From Podarcis erhardii (lineage: Eukaryota): a DNA stretch of 64,000 nucleotides. Under the pieces are notes generated by a model that worked only from the letters and a program-made list of their open reading frames with translations, ran no database searches and was not told where the DNA came from. Made by a program: the position numbers and the translations under genes. The stretch lies in the NCBI GenBank assembly GCA_964252035.1, contig OZ176203.1; one strand, given 5' to 3'. Below are positions 1 to 64,000 of this stretch, piece after piece (position 1 is the first letter of the stretch; each line of letters starts with the position of its first letter).

Positions 1-271
1 AGTATAGAAACTCCCTTCTGGGACAATGTAAAGATTTTCAAGTGCTGCCTGGACCAGATTAATGGATGCAGAGGAATGTGCCTCAAAATATCAGTATCTG
101 GTGATTTATATGTAGTCACATATTTTGAATCATTTAACCTAAGTTCATGAATCATAGAAAATTTACACCCAGATTTAGGTCTGTTTTTTTTTAAAAAAAA
201 CTTCCTTAGTTTTGTAGTCAATAAAACACAACAGAAATGCAGCTTTGTATATTACACAAGCATAGCTTACA

Positions 272-322
272 TGGGTTAGCGGAGTCTGTAACCTGAAGCG
301 TCTGTAACCCGAGGTACCACTG
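272..322. mobile_element. One end of a Tc1/mariner-type MITE (same family as 28322, 29399, 31208, 37511)
   Basis: gggttagcggagtctgtaacctgaagcgtctgtaacccgaggtaccactg followed by TA matches the terminal part of the full copies; the rest is missing. Confidence 0.85.
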
Positions 323-324
323 TA

Positions 325-485
325 GTTGCTTTGGAAGACGATCATCAGGCATCCGCACAACATGACCAGTCCAACGAAGTTGATGTTGAAAAATCATTGC
401 TTTAACACGGGTGATCTTTGCTTCTTCCAGTACACCTTCTAGTTCGCCTGTCTTCCCAAGTAATGTGTGAAATGTTTCAGAGACA
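325..485 (-). mobile_element. RTE-clade LINE fragment (C-terminal to RT)
   Basis: Minus-strand translation HITWEDRRT..(frameshift)..VLEEAKITRVKAMIFQHQLRWTGHVVRMPDDRLPKQL contains the LRW.GHV.RM...RLPK motif typical of RTE-like LINEs; it ends at the MITE TA site. Confidence 0.75.
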
Positions 486-2239
486 CCACTGATGAAATCT
501 TTCAAGGAGTTGGAGATGGCGTTTATAAGTGGTCCGTGTTTCACAAGCATATAGCAAGGTTGGTAATACAATAGCTTTGTAAACAAGCATTTTGGTTTCC
601 CTTGTATGAATTTTGGTGAATACTACTTAATAGTAATGCTTCCATTCTTTAGCGTTAGAAGCAGAAAATGTCAGAACTGTGTGTGCCACTACGCTTGTCT
701 TTGGGTTTATACATGTTTTTTAGTCATACAGAAGCAAGCTTTAGAAAAAGAGTAAATGATATATACAAAAAAGAATTCATTCTTCCAATTTTCCTTCTAG
801 GATTAATTAAATTGTTAGAATTATTTTTTTCCAGTATTTCTAGAATGATAGATGACAGGTGTCCACCACCTATGTTTTCCCAAGCCCCTGCCTTTAAATT
901 ATTTTCTGGTCTGGGGCTCTAAGCAGTGTTAGATGGCTGGGTATGGCCACCACAATGCTCCTGACATAGTGTTGCTTCAGGTGTTCTGAGATGTTAAAAT
1001 TTTGTTTGTTTGTGTATTAAATTTGTATACTGCCCTATACTCATAGAGCTCAGGGTGGTTCACAACATAAAATATAAAAACACAAAATACATACTAAAAA
1101 TAATAACAAAGACAAACCAATTTCACAAATGGGGAGTCACTGCAGAAAAGATCCATTCTTATGTTGCCACCCTCTGGACCTCTCATGGAGGAGGCACACA
1201 AAGAAGGCCTCAGAAGGTGATCTCAGGGTCTGGGTAGGTTCATATGGAGAGAGGCGGTCTTAAATCCAGCTGCTGGGAGCAATTGTTGCCCACTGCTGCC
1301 TGCTAAGTTCACCTGGCCTACCCATGGAGGTGGCTTATCAGATGGCGTTTTGCCTAGGAGCCACCCATACATGGAGCCAAGTGCTACTCATGTGAAGCAG
1401 GAATGAAAGGTCTGATTGTGATATGAGAAATCCAACTAAAAAGAGAGGTTGCAATTGTAAATATTCCTGCTGCAAGCGGTGATACTAGGCTGCCATCCTA
1501 ACCATGTCAACTCAGAAGTAAATCCCATTTAATCCAATAGGATTTACTCCAGGGTAAGTGGAGTTAGGATCGCAGCCTTAATTCTGAGCGAATAAGTCTC
1601 ATGTTAGGCTGCCAGTGATGCAACTTTAGACTAAACGTATTAGCGTTAGAACTTTTCCTCCCCTTTTTATGCATCAAAGCAGGATCACACATTCTCCCTC
1701 TCCACAGCTCTCTACGGCACTCAAAGCATCCAGCGGAACGGCCAGGATCCCCAAGCAAGGCTTGTTATACAAAGATCCTATCTGATGGAATAAGACCCTG
1801 AGCTGGGTTTAACCCGGAATTTGTTCACATGACCCAGGGACCATCTGGCGCTTGCAGTGAATGCAAAGCAGGGAGATCAACTCGGAAGGTATCGACTTCA
1901 GAAAGTCAGGGAAACAGCTGCTTTTGTATCCATTTCAGGTAGACCAACCCACCCACATGTACTGGAGCGACACACTCTCAGCCCTTTCATCAAAGCATGA
2001 AAATGGTTGCTGTAATCATATTTTTGTGTGGACTCTGTGAGGAAAAACGTGGGCGTTGCAGAATTCAAAGCAGGAGAGATTCCCCGTTATCAATGTAGCT
2101 GGAGAGAAGAGGGAAGATCTGGGGTATCTAGGAGATTTGGGGAACTAAATAGAAGGGCATGGCTATGGTACACATTCCTAAGCATGTTTACTGTAAAGTA
2201 ATATCCTGTGAAATCAATGTGATTTGCACATAAATGTGT

Positions 2240-2614
2240 NNNNNNNNNNNNNNNNNNNNNNNNNNNNNNNNNNNNNNNNNNNNNNNNNNNNNNNNNNNNN
2301 NNNNNNNNNNNNNNNNNNNNNNNNNNNNNNNNNNNNNNNNNNNNNNNNNNNNNNNNNNNNNNNNNNNNNNNNNNNNNNNNNNNNNNNNNNNNNNNNNNNN
2401 NNNNNNNNNNNNNNNNNNNNNNNNNNNNNNNNNNNNNNNNNNNNNNNNNNNNNNNNNNNNNNNNNNNNNNNNNNNNNNNNNNNNNNNNNNNNNNNNNNNN
2501 NNNNNNNNNNNNNNNNNNNNNNNNNNNNNNNNNNNNNNNNNNNNNNNNNNNNNNNNNNNNNNNNNNNNNNNNNNNNNNNNNNNNNNNNNNNNNNNNNNNN
2601 NNNNNNNNNNNNNN
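2240..2614. other. Assembly gap (375 N)
   Basis: Run of N. Confidence 1.
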
Positions 2615-3877
2615 GCAGGAATACCATTAGAAAGAGCAAAGCAGACAATGACAACACAAGTGTTTCAGGCTTGGATTACAGGAAATATGCTGGTATTTTC
2701 TACAGAGATTAAAAAGTGACAAAGGTAGGAAGAGATTACAAGGCTATCACCCTGATCCTAAACATATATATTCTGGAGAAAAGCTATGAAAAACCTTTTC
2801 AGCCTGAGGGCCACACTGCAAATTTACGAATCATTACTTTCATCTAAACATAAATGCAGTACACATCATAGCAGGGAAGACTGTGACCAGGTGAGCAGAT
2901 TTTTTAATATGTGTTTTTCCATACAGGGTTTTTTTATTTTATTATAACAATCTAATTTCTGATTTATTTATAGGGGGGGGGGCTGTTTCTGTGTGTAGAT
3001 CCACTCTATGTTTCTTCAGCGATCCCACTGGAAAAGAAAGGCAGGTCTATATTTTCTAGTCAGGAGCTTCAAAACCCAGGGCAGATACCATATTCCCTAA
3101 TGGGTGCTATTGCAAAAGGACTGTGCTAAGGTGGTGTAAGACTGTACTGAGCAGGAACTGTTGAAACTTCTTCCCCAAGCCATTGACATAAGCAGCAGAA
3201 ACTGGCAGCATCTGGGCACAGCAGTGGTTGGGTTTACAGGAGATAAGGAGGCTGAGAGCATCTGTGTAGCACTGCAGCCTTTGCTGCAGAACAGGCCCTT
3301 GGAGTCAGAGGCCATTTTCCTGTGTGACCCTAAGAAGTGCAATTTTGAGCTTCTCTCACACTTTTCGGGTCTCACATGAATACTGTTAACACAAGACAGT
3401 TCTCCGAGGGGAAACAGAATGTAAATGGCAGCCAGTGCAGGTTTTTCATTCCCAATAAGAGCCAATTTAAACCTCACATGTAAAAATGACCTAAGCGCAC
3501 TTGTAAGGCCTCTACAGTTGTAAGATTTTCCTACATGGGAGGACTTTGGGAATGATTCCCATAGAGGAATACCCATTTAAAGTATTGCATCAGAACTGGC
3601 TTCCCACACGGATGTTTCAGAGACATCTGCAGCTGTGACCTGTCAAGAACTGTAATTAATTTTTCTGTGTGGGGAGGGGAGGAATTCCCAAACAAATTCT
3701 CCAGCTAAAGGTGATGTCCAGTGCTAGGCATACTCAAGAGTAGACCTACTGAAATAATTTATGTTGCCTAATGTAGTTTCCAACACATACACATTCCCAG
3801 CTGTGGGTGCTGCTGGAGAGAAAGTTTTTAGGGGAAATTAGATTTAGAAGTGTTTAATTTGTCATGCTGATACATAA

Positions 3878-4027
3878 TAGGAACATAGGAAGCTGCCTTG
3901 TCCACACTGTGTGGCAAAGGCTCTCCAGGACTTCAGGCAGGGTTTTCTCTCCCAGCCTTACCTGTAGATGAGCCAGGGACGTTCTGCATGCAAATCAGAT
4001 GCCCTACCACTGAGCTACGGCTCATCC
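3878..4027 (-). mobile_element. tRNA-derived SINE with CR1-like tail, internally deleted
   Basis: Reverse complement gives a tRNA-like head (ccgtagctcagtggtagggcatctgatttgcatgcagaa) and tail gcagcttcctatgttccta; homologous to 21305-21492. Confidence 0.65.
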
Positions 4028-4696
4028 TCTGTTATTCTTTTCCAGATACGGGCAACTCCACAGGGTTACTTTCCAAAACCCTACATAAATCAGTAGAATT
4101 GCATAAAATGCCTGTCAGCTCAACAAGGCCCTGTGCATCAACTGAGCTGGTCAAGGAAGCCCTGCTTTCCCTCCGGCTCACGCAAGTCCAAAAGGCGGCG
4201 GGTCTTGCACAGCTGGTGTGCGGGGAAGCTTCTTCCCCGTGCACCAGCTGAGCAGGCCAAGAAGACCTGGGGCCCTTCTGGCTCATGCAAGTCAAAAGTG
4301 AAGCGGGGCTTCCCAGCTAACAGCTGACATGTGGGAAAGTGCAGCAGTAGCAAGCACTTTCCTGTGTGTCACCTGTTAGCCAGGAGCCTCAGCAAAGCCC
4401 CACTGTGCCTCCAGCTTGTGAGGAGACCCTTGCTTAGGCTCATCAGGTCTCTCCCCCCACTTCTAGGTTTCTGGAGCCCTGGGTTTCTGGAGCCCTGGGT
4501 TTCTGGGGCTGTGCATATGCAGGGTCCCACATGAATTGAACATGCATAAATGGGGGGGGGATGCCTGTAATGATCACATTTTAATTTCTTTGAACACCCA
4601 TTTGAAAGATTTCAGAATTCTATGTGCCACCCCAAGCCATTTCTCCATGTGAGGCAGAGGCAAGGCCTACCACTACCACCTACCTCGGCTACTACT

Positions 4697-4954
4697 TGTT
4701 ATGTACTGAAGTTCTCACCCTGGGCCAGCAGGGGGATACTGTAGATAGTTCATGTCCACATATGCAAATAAGGGATTGAAAGTGACGTTCAGTGATTGGA
4801 TAGTTACAGAAAGTTGTTACAGTTACGTTGTACTGGAGCTCTATATAAGCAGGCTGGCTGAACCCTTCAGTTCAGTTCTGTTCTGACCTGTGAACAAACA
4901 AGAGCTGTTTGGAGAATCGCTGTGTCGTCTGATATGTTCACCCACAACTTAACA
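4697..4954 (+). mobile_element. Solo LTR (258 bp)
   Basis: TGTTA...TAACA termini, perfect 5-bp TSD CTACT (4692-4696, 4955-4959), internal TATATAA near 4842. Confidence 0.85.
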
Positions 4955-7900
4955 CTACTCACTCAGTCTCACCAAGTCACTGGTGGTACAGAGAAGCCAC
5001 CCAAGTCTCATGACCCATAGAGAAGCCTCACAAGACTTTGCCCAGTCTGTTCCAAGTATTTGTTAGATGAGGCTTAGAGGAGTCTTATTTTAGGTCTCTC
5101 CCCATATAACCCAGTCTCAGGCTGCCTCCCATTATTCAGAATTCATCCTGATTTGCTTGTACATAGATTACAAGGTGGTTAGACTATGTCTGCCTTTATT
5201 GAGTGTTCATTCTGATTTGTTTACAGAAGGATTATATGACAAGGATAGGGTTGCCATGTTTCAAAAAGTAAAATTCCTGACACCTGCTTTTTTTAGGAAG
5301 ATCCCAGAATTGTTGAGCTTTAAGGTTTTTGGGGGACAAACCACAAACCCAAATTGTTGAACTTTTTTGAGGAAACTTACCCCCAAAAGAGATTTTAAGC
5401 TTTTTGAGCTGTTTCCACTGCTTTTTTCCATCATGTTGCCATACATCCAGGTTTTCCCTGACATCTCCCCTGACGCCATTTTTATACCCGAAAACACCCG
5501 AAATGGTTTTACCCCACCATTTCAATGCATTTCCCCATCACTTTCTAAACGGCAAAACATCTGGTGGGAGTTAAAAGAGGATTTGTTGTGTGAGTGTAAC
5601 AGAGCAAAATAATCTTCTTTAATGTCACAAATGTCTGGCTTGCGCTAAATAGTGGGAATGTGGAGATGCCCTCAGCCTGCCTGATCTGGAGTTCCATCTG
5701 CACACCCAGCCAAGTGCTGGTGACCATGGAGTAACCCTGACCAGGCAGGAAATTCCCTTTGCTCATTTATTCTATCTCTTTTTGAAACATAGAAGCAGCT
5801 GAACCTCAGTCCAAAGAAAAAGCGAGCCCACCAGTGGCATTTCATTGCCTGGTCAGCAGTGACTTGTGTGGCATGGCAGGGTGGTCAGTTGTCGGTGACT
5901 CAGTCTGCCACCCCTCCCAGTCTGCCACCTGAGGCAAGAGGTTCAGTGTGGCTCATAGTAGGCCCATGCTACTCTGCATGAGAACTTTAGCCCCACTGCA
6001 TGCACTGCCACTGATCAGCTATGCATGTTCACTATTGTTTCTTAAATACTATCTATATGGATAGTCTTAAACACTCTTATCTCCGCCTGTATTTCAGAAC
6101 TATTCATTTCAGCCTAGCCTGCTGACACTCTGGAGACACGGTTTGTGATGCTATCATGGCGGTTTCTATTTGCTTAGAGCTTTATGTCTCGAAGAAATGA
6201 GATTTTCTCCTTAAATGAAATGATCCTTGGCTTAATTACATTACATATACTTCTAGCAATTCCAGAGCAGAGAGCGTGGCTGAGTGACATTAAGGGCAAA
6301 GGGGGATTTACATTCTTAAAGCTAAATCTAGCCAAAGTAAGCCGCAACCTGACAGATCATTCTCTAGAACTTTCACATTTGAGATGTTGCAGCAAGGCAA
6401 ACCAAATATAAAAAGGACTTGCAGACATTGCTTTATTTACTGAGATATCCATATTAAAACCCACGTATGGTAGCAAAGAATGGCTAAGCACAGCACTATG
6501 GAAATTAGTAGCTGCTCGCTTTCCTTTCTATGCTGAAAAATCCCTGCCTCTCAGTGGTGCCCTATTGACTTCAAAATGAGGGTCTACCCACTAGGGGCTA
6601 AGACATTTACCGTGTATTGAACCTTCTTTCTATTAAGTGCCTAAATTGGACCCATTAATGGAATAACCTAGATAGGGAAAATCTTTGTCCATCTATTAGT
6701 CTTTTCTTTGGTTTTCGTGGGATACAAGGTAAAATACACAAATTAATACAAACATACATAAAATTTGGGGGGAAATACATAGTTTTGTCATTTCTAACTG
6801 TATGTGTAGTTTATACACAATTGTACATAAACTTAGGGATGGGGATGAATTCAATTCAGTCTGCATTTAAAGGCTAGGCTGCCTAATTCTAATTTCCCGA
6901 AACTGAAGCACAGCCACTCTTCCAAAGATGCCAGAGACCATGCAAGCAACAATTGAGCAGAAAGGACACATCTCTCCCTCCCTATCCTTTGGAACCTACC
7001 TGCTCATAGCAGGGCAGGTGTGCCTCCCAAGCCATTCTCATCCTGAAAACACAGTGCCACCCATTCCATAGATTCAATCACAGTTGTTTTGACACAGCAT
7101 CAACTTCCCCAGTCTCCACACCATAGTCCTTTCCCAAGAAGCATAGCACAGGGAGAAAGAGAAACAGCATTAGTGCAACCATTTTGATGTGCCCACCAAC
7201 ACTTGTACTTTACTCTATGAACTACTGCTTCATGGGTGCACAGGAGTGGCTAAATGGAGTAAGTAAGCACTCAAAGTTCTACTTTATGAACAACCTTGTG
7301 CCATTCACACATTGCACTTTAAGTGCACACAAAAGATTTAAAATTGTACATACACAATGTAACTGTAACAAACTCCTGTTGCCAAACACACATATATGAC
7401 ACAAGTATACTCTTCAGAGAGCCAGGATTGCCTGCTGTGTATAACTGACAAGTATACACTTGGTGGCAAATAGCAGTGTTGGTTGCCACACCAGACCCTT
7501 TGTGCCAATGTTTCTCTCTTTCCTGTGTGCTACACAAGATAATAGCCCATAATGGTTCGCATATGCACACATTTCTTGAATAAACATGTGTGGAAGGTTC
7601 AACCTTCATTTGAATCCATAGGTGCACTGTTCTGAGACAAAAGTTGGTAGTTGCAATGCCCCATTGAATGCAATTCAAGGAACATCATTTCAGCAATGCT
7701 TTGCGTAGGTCAGTCCAGCTCTACTTTTGCTCAAGTTCAGAAATTATGCTGAACCATCCCCAGTTTCAAACCCACCCCCCCCAAAAAAAATACATGAATT
7801 AATTGACATGTCAGTCAAATAATACAAAGCACTGCTGAGTTATGAGATGATGCTTGCAGTGCAATCTTCCTCTTGAGCAGCATGTTTTAACTTCGTAATG

Positions 7901-8542
7901 CATAGTGGAACTTTTCTGACAATGGACGGCAACAGTTAGGTGAACAGTTGGAATGCAGCCCAGCTTTGGGGAGGGGCTTGTTTTGATTAGAGACTCCATA
8001 GCATTTTATAAAAGCTCTCAGGAGATCCATAATGTCCAGGTAGAGCAGATGGGAACTTGGCTTCCATCAGCAATTTTTATTGGATTCTTTCCTTAAAAGG
8101 ATAAAGTACTAATTCAACTCAGCTGGAATCTGAGCCCTTTGGAATACTCCACCCTAAACCCATACAAGTATTTTAGACCACTAATTCACCTCATCTCATA
8201 TTTGAAAGTTGTGTTGTGCCAGACATGTCTTTCAAGGCCACCAAAACTCAGCATTTCCCCCCGCCCCTCAAAATAAGTTTGCTTCACCTCCCTTACGTTG
8301 AAAGATGGACTTGTGATTGAAGTGAGTCATCAGGAGACCTTAGTTTAACACATTTCCTGAAACTCTAGGCAAATAGATCCCCTTGGACCAAATCCGATGA
8401 ACAAATAAATGGGGGGGGGGGCAGAATTAATATGAATTATACTATGTTTATGTCAGTGGGTATGAACTCAGTGAACATACATAAAATTTGCAGGATTGAA
8501 GTCCCTAGTGTCTATAATATAGGGTGGTATATGAATTCAATA

Positions 8543-8589
<47 letters not shown>
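8543..8589. repeat. (AAT)n microsatellite
   Basis: Direct reading. Confidence 0.95.
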
Positions 8590-8592
<3 letters not shown>

Positions 8593-9059
8593 TAGTGTTC
8601 CCCAAGGCCACAGTTGGCTGGGAAGTTCTCCATGCCCTTGAGGAACATCTTTTCATTTTAACGAGACTTGCACAGGTGAACTTACTGGTGATCGTGCCCT
8701 GAGTTTCTGCACATAAAATGCTGGCAAACTATCCTTGCCTCTCAGGAATATTTTGAAGAGACACATTTTTTGCTCATTAATTTTGCCATGTGTTTCCTTC
8801 CTTCACAAAATAGAGAGAAAGTCAATATGTACTGTTCTTTTGCTCCAACCTTTCAGTTGACTGAATCCTTCCTTGATAGACTCAGCCACCTTCAGTTAAT
8901 TGGCAAATCATGTGTGCATGCATTTACTTATTTAGTTTACCCTCATTTTTGAAATACAGGAAATCAACTGCAACCTTCCCCCCCCCCCTTGCTGTAAACT
9001 TTCTCCATTTCAGTTTCCCAAGAAAATCCGCAAAGATCATTCCAGGCTAAGGTTTCTTG

Positions 9060-9250
9060 TTATGTTCTTAAGCTGCCATATGTTGGATCAGGCCATTGGT
9101 CCATCTGGGTCAGTATTGTCTTCAGTGAGTGGCAGTGACTCTCCAAGGTTTCAGAAAGGAATCCCTCCCAGCTCTACCAAGAAATGGTGGTGACTGAACC
9201 TGGACACTCAGGCATTCAAAGCATGTGCTCTATCACTGAGCTATGGCCTT
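9060..9250 (-). mobile_element. tRNA-derived SINE with CR1-like tail (old copy)
   Basis: Reverse complement: ggccatagctcagtgatagagcacatgctttg...agatggaccaatggcctgatcc...gcagctt; homologous to 21305-21492. Confidence 0.65.
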
Positions 9251-9452
9251 CCTCTACATTTCATTGCCCACTTTCTTCTCCACAGTACTTCACCAGGTTT
9301 CAAACTGTGTTCTTTAGAAGCTTACTGGAGAGCTTGGTAGTGGCAGTCAAGTTTACACAAAAGATATATAGACTTTTGCTGGTTTTGCCCTATGTACAGC
9401 AAACACTCAATTCTCACAGGGACAACAGTGATGCGCAACAATATTTCAAGTA

Positions 9453-9703
9453 CAGTCGTACCTTGGAAGTCGAATGGAATCTCTTTCGGAAGTCTGTTCA
9501 ACTTCCAAAGCATTCAAAAACCAAAGTGTGGCTTCTGATTGGCTGCAGGAAGCTCCTGCAGCCAATCAGAAACTGTGGAAGCCCCGTCAGACGTTTGGCT
9601 TCCAAAAGAATGTTTGAAAACCGGAGCAGTCATTTCTGGGTTTCAATCGTTCGGGAGCCAAAACGTTCGAGAAGTAGGCTGTTCAAAAACCAAGGTATGA
9701 CTG
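9453..9703. mobile_element. Tc1/mariner (Tigger-like) MITE, 251 bp
   Basis: TIRs cagtcgtaccttgg / ccaaggtatgactg with TA on both sides; internal perfect 18-bp inverted repeat at 9533-9571. Confidence 0.85.
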
Positions 9704-11985
9704 TATACACATTTATAAAGCCTAGCCCATGGATTCAATGGAGCTTATTTCCAAGTATGTGTATTTTTGGGTTCAGTGTGTAATATTAGGGCCACTGGCC
9801 AGTTCAAACATTTGTTAACATGGAAATTCTCTACATGTGTGAGGGAAGTTGCAGGCTCACAACCTGAGGTGAATATATGATTCTGCTCCCCCAGGTGCTT
9901 CCTTCTCCCTCAGAAGGGTTGTGTTGGGGGTGCATGGGGAAAGGAGAGGAAGAGGAAGCTTCATTGTGTGAGCAGAAGCCATTCCACTTGTGCAATGTAT
10001 TTCATTTATGTGATGACTTCAATTTTTATTTTATTTTTTAAATTGAAAGGATCAGAGAATTGGAATGCTATTATTTTTTCTTATTGGGGGACAATGTCCC
10101 CCAAAGCAGGCCTCTGTGTTATGAAAGCTAATGCAGTAGTCATTTCATATACAGTATTTGGTGGGTTAACTTGGTAGTGGTAGTTCCCCCTATCTTATCC
10201 CAGATTACTCAAAGTCTCAACAAATAGATAAATTGAGTTTTTGCTTCTGTCACATCACAAAACCCAGAATTTACAACTGACATTAAGGGAGTTGCGCAGT
10301 GACCACTCAAAAAAATCTGACATTTTAAATATATCTCATGTTATCTTTACCACCCCAGGCATATTGGTGCGCATGCTCTTGTAGCATGCTTACAATCTGC
10401 ACTCCCTGCTCCCTGCCCCTGGCTCAAAGTAGGCCTCTGTGTTATCAGAAATGGCAGGAAATGGCCATTTCATATATGTGTCCCTCAGCAAGGAAGAGAG
10501 GGGAAACTGCCACAACCATTATAACTCACCAACTATTGTGTCTTTTTGTTGAAGGGGAAAGTCTAATTAATGCAAGTCAACAAAGCAACTTGTAATAAGA
10601 AAGTGGTCTGATTTTAGATATGGTCCAAATTTAAAAGACAACTAGTATAGAGCAAAACCCATCTCTGAAGGACACAGCCTGTGGTAACTTGATATATTCA
10701 TTCCCAGCGCAGCCTCCTTCTCCGCTGATTACAAGTCTCCACTAGTGTTTGCAGGACAGATTAGCCATTCTCCTCATATATAAGAGACACTGTTCAAAGA
10801 GGTTGGAACGCAGCTGCCTCTTTACAGACTTTACCTAGTTTTCAAAAGGACAAGGATCATGCGGCGGAGGGATGTATGCCTCTGCAAGAGAAAATCTAAA
10901 TTAATCTTCATAGAAAACGGAGGGTCTTGTTTGGATCTAGCAGAAAAGAAGAGCCACTTGTAGGTGAAATCTTCTTAAGACCAAAGTGGAATCCTGTGAA
11001 AATTCGGGTCTGCAAAACTTCCTAGGCATGGCAGACAAAAGAAATTAGCTTTCTGAATAAAAGGTTCTTGGTTTAAATTTAAAAGTTTCTTGCCATGAGA
11101 GCCACTGCACTGCCAAATGTCTGAGAATGTAGCATCTAATCCTCCTATCTAGTTACTGCAATAGCTGTGGCTGCTTTTTGTGTTTTTCTTAGTAGCTCTC
11201 TACTTCTTTATATTCTTTCCTTTCTTTCTCTTCCTCCTTGGAGAAGAGGCAGGATAGTACATTTCATTTGGAAATGAGAAAATAAATCAATAAAACGAGT
11301 GCAGCTTCAAGGTTCGTGAGATACAATTCAATATCCTGCAGGGGCTCGCTCCTGGTTTTAAATCTTCCTTTCTCCCTCGTGAAACTTTCAGATTGGCCTA
11401 TAGGTACAGAAACTGAACTTACTTAGATAACAAGAATCAAAAATAGCACAGGCTAGCTACCCTGCTGCCCTGATCATTCATGAATAAGTCTGCGGCAGCC
11501 AATACATTCAATATTTGAACTTCCATTGGCTGCAATCCTGCAAACAGCTGACTGCTTACAAGCCCCATAAGAATTGATGGGCCTCAGCACACACCGGATT
11601 GCAAGTCTGGTGCTTGGGAGCATAACAGTTGTTTACAAGAACGAAGAGTTGGCACTTGACAGAGATAGCTCTACTTTATCAAATGGCTGGTGACTATTAG
11701 CATCTTTTCACTAGTCCCAACAGACTATGTGCAGCAACAACGTTAATGGGAATCAACAGACAAAGTTTGTAAGATAGTGCATCCATTCATTCTCTCTCTG
11801 TGGTATTTATTTACACATACACATAGTACTGTGTTCATGGCTTTCAGGTCAGGGGACAAACTAAATGTAGGCAAGAGAAAAACTAGAAACTAAGGAAGTG
11901 AATAAGTATTTTCCCTTTCTTCTTGCTTCTCAAATGACCCCCTACAAATTCTTCTTCTTATGAAAAGCCGCATAACCTCCTCTAT

Positions 11986-12336
11986 AAAGGTAAAGGGACC
12001 CGTGACCATTAGGTCCAGTCATGACCGACTCTAGGGTTGTGGCGCTCATCTCGCTTTATTGGCCGAGGGAGCCGGCGTACAGCTTCCAGGTCATGTGACC
12101 AGCATGACTAAGCCGCTTCTGGTGAACCAGAACATCACACGGAAATGCCGTTTACCTTCCCGCTGGAGTGGTACCTATTAATCTACTTGCACTTTGACGT
12201 GCTTTCAAACTGCTAGGTTGGCAGGAGCAGGGACTGAAGAATGGGAGCTCACCACGTCACAGGGATTTGAACCGCCGACCTTCTGATCGGCAAGTCCTAG
12301 GCTCTGTGGTTTAACCCACAGCGCCACCCACGTCCC
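11986..12336 (-). mobile_element. Sauria SINE, full length
   Basis: Characteristic aaaggtaaagggacc...tgggttaaaccacagagcctagg sequence; diverged TSD-like flanks ataacctcctctata / atagcctccccata; homologous to 23397-23750. Confidence 0.9.
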
Positions 12337-13489
12337 ATAGCCTCCCCATAGCCTTTGAGCTATTTCATCCAAAGTCCACTTGAATCAACTGACTTTAGAA
12401 CAACTGGTCCCATCTCCAGCATTTTCCCAAAATCTGTTGGACAGTGCAACTGGTTATAGGTGACTCCCAGCACAGGCATAGCCGGGGGCGGGGGGCAGCC
12501 CTCTAATTTGAAATATACTAGCTAGTTAGTTATGATGATTTGAGTAGTGCATGTTAAAGTGTTATCTATCTCAGACTCTCACAAATCAAAACAAATTTTG
12601 AGTGGGATCATTGAAGGACGCTTAAGTCTTAGGTTTGTGAACTGGACACTCAAGGTGGATGTCTCTACCATTAGCTCTATAGGCTTTTAATATGTGTTGT
12701 GGTGCCAAAAAGATATGGTATATTTATATGAAGGAAATGGGTTGTAGGGAGAATCCAGGGCTTGCCTGCAGAGTAGAAGGAAAAGAGGACCTTTTTCTGC
12801 CTCCCCACTTCCAACCAGTCTCTAAAGACTGCAGAAGGGACCCTCTTAAGAATATTAGGGGGGTGGGCAGGGGAAGCATAGCTTTGTTTTTTTAAGTCTT
12901 CAGATGAGGACTAGACCATGTGAAAAATGAATATAAGATTTTAGCAGCAGTTCATTCATTTTCAGCTTTGTATTCTTGTTATAAAAAGTGCGCCTAGACA
13001 TTCTGTTGTTGCGCCCATAACCTAGGTGCCATTTAGCTCCTAGCTTCCGTATCTCAGTTTCTAACGCTGACTGGTCTTTAACTAAAGCCAGGTGGCAGCA
13101 CTGGTGATGACAGTGATGAACAAGAGCAAGTGCCACTTCTGAGGAAAGTTCACCATTGAAAAGCTTTTCCTGGGTTGATGCCATTATGCTATTCCCTCTC
13201 CAAGAACATCCATTAAGGTATGACATAACTGCAAGCTTCTCCAGAGAACCTATTTATTGTGCATTCATGCACAAAAACTATGCAGAGGTTAGCTATATTT
13301 GGTCTTTAATAAGGGTGTTTATATGTCTTCTTGAAGGAATGGGTGTCTGTGCAGTAAGTTTAAAACTGACTCAAACCCCCCCCCCTTTTCTTCTTTCTCC
13401 AAGAGAGTACTCTAAAATGCGTAAAACTTGAGCTGTTGAGCAAAAGCATAACAAGGATACAGCTGCATAAACAAGCTCTCTCCTTTATC

Positions 13490-15657
13490 TTTTATTTTAT
13501 TTTATTTTTTAAAAAATAATATTTATTACTTTTAAAAAGAAAGAAGACAGAAGAGAAAAAAGAAAAGAAAAAAAAGACAATACAATACAATACATGAACA
13601 ATACAAAACACAACCTAAACCCATTAAACTAAACACGTTAAACTAAACTAAACAAAACCCACTCCCTAACCCTAACCCTAAATAAAACAAAACAAAAACA
13701 ATTTAAAAGAAAAAAATACATCCCCCCTTTTCGATACTCTTTCTTTCATTCCCTTGTTTCCTCGACCCACTCTCGCCTCCCTTTTTGTATTCCACTTCTA
13801 CTAGTTATTTCAGCAAATCCTTTCCATCTTTCTCTATTCTCTATCATATTATAAATAACATATTTTTTTAACCTTATTTTAACATTAAAACTAAAATACT
13901 TATATATACTTAACTCCTTATAACATTTCTGCTAAATCCATAAAATATCAATCCACCATTTTTCTATCACTCATTAATTTTGCGATATTTCTATATATAA
14001 ACTTTAAATTTTCCAATCTTCTTCCATCAACTCCTCTCCCTGGTTTCAGATTCTGCCAGTCCTTTCCGTCAATTCCATATAGTCCATCAACCTGGAGATC
14101 TTATGTCCGAGGCTCTTACCTCTTTTCCAGGTCCCTTCTGCAGATCTTCTTCATATTCTTTAATGCTAGAGAGCAAATCTCGAGAAAACTCCATCCTAAC
14201 AATATTTTTATTCCTTCTGAACAGTTCAGCCAAATTTCCATAGTTGAAGCTAGGGTCTATAAAGTGTTTCAGGATGTATTTCAAGATTCCTCCAAATCCA
14301 AAGGCCCCCAAAACTTCAATCTCCTCCAAATCCAAGTCCATGTCCCAAAAGTCAATTAATCCCTGGATAGTGGGATCTTTCCAACTTTCTTTCTTCAGTC
14401 CAAGCCGGGATCCAATCCTCAAAGTCTGACTTTTTCTAGATTCAATCATAAAAGGCCTCAATTTATAGTCCTCAATTTGCTTCTGTAAAACTAAGGATCC
14501 CGCTTGTGTTCTTTTAGGTTCAAAAACAACAACTTTCTCCTTTTCCTCCACCATTTGTTCTGCCAAAGTAGGTTCCTGTGCCAGGTCCTGAATTATTTCT
14601 GTGTTGGTACTCACTTTTTGTCTCAAATTAGTCACTTTCTGTTCCAAATTATCAATTTTAAAAGTCACGTCATCAGTCATGTCATCCATCTTTTTATGAA
14701 GCTCTTCCAGTGAATGGCTTATCTTACATAATGCAGTCACAATAACTTCTCCTATCAACATTTTGAATGGTCCAAGGTCAATCTCTGGTTCTCAGAATCC
14801 TTATCTTGCAGCTAGAGATCTCCCAGTTACACTCCTCTAACAGTTTCAAAAGCTCCCTCTAGAGAGAAACAGTCTCCACTTGTATCAGTTCTTTCAAGCA
14901 CAACTCAAGCAATAAACAGAATTTCGATTTTCAGTTACTTTTCCTCCATTTTAAATGCAGAAGAGGACAATGGAAACAGTATCTTACTCTTATTTTAGCT
15001 GGCTGTCAAATCCATTCTGTCAATGAACTTTCCCCAAACGTCATCTGGCAGCCCATTCCCAGGTTCAGAGCTGTGGTAATTTGATTCTCCCCTCACTCCT
15101 GCAGGCTTACTAAGTTCAAAATTTTCCCCCCCTTCACCTGCTTCCAAGGGGGGTTTTGTATTTTTAACCGATGGAGATTTAATCCTTTGTCAAAAGCTTT
15201 CAAAGACTTTAGCTTGTAACATCTTTGCTTCAGTCTATTTACAAAAGCGGAAGGCGGACTTCCTGTTTATGACCTTCCCGCTTTGGCGCCAAATTAAGGT
15301 ATTTAAAGATACAATTTTCCGTTCTACTCACGGGTAGTTGTTTAAAATCCAATTGTCCACAGGAAAAAGTCAGCGCTCTCCAGCAACAGCAATGCGGCTT
15401 CACTCCGTGAAAGAAGCAGTCGATTCAAAGCACTGCGCCACTCACCCCATGTCGCTCCGGATCCCCAAAACGGTTTCCCCGCGAGTAGGGGAGGCGCAAA
15501 AGGTGCCAGCCAAATCCCAGGTTCACAAGCTTCTCCCGCTTGTGATTTCAATGGGTCTCCGCCTTCGCCGTGGCGGTCAGACCCTGTTTTTCACGGAGTA
15601 AGTTCCTCCCGATTGGAGGAGCTCAGCCATTGCCGGAGGCGCCAACCCGGAAGTCCC
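13490..15657 (-). mobile_element. Non-autonomous L1-derived (HAL1-like) element, copy A, 2168 bp
   Basis: Perfect 18-bp TSD caagctctctcctttatc (13472-13489, 15658-15675); 5' end gacttccgggttggcgcctccggcaatg; single ORF; AATAAA (13522-13527, minus) plus A-rich tail; homologous end to end with 38437-40562. Confidence 0.85.
14087..14761 (-). CDS. 224-aa coiled-coil ORF (ORF1p-like) of HAL1-like copy A
   Basis: ATG-initiated open frame; heptad-like N-terminal half (SLEELHKKMDDMTDDVTFKIDNLEQKVTNLRQKV); clearly homologous to the copy B ORF. The ORF1p assignment is inferred from position and composition. Confidence 0.6.
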   Translation of the reverse strand: MLIGEVIVTALCKISHSLEELHKKMDDMTDDVTFKIDNLEQKVTNLRQKVSTNTEIIQDLAQEPTLAEQMVEEKEKVVVFEPKRTQAGSLVLQKQIEDYKLRPFMIESRKSQTLRIGSRLGLKKESWKDPTIQGLIDFWDMDLDLEEIEVLGAFGFGGILKYILKHFIDPSFNYGNLAELFRRNKNIVRMEFSRDLLSSIKEYEEDLQKGPGKEVRASDIRSPG

Positions 15658-15675
15658 CAAGCTCTCTCCTTTATC

Positions 15676-16166
15676 AGTCACGGCAAGGGATGACCCTGGC
15701 TGTTCTTCTAGGGGAACAGAGAAGATACGTCAGTACCTTATCTTATGTGCTGACCACAAAAGATGCACAGGCCGTTGTCCGTGAAAAACGCCAAAAGCGT
15801 GTTCCCGGAGATGATGACCTCTTCCTCCCAGATAAAAGTAGGAAGAGGAAGATCCTTTTATGGTCAGAAGTACAGGAAGGAACACCCTTTTATGGTTAAG
15901 AATACCAGAGCAAGAACATATGTGATGTCAACCTGCGTACATAGGCTGACGTGGTTGGAAAGAGGGAGAGGGTGCCTGGAGGATATATATACTGCATGAA
16001 ACTTGTCATTTCTTTGGACTTGCTGTGGACTTGATTACGCAAGTGCCTTCTGCTATCCGGAGAGCAGAATAAACTCTTTCTTTGAATCAACCTCGGTGTC
16101 ATTTGACTTCCTTCCTCATGTCCCAGAGCAACGCAGACCCAATCGGTGAACTCCAATAAGGCTACA
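15676..16166 (+). mobile_element. Putative LTR remnant flanking or interrupted by HAL1-like copy A
   Basis: TATATATA (15984-15991), AATAAA (16068-16073), ends ...TACA; a possible left part TGTTGAG at 13434 lies beyond the insertion; no matching TSD found. Confidence 0.45.
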
Positions 16167-16389
16167 TTCTCATTGATCATTTGTTCATTCCACACTTTCC
16201 TAACCACTTTTTAAAAGCAGATTTACTGTATTAGGGTGGCAGGCTGCTTTCATTCACAAACCTAAATTTCCCAGAGTGCATTCATCCTGCAAAATACTGA
16301 CATTCAGAGAAATCCTGAGTTTTAATAAACAGGTTGGAAATTTGCCTGTTTTGCCACACTTGGGGGGGGGGGACCTAATGGAGCACATA

Positions 16390-16695
16390 TACAGCAAACC
16401 TGCAACTTGCGTGCATTTAACTTGTGTGCATTNNNNNNNNNNNNNNNNNNNNNNNNNNNNNNNNNNNNNNNNNNNNNNNNNNNNNNNNNNNNNNNNNNNN
16501 NNNNNNNNNNNNNNNNNNNNNNNNNNNNNNNNNNNNNNNNNNNNNNNNNNNNNNNNNNNNNNNNNNNNTCTGGGGGTAAAGACTTTAGCAATCCCACCTG
16601 CCATTGAATCCAATGTATTTTGACTATACATGATTTTGGCTTTAGGTACAGTCCCTGGAATTTAACCCCTACGTAAGTTGTAGGCTTAGCTTGTG
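16390..16695. mobile_element. Decayed Tigger-like MITE spanning the assembly gap
   Basis: Left end tacagcaaacctgcaacttgcgtgc and right end cgtaagttgtaggcttagcttg resemble imperfect TIRs of a TA-target MITE. Confidence 0.45.
16433..16568. other. Assembly gap (136 N)
   Basis: Run of N. Confidence 1.
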
Positions 16696-17782
16696 TTTTA
16701 TCTATAAGTTGTGGGTATGCTTAGCATTTTAGAATCATAAAGTGGATGATATTTTATTGTTTATTTTCTATATTATATGTCACTTTGTTACTTTTCTGTG
16801 GAAATGCAATTCAGTAATATTGGGGAAAATATATTTTAACAAACTGAAGAGCCTGTCATTCCTTCTAGGTCTTACTCGTTGCTTCTTATATTTTTCCTTC
16901 AAATTCCAAAATCATTTTGCCTTAGTTTTCATTGGAATTGCAGCATATAGTGGGTGGTTTCAGTTTGCTGAAGCCAAGACTGGGCCAAATTCATCATGGT
17001 AAAAAAATCCTGCCTGCTTTAATTCTTCTTAGGCCCCACTAGCTTTGATGTTGAAATCAAGAAAGAGTTTTGAGTTCATAAATACTTTCCCTATGAACTC
17101 GTATTTTTCTGCATAATTGCACAAACAATAATATCATATTTGGCACTGCTTCATGTATTTCGAGCTTTGATTATCATGTTTTGAAAAATTAAATGTTTCA
17201 GGCTTTCATTCACCATAGCGTCTTGCCACCTCCTTAATTCCTTCCCCTTTCAGCAAGGCACTTACAGAAGTGCTCAGAGTTAAGCAGAGTGCTAAAGTGC
17301 TTTCCTGAAATGAGATCTTACCATTTAAGACCCTGTCCCTTTGATTGGCCTTCCCACTGCTGCACTGCAGACAGCTAGTAGTAAATTACAGAGACATTAG
17401 GCCTTCTCAATTGAACAAATCTGTGGATACCTAAACATATAAAGGACTGTCCCTGTGCCTCCTCCCTCACCTTCCACACATCCACCTGAGCCTCTGCACA
17501 AACCTTCTACCAGGGCTGGCTCCAGATTCTGGAGAGCTGTTGGGTAACCTACCCTGAGTGGGTCCTCCTACTCTTCACTGCAGTTGTCACCACATGTTCA
17601 CTTAACCTCTCCCTCTGGGCGCAATCTGCTCAGCCATCTTGAGGGTAGCGTGGGTCAAAGAGCAGCAGCACTTGAGAGGGCCTTCCCTGTGGTGTCCCCT
17701 GGTGGTGGAGTTATCGTCCATTTGTGGGGCATCTTGCACCATCTTGTACTGTTTGCTTTTGGACCATTGGTCAAAACACATC

Positions 17783-18599
17783 TGTCAGGGGCTCAGGAGC
17801 AGAGACACAGGGGAGAGAGGAAACGGAGAGCGAAGGGGAAGAATCTGAGGGCAGCGTAGGGGAGTATGTCAGTGGCCGAGAGATTCCATGAGCTTCTCCG
17901 GCGATTCAGAAGATTCCCAGAGGGGGGCGCCGATGGCCAGGGCAAGGGGGGTCCCAGGGGGGACACACCAGAAGCAAGGGGCCAGCGGGGACTCCCAAAG
18001 CAGCAGCGGGAGATCAGGACCAGCTCCCCCACCAGAGCGTAGTGGGGGGGAAGAGTCCCATGTATCAGGGCCAGCGTCTCCTCCAGCAGGGAGAGAAGAT
18101 GAGTCAGGGCTGGCCACGCCTCTATCGCAGAGTGAGGGAACGGAGGGGAGATCAGGTCCAGCTAGCCCCCCCGAAGGGGGAAGCAGTGACAGGAGCAGTG
18201 TAATGGTCAGGAGAAAGGTTGCCGGCTGGGCGCGCGCGCCAAGTTCAAATGTACAGGCGCGCGGGACAGCAGAAAACCTGGATTGGGAACCAGGTCCTAA
18301 AGCCCGCCGGAGGCAGGGGGAAGACTCAGGGGACTCAGAAGAGTCTAGAAAGGGCAAGACCCCAGCGGACAGACGGACCCAGAGGAGGAAAGAGCAAAGG
18401 AAGAGGTGGAGCAAGGCTAGAGTCTTAAACTGGTGTCTGCGGGGAGGAGATTCAGACGGAGCTTCAGCGGTCTAGAGTCTAAGACGTAGAGCTGCGCGCC
18501 ACGGCTTTGAAATCGAAACTGAACTTCAATAAAGACTTTTGTATATAACAAGAACTGGCGTTGGTCCTTTGTGAGCTGGGACCTCGGGCAGCTCTGACA
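17783..18599 (+). mobile_element. GC-rich solo LTR (817 bp), probably Gypsy-type
   Basis: TGTCAG...CTGACA termini, perfect 5-bp TSD ACATC (17778-17782, 18600-18604), AATAAA at 18528-18533. Superfamily is inferred. Confidence 0.85.
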
Positions 18600-20411
18600 A
18601 CATCTTTATATCCAGGTCTTCGGCCGAGTCACGGAAGTCTTCCCTCCTCCTCCTGTATTCTTGTTATTAACACTATTGGTGGTTTTATTTTATGGTTTCA
18701 AGTGTATATTATATTTATTTTCATTGTGATATTTTTGTAACCCGCCCTGGGACCTTTCGCTGAAGTACAAATAATAAAATCAATAACGCAATCTGTGCGC
18801 ACCTTGATTTTCTCTGTACAATCTGCAGAAAGAAGGAAGCAGGTTGCACATCATGAGCCTACATTGGGGATCACTAGTGTGTGGCACCCTTGAGGTCTTC
18901 CTGTGTCCACCCACAAGTTCTCTGAGCCCCTCCCCACACTGTCCCCTTCATCATGAGGTGATGAGAGCTGTTACATTTTTCTCCCTTGATTAAGTATATA
19001 CAGCTTTCTCCTGTTTCTTCTTTCAGCTCTGTGTGCTTTTCACAGTTCCGGTCCATTCTATTGGATCCCACTTTTACCCAAATCCCTTGGGGATGTCTGT
19101 GCAGATGCCCTCTCTCTCTTTCTGTCTCTTGCCTGGGGGCTGAGGGGTGGGGAGGGAAGTGACTAGAGAGGGTGGTGCCCATGGCATTCAGCACTCACTC
19201 AAAAATCTAAATGTGCCCAGAGGTCTAGAAAGGTTGGTGGCCGTGCATACAGCTTCTATTTATGTTGCTCTGTGCAAAAGAGCCAATCAATATGTAAAGG
19301 TTGGAAGTGAATCTACCTAGTGCAATCCTGACCCACCACATTCCTCTTGAATGGATTTGGTTGACGGAAATGGGTTTTGCTTGCTTTCCAGTCTCTGAGT
19401 GCCAAGGCATTTAACCAATTGTTCACAGGAACCCTCTGTGCAGACCAGACCTTAGTTTTGCTAAGTGCTACAATGTGTGTTGTTCACTCCATCAAGGGAA
19501 GAGGGCAACCCAACTACCAAAAAAAGAAAATACATGAAGAGCATAGCTAAAAACATAAAAAATATAGAAGCCTCTTTAAAACTTATTCAATGCAAACAGT
19601 GAATTGAATTCTGTGGCTTTGCTTTTTTGACTCAACAGTCCTCACTTTGAAATCCAGAACACACCCCCATCCAAAGATTAGGATATATAAAGGTTGATGA
19701 GAGATAAATCAAGACAGCAGTTTAAAATGTCTAAGCTAACCAAGAAGGGTGGAGAATTGTTTTTTTTAGACAAAAGCCACCAAAAGCAAAATGCAAAAGT
19801 TTGCTGCCGATTTGGCCTCTATAGAAGCATTACAAAAACAGGTACATTAGTGGGATAACAGAATAAATGTGATTCCAGCTATTCAGGCACACTGCAACAA
19901 AACCCTTTATTTGTTTAAAGGAAACTCTCTAACAATGGCCCTGCTTGCTTCGGCAAGCATGTCTTACTGTTTAATAATGCCAGGGTCTTTTAATTATTAT
20001 TTTAAATGCAGGTTTCCCCCTCCTGACTATGTTTGAACAGATGGTGTGCATTGCAGCACCTACCAAGTTGGTCATACTAAATTTACTTTAGTGGAAGAAA
20101 ACACATCAGGGAGGAAAAAAAGAGGAGTCTTGTTTTAAAATACTGCTTCTTAAAATGTTAGTAGCTGCTGCTACCAAAACAGGTTGGATTTCGTGAAAGA
20201 ATGGCAAAAATGCCATTACAGAGCACACTGATTTGAACTACATTGTTTTCTGTTCTGCCACAATGACTAGCAGTGGATATAGGTGGGCCTGGAGGAGTTT
20301 GATCCTCGCAAGACACCTAAGAACTTCCTTGTTTGAGCAAGGTCCATCTGTTCCAACAGAAACCCATCAGAATTCTGTAAAAGAATATCGTAAGGAAAGG
20401 AATCCTCTGTC

Positions 20412-20487
20412 CAATAGCCTGAGTAAGGATTATCCGATGAGTTAGCTGGCAATAGCCTGAGTAAGGATTATCCGATGAGTTAGCTGG
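20412..20487. repeat. Perfect 38-bp tandem duplication
   Basis: caatagcctgagtaaggattatccgatgagttagctgg x2. Confidence 0.95.
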
Positions 20488-20574
20488 AGAAGGGCCATAG
20501 CTTTACAGGTTCGGTCGCTGGTTTGGTCGCTGACATTCCAGGTTTGGTCGCTGACATCTCCAGATAGAGCCAGG

Positions 20575-20621
<47 letters not shown>

Positions 20622-20730
20622 TTTATTTATACCCCGCCCTCCCCAGCCAAGGCCGGGCTCAGATGGCTCCTATCTACAACTCTGGGGAGCCACTACTAGT
20701 CAGTGCAGACAATATTGAGCTAGATGCACC
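20488..20730 (+). mobile_element. Rearranged tRNA-SINE interrupted by (AAT)n plus a reverse L2-type tail
   Basis: Head gggccatagct, repeated B-box-like ggtttggtcgctgacat, 3' part agtcagtgcagacaatattgagctagatgcaccaatagtctc; insert about 20573-20662. Confidence 0.5.
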
Positions 20731-20784
20731 AATAGTCTCAGGCAGCTTCATGGCCATCCTACACCCCCTCCCAGGGCATTGCAC

Positions 20785-21224
20785 CAACAATATATAACAC
20801 CGGTCTTGAAAGACTTACATTGGCTCCCAGTACGTTTCCAAGCACAATTCAAAGTGTTGGTGCTGACCTTTAAAGCCCTAAACGGCCTCGGCCCAGTATA
20901 CCTGAAGGAGCATCTCCAACCCCATTGTTCAGCCCAGACACTGACGTCCAGCGCCGAGGGCCTTCTGGTGGTTCCCTCACTGTGAGAAGTAAGGTTACAG
21001 GGAACCAGGCAGAGGGCCTTCTTGGTAGTGGTGTCTGCCCTGTGGAATGCCCTCCCATCAGATGTCAAGGAAATAAACAACTATCTGACTTTTCGAAGAC
21101 ATCTGAAGGCAGCCCTGTTTAGGGAAGTGTTTAATGTTTGATGTTTTATCATGTTTTTAATATTTTGTTGGAAACCGCCCAGAGTGGCTGGGGAAACCCA
21201 GCCAGATGGGCAGGGTATAAATAA

Positions 21225-21262
<38 letters not shown>
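20785..21262 (+). mobile_element. L2 LINE 3' fragment with (GTT)n tail
   Basis: Translation ITPVLKDLHWLPVRFQAQFKVLVLTFKALNGLGPVYLKEHL is the L2 post-RT motif, followed by an L2-type 3' UTR and a simple-repeat tail. Confidence 0.9.
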
Positions 21263-21304
21263 GATGAGAAACACACAAGAAAATGCCATATACCAAATCT
21301 TTGG

Positions 21305-21492
21305 GGGAAAGACTGTAGCTTAGCAGTAGAGCTTCTGCCTTGCATACAGAAAGTCCAAGGTTTCAATCTCCAGTTTCTGCAGGTAGGGCTTGGATAGACT
21401 GAAGCCTGTGAGAGCTGCTGCCAGTCAGTGTAGACAATGCTATATTAGATGGACCAATGGTCTGGCTCCATATAAAGCAGCTTCCTGTGTTT
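21305..21492 (+). mobile_element. tRNA-derived SINE with CR1-like tail
   Basis: tRNA-like head gactgtagcttagcagtagagc...ggtttcaatc and tail gctgccagtcagtgtagacaat...gatggaccaatggtctgg...gcagcttcctgtgttt. Confidence 0.75.
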
Positions 21493-23396
21493 CTGTGTTT
21501 CATTTTATTTTCCCCAGCCTTTTAACCCTCTTAAACTGTTGCAAGTTTTCTGTAATGATCTTTTATCATTCACCCTGTGCTGTGTGTTGTTGTTTTAGAT
21601 GTCGATTGGTTTCTTTTTGTTTTTCTGGGTTTTTGATGTAGTAGTAGTAGTAGTAGTAGTTGTTGTTGTAATATTGTATTTCTGTTCTTTCTGTATGCCA
21701 TCCCACAAACACTGATTGCCCCTGAAAGTGTGAGATATAATTTTTTTGAAATCAACACGCTGTGTGTCTTTGTTCACGGCTGAGCAGCTGCATTTTCCAA
21801 CCAAAGAACCCAAGGACAATTTCATACATATTTATTCCTAAGAAAAACTTTATCCATATTAATAGTTTGTCCCATCATCTTTCTCAGAGGAATCCAGCTG
21901 CTTGCTGCTGTTTCACTGTACTGCAAAAGGGTGGGGGGAAAGGGGGAAAGTTTTGCACACTGAAATACAATGTGATATAAATGGCCTTTAATAGCATTTA
22001 AGACTATATAGTGGCATTTCTGGTAAAAGTAGAACCCACTATATAATTTTAGTTTGTTTCCCATTCCCAGTAGAAAACGAACACATAATGCAAACATTGT
22101 GTATCCCTTTATAACGGGAGTTGTAAGAAAAATACTTGCTACCTGAGATATTTCTGTAAGTCAGTGAAGCAAACAGGCCAACATGTGGATTAGGTTACAT
22201 TCAGAGCTGATCCTCATTTTGTAACACACACTAAACAGCAAAATGCAGGAGTCTCGGGTTTAATAAAACACAAACTTTCAGCCGCACATATAGCCAATAA
22301 AGACTGAAGCATCCTGGCCATGATCAGCATACTAATTGCTGCATGAATAAATCCTGAGGCTTGGCTGTTTTGAAAGGCAAACAAAATCTCTGCAGAAGCC
22401 AGAAAGAGTATTTACTAAGAAAACCTAGCCTGTGTGTACCTGTAACAGTGTCCTTATGAATGTAAACTATGCCTCTTGTTGATCTCTCTTGCTTGATATT
22501 AAATATACGAGTGTGTTTCAGAAAGTTTCAGCAAAATGACTGCATGCGCAGCATGGTGGAAATTACCATTCTGAATTATCCTGATATTAAGCAAAACTAC
22601 CATCACTTTGGACTTCAGTTAAACTCTTTCTGAAAGGAACTACCGTAGTGGAAGTGTGATGGTGGGAAAACGTTGGAATTGTTCTTGATTCTACCATTTC
22701 ATTCCCTCCAACCTCTTGAGTCCCAAAACTGGGACACACATCTTCCCACCAATGCTTCTGTGTGAGTCATGCAACCCTTTCAAGATCATAAAGCCCCAAA
22801 GACACAATTTTCTTGGCCCATGCTCACCCCAAAATACACTTTTTGGGGCTCTGCGCAGGATTACAGCCCCACTGTGCTCAGGGGTGAGATCTTGGCATGC
22901 AATCGTGTGAGATCAAAATGGCTGCCGTGCTCTTGCACAAGAAAACGGCATGTTCCGTTTTTTTCAGGATACTTGCGGGGTACACTGTTTTGGCAGGAAG
23001 TGTTCAGGGTAACTCTTCCCTCACCTTCCTATCATGCCTCCTGGTTGGAGTAGGAACGAATCTGTGGGATTGAAGTTTTATCCTCTATTTCCTCTCAATG
23101 ACTGAACTTCTACCATAAATTGGTACTCTGAATCTCCAGAAATAGTGGGGTGGGGGGTGGGAGAATCTTACCCTCTCAACAAGAACACTTTTACCCCAAA
23201 CGATGCTACACCGCTGTCACAAACAAAGGCAATGTGCAGCTTTACTCCATACAATATATGAGTGGGAACGGCACTTGCAAAAAAAACCCAGTGTTGCCTC
23301 ACAAATGAAAGAAGCTTCAGCGTGGATTGCACTCTTGTTGCTAGAGATCAGCTCAGTCATCTGAAGTCAATTTAATAGCCAGATATAGTAAATCTA

Positions 23397-23750
23397 GGAT
23401 GTGGGTGGCGCTGTGGGTTAAACCACAGAGCCTAGGGCTTGCCAATCAGAAGGTCGGTGGTTCGAATCCCGGCGACGGGGTGAGCTCCCGTTGCTTGGTC
23501 CCTGCTCCTGCCAACCTAGCAGTTCAAAAGCACGTCAAAGTGCAAGTAGATAAATAGGTACCGCTCCGGCGGAAAGGTAAACGGTGTTTCTGTGCACTGC
23601 TCTGGTTTGCCAGAAGTGGCTTAGTCATGCTGGCCACATGACCCGGAAGCTGTACACCGGCTCCCTCGGCCAGTAAAGCGAGATGAGCATCGCAACCCCA
23701 GTGTCGGCCATGACTGGACCTAATGGCCAAGGGTCCCTTTACCTGTACCT
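23397..23750 (+). mobile_element. Sauria SINE, full length
   Basis: gggtggcgctgtgggttaaaccacagagcctagg...gggtccctttacctgtacct; TSD atagtaaatcta / atagcaaatcta (1 mismatch). Confidence 0.92.
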
Positions 23751-23885
23751 ATAGCAAATCTATGTCAAAACTGCTTTTCACACCAAAGTCCCATTGAAAT
23801 CAGCTAAGTGCCTATGCCTGCTTGCTTTCAATGGGGTTTAGGTGTGCCTGATTTTCTCTAGATTGCACCCACTTTATACTTAAAT

Positions 23886-23907
23886 TGTGTGTGTGTGTGC
23901 GTGTGCG

Positions 23908-23947
<40 letters not shown>
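23886..23947. repeat. Compound (GT)n(GC)n(AC)n microsatellite
   Basis: Direct reading; the GT and AC arms are self-complementary around the GC core. Confidence 0.95.
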
Positions 23948-23949
<2 letters not shown>

Positions 23950-26900
23950 TTATTTATGTCTAAATATAGTTAGATACTTTAAAGGGAATAACTGGAAAGT
24001 ACCAGTGTTTGCTATTGGAGGCTTATGCTTCAGGCTTCATTTTCACAGCATTAAAAGATTAGAAAGTCTTCCCATGCCTCTCAGAGGGTTTCTTCCTAAA
24101 ATGAACATTTGCTGAAGCCTTACTTCATAATGTGTGAGTGAAATACATTGCACAATGGGTTGATAGGACTGTTCAAAGAAGCCTTTGTCAAGCCCTGTGC
24201 TGTGCACAACCAGTGTCTTTAGCGCTAAGCTCTAATCCAACATAGGTTTCCAGTGAGTAGAAGAAAACTGCTTGGCATAAATGGCTGCAGATCTACCTAT
24301 GTGTGCTCTGATGTGCTGTGAGTGTTCTCTGAGCTTCTGCTCCACTTAAAAGGGCACCTGGTGGAATAAAATGCAGTTAGGAAAAAGAGAAAATGTTCCA
24401 GCGTTCCTAACAACATTGTTAAGCTAAAGCTCTTTAAGCATGTGTATACAAGAATGTCGGTGTGCATCTATTAGTAATAATGAGAAAATAGTTTGATACA
24501 CCCACATATCAAAGGAATAAATGCCTTGTCTGCTAAACAGGTATGTCCTCATACTGAATATTGTCTGTGCTATCTAAGACCTGCTTAGACAAGCATTCTC
24601 CTGATCTCCTGACCAAACCTCCTGTTTTCATTGTTTTACCTGCCCTTTTAAACTGCTTTAATTGTTATGTAGTTTTAAAGGCCTTGTTTATTGCAAATTT
24701 TATTTATGGATATTTATTTTAATGCTTTCATGAAATTGTTTTATTGTGGATTTTAATTATGCATGGCCATATTTTCATAACTAGCTTTATATACCTGTAA
24801 ACTGCTTAGAAGCCATTTTGGCAACAACACATCATATAACTTACTGTAGTTTATAGAGACAAGAGTTCTGGGGTTTTTTTTAATAATAAAAAAGGTAAGT
24901 GGAATCCTATAGTCAAATATATGAAGAGTAAATATGGCATAAATGTTGATGCATGTAATAGCTTCTCTATGTGGTAAAATATCAATAGCTGTATATTGGA
25001 GGTATTTATAATGTGTATGCATTTAATTATTTGTTATAATAGTTACTGCTTCTTCTTGAGAGTTAATAAAGTTTAAAATATATAAATACATAAAATATGG
25101 TAAAAGTGTAGCACATGGGGTTATTTAGGGGACTTTGACACATCGCACTAAACAGGCTTTTGGCGTTTCCCAGTCTGTAATAGGAATGGAGAATCAATTT
25201 TGATTTAAAATGTCTTTCCTTCATTCACAAGCTTCACACATACAGACAAATTGTGAGAGAGGGGCTCAAAGAATCACTCCAGGGATTAAAGCTCCCCTCA
25301 TTCCAGAGCATCAGTCATCCTGCCTGGGGCTGATGGAAGCTGGACTCCAGCAACAGCTGGAGAGCTACAGGTTTCTCATCTCTAGATTACACCATTAGGC
25401 TAGAATGGCAGAGGCCTGCATTAAAAATAATACTGCTTCTCTCTCAGCCTTAGCTCTTTGGCTGTGAAATGGGCAAATAAACAATCTACCTCACAGGGCT
25501 GATTGTGAGATCAGAAACTGAGTTTTTAAGCATTCTGTACACTAAACACCTTATAAAGATAGGACTGGGGGAAGCCGTAAAATACTGGTCAAGAAGCTTT
25601 ACTTTGCACTGCAGAGTCTTTTAAAATTAAATAAAACTGGCTGAAAGTGAAAAATTCCTCCTGACACACAAAATGTGAAAAATAAAATCCTTAGTCTCAA
25701 ATGCTAGATACCTAATTTAAGATTCTTCTATTAAGTCAATCTCAACTCTTCACTATTACATTCTATGCAGAAGCACAGAAAAGCTTGCAATTTTAACAAT
25801 TGTGGTAAAATACAGAAGTATGATGTGTCAGATATAAAAATGGGTTTAATTTTGCATTGCCACACAGAAACTCTGTCTTGGCTGTCATGTTCCCATATTG
25901 CCGGCTACGCTGCTTAAAAACAGTAAAGCAACATCAATCTGGGCTATGCTCTTATTCACATCTGTTTTCCATAGAGTCCACATGTCACTGTTTTCTGCTG
26001 GGAGTTCACACATTTCATCCTACAATGGAGTCCCTGCTAAGAAGTCTCCATGTTCTTTTCTCACATTATTCAGTGCTAAGACCTTTGTCTGATTTGATAT
26101 ATAGCTGAAACGCTTTGTTCAGAACCACCTATTCCTGCCTTTGCTTCTACTAAGAAACTCCATGAAACTCCATGCAACCCAGGAATAGAGTTGTAGGGGA
26201 AGGCCGTGGTTTCCATCCTGTTCTGGTTTCATCACAATCAGCTCTGTTTCCATTCTGCCGCACTTTAGCTTCTGCTAAAACCGATACTATTTATCATGCT
26301 ATCTGCTATGGGCAAAACTTACGTAATTAGTTACGTGATTCATTTCTTTATTGATTGCTTTTCAACAAAATATGAACAGAACGTTACGTTTCCCCCAGTT
26401 CCACCCTGCTCCCCATAGAACAGAAAATTAGTATGTCAAGTTTTGCCATAAGTCTGTGTGTGTAGCTGGTAGGTGCCAGTCTTCTGAGTGTGCATTCAAA
26501 TATTTTATAAAGGGGTACCATATTTCAATGAAATCATCCATGTCAGATGTTCTACAATTAATTTACATCAAAAGATAAAAAACAATGTGATTATTTACAT
26601 AGATTCTGCAGACTAAAAAACCTGTAGTGAATGCCAGTCTGAATTGCTTGTGTGATTTCCATTCCTAACCTCTGATGAATATGTGAACTCTGCAGATTTC
26701 CGCCCCGTTTCAATTTCTGATGGCTCTTCCCAACTTTTTTTCTTTTCTTTTATCATTAGAGCAACTGCTAAGGGATCCACTTAAGATTTAGCTTCAGGTG
26801 CAAGGGGGAAATGGGACAGGAGAAAGTTAACAAACACTCCTCCCTCCAGCACCAGTGTTCCAATCAAAATTGAAGTGTTCCATGGCTTCCTTAAAAAGTT

Positions 26901-28321
26901 AAAAAAGAAAAAGAAAACTCAGATGATCTGCGAGACATATGAAGGCTTGTTTGCTGTCTAGGCTGAGACTACATGCCGAAAATGGATTTCATGCTACATG
27001 CCAAAAATGGATTATACAAGAATTGTGTCTTGTTCTTAGCTTTTAACAGCTAATCTGGGACCCAGTAACTTAGCTAGTGTTATTTCCTTTTTATTTCATT
27101 TTTTTTCATTTTGCAAGACTGTATTTATTGATTTTTATTTTGGGAGGGGAAATGACACAAACAAAATATTAAAACAAACAGTACACTCACCAAATCAAAA
27201 CACAGACTGAGTGTCTACCCACAAACCCTGGCATTACAACAAAAGCAAGAGAGTCTGAAATAATTTTGCATATTCACAGTGAAAATTAATAGCAATTTAT
27301 AAGCCTCTTATGTTTGTCTCAGCATCTATGGTTTAAAGCACGCAATCATGCATGGGAATAGCATCCAGCCACATAGATTTTTGAGAGGCAGATGGAAGAA
27401 TCAGACTCTGTTGCTGGCTCACATAAGTTCTGAGAGGGTTCCATGTCCCATCAAACACACTTTTCAGTTTAACTTCCCTCAAACATCTGTTGCTGTTGTT
27501 GCTTATGAACTTTTCCACTCCACCCAACATGCACACTTTGACCCACCCAGCTTTGAAAAATTTTTGTGTGATGTATCTCCAATGATGCGCAATTTCGAAT
27601 TGGGCTTCCCCTAATTAAAAAAATAAAATTAAGGACTGTAGGTTATATTTGCAGTACTATAGCAGATATTTCTTGAAAAACTCTGTCAAAACGATTGTGT
27701 AACAGGGCACTCCCACCACATTTGTAAATACCCACCCCTTATTTCCTTTTTATGTCTGATCTGATGTTTTGGTCTGGCCTGCTCCTGCCCCTCGCCTTCC
27801 TTAAGTATGTTCTGGAATTTAGTTTGAGAGATTCAGATGCTATGGCCTACACCCAGTTAACTCTGTCCCCTTGGACCCTCTGCCAACTAGGTACGGTGTA
27901 TTAGCTTGAATCCTAACTAGGTTTCTGCTAGTAAAAGCTTACCTAGAGCCGAGTTCTACTTACTGGATGCTCCCACCAGCAGAAGGGAACTAACGACCTT
28001 CCATTTCCTTTGCAACACATCCCTCCCGCCCAAATCTGTTCTGATGGGCTGGGGGACCATCTGGAGCAACATGAAAGGCAGTACAAGGAACTGCAATGGG
28101 GAGGGGAAATCAGGAAAAACTGCCTATCCCCAATCCACCAGAGAGGTCCTACACTGGATCTCAATCCCATCTGTGAATAGCAGGAGCCCTTCTGTTTACA
28201 GACATGTCATTAGGATCCTATCCATTGAATGGATTGACACTGCCCTTCCAAATTTTCCAAGTGTCATTAGAAAGGTAGGGAATGGTTTCAGACAGTCCAT
28301 ATGTTAAAACACAAAGGAGTA

Positions 28322-28563
28322 CAGTGGTACCTCGGGTTAAGTATTTAATTCATTCCGGAGGTCCGTACTTAACCTGAAACTGTTCTTAATCTGAAGCACC
28401 ACTTTAGCTAATGGGACCTCCTGCTGCTGCCGTGCCGCCGGAGCATGATTTCTGTTCTCATACTGAAGCAAAGTTCTTAACCTGAAGCACTATTTCTGGG
28501 TTAGCGGAGTCTGTAACCTAAAGCGTATGTAACCTGAAGCGTATGTAACCCGAGGTACCCCTG
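28322..28563. mobile_element. Tc1/mariner-type MITE, 242 bp
   Basis: TIR cagtggtacctcgggtta, TA on both flanks. Confidence 0.92.
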
Positions 28564-29398
28564 TATGTAAAATACTCCTGCTTCTTTTGCGTACCTGAGC
28601 CTAAGTATCTGGAAAGACAGTAGCAATCATGTAGTCAGGAACCAGTGTAAAAGATGTTTAAGACCAACAATTTCAGAGTTTAAACCCAACAATCAGCTGG
28701 TTTTACGTAGGTAAAAAACAGGGCCACTTGAGATCACTGTAATGCCAGCTGATTGACAGGTGAGCAGCTTGGTTCATGTGGGGTGGGGGAAATGAGGCTC
28801 TAGCCCACTGGCTATATCCAGTTCCTCATCCCTTCTATAGATGGAGAAGAGACACTTTATATTATCAGAAAAGAAGCATTCACATTATTATTAGTATTTG
28901 TTGCACTTTGGTGAATGAAAGACAGATTAACACTCCTGTCATGTCAGGCGCCTGCTGCAAGTGGAGAAATTCAGAAAGAGTGTGGATTCTGATTTGCATG
29001 TTTTGTAGTCTCTCTTTCCCTAAAAGCTGTATTTTTAAACTGCCCAGCAGAATAAAAGGCCTTTCTATGGCAAGCTGACCTTTCTCTGGGTTATTCCTGC
29101 CTGAAGCTGAGCCAACATGTGTTGCCTTCCAACTTGGAAAGCTACAGGTATATCAATCTGGGTTTAAACAAACAGGATGTAGTGGTTTCTGGATGGTTTG
29201 AAATGATCAAGAAAATGTATATTTATAAAAACTGGGATATGCAGTTAAGATGGCCAGCAGTAAGGAAGTGGCCTGGGCAGCATGGGGATATTTTTTGTGA
29301 AAACGGGCCAGAGACTGTCTATACCTTAAGGTTAATATACAGAGATCTAATTACAGAGAAGAGGACTTACAATGACAGTGGTCTGCTATTTACAGATA

Positions 29399-29629
29399 CA
29401 GTGGTACCTCGGGTTACAGACTCTTCAGGTTACAGACGCTTCAGGTTACAGACTCCGCTAACCCAAAAGTAGTACCTCGGGTTAAGAACTTTACCTCAGG
29501 ATGAGAACAGAAATTGCGTGGTGGCAGCGGGAGGCCCCATTAGCTAAAGTGGTACCTCAGGTTAAGAACAGTTTCAGGTTAAGAACGGTCCTCCGGAACG
29601 AATTAAGTTCGTAATCTGAGGTACCACTG
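29399..29629. mobile_element. Tc1/mariner-type MITE, 231 bp (opposite orientation to 28322)
   Basis: TIRs cagtggtacctc / gaggtaccactg, TA flanks. Confidence 0.92.
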
Positions 29630-30494
29630 TATATGGGGACTTTGGAACAGTTTATATGTAAGGGTGTTAATACACTGTCAGTGTCCTGGGGTTTAATACA
29701 CAGCAACAGCACATTTACATTGTGAAATGTAAAGTAGCACAATTATCATCCATTCCTAAATAAATTTTGTTTTCCAGTAGTATCATGTATATGCGAATAA
29801 GCCTGGCACATGTATCCGGTCTCAGCTACACCAACACTCATTGCTTTCTTAAAATAATCACAAAATAAACATCATGACATTTAATATATCATATACCTAT
29901 CTCTTATCTAATCTGCACAAAGCTGATGCCATATGGGCTGGGCAAATATATATTTATTTTTTTAACCAATTCTAAGATAAGTCTAACAGGAAATTGAAGG
30001 TTCAGATATCCAACTGGAAACTGATATCCAAGTGGAAATTTGAGGAGTGAAGCCACTGAACCGTTCCCCCCCCCACACACAAACACATGGAGTATTTTCT
30101 AGACTATGTTCATGCTTTCATGTGGATTTGTTAAGTAGACTACAGACTGAATTCTCTCCATTGCTTTGTTTTCAGCCAGCACTTGCCTGCTCTTCCAAAG
30201 ATATTGTTATGAATCTGCAGATGCAAGACAGTCTAAATTCTAGATCAGACTAGTGCCAGAATCTAATTAAAGTTTGAAGTGTTTAATTAAGCTTGTTTTT
30301 AAATCTATGTGTCAGACTATCTAAGAGTTGAAATCTAAGAAAGCTAGTTAAGTAGGCACACTTCTTGTGTTGTGTATTAAACACTGTAATCCTAACCAAT
30401 TCAACAAGTGTTAATGAAGTCAGGCAAACTTCCTTGGGAGGTGACCGCCTGGGAGTATTAACCACTAGGAGTTCAAAACATCAAAGCATATAGG

Positions 30495-30867
30495 TGTTAG
30501 AATACAAATGAATGGAGCCCTCCCTACCTCTGTAGATAAAGAGGGCTTGATTTAGGAAAGGGGTGTGGAGTGTTGTGACAGTTAAACTGGGATGTTGCCT
30601 TGCAGAACAAGAGAGGCTGCAGAGAAAGGATGCTGATACTTCTGCTGTGGAATAAGCTGGTATGTTTTAGGCTGCGGCTGCGGCTGCTGCTGTGAGCCCC
30701 TCCACAAGTAGGCTCAGGATGTATATATGTGTAAATAAGCCATATATCATAAAGACACTATAGTGTCAATTGTTTCTCATTCCCAAAGGAAACACAAACC
30801 CTGGTTAAGTGCCAAGACCCCTGAAATCTCATGCACCACTCAACAGAGATTGGGGTGACCTTTAACA
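30495..30867 (+). mobile_element. Possible solo LTR
   Basis: TGTTA...TAACA ends and a TATA-like/AATAAG segment (gtatatatgtgtaaataagcc); no TSD found, boundaries uncertain. Confidence 0.4.
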
Positions 30868-31207
30868 ATTTTGTGTTCTAGCAGAAGAAAGTTAAGACAC
30901 TTGTGTTGTTGTTCTCTCAGCTTATCTTTCGGCTTTCCAGTCGTACTTATTATTGCTTGGATAACAATCAAATTGAGTGATAGAGAATCTAGGCAGTTCA
31001 AATTAGTTACAGCAGCTGTCTAGCAGCCACAGCAACTCTACCTTATCAAATGCTTTCTGTTTGCTCACTCCACGTAATTTTAAAATTACTGTAACAGTTT
31101 AGCAGGGTGGGTGGAAACTTAATAGTTATTCAGTATAAGTTTGCCTAGCATGCAGAAGGCTAGTACTAAGAATGGTATATAAACCCTATATCCAAAAATT
31201 ATAAATA

Positions 31208-31449
31208 CAGTGGTACCTCGGGTTACATATGCTTCAGGTTACATAGGCTTCAGATTACAGACTCCGCTAACCCAGAAATAGTACCTCGGGTTAAGAACTT
31301 TGCTTCAGGATGAGAACAGAAATAGTGCGGCGGCGGTGCGGCGGCAGCAGGAGGCCCCATTAGCTAAAGTGGTACTTCAGGTTAAGAACAGTTTCAGGTT
31401 AAGAACGGACCTCCGGAACGAATTAAGTACTTAACCCAAGGTACCACTG
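31208..31449. mobile_element. Tc1/mariner-type MITE, 242 bp
   Basis: TIRs and TA flanks as in the other copies. Confidence 0.92.
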
Positions 31450-32149
31450 TAAGGACTGCAATTTACTCTTTTCCTTCACAGAAAATGTGATTTTCCTCTA
31501 AAGCACTTCTATTTACTGAAAAGCACAAAACCCTTACTTAAATCACCACCTATACATGCAATAGAATATACACATGTGTACTCATTGTGCATAGTAATCA
31601 ACACATTAGTTTCATATTTTTTCCTAGGTGAGAATTTCAATTTGATCTTGCCTTATGACTTTCAGGAAATTAAATTAATTAATATGGGGTCATCATACAA
31701 GCTGTTGAGCAAGCTCTATAGCATGAAATGTAACTTTATGCTTTAGAGAGAGATTGCAGACAGATGTTTAAGATTAGGACACCAAGCTGTAAAGCTTCTG
31801 AGCAAGATCCAGATTCTATTCAGGTCAACATCTAGATTCCTAACAATTTCCAACAGCCCAAAATTGCAATAAGAGGCGTCAGCTAAATAATGTGAGATGC
31901 TACATGTTTGGTCATGAATATCACAGTACAATTACAAAGCAAAACACTGTGTGGCCTATTTCAACCTTACGGCCCTGATTTAAAAACCAGTGGTACCATT
32001 CTCATGGTTCTGAAATCCACATGCAAAGACAGCCTATTGGTATACAAGGGTTTTCATAGTAAAAACAACAACATTTCCATACTTGAAAGGCTTCTAATTT
32101 TTTACTTCTGCATTTATTAATTACCTTTTTAGTCTCCCTGTATATGTGG

Positions 32150-32300
32150 CCTCCCCCTATGTATTTTATCTTCAAAACAACCCTGTAAGGTAACCCTGTG
32201 ACTAGCCCCAAAGTCATCAAATGAGTTTCATGGCTGGGTTGAACCCATCTTTCCACAGTCCTAGTCCAACATTGTATATCACTACACCATACTAGCTCTA
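32150..32300 (-). mobile_element. Decayed MIR/CORE-type SINE
   Basis: Resembles 61246-61505 (caaccctgtaagg...gactagcccaaagtca...actacaccatactagctct). Confidence 0.55.
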
Positions 32301-32572
32301 CTAAATGGTCTGCAGGAGCATTTGCCATGATTACTTTCCATCCCTGCTTAGTGTCAGTGATAGCACTTTCAAGAGCGTAACTGCAGCATCACCCCACTGC
32401 AACGCCAATCCTGCTTCCCAGTAAACATGCTTAGAATTGATCTTCCTCAGATGGAAAGAACGGTTTTTTTACCGGAGCTTTTCACTCCTTTCAGGATATT
32501 TCAGTCTTTGTTTCAGCCCTAGAGAATATAAGCAAATTGGTCGAATTTAGGGGGTGGGGGTGCTATCCCAGG

Positions 32573-32731
32573 CAGTGGCGTAGCGTGGGTTGTCAGCACC
32601 CGAGGCAAGGCAAGTAATTTTCACCCCCTAACCCGTGGATTTGCGCCCCCTAACCCTACCCCTAACCCTAACCCTCAGATGTTGCGCCCGGTGCGGCCGG
32701 GCCCCCCTGCACCCCCCACGCTACGCCACTG
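32573..32731. mobile_element. hAT-type MITE (159 bp) with telomere-like core
   Basis: 17-bp TIR cagtggcgtagcgtggg, perfect 8-bp TSD ATCCCAGG; internal ccctaaccctacccctaaccctaaccct. Confidence 0.92.
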
Positions 32732-33947
32732 ATCCCAGGATAATGGAAAAATCTTGGGATGACCCTCTTATTCATATGTAACTGACAATACAATAAAACA
32801 GGACCTTCCATCACAAACCTCCTTGCCATATTACTCAACCTAGTAAGTTGAGCATAATGAAAAATACGCATGAAATCTATAACTAATGTCTATCTTTGCA
32901 TCTGGTTCTGTTCCAATGAATGAAATCTTTATATGTTTTTACATACTCAAATAACATATAGCTGGGGGGACAATGAATTTCTGAGCTTCATAGCCTTTTT
33001 TGAGATGGGTGACTGACAGCTTCCCAGGTTAAAATATTTGTCTACAGTAGTTGCAAAGTATGTCTGCAATCACAGAGACCATGACTTGTCAAATTTTCTT
33101 TACAGTGTTATAGAGAGCAACTCATTAAAATGCAAATAGCTTCTGTCAGGATTTATTGATCCTGATGTCAGCTACCCCCTAAAATAATAAAATGGTTGAT
33201 TTTTATGTTATCTTTGGACCAGAACAGATGAGGAGTGTTCAAAAATAATCACCTTCTAAACAATGCTGAATAATGACAAGGGATCTCAAGGTGTAAAGGA
33301 ATAAATTGCATTACACTTGCAGAATATCAATTTACTCCAATAACAAAAGTACGGTAAATATAAAAAGGGAAATGGTGAAAAAGATCACTGATGGAATGTG
33401 GGGTTATTCTGCGGGGCGGGGTGTTGCTTTTGTTTTACATTTTTCACCTTTGGTCAACAGTTCACTATCCATCTAAAGAGGGAACCAGTTAAACTGTTCT
33501 TCTAAGTGTGACCTTGGAATATGAATACAGCTTTTATTTTTAAAATGTATATCCCGCCTTCTCCCAAACCGTGGCATCAATGCAGCCAGCAACAAATTTC
33601 AGACAGGTTAGCTAGGTGTACAGGAGGAAACAGGAAGAGATACAGGCACAGTGGCATAAGCAAGAAAGGGCAAGGTCATGGCAGTATACTGGGAACAGGC
33701 AGGGGCAGACTAAGGAATATAGTCTGTGAACTGTAGATGTGGCTGATCTCTTGTACGAAATTGTATAAACTGGTGTGCAGGTGGGAAACGAAAGTGATAT
33801 AGCAACAGGAGAGTGTAGAGATAAGAAAGAAGACAATCCATAAAGTTAATTGGGGCCATCAAGGTCCACGGTTTTCTAAAGAGCTGGAGTGGCTCCCACA
33901 ATGTCTGTGGTTCACTTCTGACTTATAACCCTAACAGCAACATGTCT

Positions 33948-34143
33948 CCAGTTACAGATAGGTAGCCGTGTTGGTCTGCCATAGTCAAAACAAAATAAAA
34001 AAATTCCTTTCAGTAGCACCTTAAAGACCAACTAAGTTAGTTATTGGTATGAGCTTTCGTGTGCATGGCATCTGAAGAAGTGTGCATGCACACGAAAGCT
34101 CATACCAAGAACTAACTTAGTTGGTCTTTAAGGTGCTACTGGT
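33948..34143. mobile_element. Penelope-like pseudo-LTR fragment forming a long hairpin
   Basis: 57-bp inverted arms (34011-34067 / 34085-34141, 1 mismatch); 12-bp direct repeat agcaacatgtct on both flanks; sequence shared with 58412-58521. Penelope assignment is from recalled squamate repeat sequence. Confidence 0.75.
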
Positions 34144-34379
34144 AGCAACATGTCTGAAGAGCTGCCTTTGAACAGCTATCATGTGCTTTAAAGTATTGGG
34201 CTGCAGTATAGCTCAAAGGAGCATGTGTTGCCAAGCACGGCTCCTATCAAGTATACATTTAGAGAACAATCCTATACACAAGAAGCTAGCATAAAACAAG
34301 CCAGCATAAACTTGTACCAGATCCAAGCCCCATTCAGGACCAAGGCCCAAACCAATCAGAGGGAAACAAGCCTTTAAAA

Positions 34380-34515
34380 CAGGCATCCCCAAACTCCGCC
34401 CTCCAGAAGTTTTGGGACTACAGCTCCCGTCATCCCTAGTTAACAGGACCAGGGGTCAGAGATTATGGGAATTGTAGTCCCAAAACATATGGAGGGCCGA
34501 GTTTGAGGGTGCCTG
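34380..34515. mobile_element. hAT-Charlie/URR1-like MITE, 136 bp
   Basis: caggcatccccaaact...agtttgagggtgcctg with perfect 8-bp TSD CTTTAAAA. Confidence 0.88.
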
Positions 34516-37348
34516 CTTTAAAACTTACACTGCTCTTTTCCCCAGGCTATGTGAATGAGCTGAACAGAGTTAGGATTGTCCCCTCTGCCCAGTCGTTCCG
34601 AACCACGCCCCCAGAATACCTCTTTTGGGGAACTTATATGTACTGACTTCAGTTTAGCCAGCTGCAGCTCACCTGACTGAGCCCTGACTGACCAAGCCAA
34701 GGTTGGGGTCTTAACACAGACTGAGCCCAGCTGAACCAAGCTCGTTCATTCATTCAGAGATCTGCTGTATCCTAAAGTGCTCACCCAGGCAAATCTTGCC
34801 ATAGGATTGCCCCCATAATCATTCACGCTATCTAGTGATAACTAACCATCTAAGAGAAATAAACACTGTAATGTCAAAGTGCCTTTAGTCTGTCTTGTCA
34901 AAGAGCCCATTGAGGTCTAACTCCGTTCTCTGTATTATTAATCTTAATTCTTATTCACAGCGTAGACATAATGGATCTTTCAAATGACGGCTTTGAATGA
35001 CTATTAAAACAGTATGTCTTTGTGTACAGAATGTAAAAATAAACTGCATCGTATATATATTTAGCATATATCTCAGAAGGTCATGATACACATTTTGAAC
35101 TTACTATGGAAATCAGACATAGAGACAACACTGAGTTCAGACACAGGCAATAACTCTGATTCTGTCAAACAATATATGATGTAATTATATTCATGATCTG
35201 ATGCTGTGTATATATTTATGACATTAAAAGGAGCAAAAGACTTTTTTTTTTAAAGGCATTCACATTCCTAAGAAACAACCATGAAAATGCTACATTTGAT
35301 TCCAAATATTTGATTTAGGCTTCAATGCCCTCTTTGATACCCAATTTGGCATGTTTAATTGTCCACAGTGCATTATTAAATTATTAAAGCCTAGGGAAGA
35401 GTGAATCTGTAAATTTTGGGTTCTCTCAGTTTCTCGTTTTTCCAATCTCAATTTCAGTTCTCCACATTCCCACATTATATTACTTTTTTAAAAAAGTCCT
35501 CGTGGGAGTTCAGCATTTTAGCACAAATTTCTCCTAATATACACATATTTATATGTAGTTCTGCCTGTTGTACACATTTTTAAAAGAAATTTCCCCAATA
35601 TAATACATTTTCTATGTTACTCTCACTAATATATACTTTTTAGGCACACTATGCATTTCTATACACATTACATGGCTGCAGAATTGCATATTGTTACAGG
35701 AAGTGCAAATTAGTTAGGTTCATCTTTAAATATGAACTGAATCAATTTTATCCCCATACTAAGATGTTATAGAATATATTGGGGAAAACAGATATATGCC
35801 CCTGCCTTAAACCTCGTATGTGATGATGGACAATTTATACATATTTGGACCTCATCTGAGCAAATTCTTTGTTCAGTTGGAGTTCTTAAATAATACACAG
35901 GCATGGTTCCCAACTTGAATTTCACTTGCATTGAATGTTGATTCTCACACTGTCGCTAATTCTAAACTGTTATATATAGGAACAAAGGAATCAGCTTTAA
36001 ACAACATAGTTCAGCATTGTCTACTGACTGCCAGCAGCTCTCCAGGGTTTCAGATGGGGACATTCCTAGCACTAGTCTGAAAAATATATCTCCCTGTGCT
36101 CCATAAGAGATTAAGGGCTGGCTTGATTTTGAATAGGACACTCTGCTCAGCCATTTCTACCTCGGAAGGAAGCAGATATTACACTCCATTCCCCAAAACA
36201 ACATCTCTGTCAAGCAGCCCAGGGAAAGAGCAATAAACTGCTGGATCTAACTTTTTATTGAACTATCAAGTGCAGCCCATTTTACAGTAGGGGCATTTTT
36301 TAGGTTGACCCATAACTATAGAAAGTAGATGGATTATAGAAGTTATGGATGCCATTATCGAACGTTTGCCATGCTGTGCAACACTGCCTGGCATGTTCCT
36401 GGCATGATAAACTCATTGCTTAGAAATCATACTGATTTAAACAGGAATCCCTTCTACCTAATAATTATGGCCCCATCCGCACTGTTATATTTTAAAGAGG
36501 CACCATACCACTTTAAACTGTCAAGGCCACTATTCCCTTCACAGAGCTAAAATTCTCAGAGTGCTTTAATTATCAATTCCTCTTCCTAGAGAACTCTGGG
36601 AATTGTAGCTCTGTGAGGGAGAAAGGGCTCTCTTAACAAGCTGCATTTCCCAGGATGCTTTTGGGGAAGCCACGACTATTTAAAGCAGTATGGTGCTGGT
36701 TTAAATGTATAGGCCTTACGGTGGATGCAAGCGATTACTATTTTTACACATGGAATGGAGGAGAACACAAAATATCTATGGAAGATCAGCCTTGTTAATC
36801 CCTGTTTTGTGGAAAAATATTTGGCTTTTTTATCCTCCTTCCTCCCTTAATTTTTTACAGCATCCAAGAGACAGACCAACTATGTCAGAGAAGCTGATTG
36901 GTTTAGCTTACCATCTATCCCATGCAGAGCAGCAAGTGATATTTTTTAATGTATGACAGGTTACATTCTTTCATAATGCTACAGTAATTGAATACACATG
37001 AAACTCCGGTGCACTGTGTGACCTTGAAGTGTGCCACACACATGGGAGCAGAAAAGTTCAATTAACGTGTCACCGCTACTAATAATGGCTATTAGTGAGA
37101 ACCACCAGCCAGTTGCCACACAAAAGGAAACAGTAATCCCAGTATTTAGACAGATAATAGCATGCAGTAAACACCATGGAACCATTGTTTACGTGAGACT
37201 GTTCTAGATCAAGAGCTAAAATGTGCTCCCTTAGGAGTTGTGTGTTTTTTTAAAATTTATTAAATGACTGCATACAATCTCTTTCTCTCTCTCTTTTTCT
37301 TTTTGAATTGTTGGATCATAAATGGCCTAGACAGGGCACAGGGTACGT

Positions 37349-37349
<1 letters not shown>

Positions 37350-37422
<73 letters not shown>
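37350..37422. repeat. (GT)n(GA)n microsatellite
   Basis: Direct reading. Confidence 0.95.
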
Positions 37423-37428
<6 letters not shown>

Positions 37429-37510
37429 ATTTACATTCTTTGTACTCAGGCTACTACAAATGAATGTGTACCATTTGTATTTTTGTATGATTTATTAATA
37501 GGATCACATA

Positions 37511-37752
37511 CAGTGGTACCTCGGGTTAAGTACTTAATTCATTCCGGAGGTCCGTTTTTAACCTGAAACTGTTCTTAACCTGAAGCACCACTTTAGCTAA
37601 TGGGGCTGCCTGCTGCTGCCGTGCCACCGGAGCCCGATTTCTGTTCTCATCCTGAAGCAAAGTTCTTAACCTGAGGTACTATTTCTGGGTTAGTGGAGTC
37701 TGTAACCTGAAGCGTCTGTAACCTGAAGTGTATGTAACCTGAGGTACCACTG
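37511..37752. mobile_element. Tc1/mariner-type MITE, 242 bp
   Basis: TIRs cagtggtacctc / gaggtaccactg, TA flanks. Confidence 0.92.
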
Positions 37753-37822
37753 TATTTGTACAATTTTAAGAAAATGCAATAAACTGGGAAAGATGAAAAT
37801 AAAAGTTTCCATTTCAATCCCA

Positions 37823-37960
37823 TAGGAAGACTGAAAGTACCTTATACTGATTCAGACTATTGGCCCATCCAGCCCCAATTGTTGACACTGAGAGGCAGAA
37901 GCTTCCCCTTCCAGGAAAGTGTCTCTTCCAGCCCTGCCTGGAGATGCTGGCAACTGGACC
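37823..37960 (-). mobile_element. tRNA-SINE with CR1-like tail, 3' part
   Basis: ccttatactgattcagactattggcccatccagc...cagccctgcctggagatgc is the reverse of the 21305 family body. Confidence 0.55.
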
Positions 37961-38436
37961 TGAGACCAGTCAGATAAGAAGCAAGGGTCAAGGGACTGGT
38001 GGTCAACTGCACTTCTTCAAGCAACTTGTCCACCATCCTCAGACTCCAATAACTGAGACAAATCCAGTACAGATGGAACAGACAGTATTCCGGACACCCC
38101 ACACTGGACTTGCTCTAACTTGTAGCAGCCAACTCTGAGTGATTTTGTCCCTAAAGTGCCTCACCAAATTATCACAGCAGGCCACTTGGAAAAGCTGTGC
38201 TTGACAGCTACTTGCAGACCCAGTGATGGTGGTGGTGAAATAAGTTTTCTCTGCCACCGCTACCACATTCAGACTGAGAATTACACCATCTGCCCACTGT
38301 GTTTCATCGCACACAGGCCACTAGAATACCAGTGTGACCTATGTACTCCACAGCAACAGTGAAGGCATTCAGGAGGTGTTGTGTCAATGGCTCTGAGCAT
38401 TTCCCCTTTCCTCAGTGAGACAAGGCCCTCAATATG

Positions 38437-40562
38437 TTTTTTAAAAAAAAAAAAAATATTTATTGCTTTTAAACTTTACAAACAAGAAGAAAAAGAAAAC
38501 GAGAAAAAAGAAAAGAAAAGAAAGAAAGAAAAAACATTGCAATACAATATATAAACAATACACCACACAACATTAACGCATTAAACTAAACAAAACAGAA
38601 CAAAAACAATTTAAAAACATACATCATACCATTTCAATGCCTTATCTTTCATTCCCTTGTTTCATCGACTTCCTCTCACCTCCCTTTTTGTATTCCACTT
38701 CTATTAATTGTTTCAGCAATTCCTTTCCATCTTTCACTATTTTTTGTCATATAAATATCATAACTTATTTTAACCTTATTTTCCATTAATACTATAATAC
38801 TTATTTATGCTTAACTCCTTATAACACTTCTACTAAAGCCATATAATTTCATTCCAACATTTTTCTAACACTCATTAATTTTACCGTATTTCTATAAATA
38901 AACTTTAAACTTTTTCCAGTCTTCTTCCACCGTCTCTTCTCCCTGGTCTCGGATTCTGCCAGTCATTTCCGTCAATTCCATATAGTCCATCAACCTGGTG
39001 ATCTTCTATCCGAGGCTCTTAACTCTTTTCCAGGTCCCTTCTGCAAGTCTTCTTCGTATACTTTGTCTTCTGCTGATCTTGTTGTTAATTTCCTTCCTTT
39101 GATGCTGAAGAGTAGGTCTCGGGGGGGGCTCCAACCTAGCAATGTTTTTATTCCTTCTTGACATGTCATCCACATCTCCGTGGTTAAAACTAAAATCCAA
39201 AAGATATTTCAGGACGTGTTTCAAAATCCCTCCAAATCTGAAGGTCCCCACAACTCCAATTTCCTCCTGACCCAAGTCCAGATCCCAAAGGTCAGTAAAT
39301 CCCTGCATGAGATGATCTATCCAACTTTCCTTCTCCAGTCCAAGCAGGGTTCCAATCTGACTTTCTCTGAATTCAATCATAGAGGGCAACAACTTGTAGT
39401 CATCAAATTGCCTCTGTAAGGCTGGGGCTCTCTCCCTCTCCATTTGTATTACTTTAGGTTCAACAACCACAACTTTCTCCCTCGCTTTCTCCACCATTTG
39501 GCATGTCAAAGTAGATTCCTGTATCAGTTCCTGAATAGTTTCTGTGTAGATGTTCACTTTTTGTCCCAAATTAGTTGCTTTTTGTCCCAAAATATCAATT
39601 TTAATATTCATCACATCCGTCTTCTTGTGGAGCTGTTCCAATGACTCACTTATCTTGCCTAGTGCAATCACTAAGGCTTCTGTCGACATTCTCAAGCGAT
39701 CCAAGGTCAATCTCACGGTTTTCTCTTGCAGCTGGAGATTCCACCAGCCCAACTCTTATAACAATTTCAAAGGCTCCCTCTAGAGGAAACAATTTCTGTT
39801 TGTATCAATCCTTTTAAGCACAGTTCAAGCAGTAAGATTAGTTTCAATTTTCAACTACTTTTACTCCTTTTTAAGCGCAGAAGGAGACAATGGAAACAAT
39901 GTATTTCTCTTATTTAACTAACTGTCACAGTCAATGAACTTTCCCAAAAACGTCAGTCTTACTAGCAGTCTGTTTCCAGGTTCAGAGCGGTGGTGATCCA
40001 ACTTTCTTCACTCTCTCCTGCAGGCTTACATGATCCAGAAATTCCCCCCTCTTCTCCTGCCTCCAAGGGGGGGTTTAATGATTTTAGCCGATGGAAGTTT
40101 AATCCTTTACATAGGACTTTCCAGGACTTTAGCTTGCAAATTCTTTGCTTCAATCTATTTACAAAAGGGGAAGGCGGACTTCCTGTTTGAAACCTCCCCG
40201 TTTCGGTGCCAAATTAAGATGTTTAAAAATCCAATTTTCCGTTCTACTCACGGGTAGTTGTTTAGAATCAAATTGTCCACAGGAAAAAGTCAGCGCTCTC
40301 CGGCAACAGCAATGCGGCTTCACTCTGTGAAAGAAGCAGTCAATTTGAAGCACCGCGCCGCTCACCCCACATCGCTCCGGATCCCCGAAACCGGGTCTCC
40401 CCGCGAGTAGGGGAGGCGCAAAAGGTGCCGGCCGAATCCCATGTTCACAGGCTTCTCCCGCCTGCGATTTTTAATGGGTCTCTGCCTTCGCCATGGCGGC
40501 CAGACCCTGAATTCCACGGAGCAAATTCCTCCCCATTGCCGGAGGCGCTAACCCGGAAGTCT
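38437..40562 (-). mobile_element. Non-autonomous L1-derived (HAL1-like) element, copy B, 2126 bp
   Basis: 18-bp TSD gacaag(g/a)ccctcaatatg (38419-38436, 40563-40580, 1 mismatch); 5' end gacttccgggttagcgcctccggcaatg; AATAAA (38459-38464, minus) plus A tail; homologous to copy A. Confidence 0.85.
39006..39689 (-). CDS. 227-aa coiled-coil ORF (ORF1p-like) of HAL1-like copy B, with a likely +1 slip near the C-terminus
   Basis: ATG at 39689 aligns with the copy A start. Homology with copy A shifts frame at the G8 run (39121-39128) and resumes as RDLLFSIK...YEEDLQKGPGKELRASDRRSPG in the 38990-39175 frame. Confidence 0.55.
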   Translation of the reverse strand: MSTEALVIALGKISESLEQLHKKTDVMNIKIDILGQKATNLGQKVNIYTETIQELIQESTLTCQMVEKAREKVVVVEPKVIQMERERAPALQRQFDDYKLLPSMIEFRESQIGTLLGLEKESWIDHLMQGFTDLWDLDLGQEEIGVVGTFRFGGILKHVLKYLLDFSFNHGDVDDMSRRNKNIARLEPPPRPTLQHQRKEINNKISRRQSIRRRLAEGTWKRVKSLG

Positions 40563-43500
40563 GACAAGACCCTCAATATGAGCACCAACCATGTCAGTCA
40601 GCAAATTCCCCAGAGCATTCATGAATCCATCAGAGTCTATCAGTTTCTGAGGGCAGAGCATCTCAACGAGTCCCCCACCCCCAAATGGAGTAGCTACATT
40701 CAGCCCAAACCTCACCAATGGACTCGCAGCAAGCCCCAAACACACATGTCAATGGAGTACTACCAATTCCCCCTGTTGCAAAGACCAGGTCTAGGGACTG
40801 CCCTGCCACGTGTGTTGAACCACTGATATACTGAAACAGCCCCATGGTTGCCCATAGAGACCATGAACCACCAAGCTGGCCTGTTTGAGGCAGCCTCAGC
40901 ATGGATATTAAAGTCCTGCAACACCACCAGGAAACGGCTGTCCAACAAAGCATCCAAAATTACCCCTGCATGTTTGGTTAGGGAGGTTGTAGCACAACAG
41001 TGTGAAGGGTACATTAACAATATCCCAATCTGTTCCTCTGGCATTTATCAACAAAAACAGGCCACAGGACAGCTGTCTGGCACCCCCAGATTCTGAAATA
41101 CAGCAGGCAAAGCAGAGGGGGCAAGGGCTTTGATGGAACTAGCCCTTCTCCCTCCCCTCTATACCTTCTCCCTCCTCCATATCACCCTCTACCTACTATC
41201 ATAGGGATGGCAACCTCACTCCCATCCCATCTACCCACCCCCCGATTGACCCAAGACTATACATAATTTCCCTGATCCACTTCTAGTAAATTACAAACAT
41301 ACAGCAGAGGATAGCGTCAGGGGGCATTAGCTAGGCGACACAAAATAAAAATATCAGACGTGACACACCCCAGATTTTGTAAGGTGTTTTACAATGTGCT
41401 TTGGATACAGACATTGAAAACATTTAATCAGGATGTTAGGACAACCTCTAAGAGGGTGTTCCAAGGCTGACATGCATTTAATTCTTTATTAATGCTCTTG
41501 AAAACATGGCAAATCAAGCTATGATCATGTATCAGCAACAGTTTAAATCCATCATTTCTAAATCATGAATAAAGAAGTCATGAAGTTTGCCTTTATTTAA
41601 ATGACTTCCAGAGTTCCTATGACAACCATTGTATAAAGCCTCATGACGGCCATAAATTGAGAAAGAAAAAGTTTGTATTAAAACTTCTGTATTCCTTAAA
41701 GATCTATTATTCATTCCCACTAGATTAGTCACAGTGTGCATTCAAGGTAAGAGTAAAAGAAACAAAAATAAAAAAGCTTGCTTAAGTCACTGAACAGCAC
41801 TTAGAAGAATACTTACATTGACTTTCAAAGTGTTCAAAGGTTTTCAGACAAATGGAACAAAAATACTCTAGTGTGTGCTTTTTCAAAGTAGGTTTTTCCT
41901 ATTTCTTCAGCCTAGAAATTTCCTCCCTGTGATTAATATATTGCCTCCCCTTCTCCCAAGAAAGGTTTTCACCTTTTAAACTATCTACTCCCGCTAAAAT
42001 GTGTGTGTGTATAGCATTGCATCCTGAACAAGCCAGGGCTAATGTTTGCTCATGATAATTATTATTAATGTCCCATTTTGTAATGCTTTCAGAATATTCA
42101 TCATGCACCAGGCCTAACCGAAACAATCAAGTTTGGCCCAAGCAAAATAGTATGAGTTTGATTTCAGTGCTGAAATATAAAACTAGAATCAATTGATGGA
42201 TTTTGGCCTGAGAATGTAGCACTGAATATGTATGCTATTTGCACATAAGCTGGTGCTGGGGTGTTTTAAGTCATACTTTTGAATTAATTCATCAATGCTG
42301 ACAACTGTTCTGGCGTGACTACATGGGTATCACACTCCATATAGAAATGCAAATAAACTGATTAGTCCATGGTAAAGGTTCCCTTTATTTAACAACTAGC
42401 ATTTTCTGGCCTCTGGCTTTAATAGTCTCCAACAAATATAAAAAAATGTTACATGTCTTGAGTGAGTGAGTACCCAGTCTTCATGTGGCAAAGCAGCATG
42501 CCAGGATAATATTTCTCATCTAAGCTCCCTACAGCTTCTCAAGTAAAGGGCGGCTTTTACAAACTAGTCATACTGGCCATTTGAAAATTATCTTGCAGGC
42601 TGAATTTTATCGACACAGCAAAGAATTCCACAATGGCATATATAGCTGAGTGCAACTAAGGCTGTGTACATGCTCCCAATTACTCATCATCCAGGGCATT
42701 CCCACAGCCGATTTGGAAAGTTGTGTACACACAACATTAGCCACCATCCATATCTATCCTGCATCTGCCCTGTTGTTTCTTGTGAAATACTGTGTTTCGA
42801 TGCATTTCCCCACAAACCATCTTTGATCCAAATTGAGAAAAGAATGATCTGGCTGTGTTTTAAGCTAGTAATGTGCATATAGCTTAAAAATCTACGCAAC
42901 AGTAAATCCACAGACTGTGACCCTGAAAGGCCCTTTGTGTGACCTTGGCCCCATCAAATTACCCACTGTGTATGGTTGCCATTGTACAGGTAGTGAGTCT
43001 TCTGTATTTTAGTAGGACTCCTGTGGATATAATTGCATTATTGCTCAAAGCAAGCTAGGGGAGAGGAAGATTCAAAAAGTCACTTGGTTTAGAGGAAAAA
43101 TAAAGATCGCTGTAAAGAAGTATCCAACATGATTCACTGCACTCAGGGTTGGAAATATCCAGACTGTGGGCCTAATGAAGCCTCCCCATTTTGCTCAAAA
43201 GACCACTCTGGCCAAGCCATCTGCCCTTCAACTCATGTCATATATAGCATCAGGTGATTGGCAGCATGGCAGATCAGATGTGATTGGGCCAAAGCAGGTT
43301 TGCAGACACCACTGATCAGCTGACACGACTTGCAAAGCACTGTGCTCAAGAGTATATAGTATAGTGACTATACTGTGACTAACACACAGCATTAATATCG
43401 ATAAACATATATCATCATCATCATCATTTGCTTACATTGTATCCCCACTTTCCACCAAATAGCACTCATTACACCTATTGGCAACGATGCAAATAAAATA

Positions 43501-44262
43501 AAACCACAATATAATTCAAAGCAAAAGAAACAAAGAAGCTGATCATCAATACAATCAAACAAATAATCGTTTAAAACCAAACTCTCTCACACTAAATTAC
43601 CTGTGTCAGTTTATGGGCCAAAGGCCTGTTTAAATAAAAATCTCTTTGTCGGCCAGCAGAAGGTCATCAAAGATAGTGCTAGCCAAGTCTTGCTTGGCAA
43701 GCAGTTCTAAAGCCTTGTATTACATCTTTAAATGACAACACTAAACAGGTTGACATCCACAATCACAGCCCCAAAACAAGTACAAGCCAGACAGTACAGA
43801 CAGTACAGACAGGTTAGCAGTGTGGGAATTAAACTTTATGTTTAGGGTACTACTAGGGGAGTACCCCACAACTGCAAATCTGTGCTTTGGTTTAATATCA
43901 GCCTTCTGTCCGTGTGCAGCAGATCTTTGATGTGTCAAATGTATATGTGAATTGTATCTGCTTATATTGCTTTTTTCTTACATGAGACAAGATATGTTGA
44001 ACTTTTTAACCACCCATGAGCCTGTATGAGAAGAAAGGGTGCTGGGGATAAAGTAGACGTATAAAAACCTTGACGACATTGCTTTGGGTTCTGTGACGTG
44101 AGTATTTTTCAACATTGACTTGTTTTAGGGGGGCAGCTGCCCCCCAGCCCCCCATGGGGGTAATGACCTTTCATTCTTTTGCATAGTGTAAGCTTTTGTG
44201 TCAGCGTCACATGGCTAGATGTCTTTGAGACAAAATGCATTGCTTCAAAATGGTACTCCAAC

Positions 44263-44693
44263 CAGGGCCATCTTTAGCAGATGCAGCACCGGGGTGCAAA
44301 TATCTGCCCAGTGCCCCCAAATTACCATGCAATGGGGGGGAGTATGAAACTGCGCACTGCCAGCCATTGGGGGGGGCAACTCTCCCCCATGCTGCTGCAG
44401 GAGAGCAATCCCTGCAGAGGCTTGAGAGGGAAGCTGCATGCCCGCCGGCCATATAGTTAGCGGAGCACAGCTTCCATCCTAAGCCTTTGCAGGGATCGCT
44501 GTCCTCCCACGGAGGCTTGGGAGGCAAGCTGCACGCCCCCAGCCATATGGTTGGCAGGGTGCAGCTGGCGGGCATGCAGGGAAAGGGGAGGCCACTGGCA
44601 AAGCCATGCAGCTCCCCCACTCACTGGGGCGCCCCTGAAAGGCCGGCACCCTGGCGCAACGCACCACTAAGCCCTATGGAAAAGATGGCTCTG
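44263..44693. mobile_element. hAT-type non-autonomous element, 431 bp
   Basis: TIRs cagggccatcttt / aaagatggctctg, perfect 8-bp TSD ACTCCAAC. Confidence 0.85.
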
Positions 44694-47600
44694 ACTCCAA
44701 CTTCCATCGCATGCAAAATGGCCATTGCTCCCTCTCATTGCCTTCTTCTGACATTTCTCTTCACCTGGCTGGAAAGTGCTGCAGATTCAGGTCTGCTGAA
44801 GCCCACAGAGATCGGTGAAGGCAGACACGCCTGCCTCTGTATATGACTGGGCTGTTATATCCACTGTAGGTGAAGCAAGGTTAGTCAAGCATCACACATT
44901 TTTATGGAGTTCCTTATTATCCCAGTGTAATAAAAGGGAGATAAAAAGAAGTAGTCAATTAATGCTACACTTCCAACTCCATCCCGATTCTGTTCAGAGA
45001 TAGGTTGCCCCAGTAGGAAGGAAGAATGGTTTGCTTACCTGAAACTGATTGGCAATTTCCTGAGCATTATTGAGGTCGCACCTGTTGTCTCAGCCCCAGG
45101 AGTCACGACCTGATATTGGCCAAAGGAAGAGTTGGCGGGGAGGGCAAAGCTTGCCAGATTTGAACTGTAATCTACCTATGAAGTATGGATTTCAAATTAG
45201 TTACATGTGTGAAGGATTTCCCCAGAGACTCATGCAAAGAGTCAGCCCTCTATTTTTCTCTTTCACTCACTGAGGCCACATTAAACAAACTAGCATATAG
45301 TTGTGGATAGACTTCTTGCTCTCCTAAATGCATTGGTGCCTCTGAGGCTTGATTGGAGGCAAAGAAATAGACTTTCAAAAAAAAAATATTGCTTCCTACT
45401 ACATTTAAAGTTTGCTTATAAAAAGATTTTCTCTAAATGCTGGAAAGCATAAATTGTGGCATCCTAGGACCGAAGGGAAGTAGGCAGTCAGTTGGGAGCC
45501 TTCTGCTGTTATCATTATGTTCTGTGATTTATGTGCACTTTTAATCAAATTAGTGCAAATGAATGCATTGTGCATGACTTCCATGTGTAGCTAATCTTGT
45601 TTACCAAAAGGTACTTTTTATTTTTAAAAGTTAACTTCATTTATAAAAACAAATACAGAACAGTTATTGTCCAAAAATTCTCGCAAGGAAATAGGAAGTT
45701 GCATGCTGCCATCTCTTGCATCCCTATGCTAGTCCTCATTATATGCTGGCAGCAGAACATGCCAGGAATGTCCACAGCATCCTGTAATGTGTGTCCCTTG
45801 ATATCACAAATGTGATGCAGCACAAAAAACGCTGGGACCACGTCATCACCTTCTTCTCCGCTGCTACTGGCTGGGAAGCACCTTGACCTGGCCTTGAATC
45901 TGCCAAAGGCCCACTCAAGGCAACTGTGGCATTATGAGAGTCCTGTTGCAGATGGCCTACCTGTGACCAAAGTGTCCTCCACATGGTTTCATGAGCTGCT
46001 TCTGCAGAGGGCAGGCACCACCTGCCAGCGTTAGTGGTGGAATCTGCACACCATTGATGGACTGTTGGGTTCCCTGGAACAAAACTGCTTCTGCAGGGTT
46101 ACAGAGCGTAAGCACATCATGGTTTCTTCTCCAACCTGCCTCAGTCAACAAATAACTTGCTCTGGTCAGCTTTCCTTAAAATAAAATGGAATTTGTTGAC
46201 AAACACATCTGATGCCAACACAGTGAAGGAATCCCAACTTCCTCCAAACCATTCATGATCTGTAAAGGATAAGGTGGTCCAAGCCGTACGCTGTCCACAG
46301 CATTGCAACCTTCGGGTTTGAAAACAAATCTTTCAGCCTCATCGCTAGCAGCTGGTTTAGCACAAATGCTCTCAGTGAAATCTCTGGTGCTGTCCATCTG
46401 AGTCGGGTTTTTTCCTTCCTTCCTGCTTCCTCCTCGCAACCCGAAACGCACGAAGTCCTGCGATGGAAATACTGACGCAATAATTGGAAAGTTAAGTCGA
46501 GCGGCGTTTAGTTGATCTCAGCGGCCCCTTTCCTTTCCAGAAAGTCTGCGTGCCATCTCCTACTAATTCTGAGGGAAATGGTGTTGTTGCTGTTGTTGTG
46601 TTTTGTTTTGTTTTGTTTTGTTTTAAAAAAACCCAGCTTCGATCCAGGATTGTGGGCTCGGAATAACTGGTCGGACTACAAAAGGGCACAATTCAGCCAC
46701 AGCTAAGCCCTAAGGCAGCCTGATCCCACGCAGTCTCCCTCACCCGCTAGACTGACTTCCAAGTCAACGGGAGAAATGGAAGCGTGGTCTTGATTCCCCT
46801 ATTGAATTCAGTGGAGGGGAAGATGCGCACATTTTTCAAGCTTGTATTTTTAAAATCAAAGTGGCTCAAAAAGTGGTCGATTGACGCAGCCATACATTGA
46901 AAGCACATCGCCACAGGCACACACCCAAGGATCCCGGGAACTGTAACTCACCCTCAAAATGCTCTAATTCCCTTAAACTACATTTCCCGGAATTATATGA
47001 AGGGGTGGGAGGGATGTGTGTATATATTATAGGCGCACAGCAACCCCAAAGGGCACTTTTGCGATCAGTGCCTGAGTTTCTAGGTTAGCTTCGCTTTCCA
47101 TAATCGCTTTTGGTGTCTTGAAGGAGATCCTTGTTTTTTCTCATCGCAGAAAGCTGGAAAGGAATCCTGACCTGAAGTCGGGATCCAGGAAAAGGGAGAA
47201 GCTGGGAAGCGGATGGGGGGGGGGGCGAGGAGAGGGGCGCAGAAAAGGGGATGGTATAAAGAGCGTTTTCAGAATGGAAAGGGAGCACAAAAGCCGGTTC
47301 CTTAAGCCTTGTAAACCGGCCTCTCCTTGTTTGTGCAGGCTTTGCCCAAACATTGTTTCTGTTACATGGAGACATGGGTTCCCAAGCGAAAGAAAAGCCA
47401 GGAGTCGAGGAAAAGTAAACAGGCTCCGGCTCCCCGCACTTTGAAAGTCTCCGCGTTTCTTCGCATAAAACTATTGGGCCGGCTTTTTCCTTCTATTAAC
47501 GTGTTAATGTGAAGGTCAGATCTTAGCTTACCCGGGTCAGGAGAGCTGGCAGGCATCTGGGGCTCACGCTTCCACCGCCCCTTGATATTGTCGCGCTGCG

Positions 47601-48297
47601 GCGGGAGTCAGTTTTCCCGGGGGGGGTGGGGGTGGAGATAATAAATAGGCAGCAGCTCCAAAGCAAAATTGCCATCTCAGGTCACCGTCCCAGCAGGCTC
47701 CCTTGGGGTGGGGGACATCGCAACCCCCACCGAAGGTCCCGATTCTCTGCCTAGTTATTAGAGAAAGCGAAATGTTCCTGAGAGATGGCTTCATTCAAGT
47801 TAGCGGAGTTCGCTGCCTTTGGCCTGGAATAGCCACAAATAACGGGGCGAGATTCAAAGCACCCCCGCGGGATTTTAATGCCCGCTCCTGCTCCGGTTTG
47901 CTCAGAAGTCAGCCTCCCTGAGTTCAATGGGACGTTCCCAAGGAGGATCGCTTAGGGACGGTGCCATTTCAACCCATTGTAGGTTTACTCGGAAGTAAGC
48001 CCATTGGGGCCGCCTCCAAGTTAAGTGGGCAGAGGGACAAGAGGCTCTTAAGGGTTGTTGTGGTTGCTCTAACCTGGAAGTAGGTGCCAGTAAAATGAAG
48101 GGGACTGAAATCAGAATACATAGGATCATTCAAAGCTGCTTGAAAGTGAACCTCGTGGATTCCAGTGCATACTGTAAAACTGAGAGCACCATCGTTAGGA
48201 CAAATTTGCCCAAATTTCCTTGCATTCAGCGCTGCTTAGACTTTTAAGTAAACCTGTGAGAGACCGCAGCTTCGGTCCCGCTGAAATCACTCCCGGC

Positions 48298-48486
48298 CAG
48301 GGGTGCCAACTTGAATAAAATATTGGGGGAGGGGACCAGGTAAGTCGCGCGTAATCGATCACAAGACGGTGGGCGCGCGCACCATTTGAATAGGAATCCC
48401 AACAACTTTGGGGGGTGGCAGCGCCCTCAAATATTTTGTTGGGGAGGAAGCGAAGGGATCTCGGCCCCTAGGAGTTGGCCCCTATG
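48298..48486. mobile_element. hAT-type MITE, 189 bp
   Basis: Imperfect TIRs caggggtgccaact / agttggcccctatg, perfect 8-bp TSD CTCCCGGC. Confidence 0.8.
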
Positions 48487-49480
48487 CTCCCGGCCCTTTA
48501 GCCATTGCAGCAAACACGCTCCAAGCAGTTATGTTAAGGACCCAAGATCAATAGGAAAACTGCACTTCTAGAGAGTCAAGCACATTGAAATCAATGGGTT
48601 TTATTTATCAGGCGACATCTTTAGTTAGGATCCTCACCAAACGCACCTCTATCCTAAAGGCAAATAGGACTCTTATTGCATCTTCCAAATAATTAATGTC
48701 AACAGGACTTACTACTACGATGACCTTCTCTGCCGTGTGCACCTCCCTAACTTGGAAGGAAATCCCTTGAAAGCAAATGTTTCCAGGGCATTTCGCGCTA
48801 CTGATGAAATATACAGGGTCCGACTGTGTAAGGCAGGAAAGAACAAACTCCTCCGTTTGGGACGTCGGAGCAAGGATCTCCAAGTCCGTCAGCAATTGAC
48901 AAATTGCGAAGAAATGGGCAGAGTTTTGTTCCCTGATTCCGGCGCAGCTGCTTGTCTACTGAATCTCTAATTATTATTATCAAGTGGCGTTTATTTATTA
49001 TATGATATATGGTGTCCCCAGTTTGGACAGAGAGAATACTTTATGTTACAGCAGCTCTTGTTCCATTTTATAGAGTTTGGGGACAGGATTTTATTACCCA
49101 CCCACCCAAAAAGGAAAGCAAGCCCCGGCTCTAAACACACCGAATGAGAGCTGACTTTGGTGCGAGATTCAGAGCGTAAAGTTATGTTTTCTATCCTTTC
49201 CAAGCGATTCCCATTTATCCCCTCTCCCCAGGAAAAAGAATGTCTTTTTTTGGGGGGGGTGGCTTTTAAGACCAGCGAAGCAGGATGGAGACAGGAGGCA
49301 CCAGCCTTTGGAAATGAGCTTCATCAGGAAAGGAGAAGGTGAAATATACCCTGCTAAGAAAAGCGCACAGGGACCGGCTTTGTTACGGCCGGAGACAGCC
49401 GCCCGCGTCTGCTAAAGAGATCAGGGTCCTCGTCTAGATGGGGAAGGAGGCGATCCGACTAAGGGAAGGAAGCGAGGGAA

Positions 49481-49510
49481 GCAGCTGCTATAAAATGGCG
49501 GCGAGGTCTG
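49481..49510 (+). promoter_or_regulatory. Candidate TATA box overlapping a YY1 consensus in a CpG-rich patch
   Basis: TATAAAA (49489-49495) overlapping AAAATGGCGGC (49492-49502). Motif match only. Confidence 0.35.
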
Positions 49511-52006
49511 GGCGCATTTACGCGGAGCCCGCCGCGAATCTTTCCCGCGGGCCGCTAGATGCGCTTCTGGCGGGCCGGCGCTTTGGCGGCTTCAGCCTCT
49601 GGCGCGCCACCGCCTGGGGTTTGCAGCAAGCAGGATGGAAGGACAAGGGGGGCGGTGAGGTGAGAGGGTCTCCCCCCCCACACACACAAAGGAAATGGAC
49701 CTTTACTTTCCCAGTTAATTAGTAGTTAGCTAACTTCGGCTGACGAAATGGAAGAAAAGGGCCGGTTGGAGAGGAATGGAAGAGCTTTGAGTAGGGAGAC
49801 TTACTTTGGAGTAAACGCGCGCGGTGTTCGGGCTGAGCCGGCGCTTTGTTAGGATCAGATTGTGTCCACAATTTCTCTGCAGAGCCGCCTTTCCGCAAAA
49901 CCGTTCTCCAGGCGGCCTACAACAAGAACAACTAACAATCTCTTTAACTGCCCCGATTCTCCCAGAGAACATCTCACTGAATCCAGCCCGAATTCTTGGA
50001 ATTGGGGTAGTAGGAACCGATGTCGGAATGCCTGCATTTGCCATGTTGTTGGGAAGGCAGTCCAAAACCTACCTAAACCGTCTGCGCCGTTTCTGCCTGA
50101 TTTAGGCGCTTCCCTCTCCCCAGAATGAACAGGCGCGTGCTTACCTCCCCAACCCTCATACAAATAGTATTTGTATTCACTCGCCGATTAAAAGGGGTTT
50201 CTGCCTTCGATTTTACAAAGCGATAGACAAAGGGGTAGAGTTGGGTTAATACCATTTATCTTCGCTTAGTGGCCAAACCTGCAAGCGAAGCGAATCAGAA
50301 GCGGACCCAGGGTTGCTCGATCGAGGAAGAAGCAACTGGCCCGGATTCCAGCCATCCCGGCTCAAATCCCTGCTGTCTTGGAAAGCCAAAGCCGTGGCAG
50401 CAGTTTTGCATTTATTTCAAAATGCAAGCAAATGCAGGGTAAGTGACTTCAGACGATTCTTTCTGCACGGGGATGTGAGAAAGATCCGTCAGATAAGAAT
50501 TGTGAAAAGCATATGCGCAATGAAAACTTCTGCAATAGTAATATTCTGACGCATCACTACCAAAATACGGTACTCTGCTTCTGGGGATTCAGGATTGGGT
50601 ATACTCCATTTTCCGCCTTTCTCCATTTTCCGCCTTTCTCCGCTTACCTTGTTTTCAGCCTGACCCTGTGCTCCTCGGGTAACTCTTACAAGTCTACCCA
50701 TAACCCAGTTAAGGACACCCTCCCCCTTTAAAAACAAAACACAAAACAAAACAATAGTCTCTCATTTGCTTCGAGGGCACGAAGTGAGTCTAAATCGGTG
50801 AGCTCTAGTTTGGCTGGTCAGGCCAGTCAAGCAGGAACCGTCGTTAATACCAAACTGTCGCTGTTTATTTTAGAAGAAGCTGATCTTTTATTACCGGGCC
50901 ATTTAATTTATTTCTGTTTATCGTCCTAGGCAGCGATCTTGGACAAAAGCAGCCCCTTTCGGGCTGGGGTTTTGCTTAGAAGGGGGTCTCTCTGGGAGGG
51001 TCTGTTAATCTGTGACCCCCTCAGGAAATGTGGTGGTGGTGTTATTTTGCAGGACTCCAAACTGGATGTAAGAGAAGCGCTTTCGACGCCTTGCTGAACC
51101 AGGATTGTTCAGGAGTTCTCTCTCTGGCCCTCGCAAGTCACAGTTTAAAAGAGCCAGCTCTGATTATGCTAAACCTATTTAAGGAATACTTAATACAGAA
51201 TGGGTCGTTTGTCAAACTCTTTCCTAAGAGCAAAGTACTCCTGTCCGCTATTCGTGTCCTGTTCAGCCGAGTTAGTCGGTTTTCCAAGTCGACTGAACAG
51301 GCAGTCTCACCACCTCGAAGTTGAAAGTTACAGACGTAGAAAATACGTTTTTCGTGTCGTGGTGGGTGCAGCAAAATCAGACACTTTGAAGAGAGAGAAA
51401 ACCTAATGTGTGGAACCTCCTGAGAACTTTTGCTAGCGATCTGGAGCCGGCTTGGTTTCCAACTCGTGGAGCACATTTTTGCAGAAAACTGGGACAAAGC
51501 GGTTTAAACCCAAATGTTCCATCACGGCTAGTTCAGGAACAGATCTGTGATCCTGCCTGTGTCTACTCTGTTTCCACATACACAAAAGCAGCACTTCTGT
51601 CTCCAGAGAGCGAAGCCCAAACCTTAGCCATCCAGATTGTATTCTGTGGCTTTGGGGGATAGTCAATAGCACAAGGGCAAAGGGTTTTACTTTAGGTGGA
51701 AGCAAGGCTCCTTGATTCCTGCGGAAGTCAACGGCCAACCAAGTGATTTAAGAGAGTGGTTTAAGCGCAGCAGCGCGCGCACACATTCATTTTCTTCCCA
51801 ATTGCTAAGAGCAATTGTTTGGTAGGTCTGCACCACCCGGGATCCTAAACCCTCTAAATGGAGAATAAAGCCGGTTTAGTCCCATGTCATTAACTGTCAC
51901 AAAAGCGCGACGTGTCACTCATTGTATGTGTGTTGGAGGGGGGGGGGATGTCTAGTCTCGCAGTCGTTGATCTTACGTAATTTTGAGAGGAAGAAAGTCC
52001 TACTAC

Positions 52007-52142
52007 CAGTGGCGTAGCGTGGGGGGTGCAGGGGGGGCCGGCCGCACCGGGCGCAACATCTGGGGTTAGGGCAAATCCACGGGTTAGGGGGCGCAAATTA
52101 CTTGCCTTGCCCCGGGTGCTGACAACCCACGCTACGCCACTG
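52007..52142. mobile_element. hAT-type MITE (136 bp), same family as 32573, inverted orientation
   Basis: TIR cagtggcgtagcgtggg, perfect TSD CCTACTAC. Confidence 0.92.
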
Positions 52143-53115
52143 CCTACTACTGTCAATAATACCAGCCCAGAAAAAAGCAGTTAGGCTGCCTCAGCTCCTC
52201 GCATCGTAAGCAAGGAAATATATTAACAGCGCGACCCTACACGTGTCTACTCAGAAATAAGCCTTGCTAAATTCATCGGAGCTCGTAGGCTGCCATACTA
52301 ACCCTCCCAAGTACCTGGGAGTAAACCCACTGGATTCAATAGGGCTTACTTCTGAGTAGATGAGGTTAGGATTGAACTGCGAGTCACCTATTCGAAAGTG
52401 TTATTAAATGCACCTCATGTTGCGTAATATTCAAAATAATTAAATAAGTGGCCCATAATGGATTAAATTGCTGGTGTTAATACGGTGTTTGCAATCTGTT
52501 GACCTGAGAAATGCGCGGCTACCAATGACTCCTTCTGCCATGCAGGCGCTACTAAAGGATGGTGTTCAGGCTTTTAAAAGCTTTTCCATTCACTTCCCAG
52601 GGAGCAGGGAGCGTCTTTAAGCCCCATCCCTGCCTACTAGATGTACCAGGAAGTCTGGTTCATTTCAATAGGCCCGCCTTCCAAGCGCAGGTGAGACCGC
52701 GGCCCAGGCTGCGGAGGAATTGCCTCGAGCGGTGCCCTAAAAGCCTTTCTTGTGCCATTCTCGCCTAAAGGCGCAACGAAGCCCTTCGCAGAGGCCGGGT
52801 GTCGACACAGAGCAGCTTTGCTGGGGAACTGACCCCTCCGAGCCCTGAAAGTCAAAAGGGCGCAGCAGGGTTGGGAAGACAATCGGATTTCCCTATGAGA
52901 GGCGTTTCAGATGCGAGCAGAGCCGCGCTTCCTCGGAAGTAAGCGTCATGGGGTTCACTTGCAATAAAACTTGCTTAGGGCTGACGGAGTGTGTGCCTTG
53001 TGTATGTGTGTGAGGGAGGGAGCGGGGAGCTTCGCAGGATGTAGATTTCCATCCGATTCCTCTGCAGGCTTCAGAAAACACCTCGGAATCCTCCTCGCTA
53101 AGGTCAGTGTGCGAG

Positions 53116-53295
53116 CAGTGGCGTAGCGTGGGTTGTCAGCACCCGGGGCAAGGCAAGTAATTTGCGCCCCCTAACCCGTGGATTTGCGCCCCCTAACCCG
53201 TGGATTTGCGCCCCCTAACCCGTGGATTTGCCCTAACCCCAGATGTTGCGCCCGGTGCGGCCGGCCCCCCCTGCACCCCCCACGCTACGCCACTG
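53116..53295. mobile_element. hAT-type MITE (180 bp) with three copies of a 22-bp unit
   Basis: Same TIR, perfect TSD TGTGCGAG, (gcgccccctaacccgtggattt)x3. Confidence 0.92.
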
Positions 53296-53811
53296 TGTGC
53301 GAGGCATGAATTCACAAAGCAGATACATTGTCAGAGGACTCGGGCAAAGCAGCAGCAGCAGCAGCAGCGAGCTGATGGGAAGGAACCCAGAGCCGCAAAC
53401 CACAGTCCTGCTTACGCCAGGACAGTCCCGTCGAATTTAATCGGACTACTCAACAGCATATATACACTGTGTTACTTACACTGCTATTTAGACCGTTTTT
53501 GCGCGTCTAAAAACGCCTAAGAAGATACTCCATGTTGAATAGAGATTAAACGGATGCATGCTTGCTCAGATGTAAGTTCCGTGGGGCTAACCACGATACT
53601 CCCTGTCTGTCCGTCTCTTGTTCAGGTAATACGATGTGTAAGTAGGCAGATTCGGGCGCAGGTACCTCCCTTCTCCGGAGCATCTTCGCTTGGAAAGAAG
53701 GCGCCCGCTCAGCCTGCAAGACCTACCGAATTCAGAGGGAGTGCTTCTAGGCAAGCACATATAGGATCGAGCTGCACGCATTAATTCGCGCAGCTTACTT
53801 TCAAGTATTCA

Positions 53812-53958
53812 AGTTGGTTAGCTCACGTGTTAGAGCGTGATGCTGACAACGCCCAGGTCGTAGGTTCGATCCTTGTGCGGGCCAGCTATATATTCCTGCA
53901 TTGCAGGGAGTTGGATTAAATGATCCTCGGGTCTCTTCCAACTCTGCCATGATTCTAT
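53812..53958 (+). mobile_element. Short tRNA-derived SINE with CR1 3' tail
   Basis: tRNA-like head ggttagctcacgtgttagagcgtgatgctgacaacgcccaggtcgtaggttcgatcc and tail gggtctcttccaactctgccatgattctat. Confidence 0.8.
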
Positions 53959-56900
53959 AAGTAAATATAGTCTTTAGGATCGAGCGGCAGAGATAAGGAA
54001 GGCTGTGGAGTATAGCAACGCGATTGCGTTCCAAAGGAGGAGGTTACTACAGCTCCCGCCATCCCCAACAATTCCCTATGCTGGCTGGTGTTGATGGGAG
54101 TCCAAGAACATTGGGAGGGCCACAGGCTCCCCATCATCTGCCCTAAAGACTGTCAGTAGCTCGTGTCCATTGATTGCTTAAATACCGGTCAGTTTGCCTC
54201 AATAGCAGATCCATCCTCTTGTGAGGTCAATCTCCAGATCGGAGAGTTTGGAACCCCTAATCACCAGCACACCCAACCCTCCTCGCTGGTCCCAGAGCCG
54301 CCAGCCGCGTTGCTCGACGGCGGCCCCTCCACGGTCCCCTACAATCCCAAGGCGTGCCTGATTGCTGCAGAGGACGGACAAGCGCGGTCCTCGCCAGCCG
54401 CCTGCCGCTGAGCAGTCCGTAGGTGGGATGAATTCCACCGCCGGCAGCGCAGTTAAAGTGGGTCGCTTTCATTTGTTTAGTCGGCCTGGGAGCGTGGTAG
54501 CCTCGATGGGCTACACTTCGGGGCACATTGCCTGGCGCATGCGACTTTCCTGCAAGAAGTCACTTGGGCGCAGCAAGATACGCTTGTAGGCAAGGAGATT
54601 ATGGCCTTTTCAGGCTTCCTCCTGGGTTGCACGTATGTACCCAAAAGTCTCTCCCACTGCGTTCAGTGGAGCTTACTCCCGGGGAAGAGTGACTTCCGAG
54701 TAAGCGCGCATAGGACCCTGTATTGCTATGGCAATTCAATGGATGGAAATCCCAGTGTTAAATGAAGCTTCCTATCCAGTGAGTGCGTATAGGATTGCAG
54801 AAAATCATATACTTCTGAGTTCTTGGAGTACTGTACAGCCCCCATCATACCCAAGGAAGCTCAGCTAACGGCCAGAGATGATGGGATTTGTGATCCAACA
54901 ACATACTGGGACCCAAGGTTGAGTTTAGGCCAAGTTACTGGATTCCCCCATTCCGCCTCTCAAGTAGATCTGGGCCTCTACGTTAGTGCGTCTTAGAGGA
55001 CCCGCAAATCTAAACTCAGAAGAAAGTCCCACAGAGTTGCACGGGACTGACCCTCAGAGACGTGTGTGCAGGATCGCGCGTCCCTATGAACATTGGGAAT
55101 AGGGTTGAGCAACGGGGAGTTGAAGTCTGGTGACAGATGAGGGGGTTGCATATATACTTGGAAGAGGAGGACACGACTAACTAACAGCACAATCGTATGC
55201 TTGTCAACTCAGAAGCCAGCCTCATTGAGTTCAGTGGGGCAGAGAAGTGAGTCAAGGATGGGCGCCTAAGTAATGTTGATCCGCTCTTTCATAACATGCC
55301 TGGGAGTCCAGAAGGGATTGTACACCCCAAACCTTCTTCTTGCTCACTAGAGGGAAAATCCCACCGTTTTAATGGATGTATTATTAATAACCCAGTCAGG
55401 ATCCATTAACTAATATGGTTGCTCAGAAACCGCTGAAGCCTCACTCCCAGTTTAATAGGTAACAAGCTTGGTCAGTTGAGTGGAAACTAGTGCAACTTAA
55501 GGACCTTTAACCGACCAAAGAACCTTAACTTCCAGCGCGATCAGATCCTGAGCACGTTTATTCAGAAGTAAACAAATTGTGAGAAGTTCAGTGCTTTGGG
55601 GACCGCTGCTTTAAGTGGATTCTGGATCCGGCGGGGATCAGGCGCCGGATTTTTTTGTTTCAAAATGCCTAGATTCTGTCGAAAGCTGTAGGATCTTAAA
55701 TAAGGCAAGGCGTTCGCTTGGAAAGACCTTCCACCGACTGCCTTCGAGATCCTTCTTTTGTGGACAGAGAGCTGAAAGACAAGCGTCACGGCAGGACTTG
55801 GAAACCAGCTCCCTCGAAACCAGCGCCATTTGCACCAGGGTCGCGAGGGCGGGCGTCGAGGCTTGCGGGCCTGAGGGTCCCTCGCAGAGGGAAAAGACAC
55901 TCGAGCCAAGCCAGCCCGAAGCGGGGCCTTCTTGGAAAGACCAGCCCTCGGAATCGAGGGGATCTACTTGCAAAGTCAACGCATATTTGAAAGAAGGAGG
56001 GAGGGCTGAGGGGCTGTCAGAAGGCTGACGGGTTGAGGCGCTTGTGGATGGAGCAGGCTGGCTGCGAAACGAGAGAAAGAGAGAGAGGTTTATTTATTTG
56101 TTTGAGTGAGACAGAGAGAGCGCTTTGCTTCAGGATATAAGAGTGGAAATAGGAACGCGCCATTCGAAGAGAAACCCTGCCTGCCCCCCCCCCCGCCCCG
56201 CGTCCAGTTAGTCCCCTCCTTCCACTTGCACGCACCCGGCGCGCGCGCTCTCCTCGTCCCTCCAATTCGAGTGTTAATTGGGCCTGTATTTGGCTGGTTT
56301 GGACGGCGCTGCCGCTGCCCGGAGCAGACCACGCAGACGTCACTGGGCGCGCTTTCCCCCTCCCCTCCGGCGGCTCTCAGCCTTTGCCTGGCCAGGAACT
56401 GACGAGCCCACTTCAGAGCTTCTTTCTCTAGCCTGGCTGCCGCCGGGAGGAGAAGCGGCGCCCGGCCACAGCTCCGCAGCGCAGCCGCCCTCCGCTAGCC
56501 CGGCCAAGCCACGGGAAGCGCTCTCCTCTCGCTCCGGTGGCCGTGAAGAGAGGCTTGAGAAGAGAGCAGGGAAGAGAGCCACCCGTGGACCCGTGGGGAG
56601 GTGGACATTTCTCTCTCTCTCTCTCTCTTTCTGGCGGGAAAGAAAGAAAGAAGAAATATCCCCTCAGGCTTGCTGGCGCGCCAAGTGCCCAAGCGGCAGG
56701 TCTGCGTCGCCCACCGCCGAGAGCCGCTCGCTGCTGCCTTGAGGGGCGGGGCGGGGCGGGCGGGAGAGAGCGACGTCCCCACACGCCCTGTGGCAACTCC
56801 GGGCTCTCTCGGAGGGAAACGGATCCCCGCGGAGCCCTTCCTTTGGGAGGCAGGCGAGCCGCTCTCCTTCCCGGCCGAGGGGCTGGGGCGCGTGTGACGC

Positions 56901-57158
56901 ACAAGGCAGACCAGTTTGGCCCGGAGGGGGGTCTAAAATAAACACAGCAAGTACACACGTGTTAAGGGGGGGCGGGGAGAGAGGCGGAGGGAGAGGAGCG
57001 AGCGATTCCTCCCTGCCTTGCGGGCGAGCGAGCGAGCGAGCGAGTCTCGATTCAGGGGAGACGCCGCCGAGTCCAGGTTCCCCGCCCGGGTGGCCGGCCG
57101 CCTGCTTCCTTCGAAGGCTGCGCTGAGGCGAGGGAGAGCATTAAGCGCGGAGAGATAG

Positions 57159-57920
<762 letters not shown>

Positions 57921-58411
57921 TAGGGTCCTACTCGATTGTCAGCGGAGGCTGTCGTGAGCTCTCGGGGTTGCCTTGCAGAGGCCTGCGTTTAGTTCTCTGC
58001 ACACAGTTAGAAAGATACTCAGAGCTCTATTTGCAACGTTTTGGGTGGCCGCTCTCTGACACCACCAGCTGAATAACTTGTTCGGCCCCACGGAAGCCAA
58101 GGCAGCCGCGGATCGCGCCCCTCCCCCCCCCCAATTCTCCCTTGTTCCTATGTTTGTTAGTTGCAGTGAAGTCCTTTGCTTTTGGGAGCGATTTCCGTGA
58201 CTCTTTGTAGGACTACTCTGAAGTTTCAAAAATTGTAGATTGTGGCCCAAGAACCCCAAAGGCCTTTTCTTTAAAATAACTTCAGTGGCCTTTTGCTTAA
58301 CGAAACGAGTTTATCATCGGACTGAGAGTTTTTTTAATACCAGTCGCGGACGCCTGAGTGCAGAAATAAAAGGTATTTGCAGCAATCTGCAACGCGTTTA
58401 GTGCTGGAGTA

Positions 58412-58521
58412 AAAACAAAATAAAAAAATTCCTTCCAGTAGCACCTTAAAGACCAACTAAATTAGTTCTAGGTATGAGCTTTCGTGTGCATGCACACTTC
58501 TTCAGATACACTATCTGTAAC
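58412..58521. mobile_element. Short Penelope-like fragment in SIM2 intron 1
   Basis: Same sequence as 33948-34143; 13-bp direct repeat tagtgctggagta (58399-58411, 58522-58534). Confidence 0.75.
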
Positions 58522-61245
58522 TAGTGCTGGAGTAGTCCTGCTGAAGTCAAGAGACTTGAAGGAGAGAGATGGCCATTGCAGCCGGGACAGTGAGGCACTT
58601 TCCACCATTAGAAATATAATTCCTTCCGATGTCACATGTACTGCATCTGAAAGGACTTCTGTGGGAGGAAGACAAGACAGGATTCACCATAAAAGCACAG
58701 CAAAATAAACCCTTTAACTAAACTTTGCTAGCAAGATTTAAAAGAAAAAGGGGGAAATGTGTGTAACGTTCCAAAAAAAGGGGAGATCCGTGTTTTAGCC
58801 ATGACTGCTGGGGCGACAGTCAATGGTTTGCCAGACTCAGGGAAGAAAAAGAAAAAAGATTACATTTTGTATCTCACGGTCTAGGGGGGAAAGTATCAAG
58901 TTCTCCAAGATTAAAGGCCTACCAACACTACAGATTTGCTCGCTTGTTATCTGAATCGCATATACCGTCCCGAAAATCGTCCAGGTGAAAAATAGACAAC
59001 AGTCCTGCTCTCCGTATCTTTAACTAGCAAAGCAAGCTGAATTGAGTAGATAAAGGACTCGACAGCACGAGGGCGATCGAGTGGGGAGGAGCTGGAAAGT
59101 AAACTCACTTCCCTCCAACCTGAGGCGTTATCACAGTTTGTTTACTCTACGAGTCATAGAAAGCAACGGCGCTTACTCCTAAGTAAATGTGTTGAGGATC
59201 TAAGGGAACAGATGCAAGAGGAAATGACTGAGCAGAGCAGTGCAATCCTATGCGTTCCTATTCAGAAGTGGGTGAGAGATTGCAGCCAGAAGAACTGTAT
59301 TTGAAAGTTGAGGCGGAATGATTTAATTTAAGCTTTCTTATACTGTAATACAGATCAGCTTAATTGGGGGTTCAGAGAGTCGCACACGATCTCAACCCAC
59401 CTCTCGCAAAGCCAGCACCCTAAACCCATTTAGACTCAGACGATCCCAGTTCAACTCGGGTGTCTCCAGGTATGGCTTTTTGCAGCCTTGGAAAAGTGCT
59501 CCCAGTTAGAATATTGTGCTACATGGTCTGACTCAGAAGTTGAGTTGGGCGCTTAAAAAATAATAACAGTAAAGTCGATTGATTGCAATCTAAATACCTT
59601 AGGCGCAAGGTCTGCTATTCTAGGATATCTACTTTAAAATGCGCCCTACTGGAATTAGAGGCGAGATCAGTGGCAATTCCTAGATGTAAGATTAGCTAGC
59701 AGTATAACTGGACTTGCAGTACAAACTGAAAAGCTGAGATGCGGCCCAGGAAGCCCTCTGGGTCTGCCTCGTTGGGTCGCCTATATTTGAAAGTGGTGTA
59801 AGTAAACTCTCCACCGCAGCTTATCCGCAATGGTGTGGATTTCGCCGGTTTCCCTTTTAGCGCAGCCGCCTGCAGGGCCGCGCTTTCGGCGGAAACCCCT
59901 CCTCAGCGCCAGCCTTGAAATTGACAGGAGTCGCAGGGAGATTTGCGTCTTAGCCTCCGCTGTAAACAAGCGCTCAGCCGGCTTGGGTGGTGGGCAGCGC
60001 CAGCCGGGAATCGAGCTGAGTTGAGCTGACGGCAGGAGATATAATTAGTTCCATCCAGCGCTGCGGACAGCTGCTCAAAGCAGCCTCTCTGCTCTGATAA
60101 GCCCCGCGCACTGCTTTAAATAATGTTCTTTCTCCTTTACAAACAAAGAGACACACACAGAGAGAGATGACTTACCCACCTCTTCACCACCTCTGGAGGC
60201 AGGGTTGCGTCAGATTAAATGTATTGTCCTTGCGTTTTCTTCCCCTACAATCCTAAACCCTAAAATAAAATGCACCTGCCATTTGGTGAAGATTGCCTTG
60301 TGGCTTGGCTTACTCGCTTGAGTCTTCTAACTTCCGCATTTCGTAGGATCACTTCCTCCAGAGATGGGAAAATAGACTTTCATTTTTCGTTTTATGGTTT
60401 AACAATCGCTGGGTCAGAAAGGAAGTCACCCTTACACCTGAGCCGCTCTAATTTTGATAGCAGACGTTTTATTTGTACACTCGGATTTGGAAATATGTCT
60501 AGCCTTCGAACAAACTATTTGTTAAGAGTGGTTTGAGAGTGTTTTTTGTTTTGTTTTATATCTCTCTCCTTAAGGCCGGAGCCCTACGCATACTTTAAAA
60601 AAGTACAGTTCTAGGAAAGTTGCCGAAAGTAAATGCCATTGAGTTAAATGGGAATTACTCCCGTGAAAGTATGTCTAGGATTCTATGCACACTTAATTAG
60701 GAGTATGTGCCATCGAAGTCAAAGGGACTTCTGAGTAGGCAGGTATAGGATTGCACTGATGATCACGCTGGAATCAAGGGGGCTTGCTTCCAAGTTGATG
60801 TGCTTGAGGCTGGTATTCTATCAAATATTTCCCTGCCCCAGGAAGCTTACAGTATAAATTGTTGTCCTATTTCTATCCTAATCCTTTAAAAAGCTTATAT
60901 TGAAATCAATTGGGTTTACCTTTTCACTCCTGCTTGCGGGCAACTCTGGCCTGAATGAGGAGTTCTGTTGCTCATTCTGCTCATTAGGAGTCTAATGCGC
61001 TCATTCTGCATCTGTTGCCTGGAAAGCCGAGAGTTTGGTTTGTTTTGTTTTCATTTCATCAAGCGTTTGCTATAGCTGTAAGCACACTATAAAAAGCCCC
61101 ATCCCGTCGGAAGGAAGACAAGGAGCTTCGGGAATCTGCTCTTCCCAAGTCACCAGGGCTCCTGCTGGCTAAGAATTCTCTTTGGGATATTTTCCCTTCG
61201 CTTCTTAAAATTAACTCAGAGAAGAGGCATTGTGGGAGGTTGCTT

Positions 61246-61505
61246 AAGAAGAAGAAGAAGAAGAAGAGTTTGGATTTGATATCCCGCCTTTCACTCCCCT
61301 TCAGGAGTCTCAAAGCGGCTAACAACCTCCTTTCCCTTCCTCCCCCACAACAAACACTCTGTGAGGTGAGTGGGGCTGAGAGACTTCACAGAAGTGTGAC
61401 TGGCCCAAGGTCACCCAGCAGCTGCATGTGGAGGAGCGGAGACACGAACCCGGTTCCCCAGATTATGTGACTGCCGCTCTTAACCACTACACCACACTGG
61501 CTCTC
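61246..61505 (-). mobile_element. MIR/CORE-type tRNA SINE (Squam3-like) with (CTT)n tail
   Basis: Reverse complement: gagagccagtgtggtgtagtggttaagagc...gctgggtgaccttgggccagtcac (CORE)...L2-like tail; CpGs retained. Confidence 0.82.
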
Positions 61506-63589
61506 GAATAGCCAGCTACATCATTTCAATTTCTTTGGGTAGATTTTCAGGCAAAACTGCGGTTCCTTCAGCAAAAGGATGCCCTCATTTCTCCAGTCCT
61601 CGGCATTTTATTTCATAGGCTTTGAATCCAAGGTTTCATTCCCCCCAGAAAACGCCACAATCCTACACAAGGAAGCAATTAGTCCCAATGATTTCAGTGG
61701 CAGTTTCTTAGTGGACCCGAACACTGTCCGTAATCACCGCTCACTTGAAAAGATGCGTTTGAGCTGCGCATTTTTCAGTGGGAGGAAGTAACAACCGGAC
61801 GTGCAGTTTGTTCACGCTTTTTCTTCCCCCTCCTCTGCCTTGATAACTTGAGGCAGTTTGCCTAAAGAAAATATACCAAATCAAGTGCTAGTTTTCGTTT
61901 GGCCTGTCTCGAGACCGTGGAGGGTAAGAAAAGAATGGACACCACAAAAGCCCCGATTTTCCTTTTGCAGCTTGATCCACAGCCCCGTTTAAGACGAGTT
62001 CTGGGTGTTAAGGCGATTGCAGCTCCAGCCTCGTTCGGCTTGTTCGGCATTTCATAAAGTTCGTTGGTGTTACTCGGGAGTAAGTACTTTGAGGATTGTA
62101 GGAAATCCCATTAAGTTAAACAGAGCTTACTCCCAGGAAACTGGGCGTGGGATTGCAGCCCTAACATTGACTGCCAGTCAGACTCTAAAGGCGTATAGCA
62201 AGTTGTCCAACCGAAGCACCAGGGGGGAAAAGTTTGCCAGCATGTGCGTGTTCCTGCTACGGAGATATACCGGCAAAGTCTAGCTTTAACAAAGATCTAT
62301 TAAACAGAGAACATCTGAACTTACAAAAGCTAAGGACGCTGCAATACTTAGCGTGTCTAGTCAGAAGTAGGTCCCATTGAGTTCAATAGATTTTACTCCC
62401 AGGGAAGTGGATTTAGGGCTGCCGCTAACTCTGTATTCCTGGGCATTCCTAGAATAAATCCCACTGGACTCAGCAGGACTTACTTCCCAGTAAACATGGA
62501 GAAGATTGGGCTGCTCCTCTTTCTCCATTATTTCATAAATTAAAAAGTGTGAATAAAGTAAAAAGTTAACAGCAGGGAGATTCGATAATTCTGCCATGCT
62601 TACAAAAACTTTGAAAAGATTCCCCACATATCTTAAAACATAGGAATTGAGTAATATCGGAGAGATAATTTTGATCCATTTTTGTTCAGTTCCTTCCGCG
62701 TTCCTTCTAGAAATTAGCCAAACTCCCTTTGTTGAGAAGTATGCATGAGAAGTGAAGGTGCACAAACATGTGAGCGATTTTGTGTGCGTGCGTGCTCCGA
62801 TTTGGAATGACTTCACTGCATCCCAGTTCCATCCTTCAGCCCTTTCAGGAAAGGATCGCTTGATAATAACATTTTAATGAAAGAGAAATAAATTTGGATA
62901 GTGTCTGGATTTTTGAAGGGAGCCGGTTCTGAGGGTCGCAACTCGCCTGGACACTTTTTCTAAAGGGCCGGGAAACCTGGAGGGCAATTAAAATGATAGG
63001 GGGGGAACCATTTTAGGCCCACGGATTCAGTTGGATTTACTTCTAAGTAGACATGGTAACGATTGCTGTGTAAGCCCTGTTGAATTCAATGGGGCTAAGT
63101 TCCAGGTGAACGGGGTTAAGACTGGAGCCTCAGTCCTCTTCAGAACAGGACGTGGCGGTCCCCCGAAACCCCCTTTGGGACTATAAATCAATGTAATCAG
63201 GTTTATTAATTTCAGGGTTTCTGGGGGCGGGGGTGGTTCTTTTAACTTTCGTATTCAGCAGTTCTTTTCAAAGTTGGGGATCTGTTAAGTACGGTAGGAA
63301 AGCGGAAAGTTCGGTGTTATATAGGACCTCCCTGACGGTTCTTCCTCATTGTCTCCAGGAAAAACATGTTGCAAACCACAAGCTATTTATTGCAAGGGGT
63401 TTCGCTTTCTCTCTGTCTCATAGTTGCTAGCAACTCACAATCGTCCGGCATGCGTGGAGGGAATGTCACTTCGGGTGGATTTGGTTTTCTTAAGCAAAGA
63501 GACAGAAAGGAAAAAGGAAGGGCGGGAGGAGAAAGAGAGGTGATCTGCCTTTTCGTGTATCTTTCAAGAACAAGGGCTCCGGCTACGTG

Positions 63590-63839
63590 CATGGGTAGGC
63601 GAACTAAGGCCCGGGGCCCGGATCCGGCCCACTCACGTTCTAAATCCGGCCCGCGGACGGTCCGGGAATCAGCGTGTTTTTACATGAGTAGAATGTGTCC
63701 TTTTATTTAAAATGCATCTCTGGGTTATTTGTGGGGCATCGGAATTTGTTCATTCCCCCCCCTCAAAATATAGTCCGGCCCCCCACAAGGTCTGAGAGAC
63801 AGTGGACCGGCCCCCTGCTGAAAAGGTTTGCTGACCCTG
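63590..63839. mobile_element. hAT-Charlie-like MITE, about 250 bp
   Basis: Ends catgggtaggcgaact / ggtttgctgaccctg and the typical ggcccgcgg/ggccccc subterminal motifs; TSD not evident. Confidence 0.7.
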
Positions 63840-64000
63840 TAAGGGTTTCCAGGCCTTTATAGCCAGAAAAGCCCACCGAAACGGCCCAGATTCAGAGTTA
63901 CCAGTCCAAAAACAGGATTGCACTGGGAAGTTGAAACCCACTGCAATCTGCTACCGACAGCAACCACTTAAGAGTGTCCTATGGCCCAAATAAATACATT

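Follow-up and report, generated by a model that had tools for sequence, protein, structure and literature searches.

Two loci in the 64-kb window considered here (the whole stretch of Podarcis DNA that was analysed) are very probably complete TPRT insertions of a non-autonomous, HAL1-type L1 family of this genus, a family with one origin, an ORF whose frame is under selection and presumed mobilization in trans. HAL1 (half-L1) is a non-autonomous mammalian derivative of L1 in which ORF1 was kept and ORF2 was lost (Smit 1999; Bao & Jurka 2010, via PMC5753468 and PMC4161310), and in the literature searched, elements of this type are described only in mammals so far. We refer to the two loci as copies A and B and to their shortened ORF1 as mini-ORF1. 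This lizard lineage has dropped half of the RNA-binding domain, yet the frame has stayed open through ~0.27 substitutions per site. The family may therefore serve as a natural dissection of what an L1 parasite needs from ORF1p, namely the coiled coil, translation itself or neither.

Anatomy of the two copies

Both copies lie on the minus strand. The features of copy A are:

13490..15657, minus strand: copy A, a complete half-L1 element of 2168 nt, delimited by perfect 18-bp TSD flanks and end-to-end alignment with copy B
15658..15675: TSD on the 5' side of the element, an 18/18 match to 13472-13489 that is not extendable on either side
13472..13489: TSD on the 3' side of the element, partner of 15658-15675
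15233..15657, minus strand: 5' module, comprising the ~425 nt at the start of the leader and rich in CpG, distinguished by composition, divergence and RNA folding
14762..15232, minus strand: distal 5' UTR, containing no ORF, K2P 0.27 to copy B
14087..14761, minus strand: mini-ORF1, 224 aa, intact, identified by ORF translation and homology to L1 ORF1p
13989..14096, minus strand: L1 ORF2 remnant, last ~36-44 codons (tblastn, P0051 residues 1203-1238, 58% identity, E 5e-7)
13490..13988, minus strand: 3' UTR, poly(A) signal and A-rich tail, from alignment with copy B and the terminal sequence

The features of copy B are:

38437..40562, minus strand: copy B, 2126 nt, a complete half-L1 element that belongs to a second subfamily and has a broken ORF, delimited by its TSD and alignment with copy A
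40563..40580: TSD on the 5' side of the element, a 17/18 match to 38419-38436
38419..38436: TSD on the 3' side of the element, partner of 40563-40580
39690..40562, minus strand: 5' UTR, 873 nt, of which the first ~408 nt are the conserved CpG-rich module
38990..39689, minus strand: mini-ORF1, broken by a 1-nt slip in the homopolymer run 39121-39128
38868..38999, minus strand: L1 ORF2 remnant, last 44 codons with one internal stop (tblastn, P0051 residues 1203-1246, 77% identity, E 2.6e-15)
38437..38867, minus strand: 3' UTR, with the poly(A) signal at 38459-38464

A preliminary description of this DNA had proposed two TSD-flanked elements at these places, and both were recovered on the minus strand, with TSDs matching at 18/18 positions in copy A (caagctctctcctttatc) and at 17/18 in copy B. 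The target sites, CT|GATAAA and CT|CATATT, differ from the mammalian L1 consensus TT|AAAA, which tells against the explanation we favour. Within the 64-kb window, A and B were the only copies found by blastn. They have a common 5' terminus (GACTTCCGGGTT.GCGCCTCCGGCAATG, before which copy A has GG and copy B has A), a common start context (GAGATTGACCTTGGA) and an AATAAA located 27-37 nt from the 3' end and followed by a short A-rich tail; on the sense strand of copy B, a T14 run separates the poly(A) signal from the A6 tail.

The leader measures 896 nt in copy A. With its counterpart in copy B this gives a range of 873-896 nt, in agreement with the ~880 nt first described, and the remainder of that description (a single ORF of ~225 aa, AATAAA and an A tail, with neither RT nor endonuclease) was confirmed. 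With L1 ORF2 proteins of Podarcis as tblastn queries (seven, including six of full length), no RT or endonuclease was detected in A or B, the match being confined to the last ~44 codons, and no other part of ORF2 was matched anywhere in the window. An Rfam search of the window likewise returned no matches.

The two copies are 75.6% identical at the DNA level (blastn), and their proteins, earlier judged by eye to be about half identical, share 52% of residues by BLASTP and 58-62% by MAFFT. The clear indels between the two ORFs are of 12, 3, 9, 9 and 36 nt, confirming that they are in frame apart from the 1-nt slip of copy B; a further exception is a 2-nt gap that the aligner set at the start codon. 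The ORF of copy B starts at 39689 and, after the slip, the homologous frame resumes and runs to a stop at 38990-38992.

Relationship of mini-ORF1 to L1 ORF1p

Judged by profile comparison, mini-ORF1 is a shortened, atypical L1 ORF1p and not a novel protein. Conventional searches gave little indication of this: Pfam returned no Transposase_22 match for mini-ORF1 (weak coiled-coil noise only) and none for the other short forms, a word-based protein search found no match, phmmer against the PDB found nothing useful, and the ESM Atlas held no match of at least 0.9. The Transposase_22 model also missed full-length Podarcis ORF1p sequences, and Pfam alone is therefore insensitive here. An exhaustive HMM search recovered 13 relatives, among them Podarcis proteins 340-362 aa long. 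All named relatives come from Podarcis, which supports a family of this genus and not one of squamates at large, and one of them, P0023, carries the UniRef name 'L1 transposable element RRM domain-containing'. The Podarcis L1 references include, for ORF1p, A0A670HWD5_PODMU (P0008 cluster) and, for ORF2p, P0051-P0053 (1245-1246 aa).

When the profile of the short forms was aligned with that of the long Podarcis ORF1 forms by hhalign, the probability was 99.4% (E 4e-21) and the alignment contained two gaps, one of 40 columns and one of 17. The profile of 14 long forms in turn matched mouse L1 ORF1 (2ldy, E 7.8e-5) and human LINE-1 ORF1p (2ykp, E 1.3e-4) across the RRM and CTD. The initial impression of a shortened, atypical ORF1-like protein is thus borne out by the profile comparison; of the check proposed for it, kinship to L1 ORF1p was recovered at the profile level and a Pfam match to Transposase_22 was not.

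A complete ORF1p, with coiled coil, RRM and CTD, is absent from both copies, the 40-column gap falling in the RRM and the 17-column gap in the CTD. Compared with the long forms, mini-ORF1 retains the coiled coil but is missing ~51 residues at the N terminus, ~40 in the RRM and 5-17 in the CTD. In copy A, residues ~1-65 form the coiled coil and are followed by remnants of the L1 ORF1p RRM and CTD; copy B retains 12 CTD codons that are absent from copy A. No remnant of the first 51 ORF1 codons was detected upstream of the start by tblastn, and a short QEKT.R likeness was seen by eye in copy B. Mini-ORF1 descends from the type II ORF1p of vertebrate L1 (2ykp, 2ldy, Transposase_22), of which it keeps the trimer-type heptad coil. 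It differs from that protein in having an RRM and CTD interrupted by deletions, no Pfam match, no direct PDB match and no confident fold beyond the helix.

The ORF1/ORF2 junction and the origin of the family

Right at the end of mini-ORF1, both copies carry what is left of the final 44 codons of Podarcis L1 ORF2, decayed and in another frame, and tblastn coverage of ORF2 is limited to residues ~1203-1246. In copy A this remnant contains stops, is out of frame with mini-ORF1 and includes the mini-ORF1 stop codon. The presence of an ORF2 3' tip after the ORF had been missed in the preliminary description.

The RRM deletion and the ...RASDxRSPG end are common to A, B and the complete short proteins P0001, P0006 and P0011. 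The 17-residue CTD stretch is missing as a whole in A, P0001, P0006 and P0011, and 12 of its 17 residues are kept in B. In a protein tree, the short forms fall on one side of a branch with support of 100/99. The short forms are thus one clade, which implies a single origin of the deletion and subsequent spread of a non-autonomous half-L1 family. The tree, which comprises Podarcis proteins and no mammalian HAL1 or L1, joins the mini-ORF1s directly to Podarcis L1 ORF1s, with P0002 as the nearest long form; identity of the ORF2 tip to Podarcis muralis ORF2p reaches 77%. These sequence relationships point to an origin of the mini-ORF1 lineage inside lacertid L1.

Internal deletions are common among L1 copies, and the gene models P0002, P0013 and P0048 reveal other, different L1 deletions in Podarcis genomes. 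A and B might accordingly be regarded as dead autonomous L1s that were internally deleted by chance, during or after insertion, with no self-propagating lineage behind them. However, the same junction and RRM deletion occur in copies that have separate TSDs and are 75.6% identical, and diverged short proteins in other assemblies have the ORF deletions and the ORF end in common with them and form one clade. Chance deletion is already largely refuted for A and B, and we consider it highly improbable. Repeated retrotransposition of the deleted form is documented by the two copies themselves, each with its own 18-bp TSDs and with the same junction at this level of identity. Taken together, the separate TSDs, the common junction and RRM deletion, and the clade of short proteins imply that the deleted form was copied many times over a long period. 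The proposal of an L1-derived, RT-less family with at least two subfamilies was also correct: A and B are diverged within the window, and further subfamilies are present among the proteins of other assemblies.

Selection and conservation along the element

The frame of mini-ORF1 has clearly been kept open. The observed ORFs contain no stops, and at least one stop arose in 99.9% of 2000 neutral simulations; indels in multiples of three account for 5/7 in the ORF versus 1/20 outside it (Fisher P 0.0014). The amino-acid sequence is under weak constraint, and barely so. The maximum-likelihood GY94 omega was 0.62 (P 0.035 for <1), and differences between the copies are spread almost equally over the codon positions (46/40/51). 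The NG86 omega of 0.40 was indistinguishable from a neutral null of 0.53 +/- 0.11; because the null takes this value under the observed transition bias, NG86 was set aside as evidence of selection, which was judged by the ML omega test, the stop-codon simulation and the indel test. The motifs W, G.F.F, NYG and RASD.RSPG are nevertheless retained across short forms of 28-37% identity. The earlier claim that the ORF is under selection holds for the open frame, on the stop-codon (99.9%) and indel (P 0.0014) results; for the residues it holds only weakly, with an omega of 0.62 at P 0.035 and an NG86 value that does not differ from its null.

Divergence between A and B is distributed as a mosaic. 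K2P is 0.27 for the ORF and 0.27 for the distal 5' UTR but 0.11 in each of two end modules, the 5' 425 nt and the ORF2 tip, a 2.5-fold higher conservation than that of the ORF. The best-kept parts of the element are these two modules and not the protein, a feature that had previously escaped notice. The 5' module of copy A has a GC content of 52% and a CpG o/e of 0.9, versus 0.17-0.22 in the distal leader and ORF. An ETS-like motif (ACTTCCGG) lies within it at nt 4-11, and the same motif is found at nt 3-10 of copy B. RNA folding of the modules is predicted in both copies (z-score -5.1 in A and -3.5 in B), with the same long-range RNA helix; covariation amounts to one compensatory pair in a comparison of two sequences only, too little to be informative. 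The structured, CpG-rich 5' 425 nt and the ORF2 tip are candidate cis signals for reptile L1.

This pattern raises the question of whether the protein matters at all. The element may have spread through its 5' module, ORF2 tip, 3' UTR and A tail only, with mini-ORF1 a functionless protein, an explanation that fits the greater conservation of the end modules, an ORF diverging at the rate of the distal leader, the almost equal hits to the codon positions, the NG86 omega near its neutral null and the low-confidence structural model for the C-terminal two thirds of mini-ORF1. Against it, omega is below one (0.62, P 0.035), and the heptad pattern is kept together with W, G.F.F, NYG and RASD.RSPG at 28-37% identity. 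We regard spread by the ends alone as a serious but rather doubtful possibility, and we would say the same of its corollary that something other than the protein keeps the frame open, such as a shielding of the RNA by translation or its retention at ribosomes for capture of nascent ORF2p.

Coiled coil and structural models

An N-terminal, trimer-forming coiled coil is predicted to have been kept in mini-ORF1. LIVM residues occupy 72% of heptad a/d positions, a proportion equalled by 1/1000 shuffles. AlphaFold with a 26-sequence alignment modelled residues 1-60 as a helix at pLDDT 88-96 and left the C-terminal two thirds at pLDDT <50; with a 2-sequence alignment, pLDDT was 41. The structural check suggested for the ORF at the outset was therefore positive for the N-terminal helix, which is confident, and negative for any confident fold beyond it. 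Half of the RRM is deleted, and RNA binding may consequently be lost.

Distinct L1 ORF1p coiled coils give heterotrimers on co-expression (PMC10588031). We obtained a modelled 2:1 three-helix bundle of mini-ORF1 and L1 ORF1p coils in homologous register, in which runs agreed in at least 78% of contacts and partner pLDDT was at least 74. The model scored 0.73 versus 0.06 for the best control, a mark reached by 51/78 solved complexes and 2/108 mismatched pairs, although this score may reflect mere likeness to the solved L1 ORF1p trimer. The modelling is compatible with co-trimerization of mini-ORF1 and L1 ORF1p. Both roles first suggested for the protein, capture of ORF2p for its own RNA and dominant-negative partnership with L1 ORF1p, are hypothetical.

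Mixed trimers could be harmful to the helper. Mini-ORF1 might enter L1 ORF1p trimers via the common coiled coil, poison them and so damp the autonomous element. The retained coil and its homologous register in the modelled bundle (0.73 versus 0.06), the published heterotrimerization of co-expressed, distinct ORF1p coils (PMC10588031) and the fast evolution of the coil, which fits conflict, are all in keeping with such a dominant-negative role. The model may, however, have passed through likeness to a solved ORF1p trimer, a poisoned helper would harm the parasite too, and in the deeper short forms the coil bears very little resemblance to those of current L1s. On balance, we consider dominant-negative action distinctly unlikely.

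Proposed mechanism of spread

For the HAL1-type family that we favour, we propose that a single internal deletion in a Podarcis L1 took out the ORF1 tail, the spacer between the ORFs and, with the endonuclease and RT, about 1200 codons of ORF2, so that a point close to the end of ORF1 was fused to the final 44 codons of ORF2. Further deletions would have cut ORF1 down to the coiled coil and fragments of the RRM and CTD. What remained would be a CpG-rich, structured 5' leader, mini-ORF1, the ORF2 tip, a 3' UTR, a poly(A) signal and a short A tail. The 5' leader is presumably the internal promoter, and the RNA of the element would be made from this leader and polyadenylated. ORF2p from autonomous L1s, acting in trans, would then reverse-transcribe that RNA at a staggered nick and generate the 18-bp TSDs; we infer mobilization in trans because the copies have TSDs, an A tail and an L1-derived 3' part and no RT of their own.

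Selection keeps the mini-ORF1 frame open, although the residues change rapidly. Most likely, the protein still trimerizes via its coiled coil, by itself or together with L1 ORF1p, and such trimers would put parasite RNA in or near L1 ribonucleoprotein particles. A more specific version of this mechanism, which we offer tentatively and think unlikely, is that mini-ORF1, with an RRM that no longer works, is a fast-evolving coil that co-trimerizes with active L1 ORF1p and ferries its own RNA, bound in cis on leaving the ribosome, into L1 particles and so to ORF2p. If this were true, the coil of the parasite would chase that of its helper over evolutionary time, and the protein-level mimicry involved would be of a kind undescribed for any non-autonomous retroelement.

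Comparison with known systems

Like mammalian HAL1, the Podarcis element retains ORF1 and probably the L1 5' end, lacks ORF2, carries TSDs and an A tail of its own, and is presumed to depend on L1 ORF2p; its lineage, again as for mammalian HAL1 families, appears to be placed within the L1 diversity of its own host. It differs in that the host is a lacertid lizard, in that ORF1 is incomplete (~51 N-terminal residues, roughly half of the RRM and some of the CTD are missing), in retaining a recognizable 44-codon ORF2 tip, and in a protein sequence that evolves almost neutrally in an open frame. With autonomous Podarcis L1 it shares ORF1 homology, the ORF2 tip (up to 77% identical) and the register of the coil, but it is without endonuclease and RT, measures 2.1-2.2 kb versus several kb, and has an ORF1 of 224 versus ~360 aa.

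L1TD1 is a domesticated, ORF1-derived host gene in which the coiled coil is kept and for which an interaction with L1 ORF1p has been proposed (PMC4161310). Mini-ORF1 resembles it as an ORF1-derived protein with a retained coiled coil; unlike L1TD1, which is a single-copy host gene, the Podarcis element is multi-copy, TSD-flanked and mobile. In genome annotation, mini-ORF1, which has no Pfam match, would pass as an orphan gene.

Two RT-less half-L1 elements in the window

By blastn, copies A and B are the sole two copies of this element in the window and share 75.6% identity. Each is flanked by its own target-site duplication (TSD):

13490-15657, minus strand: copy A, complete element, end to end
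13472-13489 and 15658-15675: TSD of copy A, a perfect 18-bp direct repeat that cannot be extended
38437-40562, minus strand: copy B, complete element
38419-38436 and 40563-40580: TSD of copy B, a direct repeat matching at 17 of 18 positions

On the sense strand, both copies start with GACTTCCGGGTT.GCGCCTCCGGCAATG (preceded by GG in A and by A in B) and continue with a leader of 896 nt (A) or 873 nt (B), an identical GAGATTGACCTTGGA before the start codon, one ORF and a 3' part of about 550-600 nt, in which AATAAA lies 27-37 nt from the element end and is followed by a short A-rich tail. The ORF of copy A (mini-ORF1) is intact and encodes 224 aa, while that of copy B is shifted once, by a 1-nt slip in a homopolymer run; downstream of the slip the homologous frame resumes and runs on to the same ...RSPG stop. 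The preliminary description had reported this anatomy, including the slip, and was confirmed in every detail. Both A tails are very short, that of B being 6 nt long and that of A consisting of an A-rich repeat, and a sense-strand T run of 14 nt in B (38443-38456) and 6 nt in A separates the poly(A) signal from the tail.

The ORF as a reduced L1 ORF1p

On quick searches mini-ORF1 resembles an orphan: its Pfam matches are limited to weak coiled-coil noise, without Transposase_22, and neither a word-based protein search nor PDB or the ESM Atlas returned anything. An exhaustive HMM search with the A/B alignment detected 13 relatives, of which all that are named come from Podarcis wall lizards. These comprise long forms of 340-362 aa (e.g. 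the cluster of A0A670HWD5_PODMU) and, from Logan contigs, short forms of 201-215 aa plus fragments; one relative, P0023, has the UniRef name 'L1 transposable element RRM domain-containing'. The long forms too lack a Pfam Transposase_22 match, but a profile of 14 of them matches solved L1 ORF1 structures over the RRM and CTD (mouse 2ldy, E 7.8e-5; human 2ykp, E 1.3e-4), and profile-profile comparison joins short to long forms with a probability of 99.4% (E 4e-21). The ORF thus encodes a reduced L1 ORF1p, which bears out the earlier reading of a shortened, atypical ORF1-like protein.

When short and long forms are aligned, mini-ORF1 begins at an internal Met that corresponds to about long-form residue 52. 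It retains the coiled coil, the beginning of the RRM and the middle of the CTD, and about 40 residues of the RRM core are missing. A further 17 CTD residues are gone in copy A, 12 of which are kept in copy B. Outside the window, the short forms P0001, P0006 and P0011 start with MA..GK, resembling the original L1 ORF1 start MADGKEK, so that two or more different N-terminal solutions exist within the short lineage.

Retention of the ORF2 tip and a single origin

Full-length Podarcis muralis L1 ORF2 proteins (1244-1246 aa) were compared with the window by tblastn. The last 44 ORF2 residues match 38868-38999 in copy B (77% identity, E 2.6e-15) and a match to the same stretch lies at 13989-14096 in copy A (58% identity, E 5e-7); the rest of ORF2 has no match anywhere in the window, in agreement with the reported lack of RT and endonuclease. 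This ORF2 tip contains stops and lies in a different frame from mini-ORF1. The mini-ORF1 stop codon is formed within the tip, indicating that a single deletion fused ORF1, close to its end, with ORF2 codon ~1203.

About a quarter of positions differ between A and B and their TSDs are separate, yet they share the ORF1/ORF2-tip junction and the RRM deletion, as expected of the proposed family with at least two diverged subfamilies. The complete short proteins P0001, the P0006 cluster and P0011, from other assemblies, have 28-37% identity to A, carry the same deletions and have RASD.RSPG (or DPG) as their C-terminus. The RRM deletion is also seen in fragments P0009 (51% identical to A), which has a similar end too, and P0003 (34%), which shares that feature alone. 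In a maximum-likelihood tree built from 26 ORF1 sequences, a branch with support of 100/99 separates the six short forms from the rest, and the long form closest to them is a P. raffonei L1 ORF1. Because short forms have no residues in the deleted columns, the shared deletions count as evidence additional to the tree. Together, the junction, deletions and clade show that the deletion derivative has a single origin and that it was afterwards copied and diversified as a non-autonomous element. A fraction of 0.28-0.50 of copy A's words was found in sequencing runs of seven coded organisms; near-identical sequence, at the same locus or in other copies, therefore exists beyond one sample.

Selection on the frame and conservation of the end modules

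Random placement of the 137 observed substitutions, with the observed spectrum, created one or more stops in 99.9% of 2000 neutral trials; the real sequences have none. Indels in multiples of three make up 5 of 7 inside the ORF and 1 of 20 outside (Fisher P 0.0014). This evidence shows that the frame has been kept open. The residues are weakly constrained: differences by codon position number 46/40/51, NG86 gives an omega of 0.40, its neutral null being 0.53 +/- 0.11 (P 0.09), and a GY94 likelihood fit gives omega 0.62 (likelihood-ratio P 0.035). The suggestion that the protein is under selection thus holds for the open frame and only weakly for its residues.

Divergence (K2P) between copies A and B
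First 425 nt of leader: 0.11
Distal leader: 0.27
mini-ORF1: 0.27
ORF2 tip: 0.11
3' UTR: 0.19

With a K2P of 0.11 at both ends, the end modules are either under the strongest constraint or the latest to have been exchanged. In the first ~450 nt, GC content is 52% and CpG o/e is 0.9, compared to 0.17-0.35 in the distal leader and ORF; CpG o/e is also near 0.9 in the AT-rich 3' part, resting there on very few C and G. An ETS-type site, ACTTCCGG, lies right by the 5' terminus (nt 4-11 in A, nt 3-10 in B), and a second GGAAGT at ~nt 390 (A) or ~375 (B). As RNA, the 5' module folds more stably than shuffles (z-scores of -5.1 and -3.5), with the 5' terminus (nt ~10-30) pairing with nt ~255-280 in both copies. 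These first ~450 nt presumably represent the L1-type internal promoter and leader. The main alternative to a role for the protein is that the cis ends or translation alone matter and mini-ORF1p is dispensable; we consider this possible but rather unlikely.

Coiled coil and trimer model

Residues 1-63 have an unbroken heptad pattern with 72% LIVM at a/d positions, matched by 1 of 1000 shuffles. AlphaFold, with a 26-sequence alignment, predicts a single long helix (pLDDT 88-96 for residues 1-60; below 50 after residue 73). Two copies of residues 52-150 of P0002, the nearest L1 ORF1p coil, modelled with residues 1-90 of mini-ORF1p formed a bundle of three parallel helices whose register is homologous. 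The score was 0.73 (best control 0.06). Of 78 solved complexes, 51 attained that mark, as did 2 of 108 mismatched pairs; contact agreement between runs is 78% or higher, and the partner has a pLDDT of 74 or above. The predicted bundle is evidence of resemblance to an ORF1p trimer and not of binding. Co-expressed L1 ORF1p coils of distinct kinds are known to assemble into heterotrimers (PMC10588031). A dominant-negative action of mini-ORF1p, also raised in the preliminary description, seems improbable to us.

Mobilization and comparison with HAL1

The window contains at least two insertions, with 18-bp TSDs and A tails, of an L1 derivative that lacks RT and endonuclease, has a single origin and has maintained an open frame. 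Transcription would start from the element's own leader and polyadenylation would occur at AATAAA; mini-ORF1p may trimerise and aid its RNA in reaching ORF2p, which autonomous Podarcis L1s would provide for target-primed reverse transcription. The target sites adjoining the 5' TSDs, in element sense CT/GATAAA (flank 15676-15683) and CT/CATATT (flank 40581-40588), both depart from the TT/AAAA preferred by mammalian L1 endonuclease. With two sites, this could reflect chance or a looser specificity of lizard L1s.

The closest known kind is HAL1, the mammalian half-L1, which would work alike and shares its defining features; the difference is that ORF1 is incomplete in the window element. HAL1 arose several times in mammals (PMC5753468, PMC4161310, PMC8535693), and the literature covered here describes it for mammals only. 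A literature search for HAL1 in Anolis, lizards or squamates found nothing relevant, and a term search of a review of vertebrate L1 evolution found no terms for non-autonomous derivatives. The half-L1 of copies A and B is probably of independent, lacertid origin.

Other observations

57276-57923, plus strand: bHLH exon, coding from ~57420 (Pfam bHLH_HIF1A, E 2e-17)
53160-53231: perfect tandem array, 22 nt x 3.3 copies, inside the CpG-rich region
20412-20487: perfect tandem array, 38 nt x 2 copies
2240-2614 and 16433-16568: N runs of 375 and 136 bases

The bHLH exon, resembling the first coding exon of a single-minded gene (SIM1/SIM2), sits in a CpG-rich region (48-60 kb), with both retroposons 17-44 kb upstream. 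Outside the window, in two P. muralis gene models, P0007 (XP_028576234.1, 'TRIM39-like', 422 aa) and P0030 (A0A670HR98_PODMU, 454 aa), an N-terminus made of a TRIM RING and B-box continues into the coil end, RRM and CTD of an L1 ORF1p at the usual position of PRY-SPRY; these are either an annotation chimera or a TRIMCyp-like fusion that might target L1 particles.
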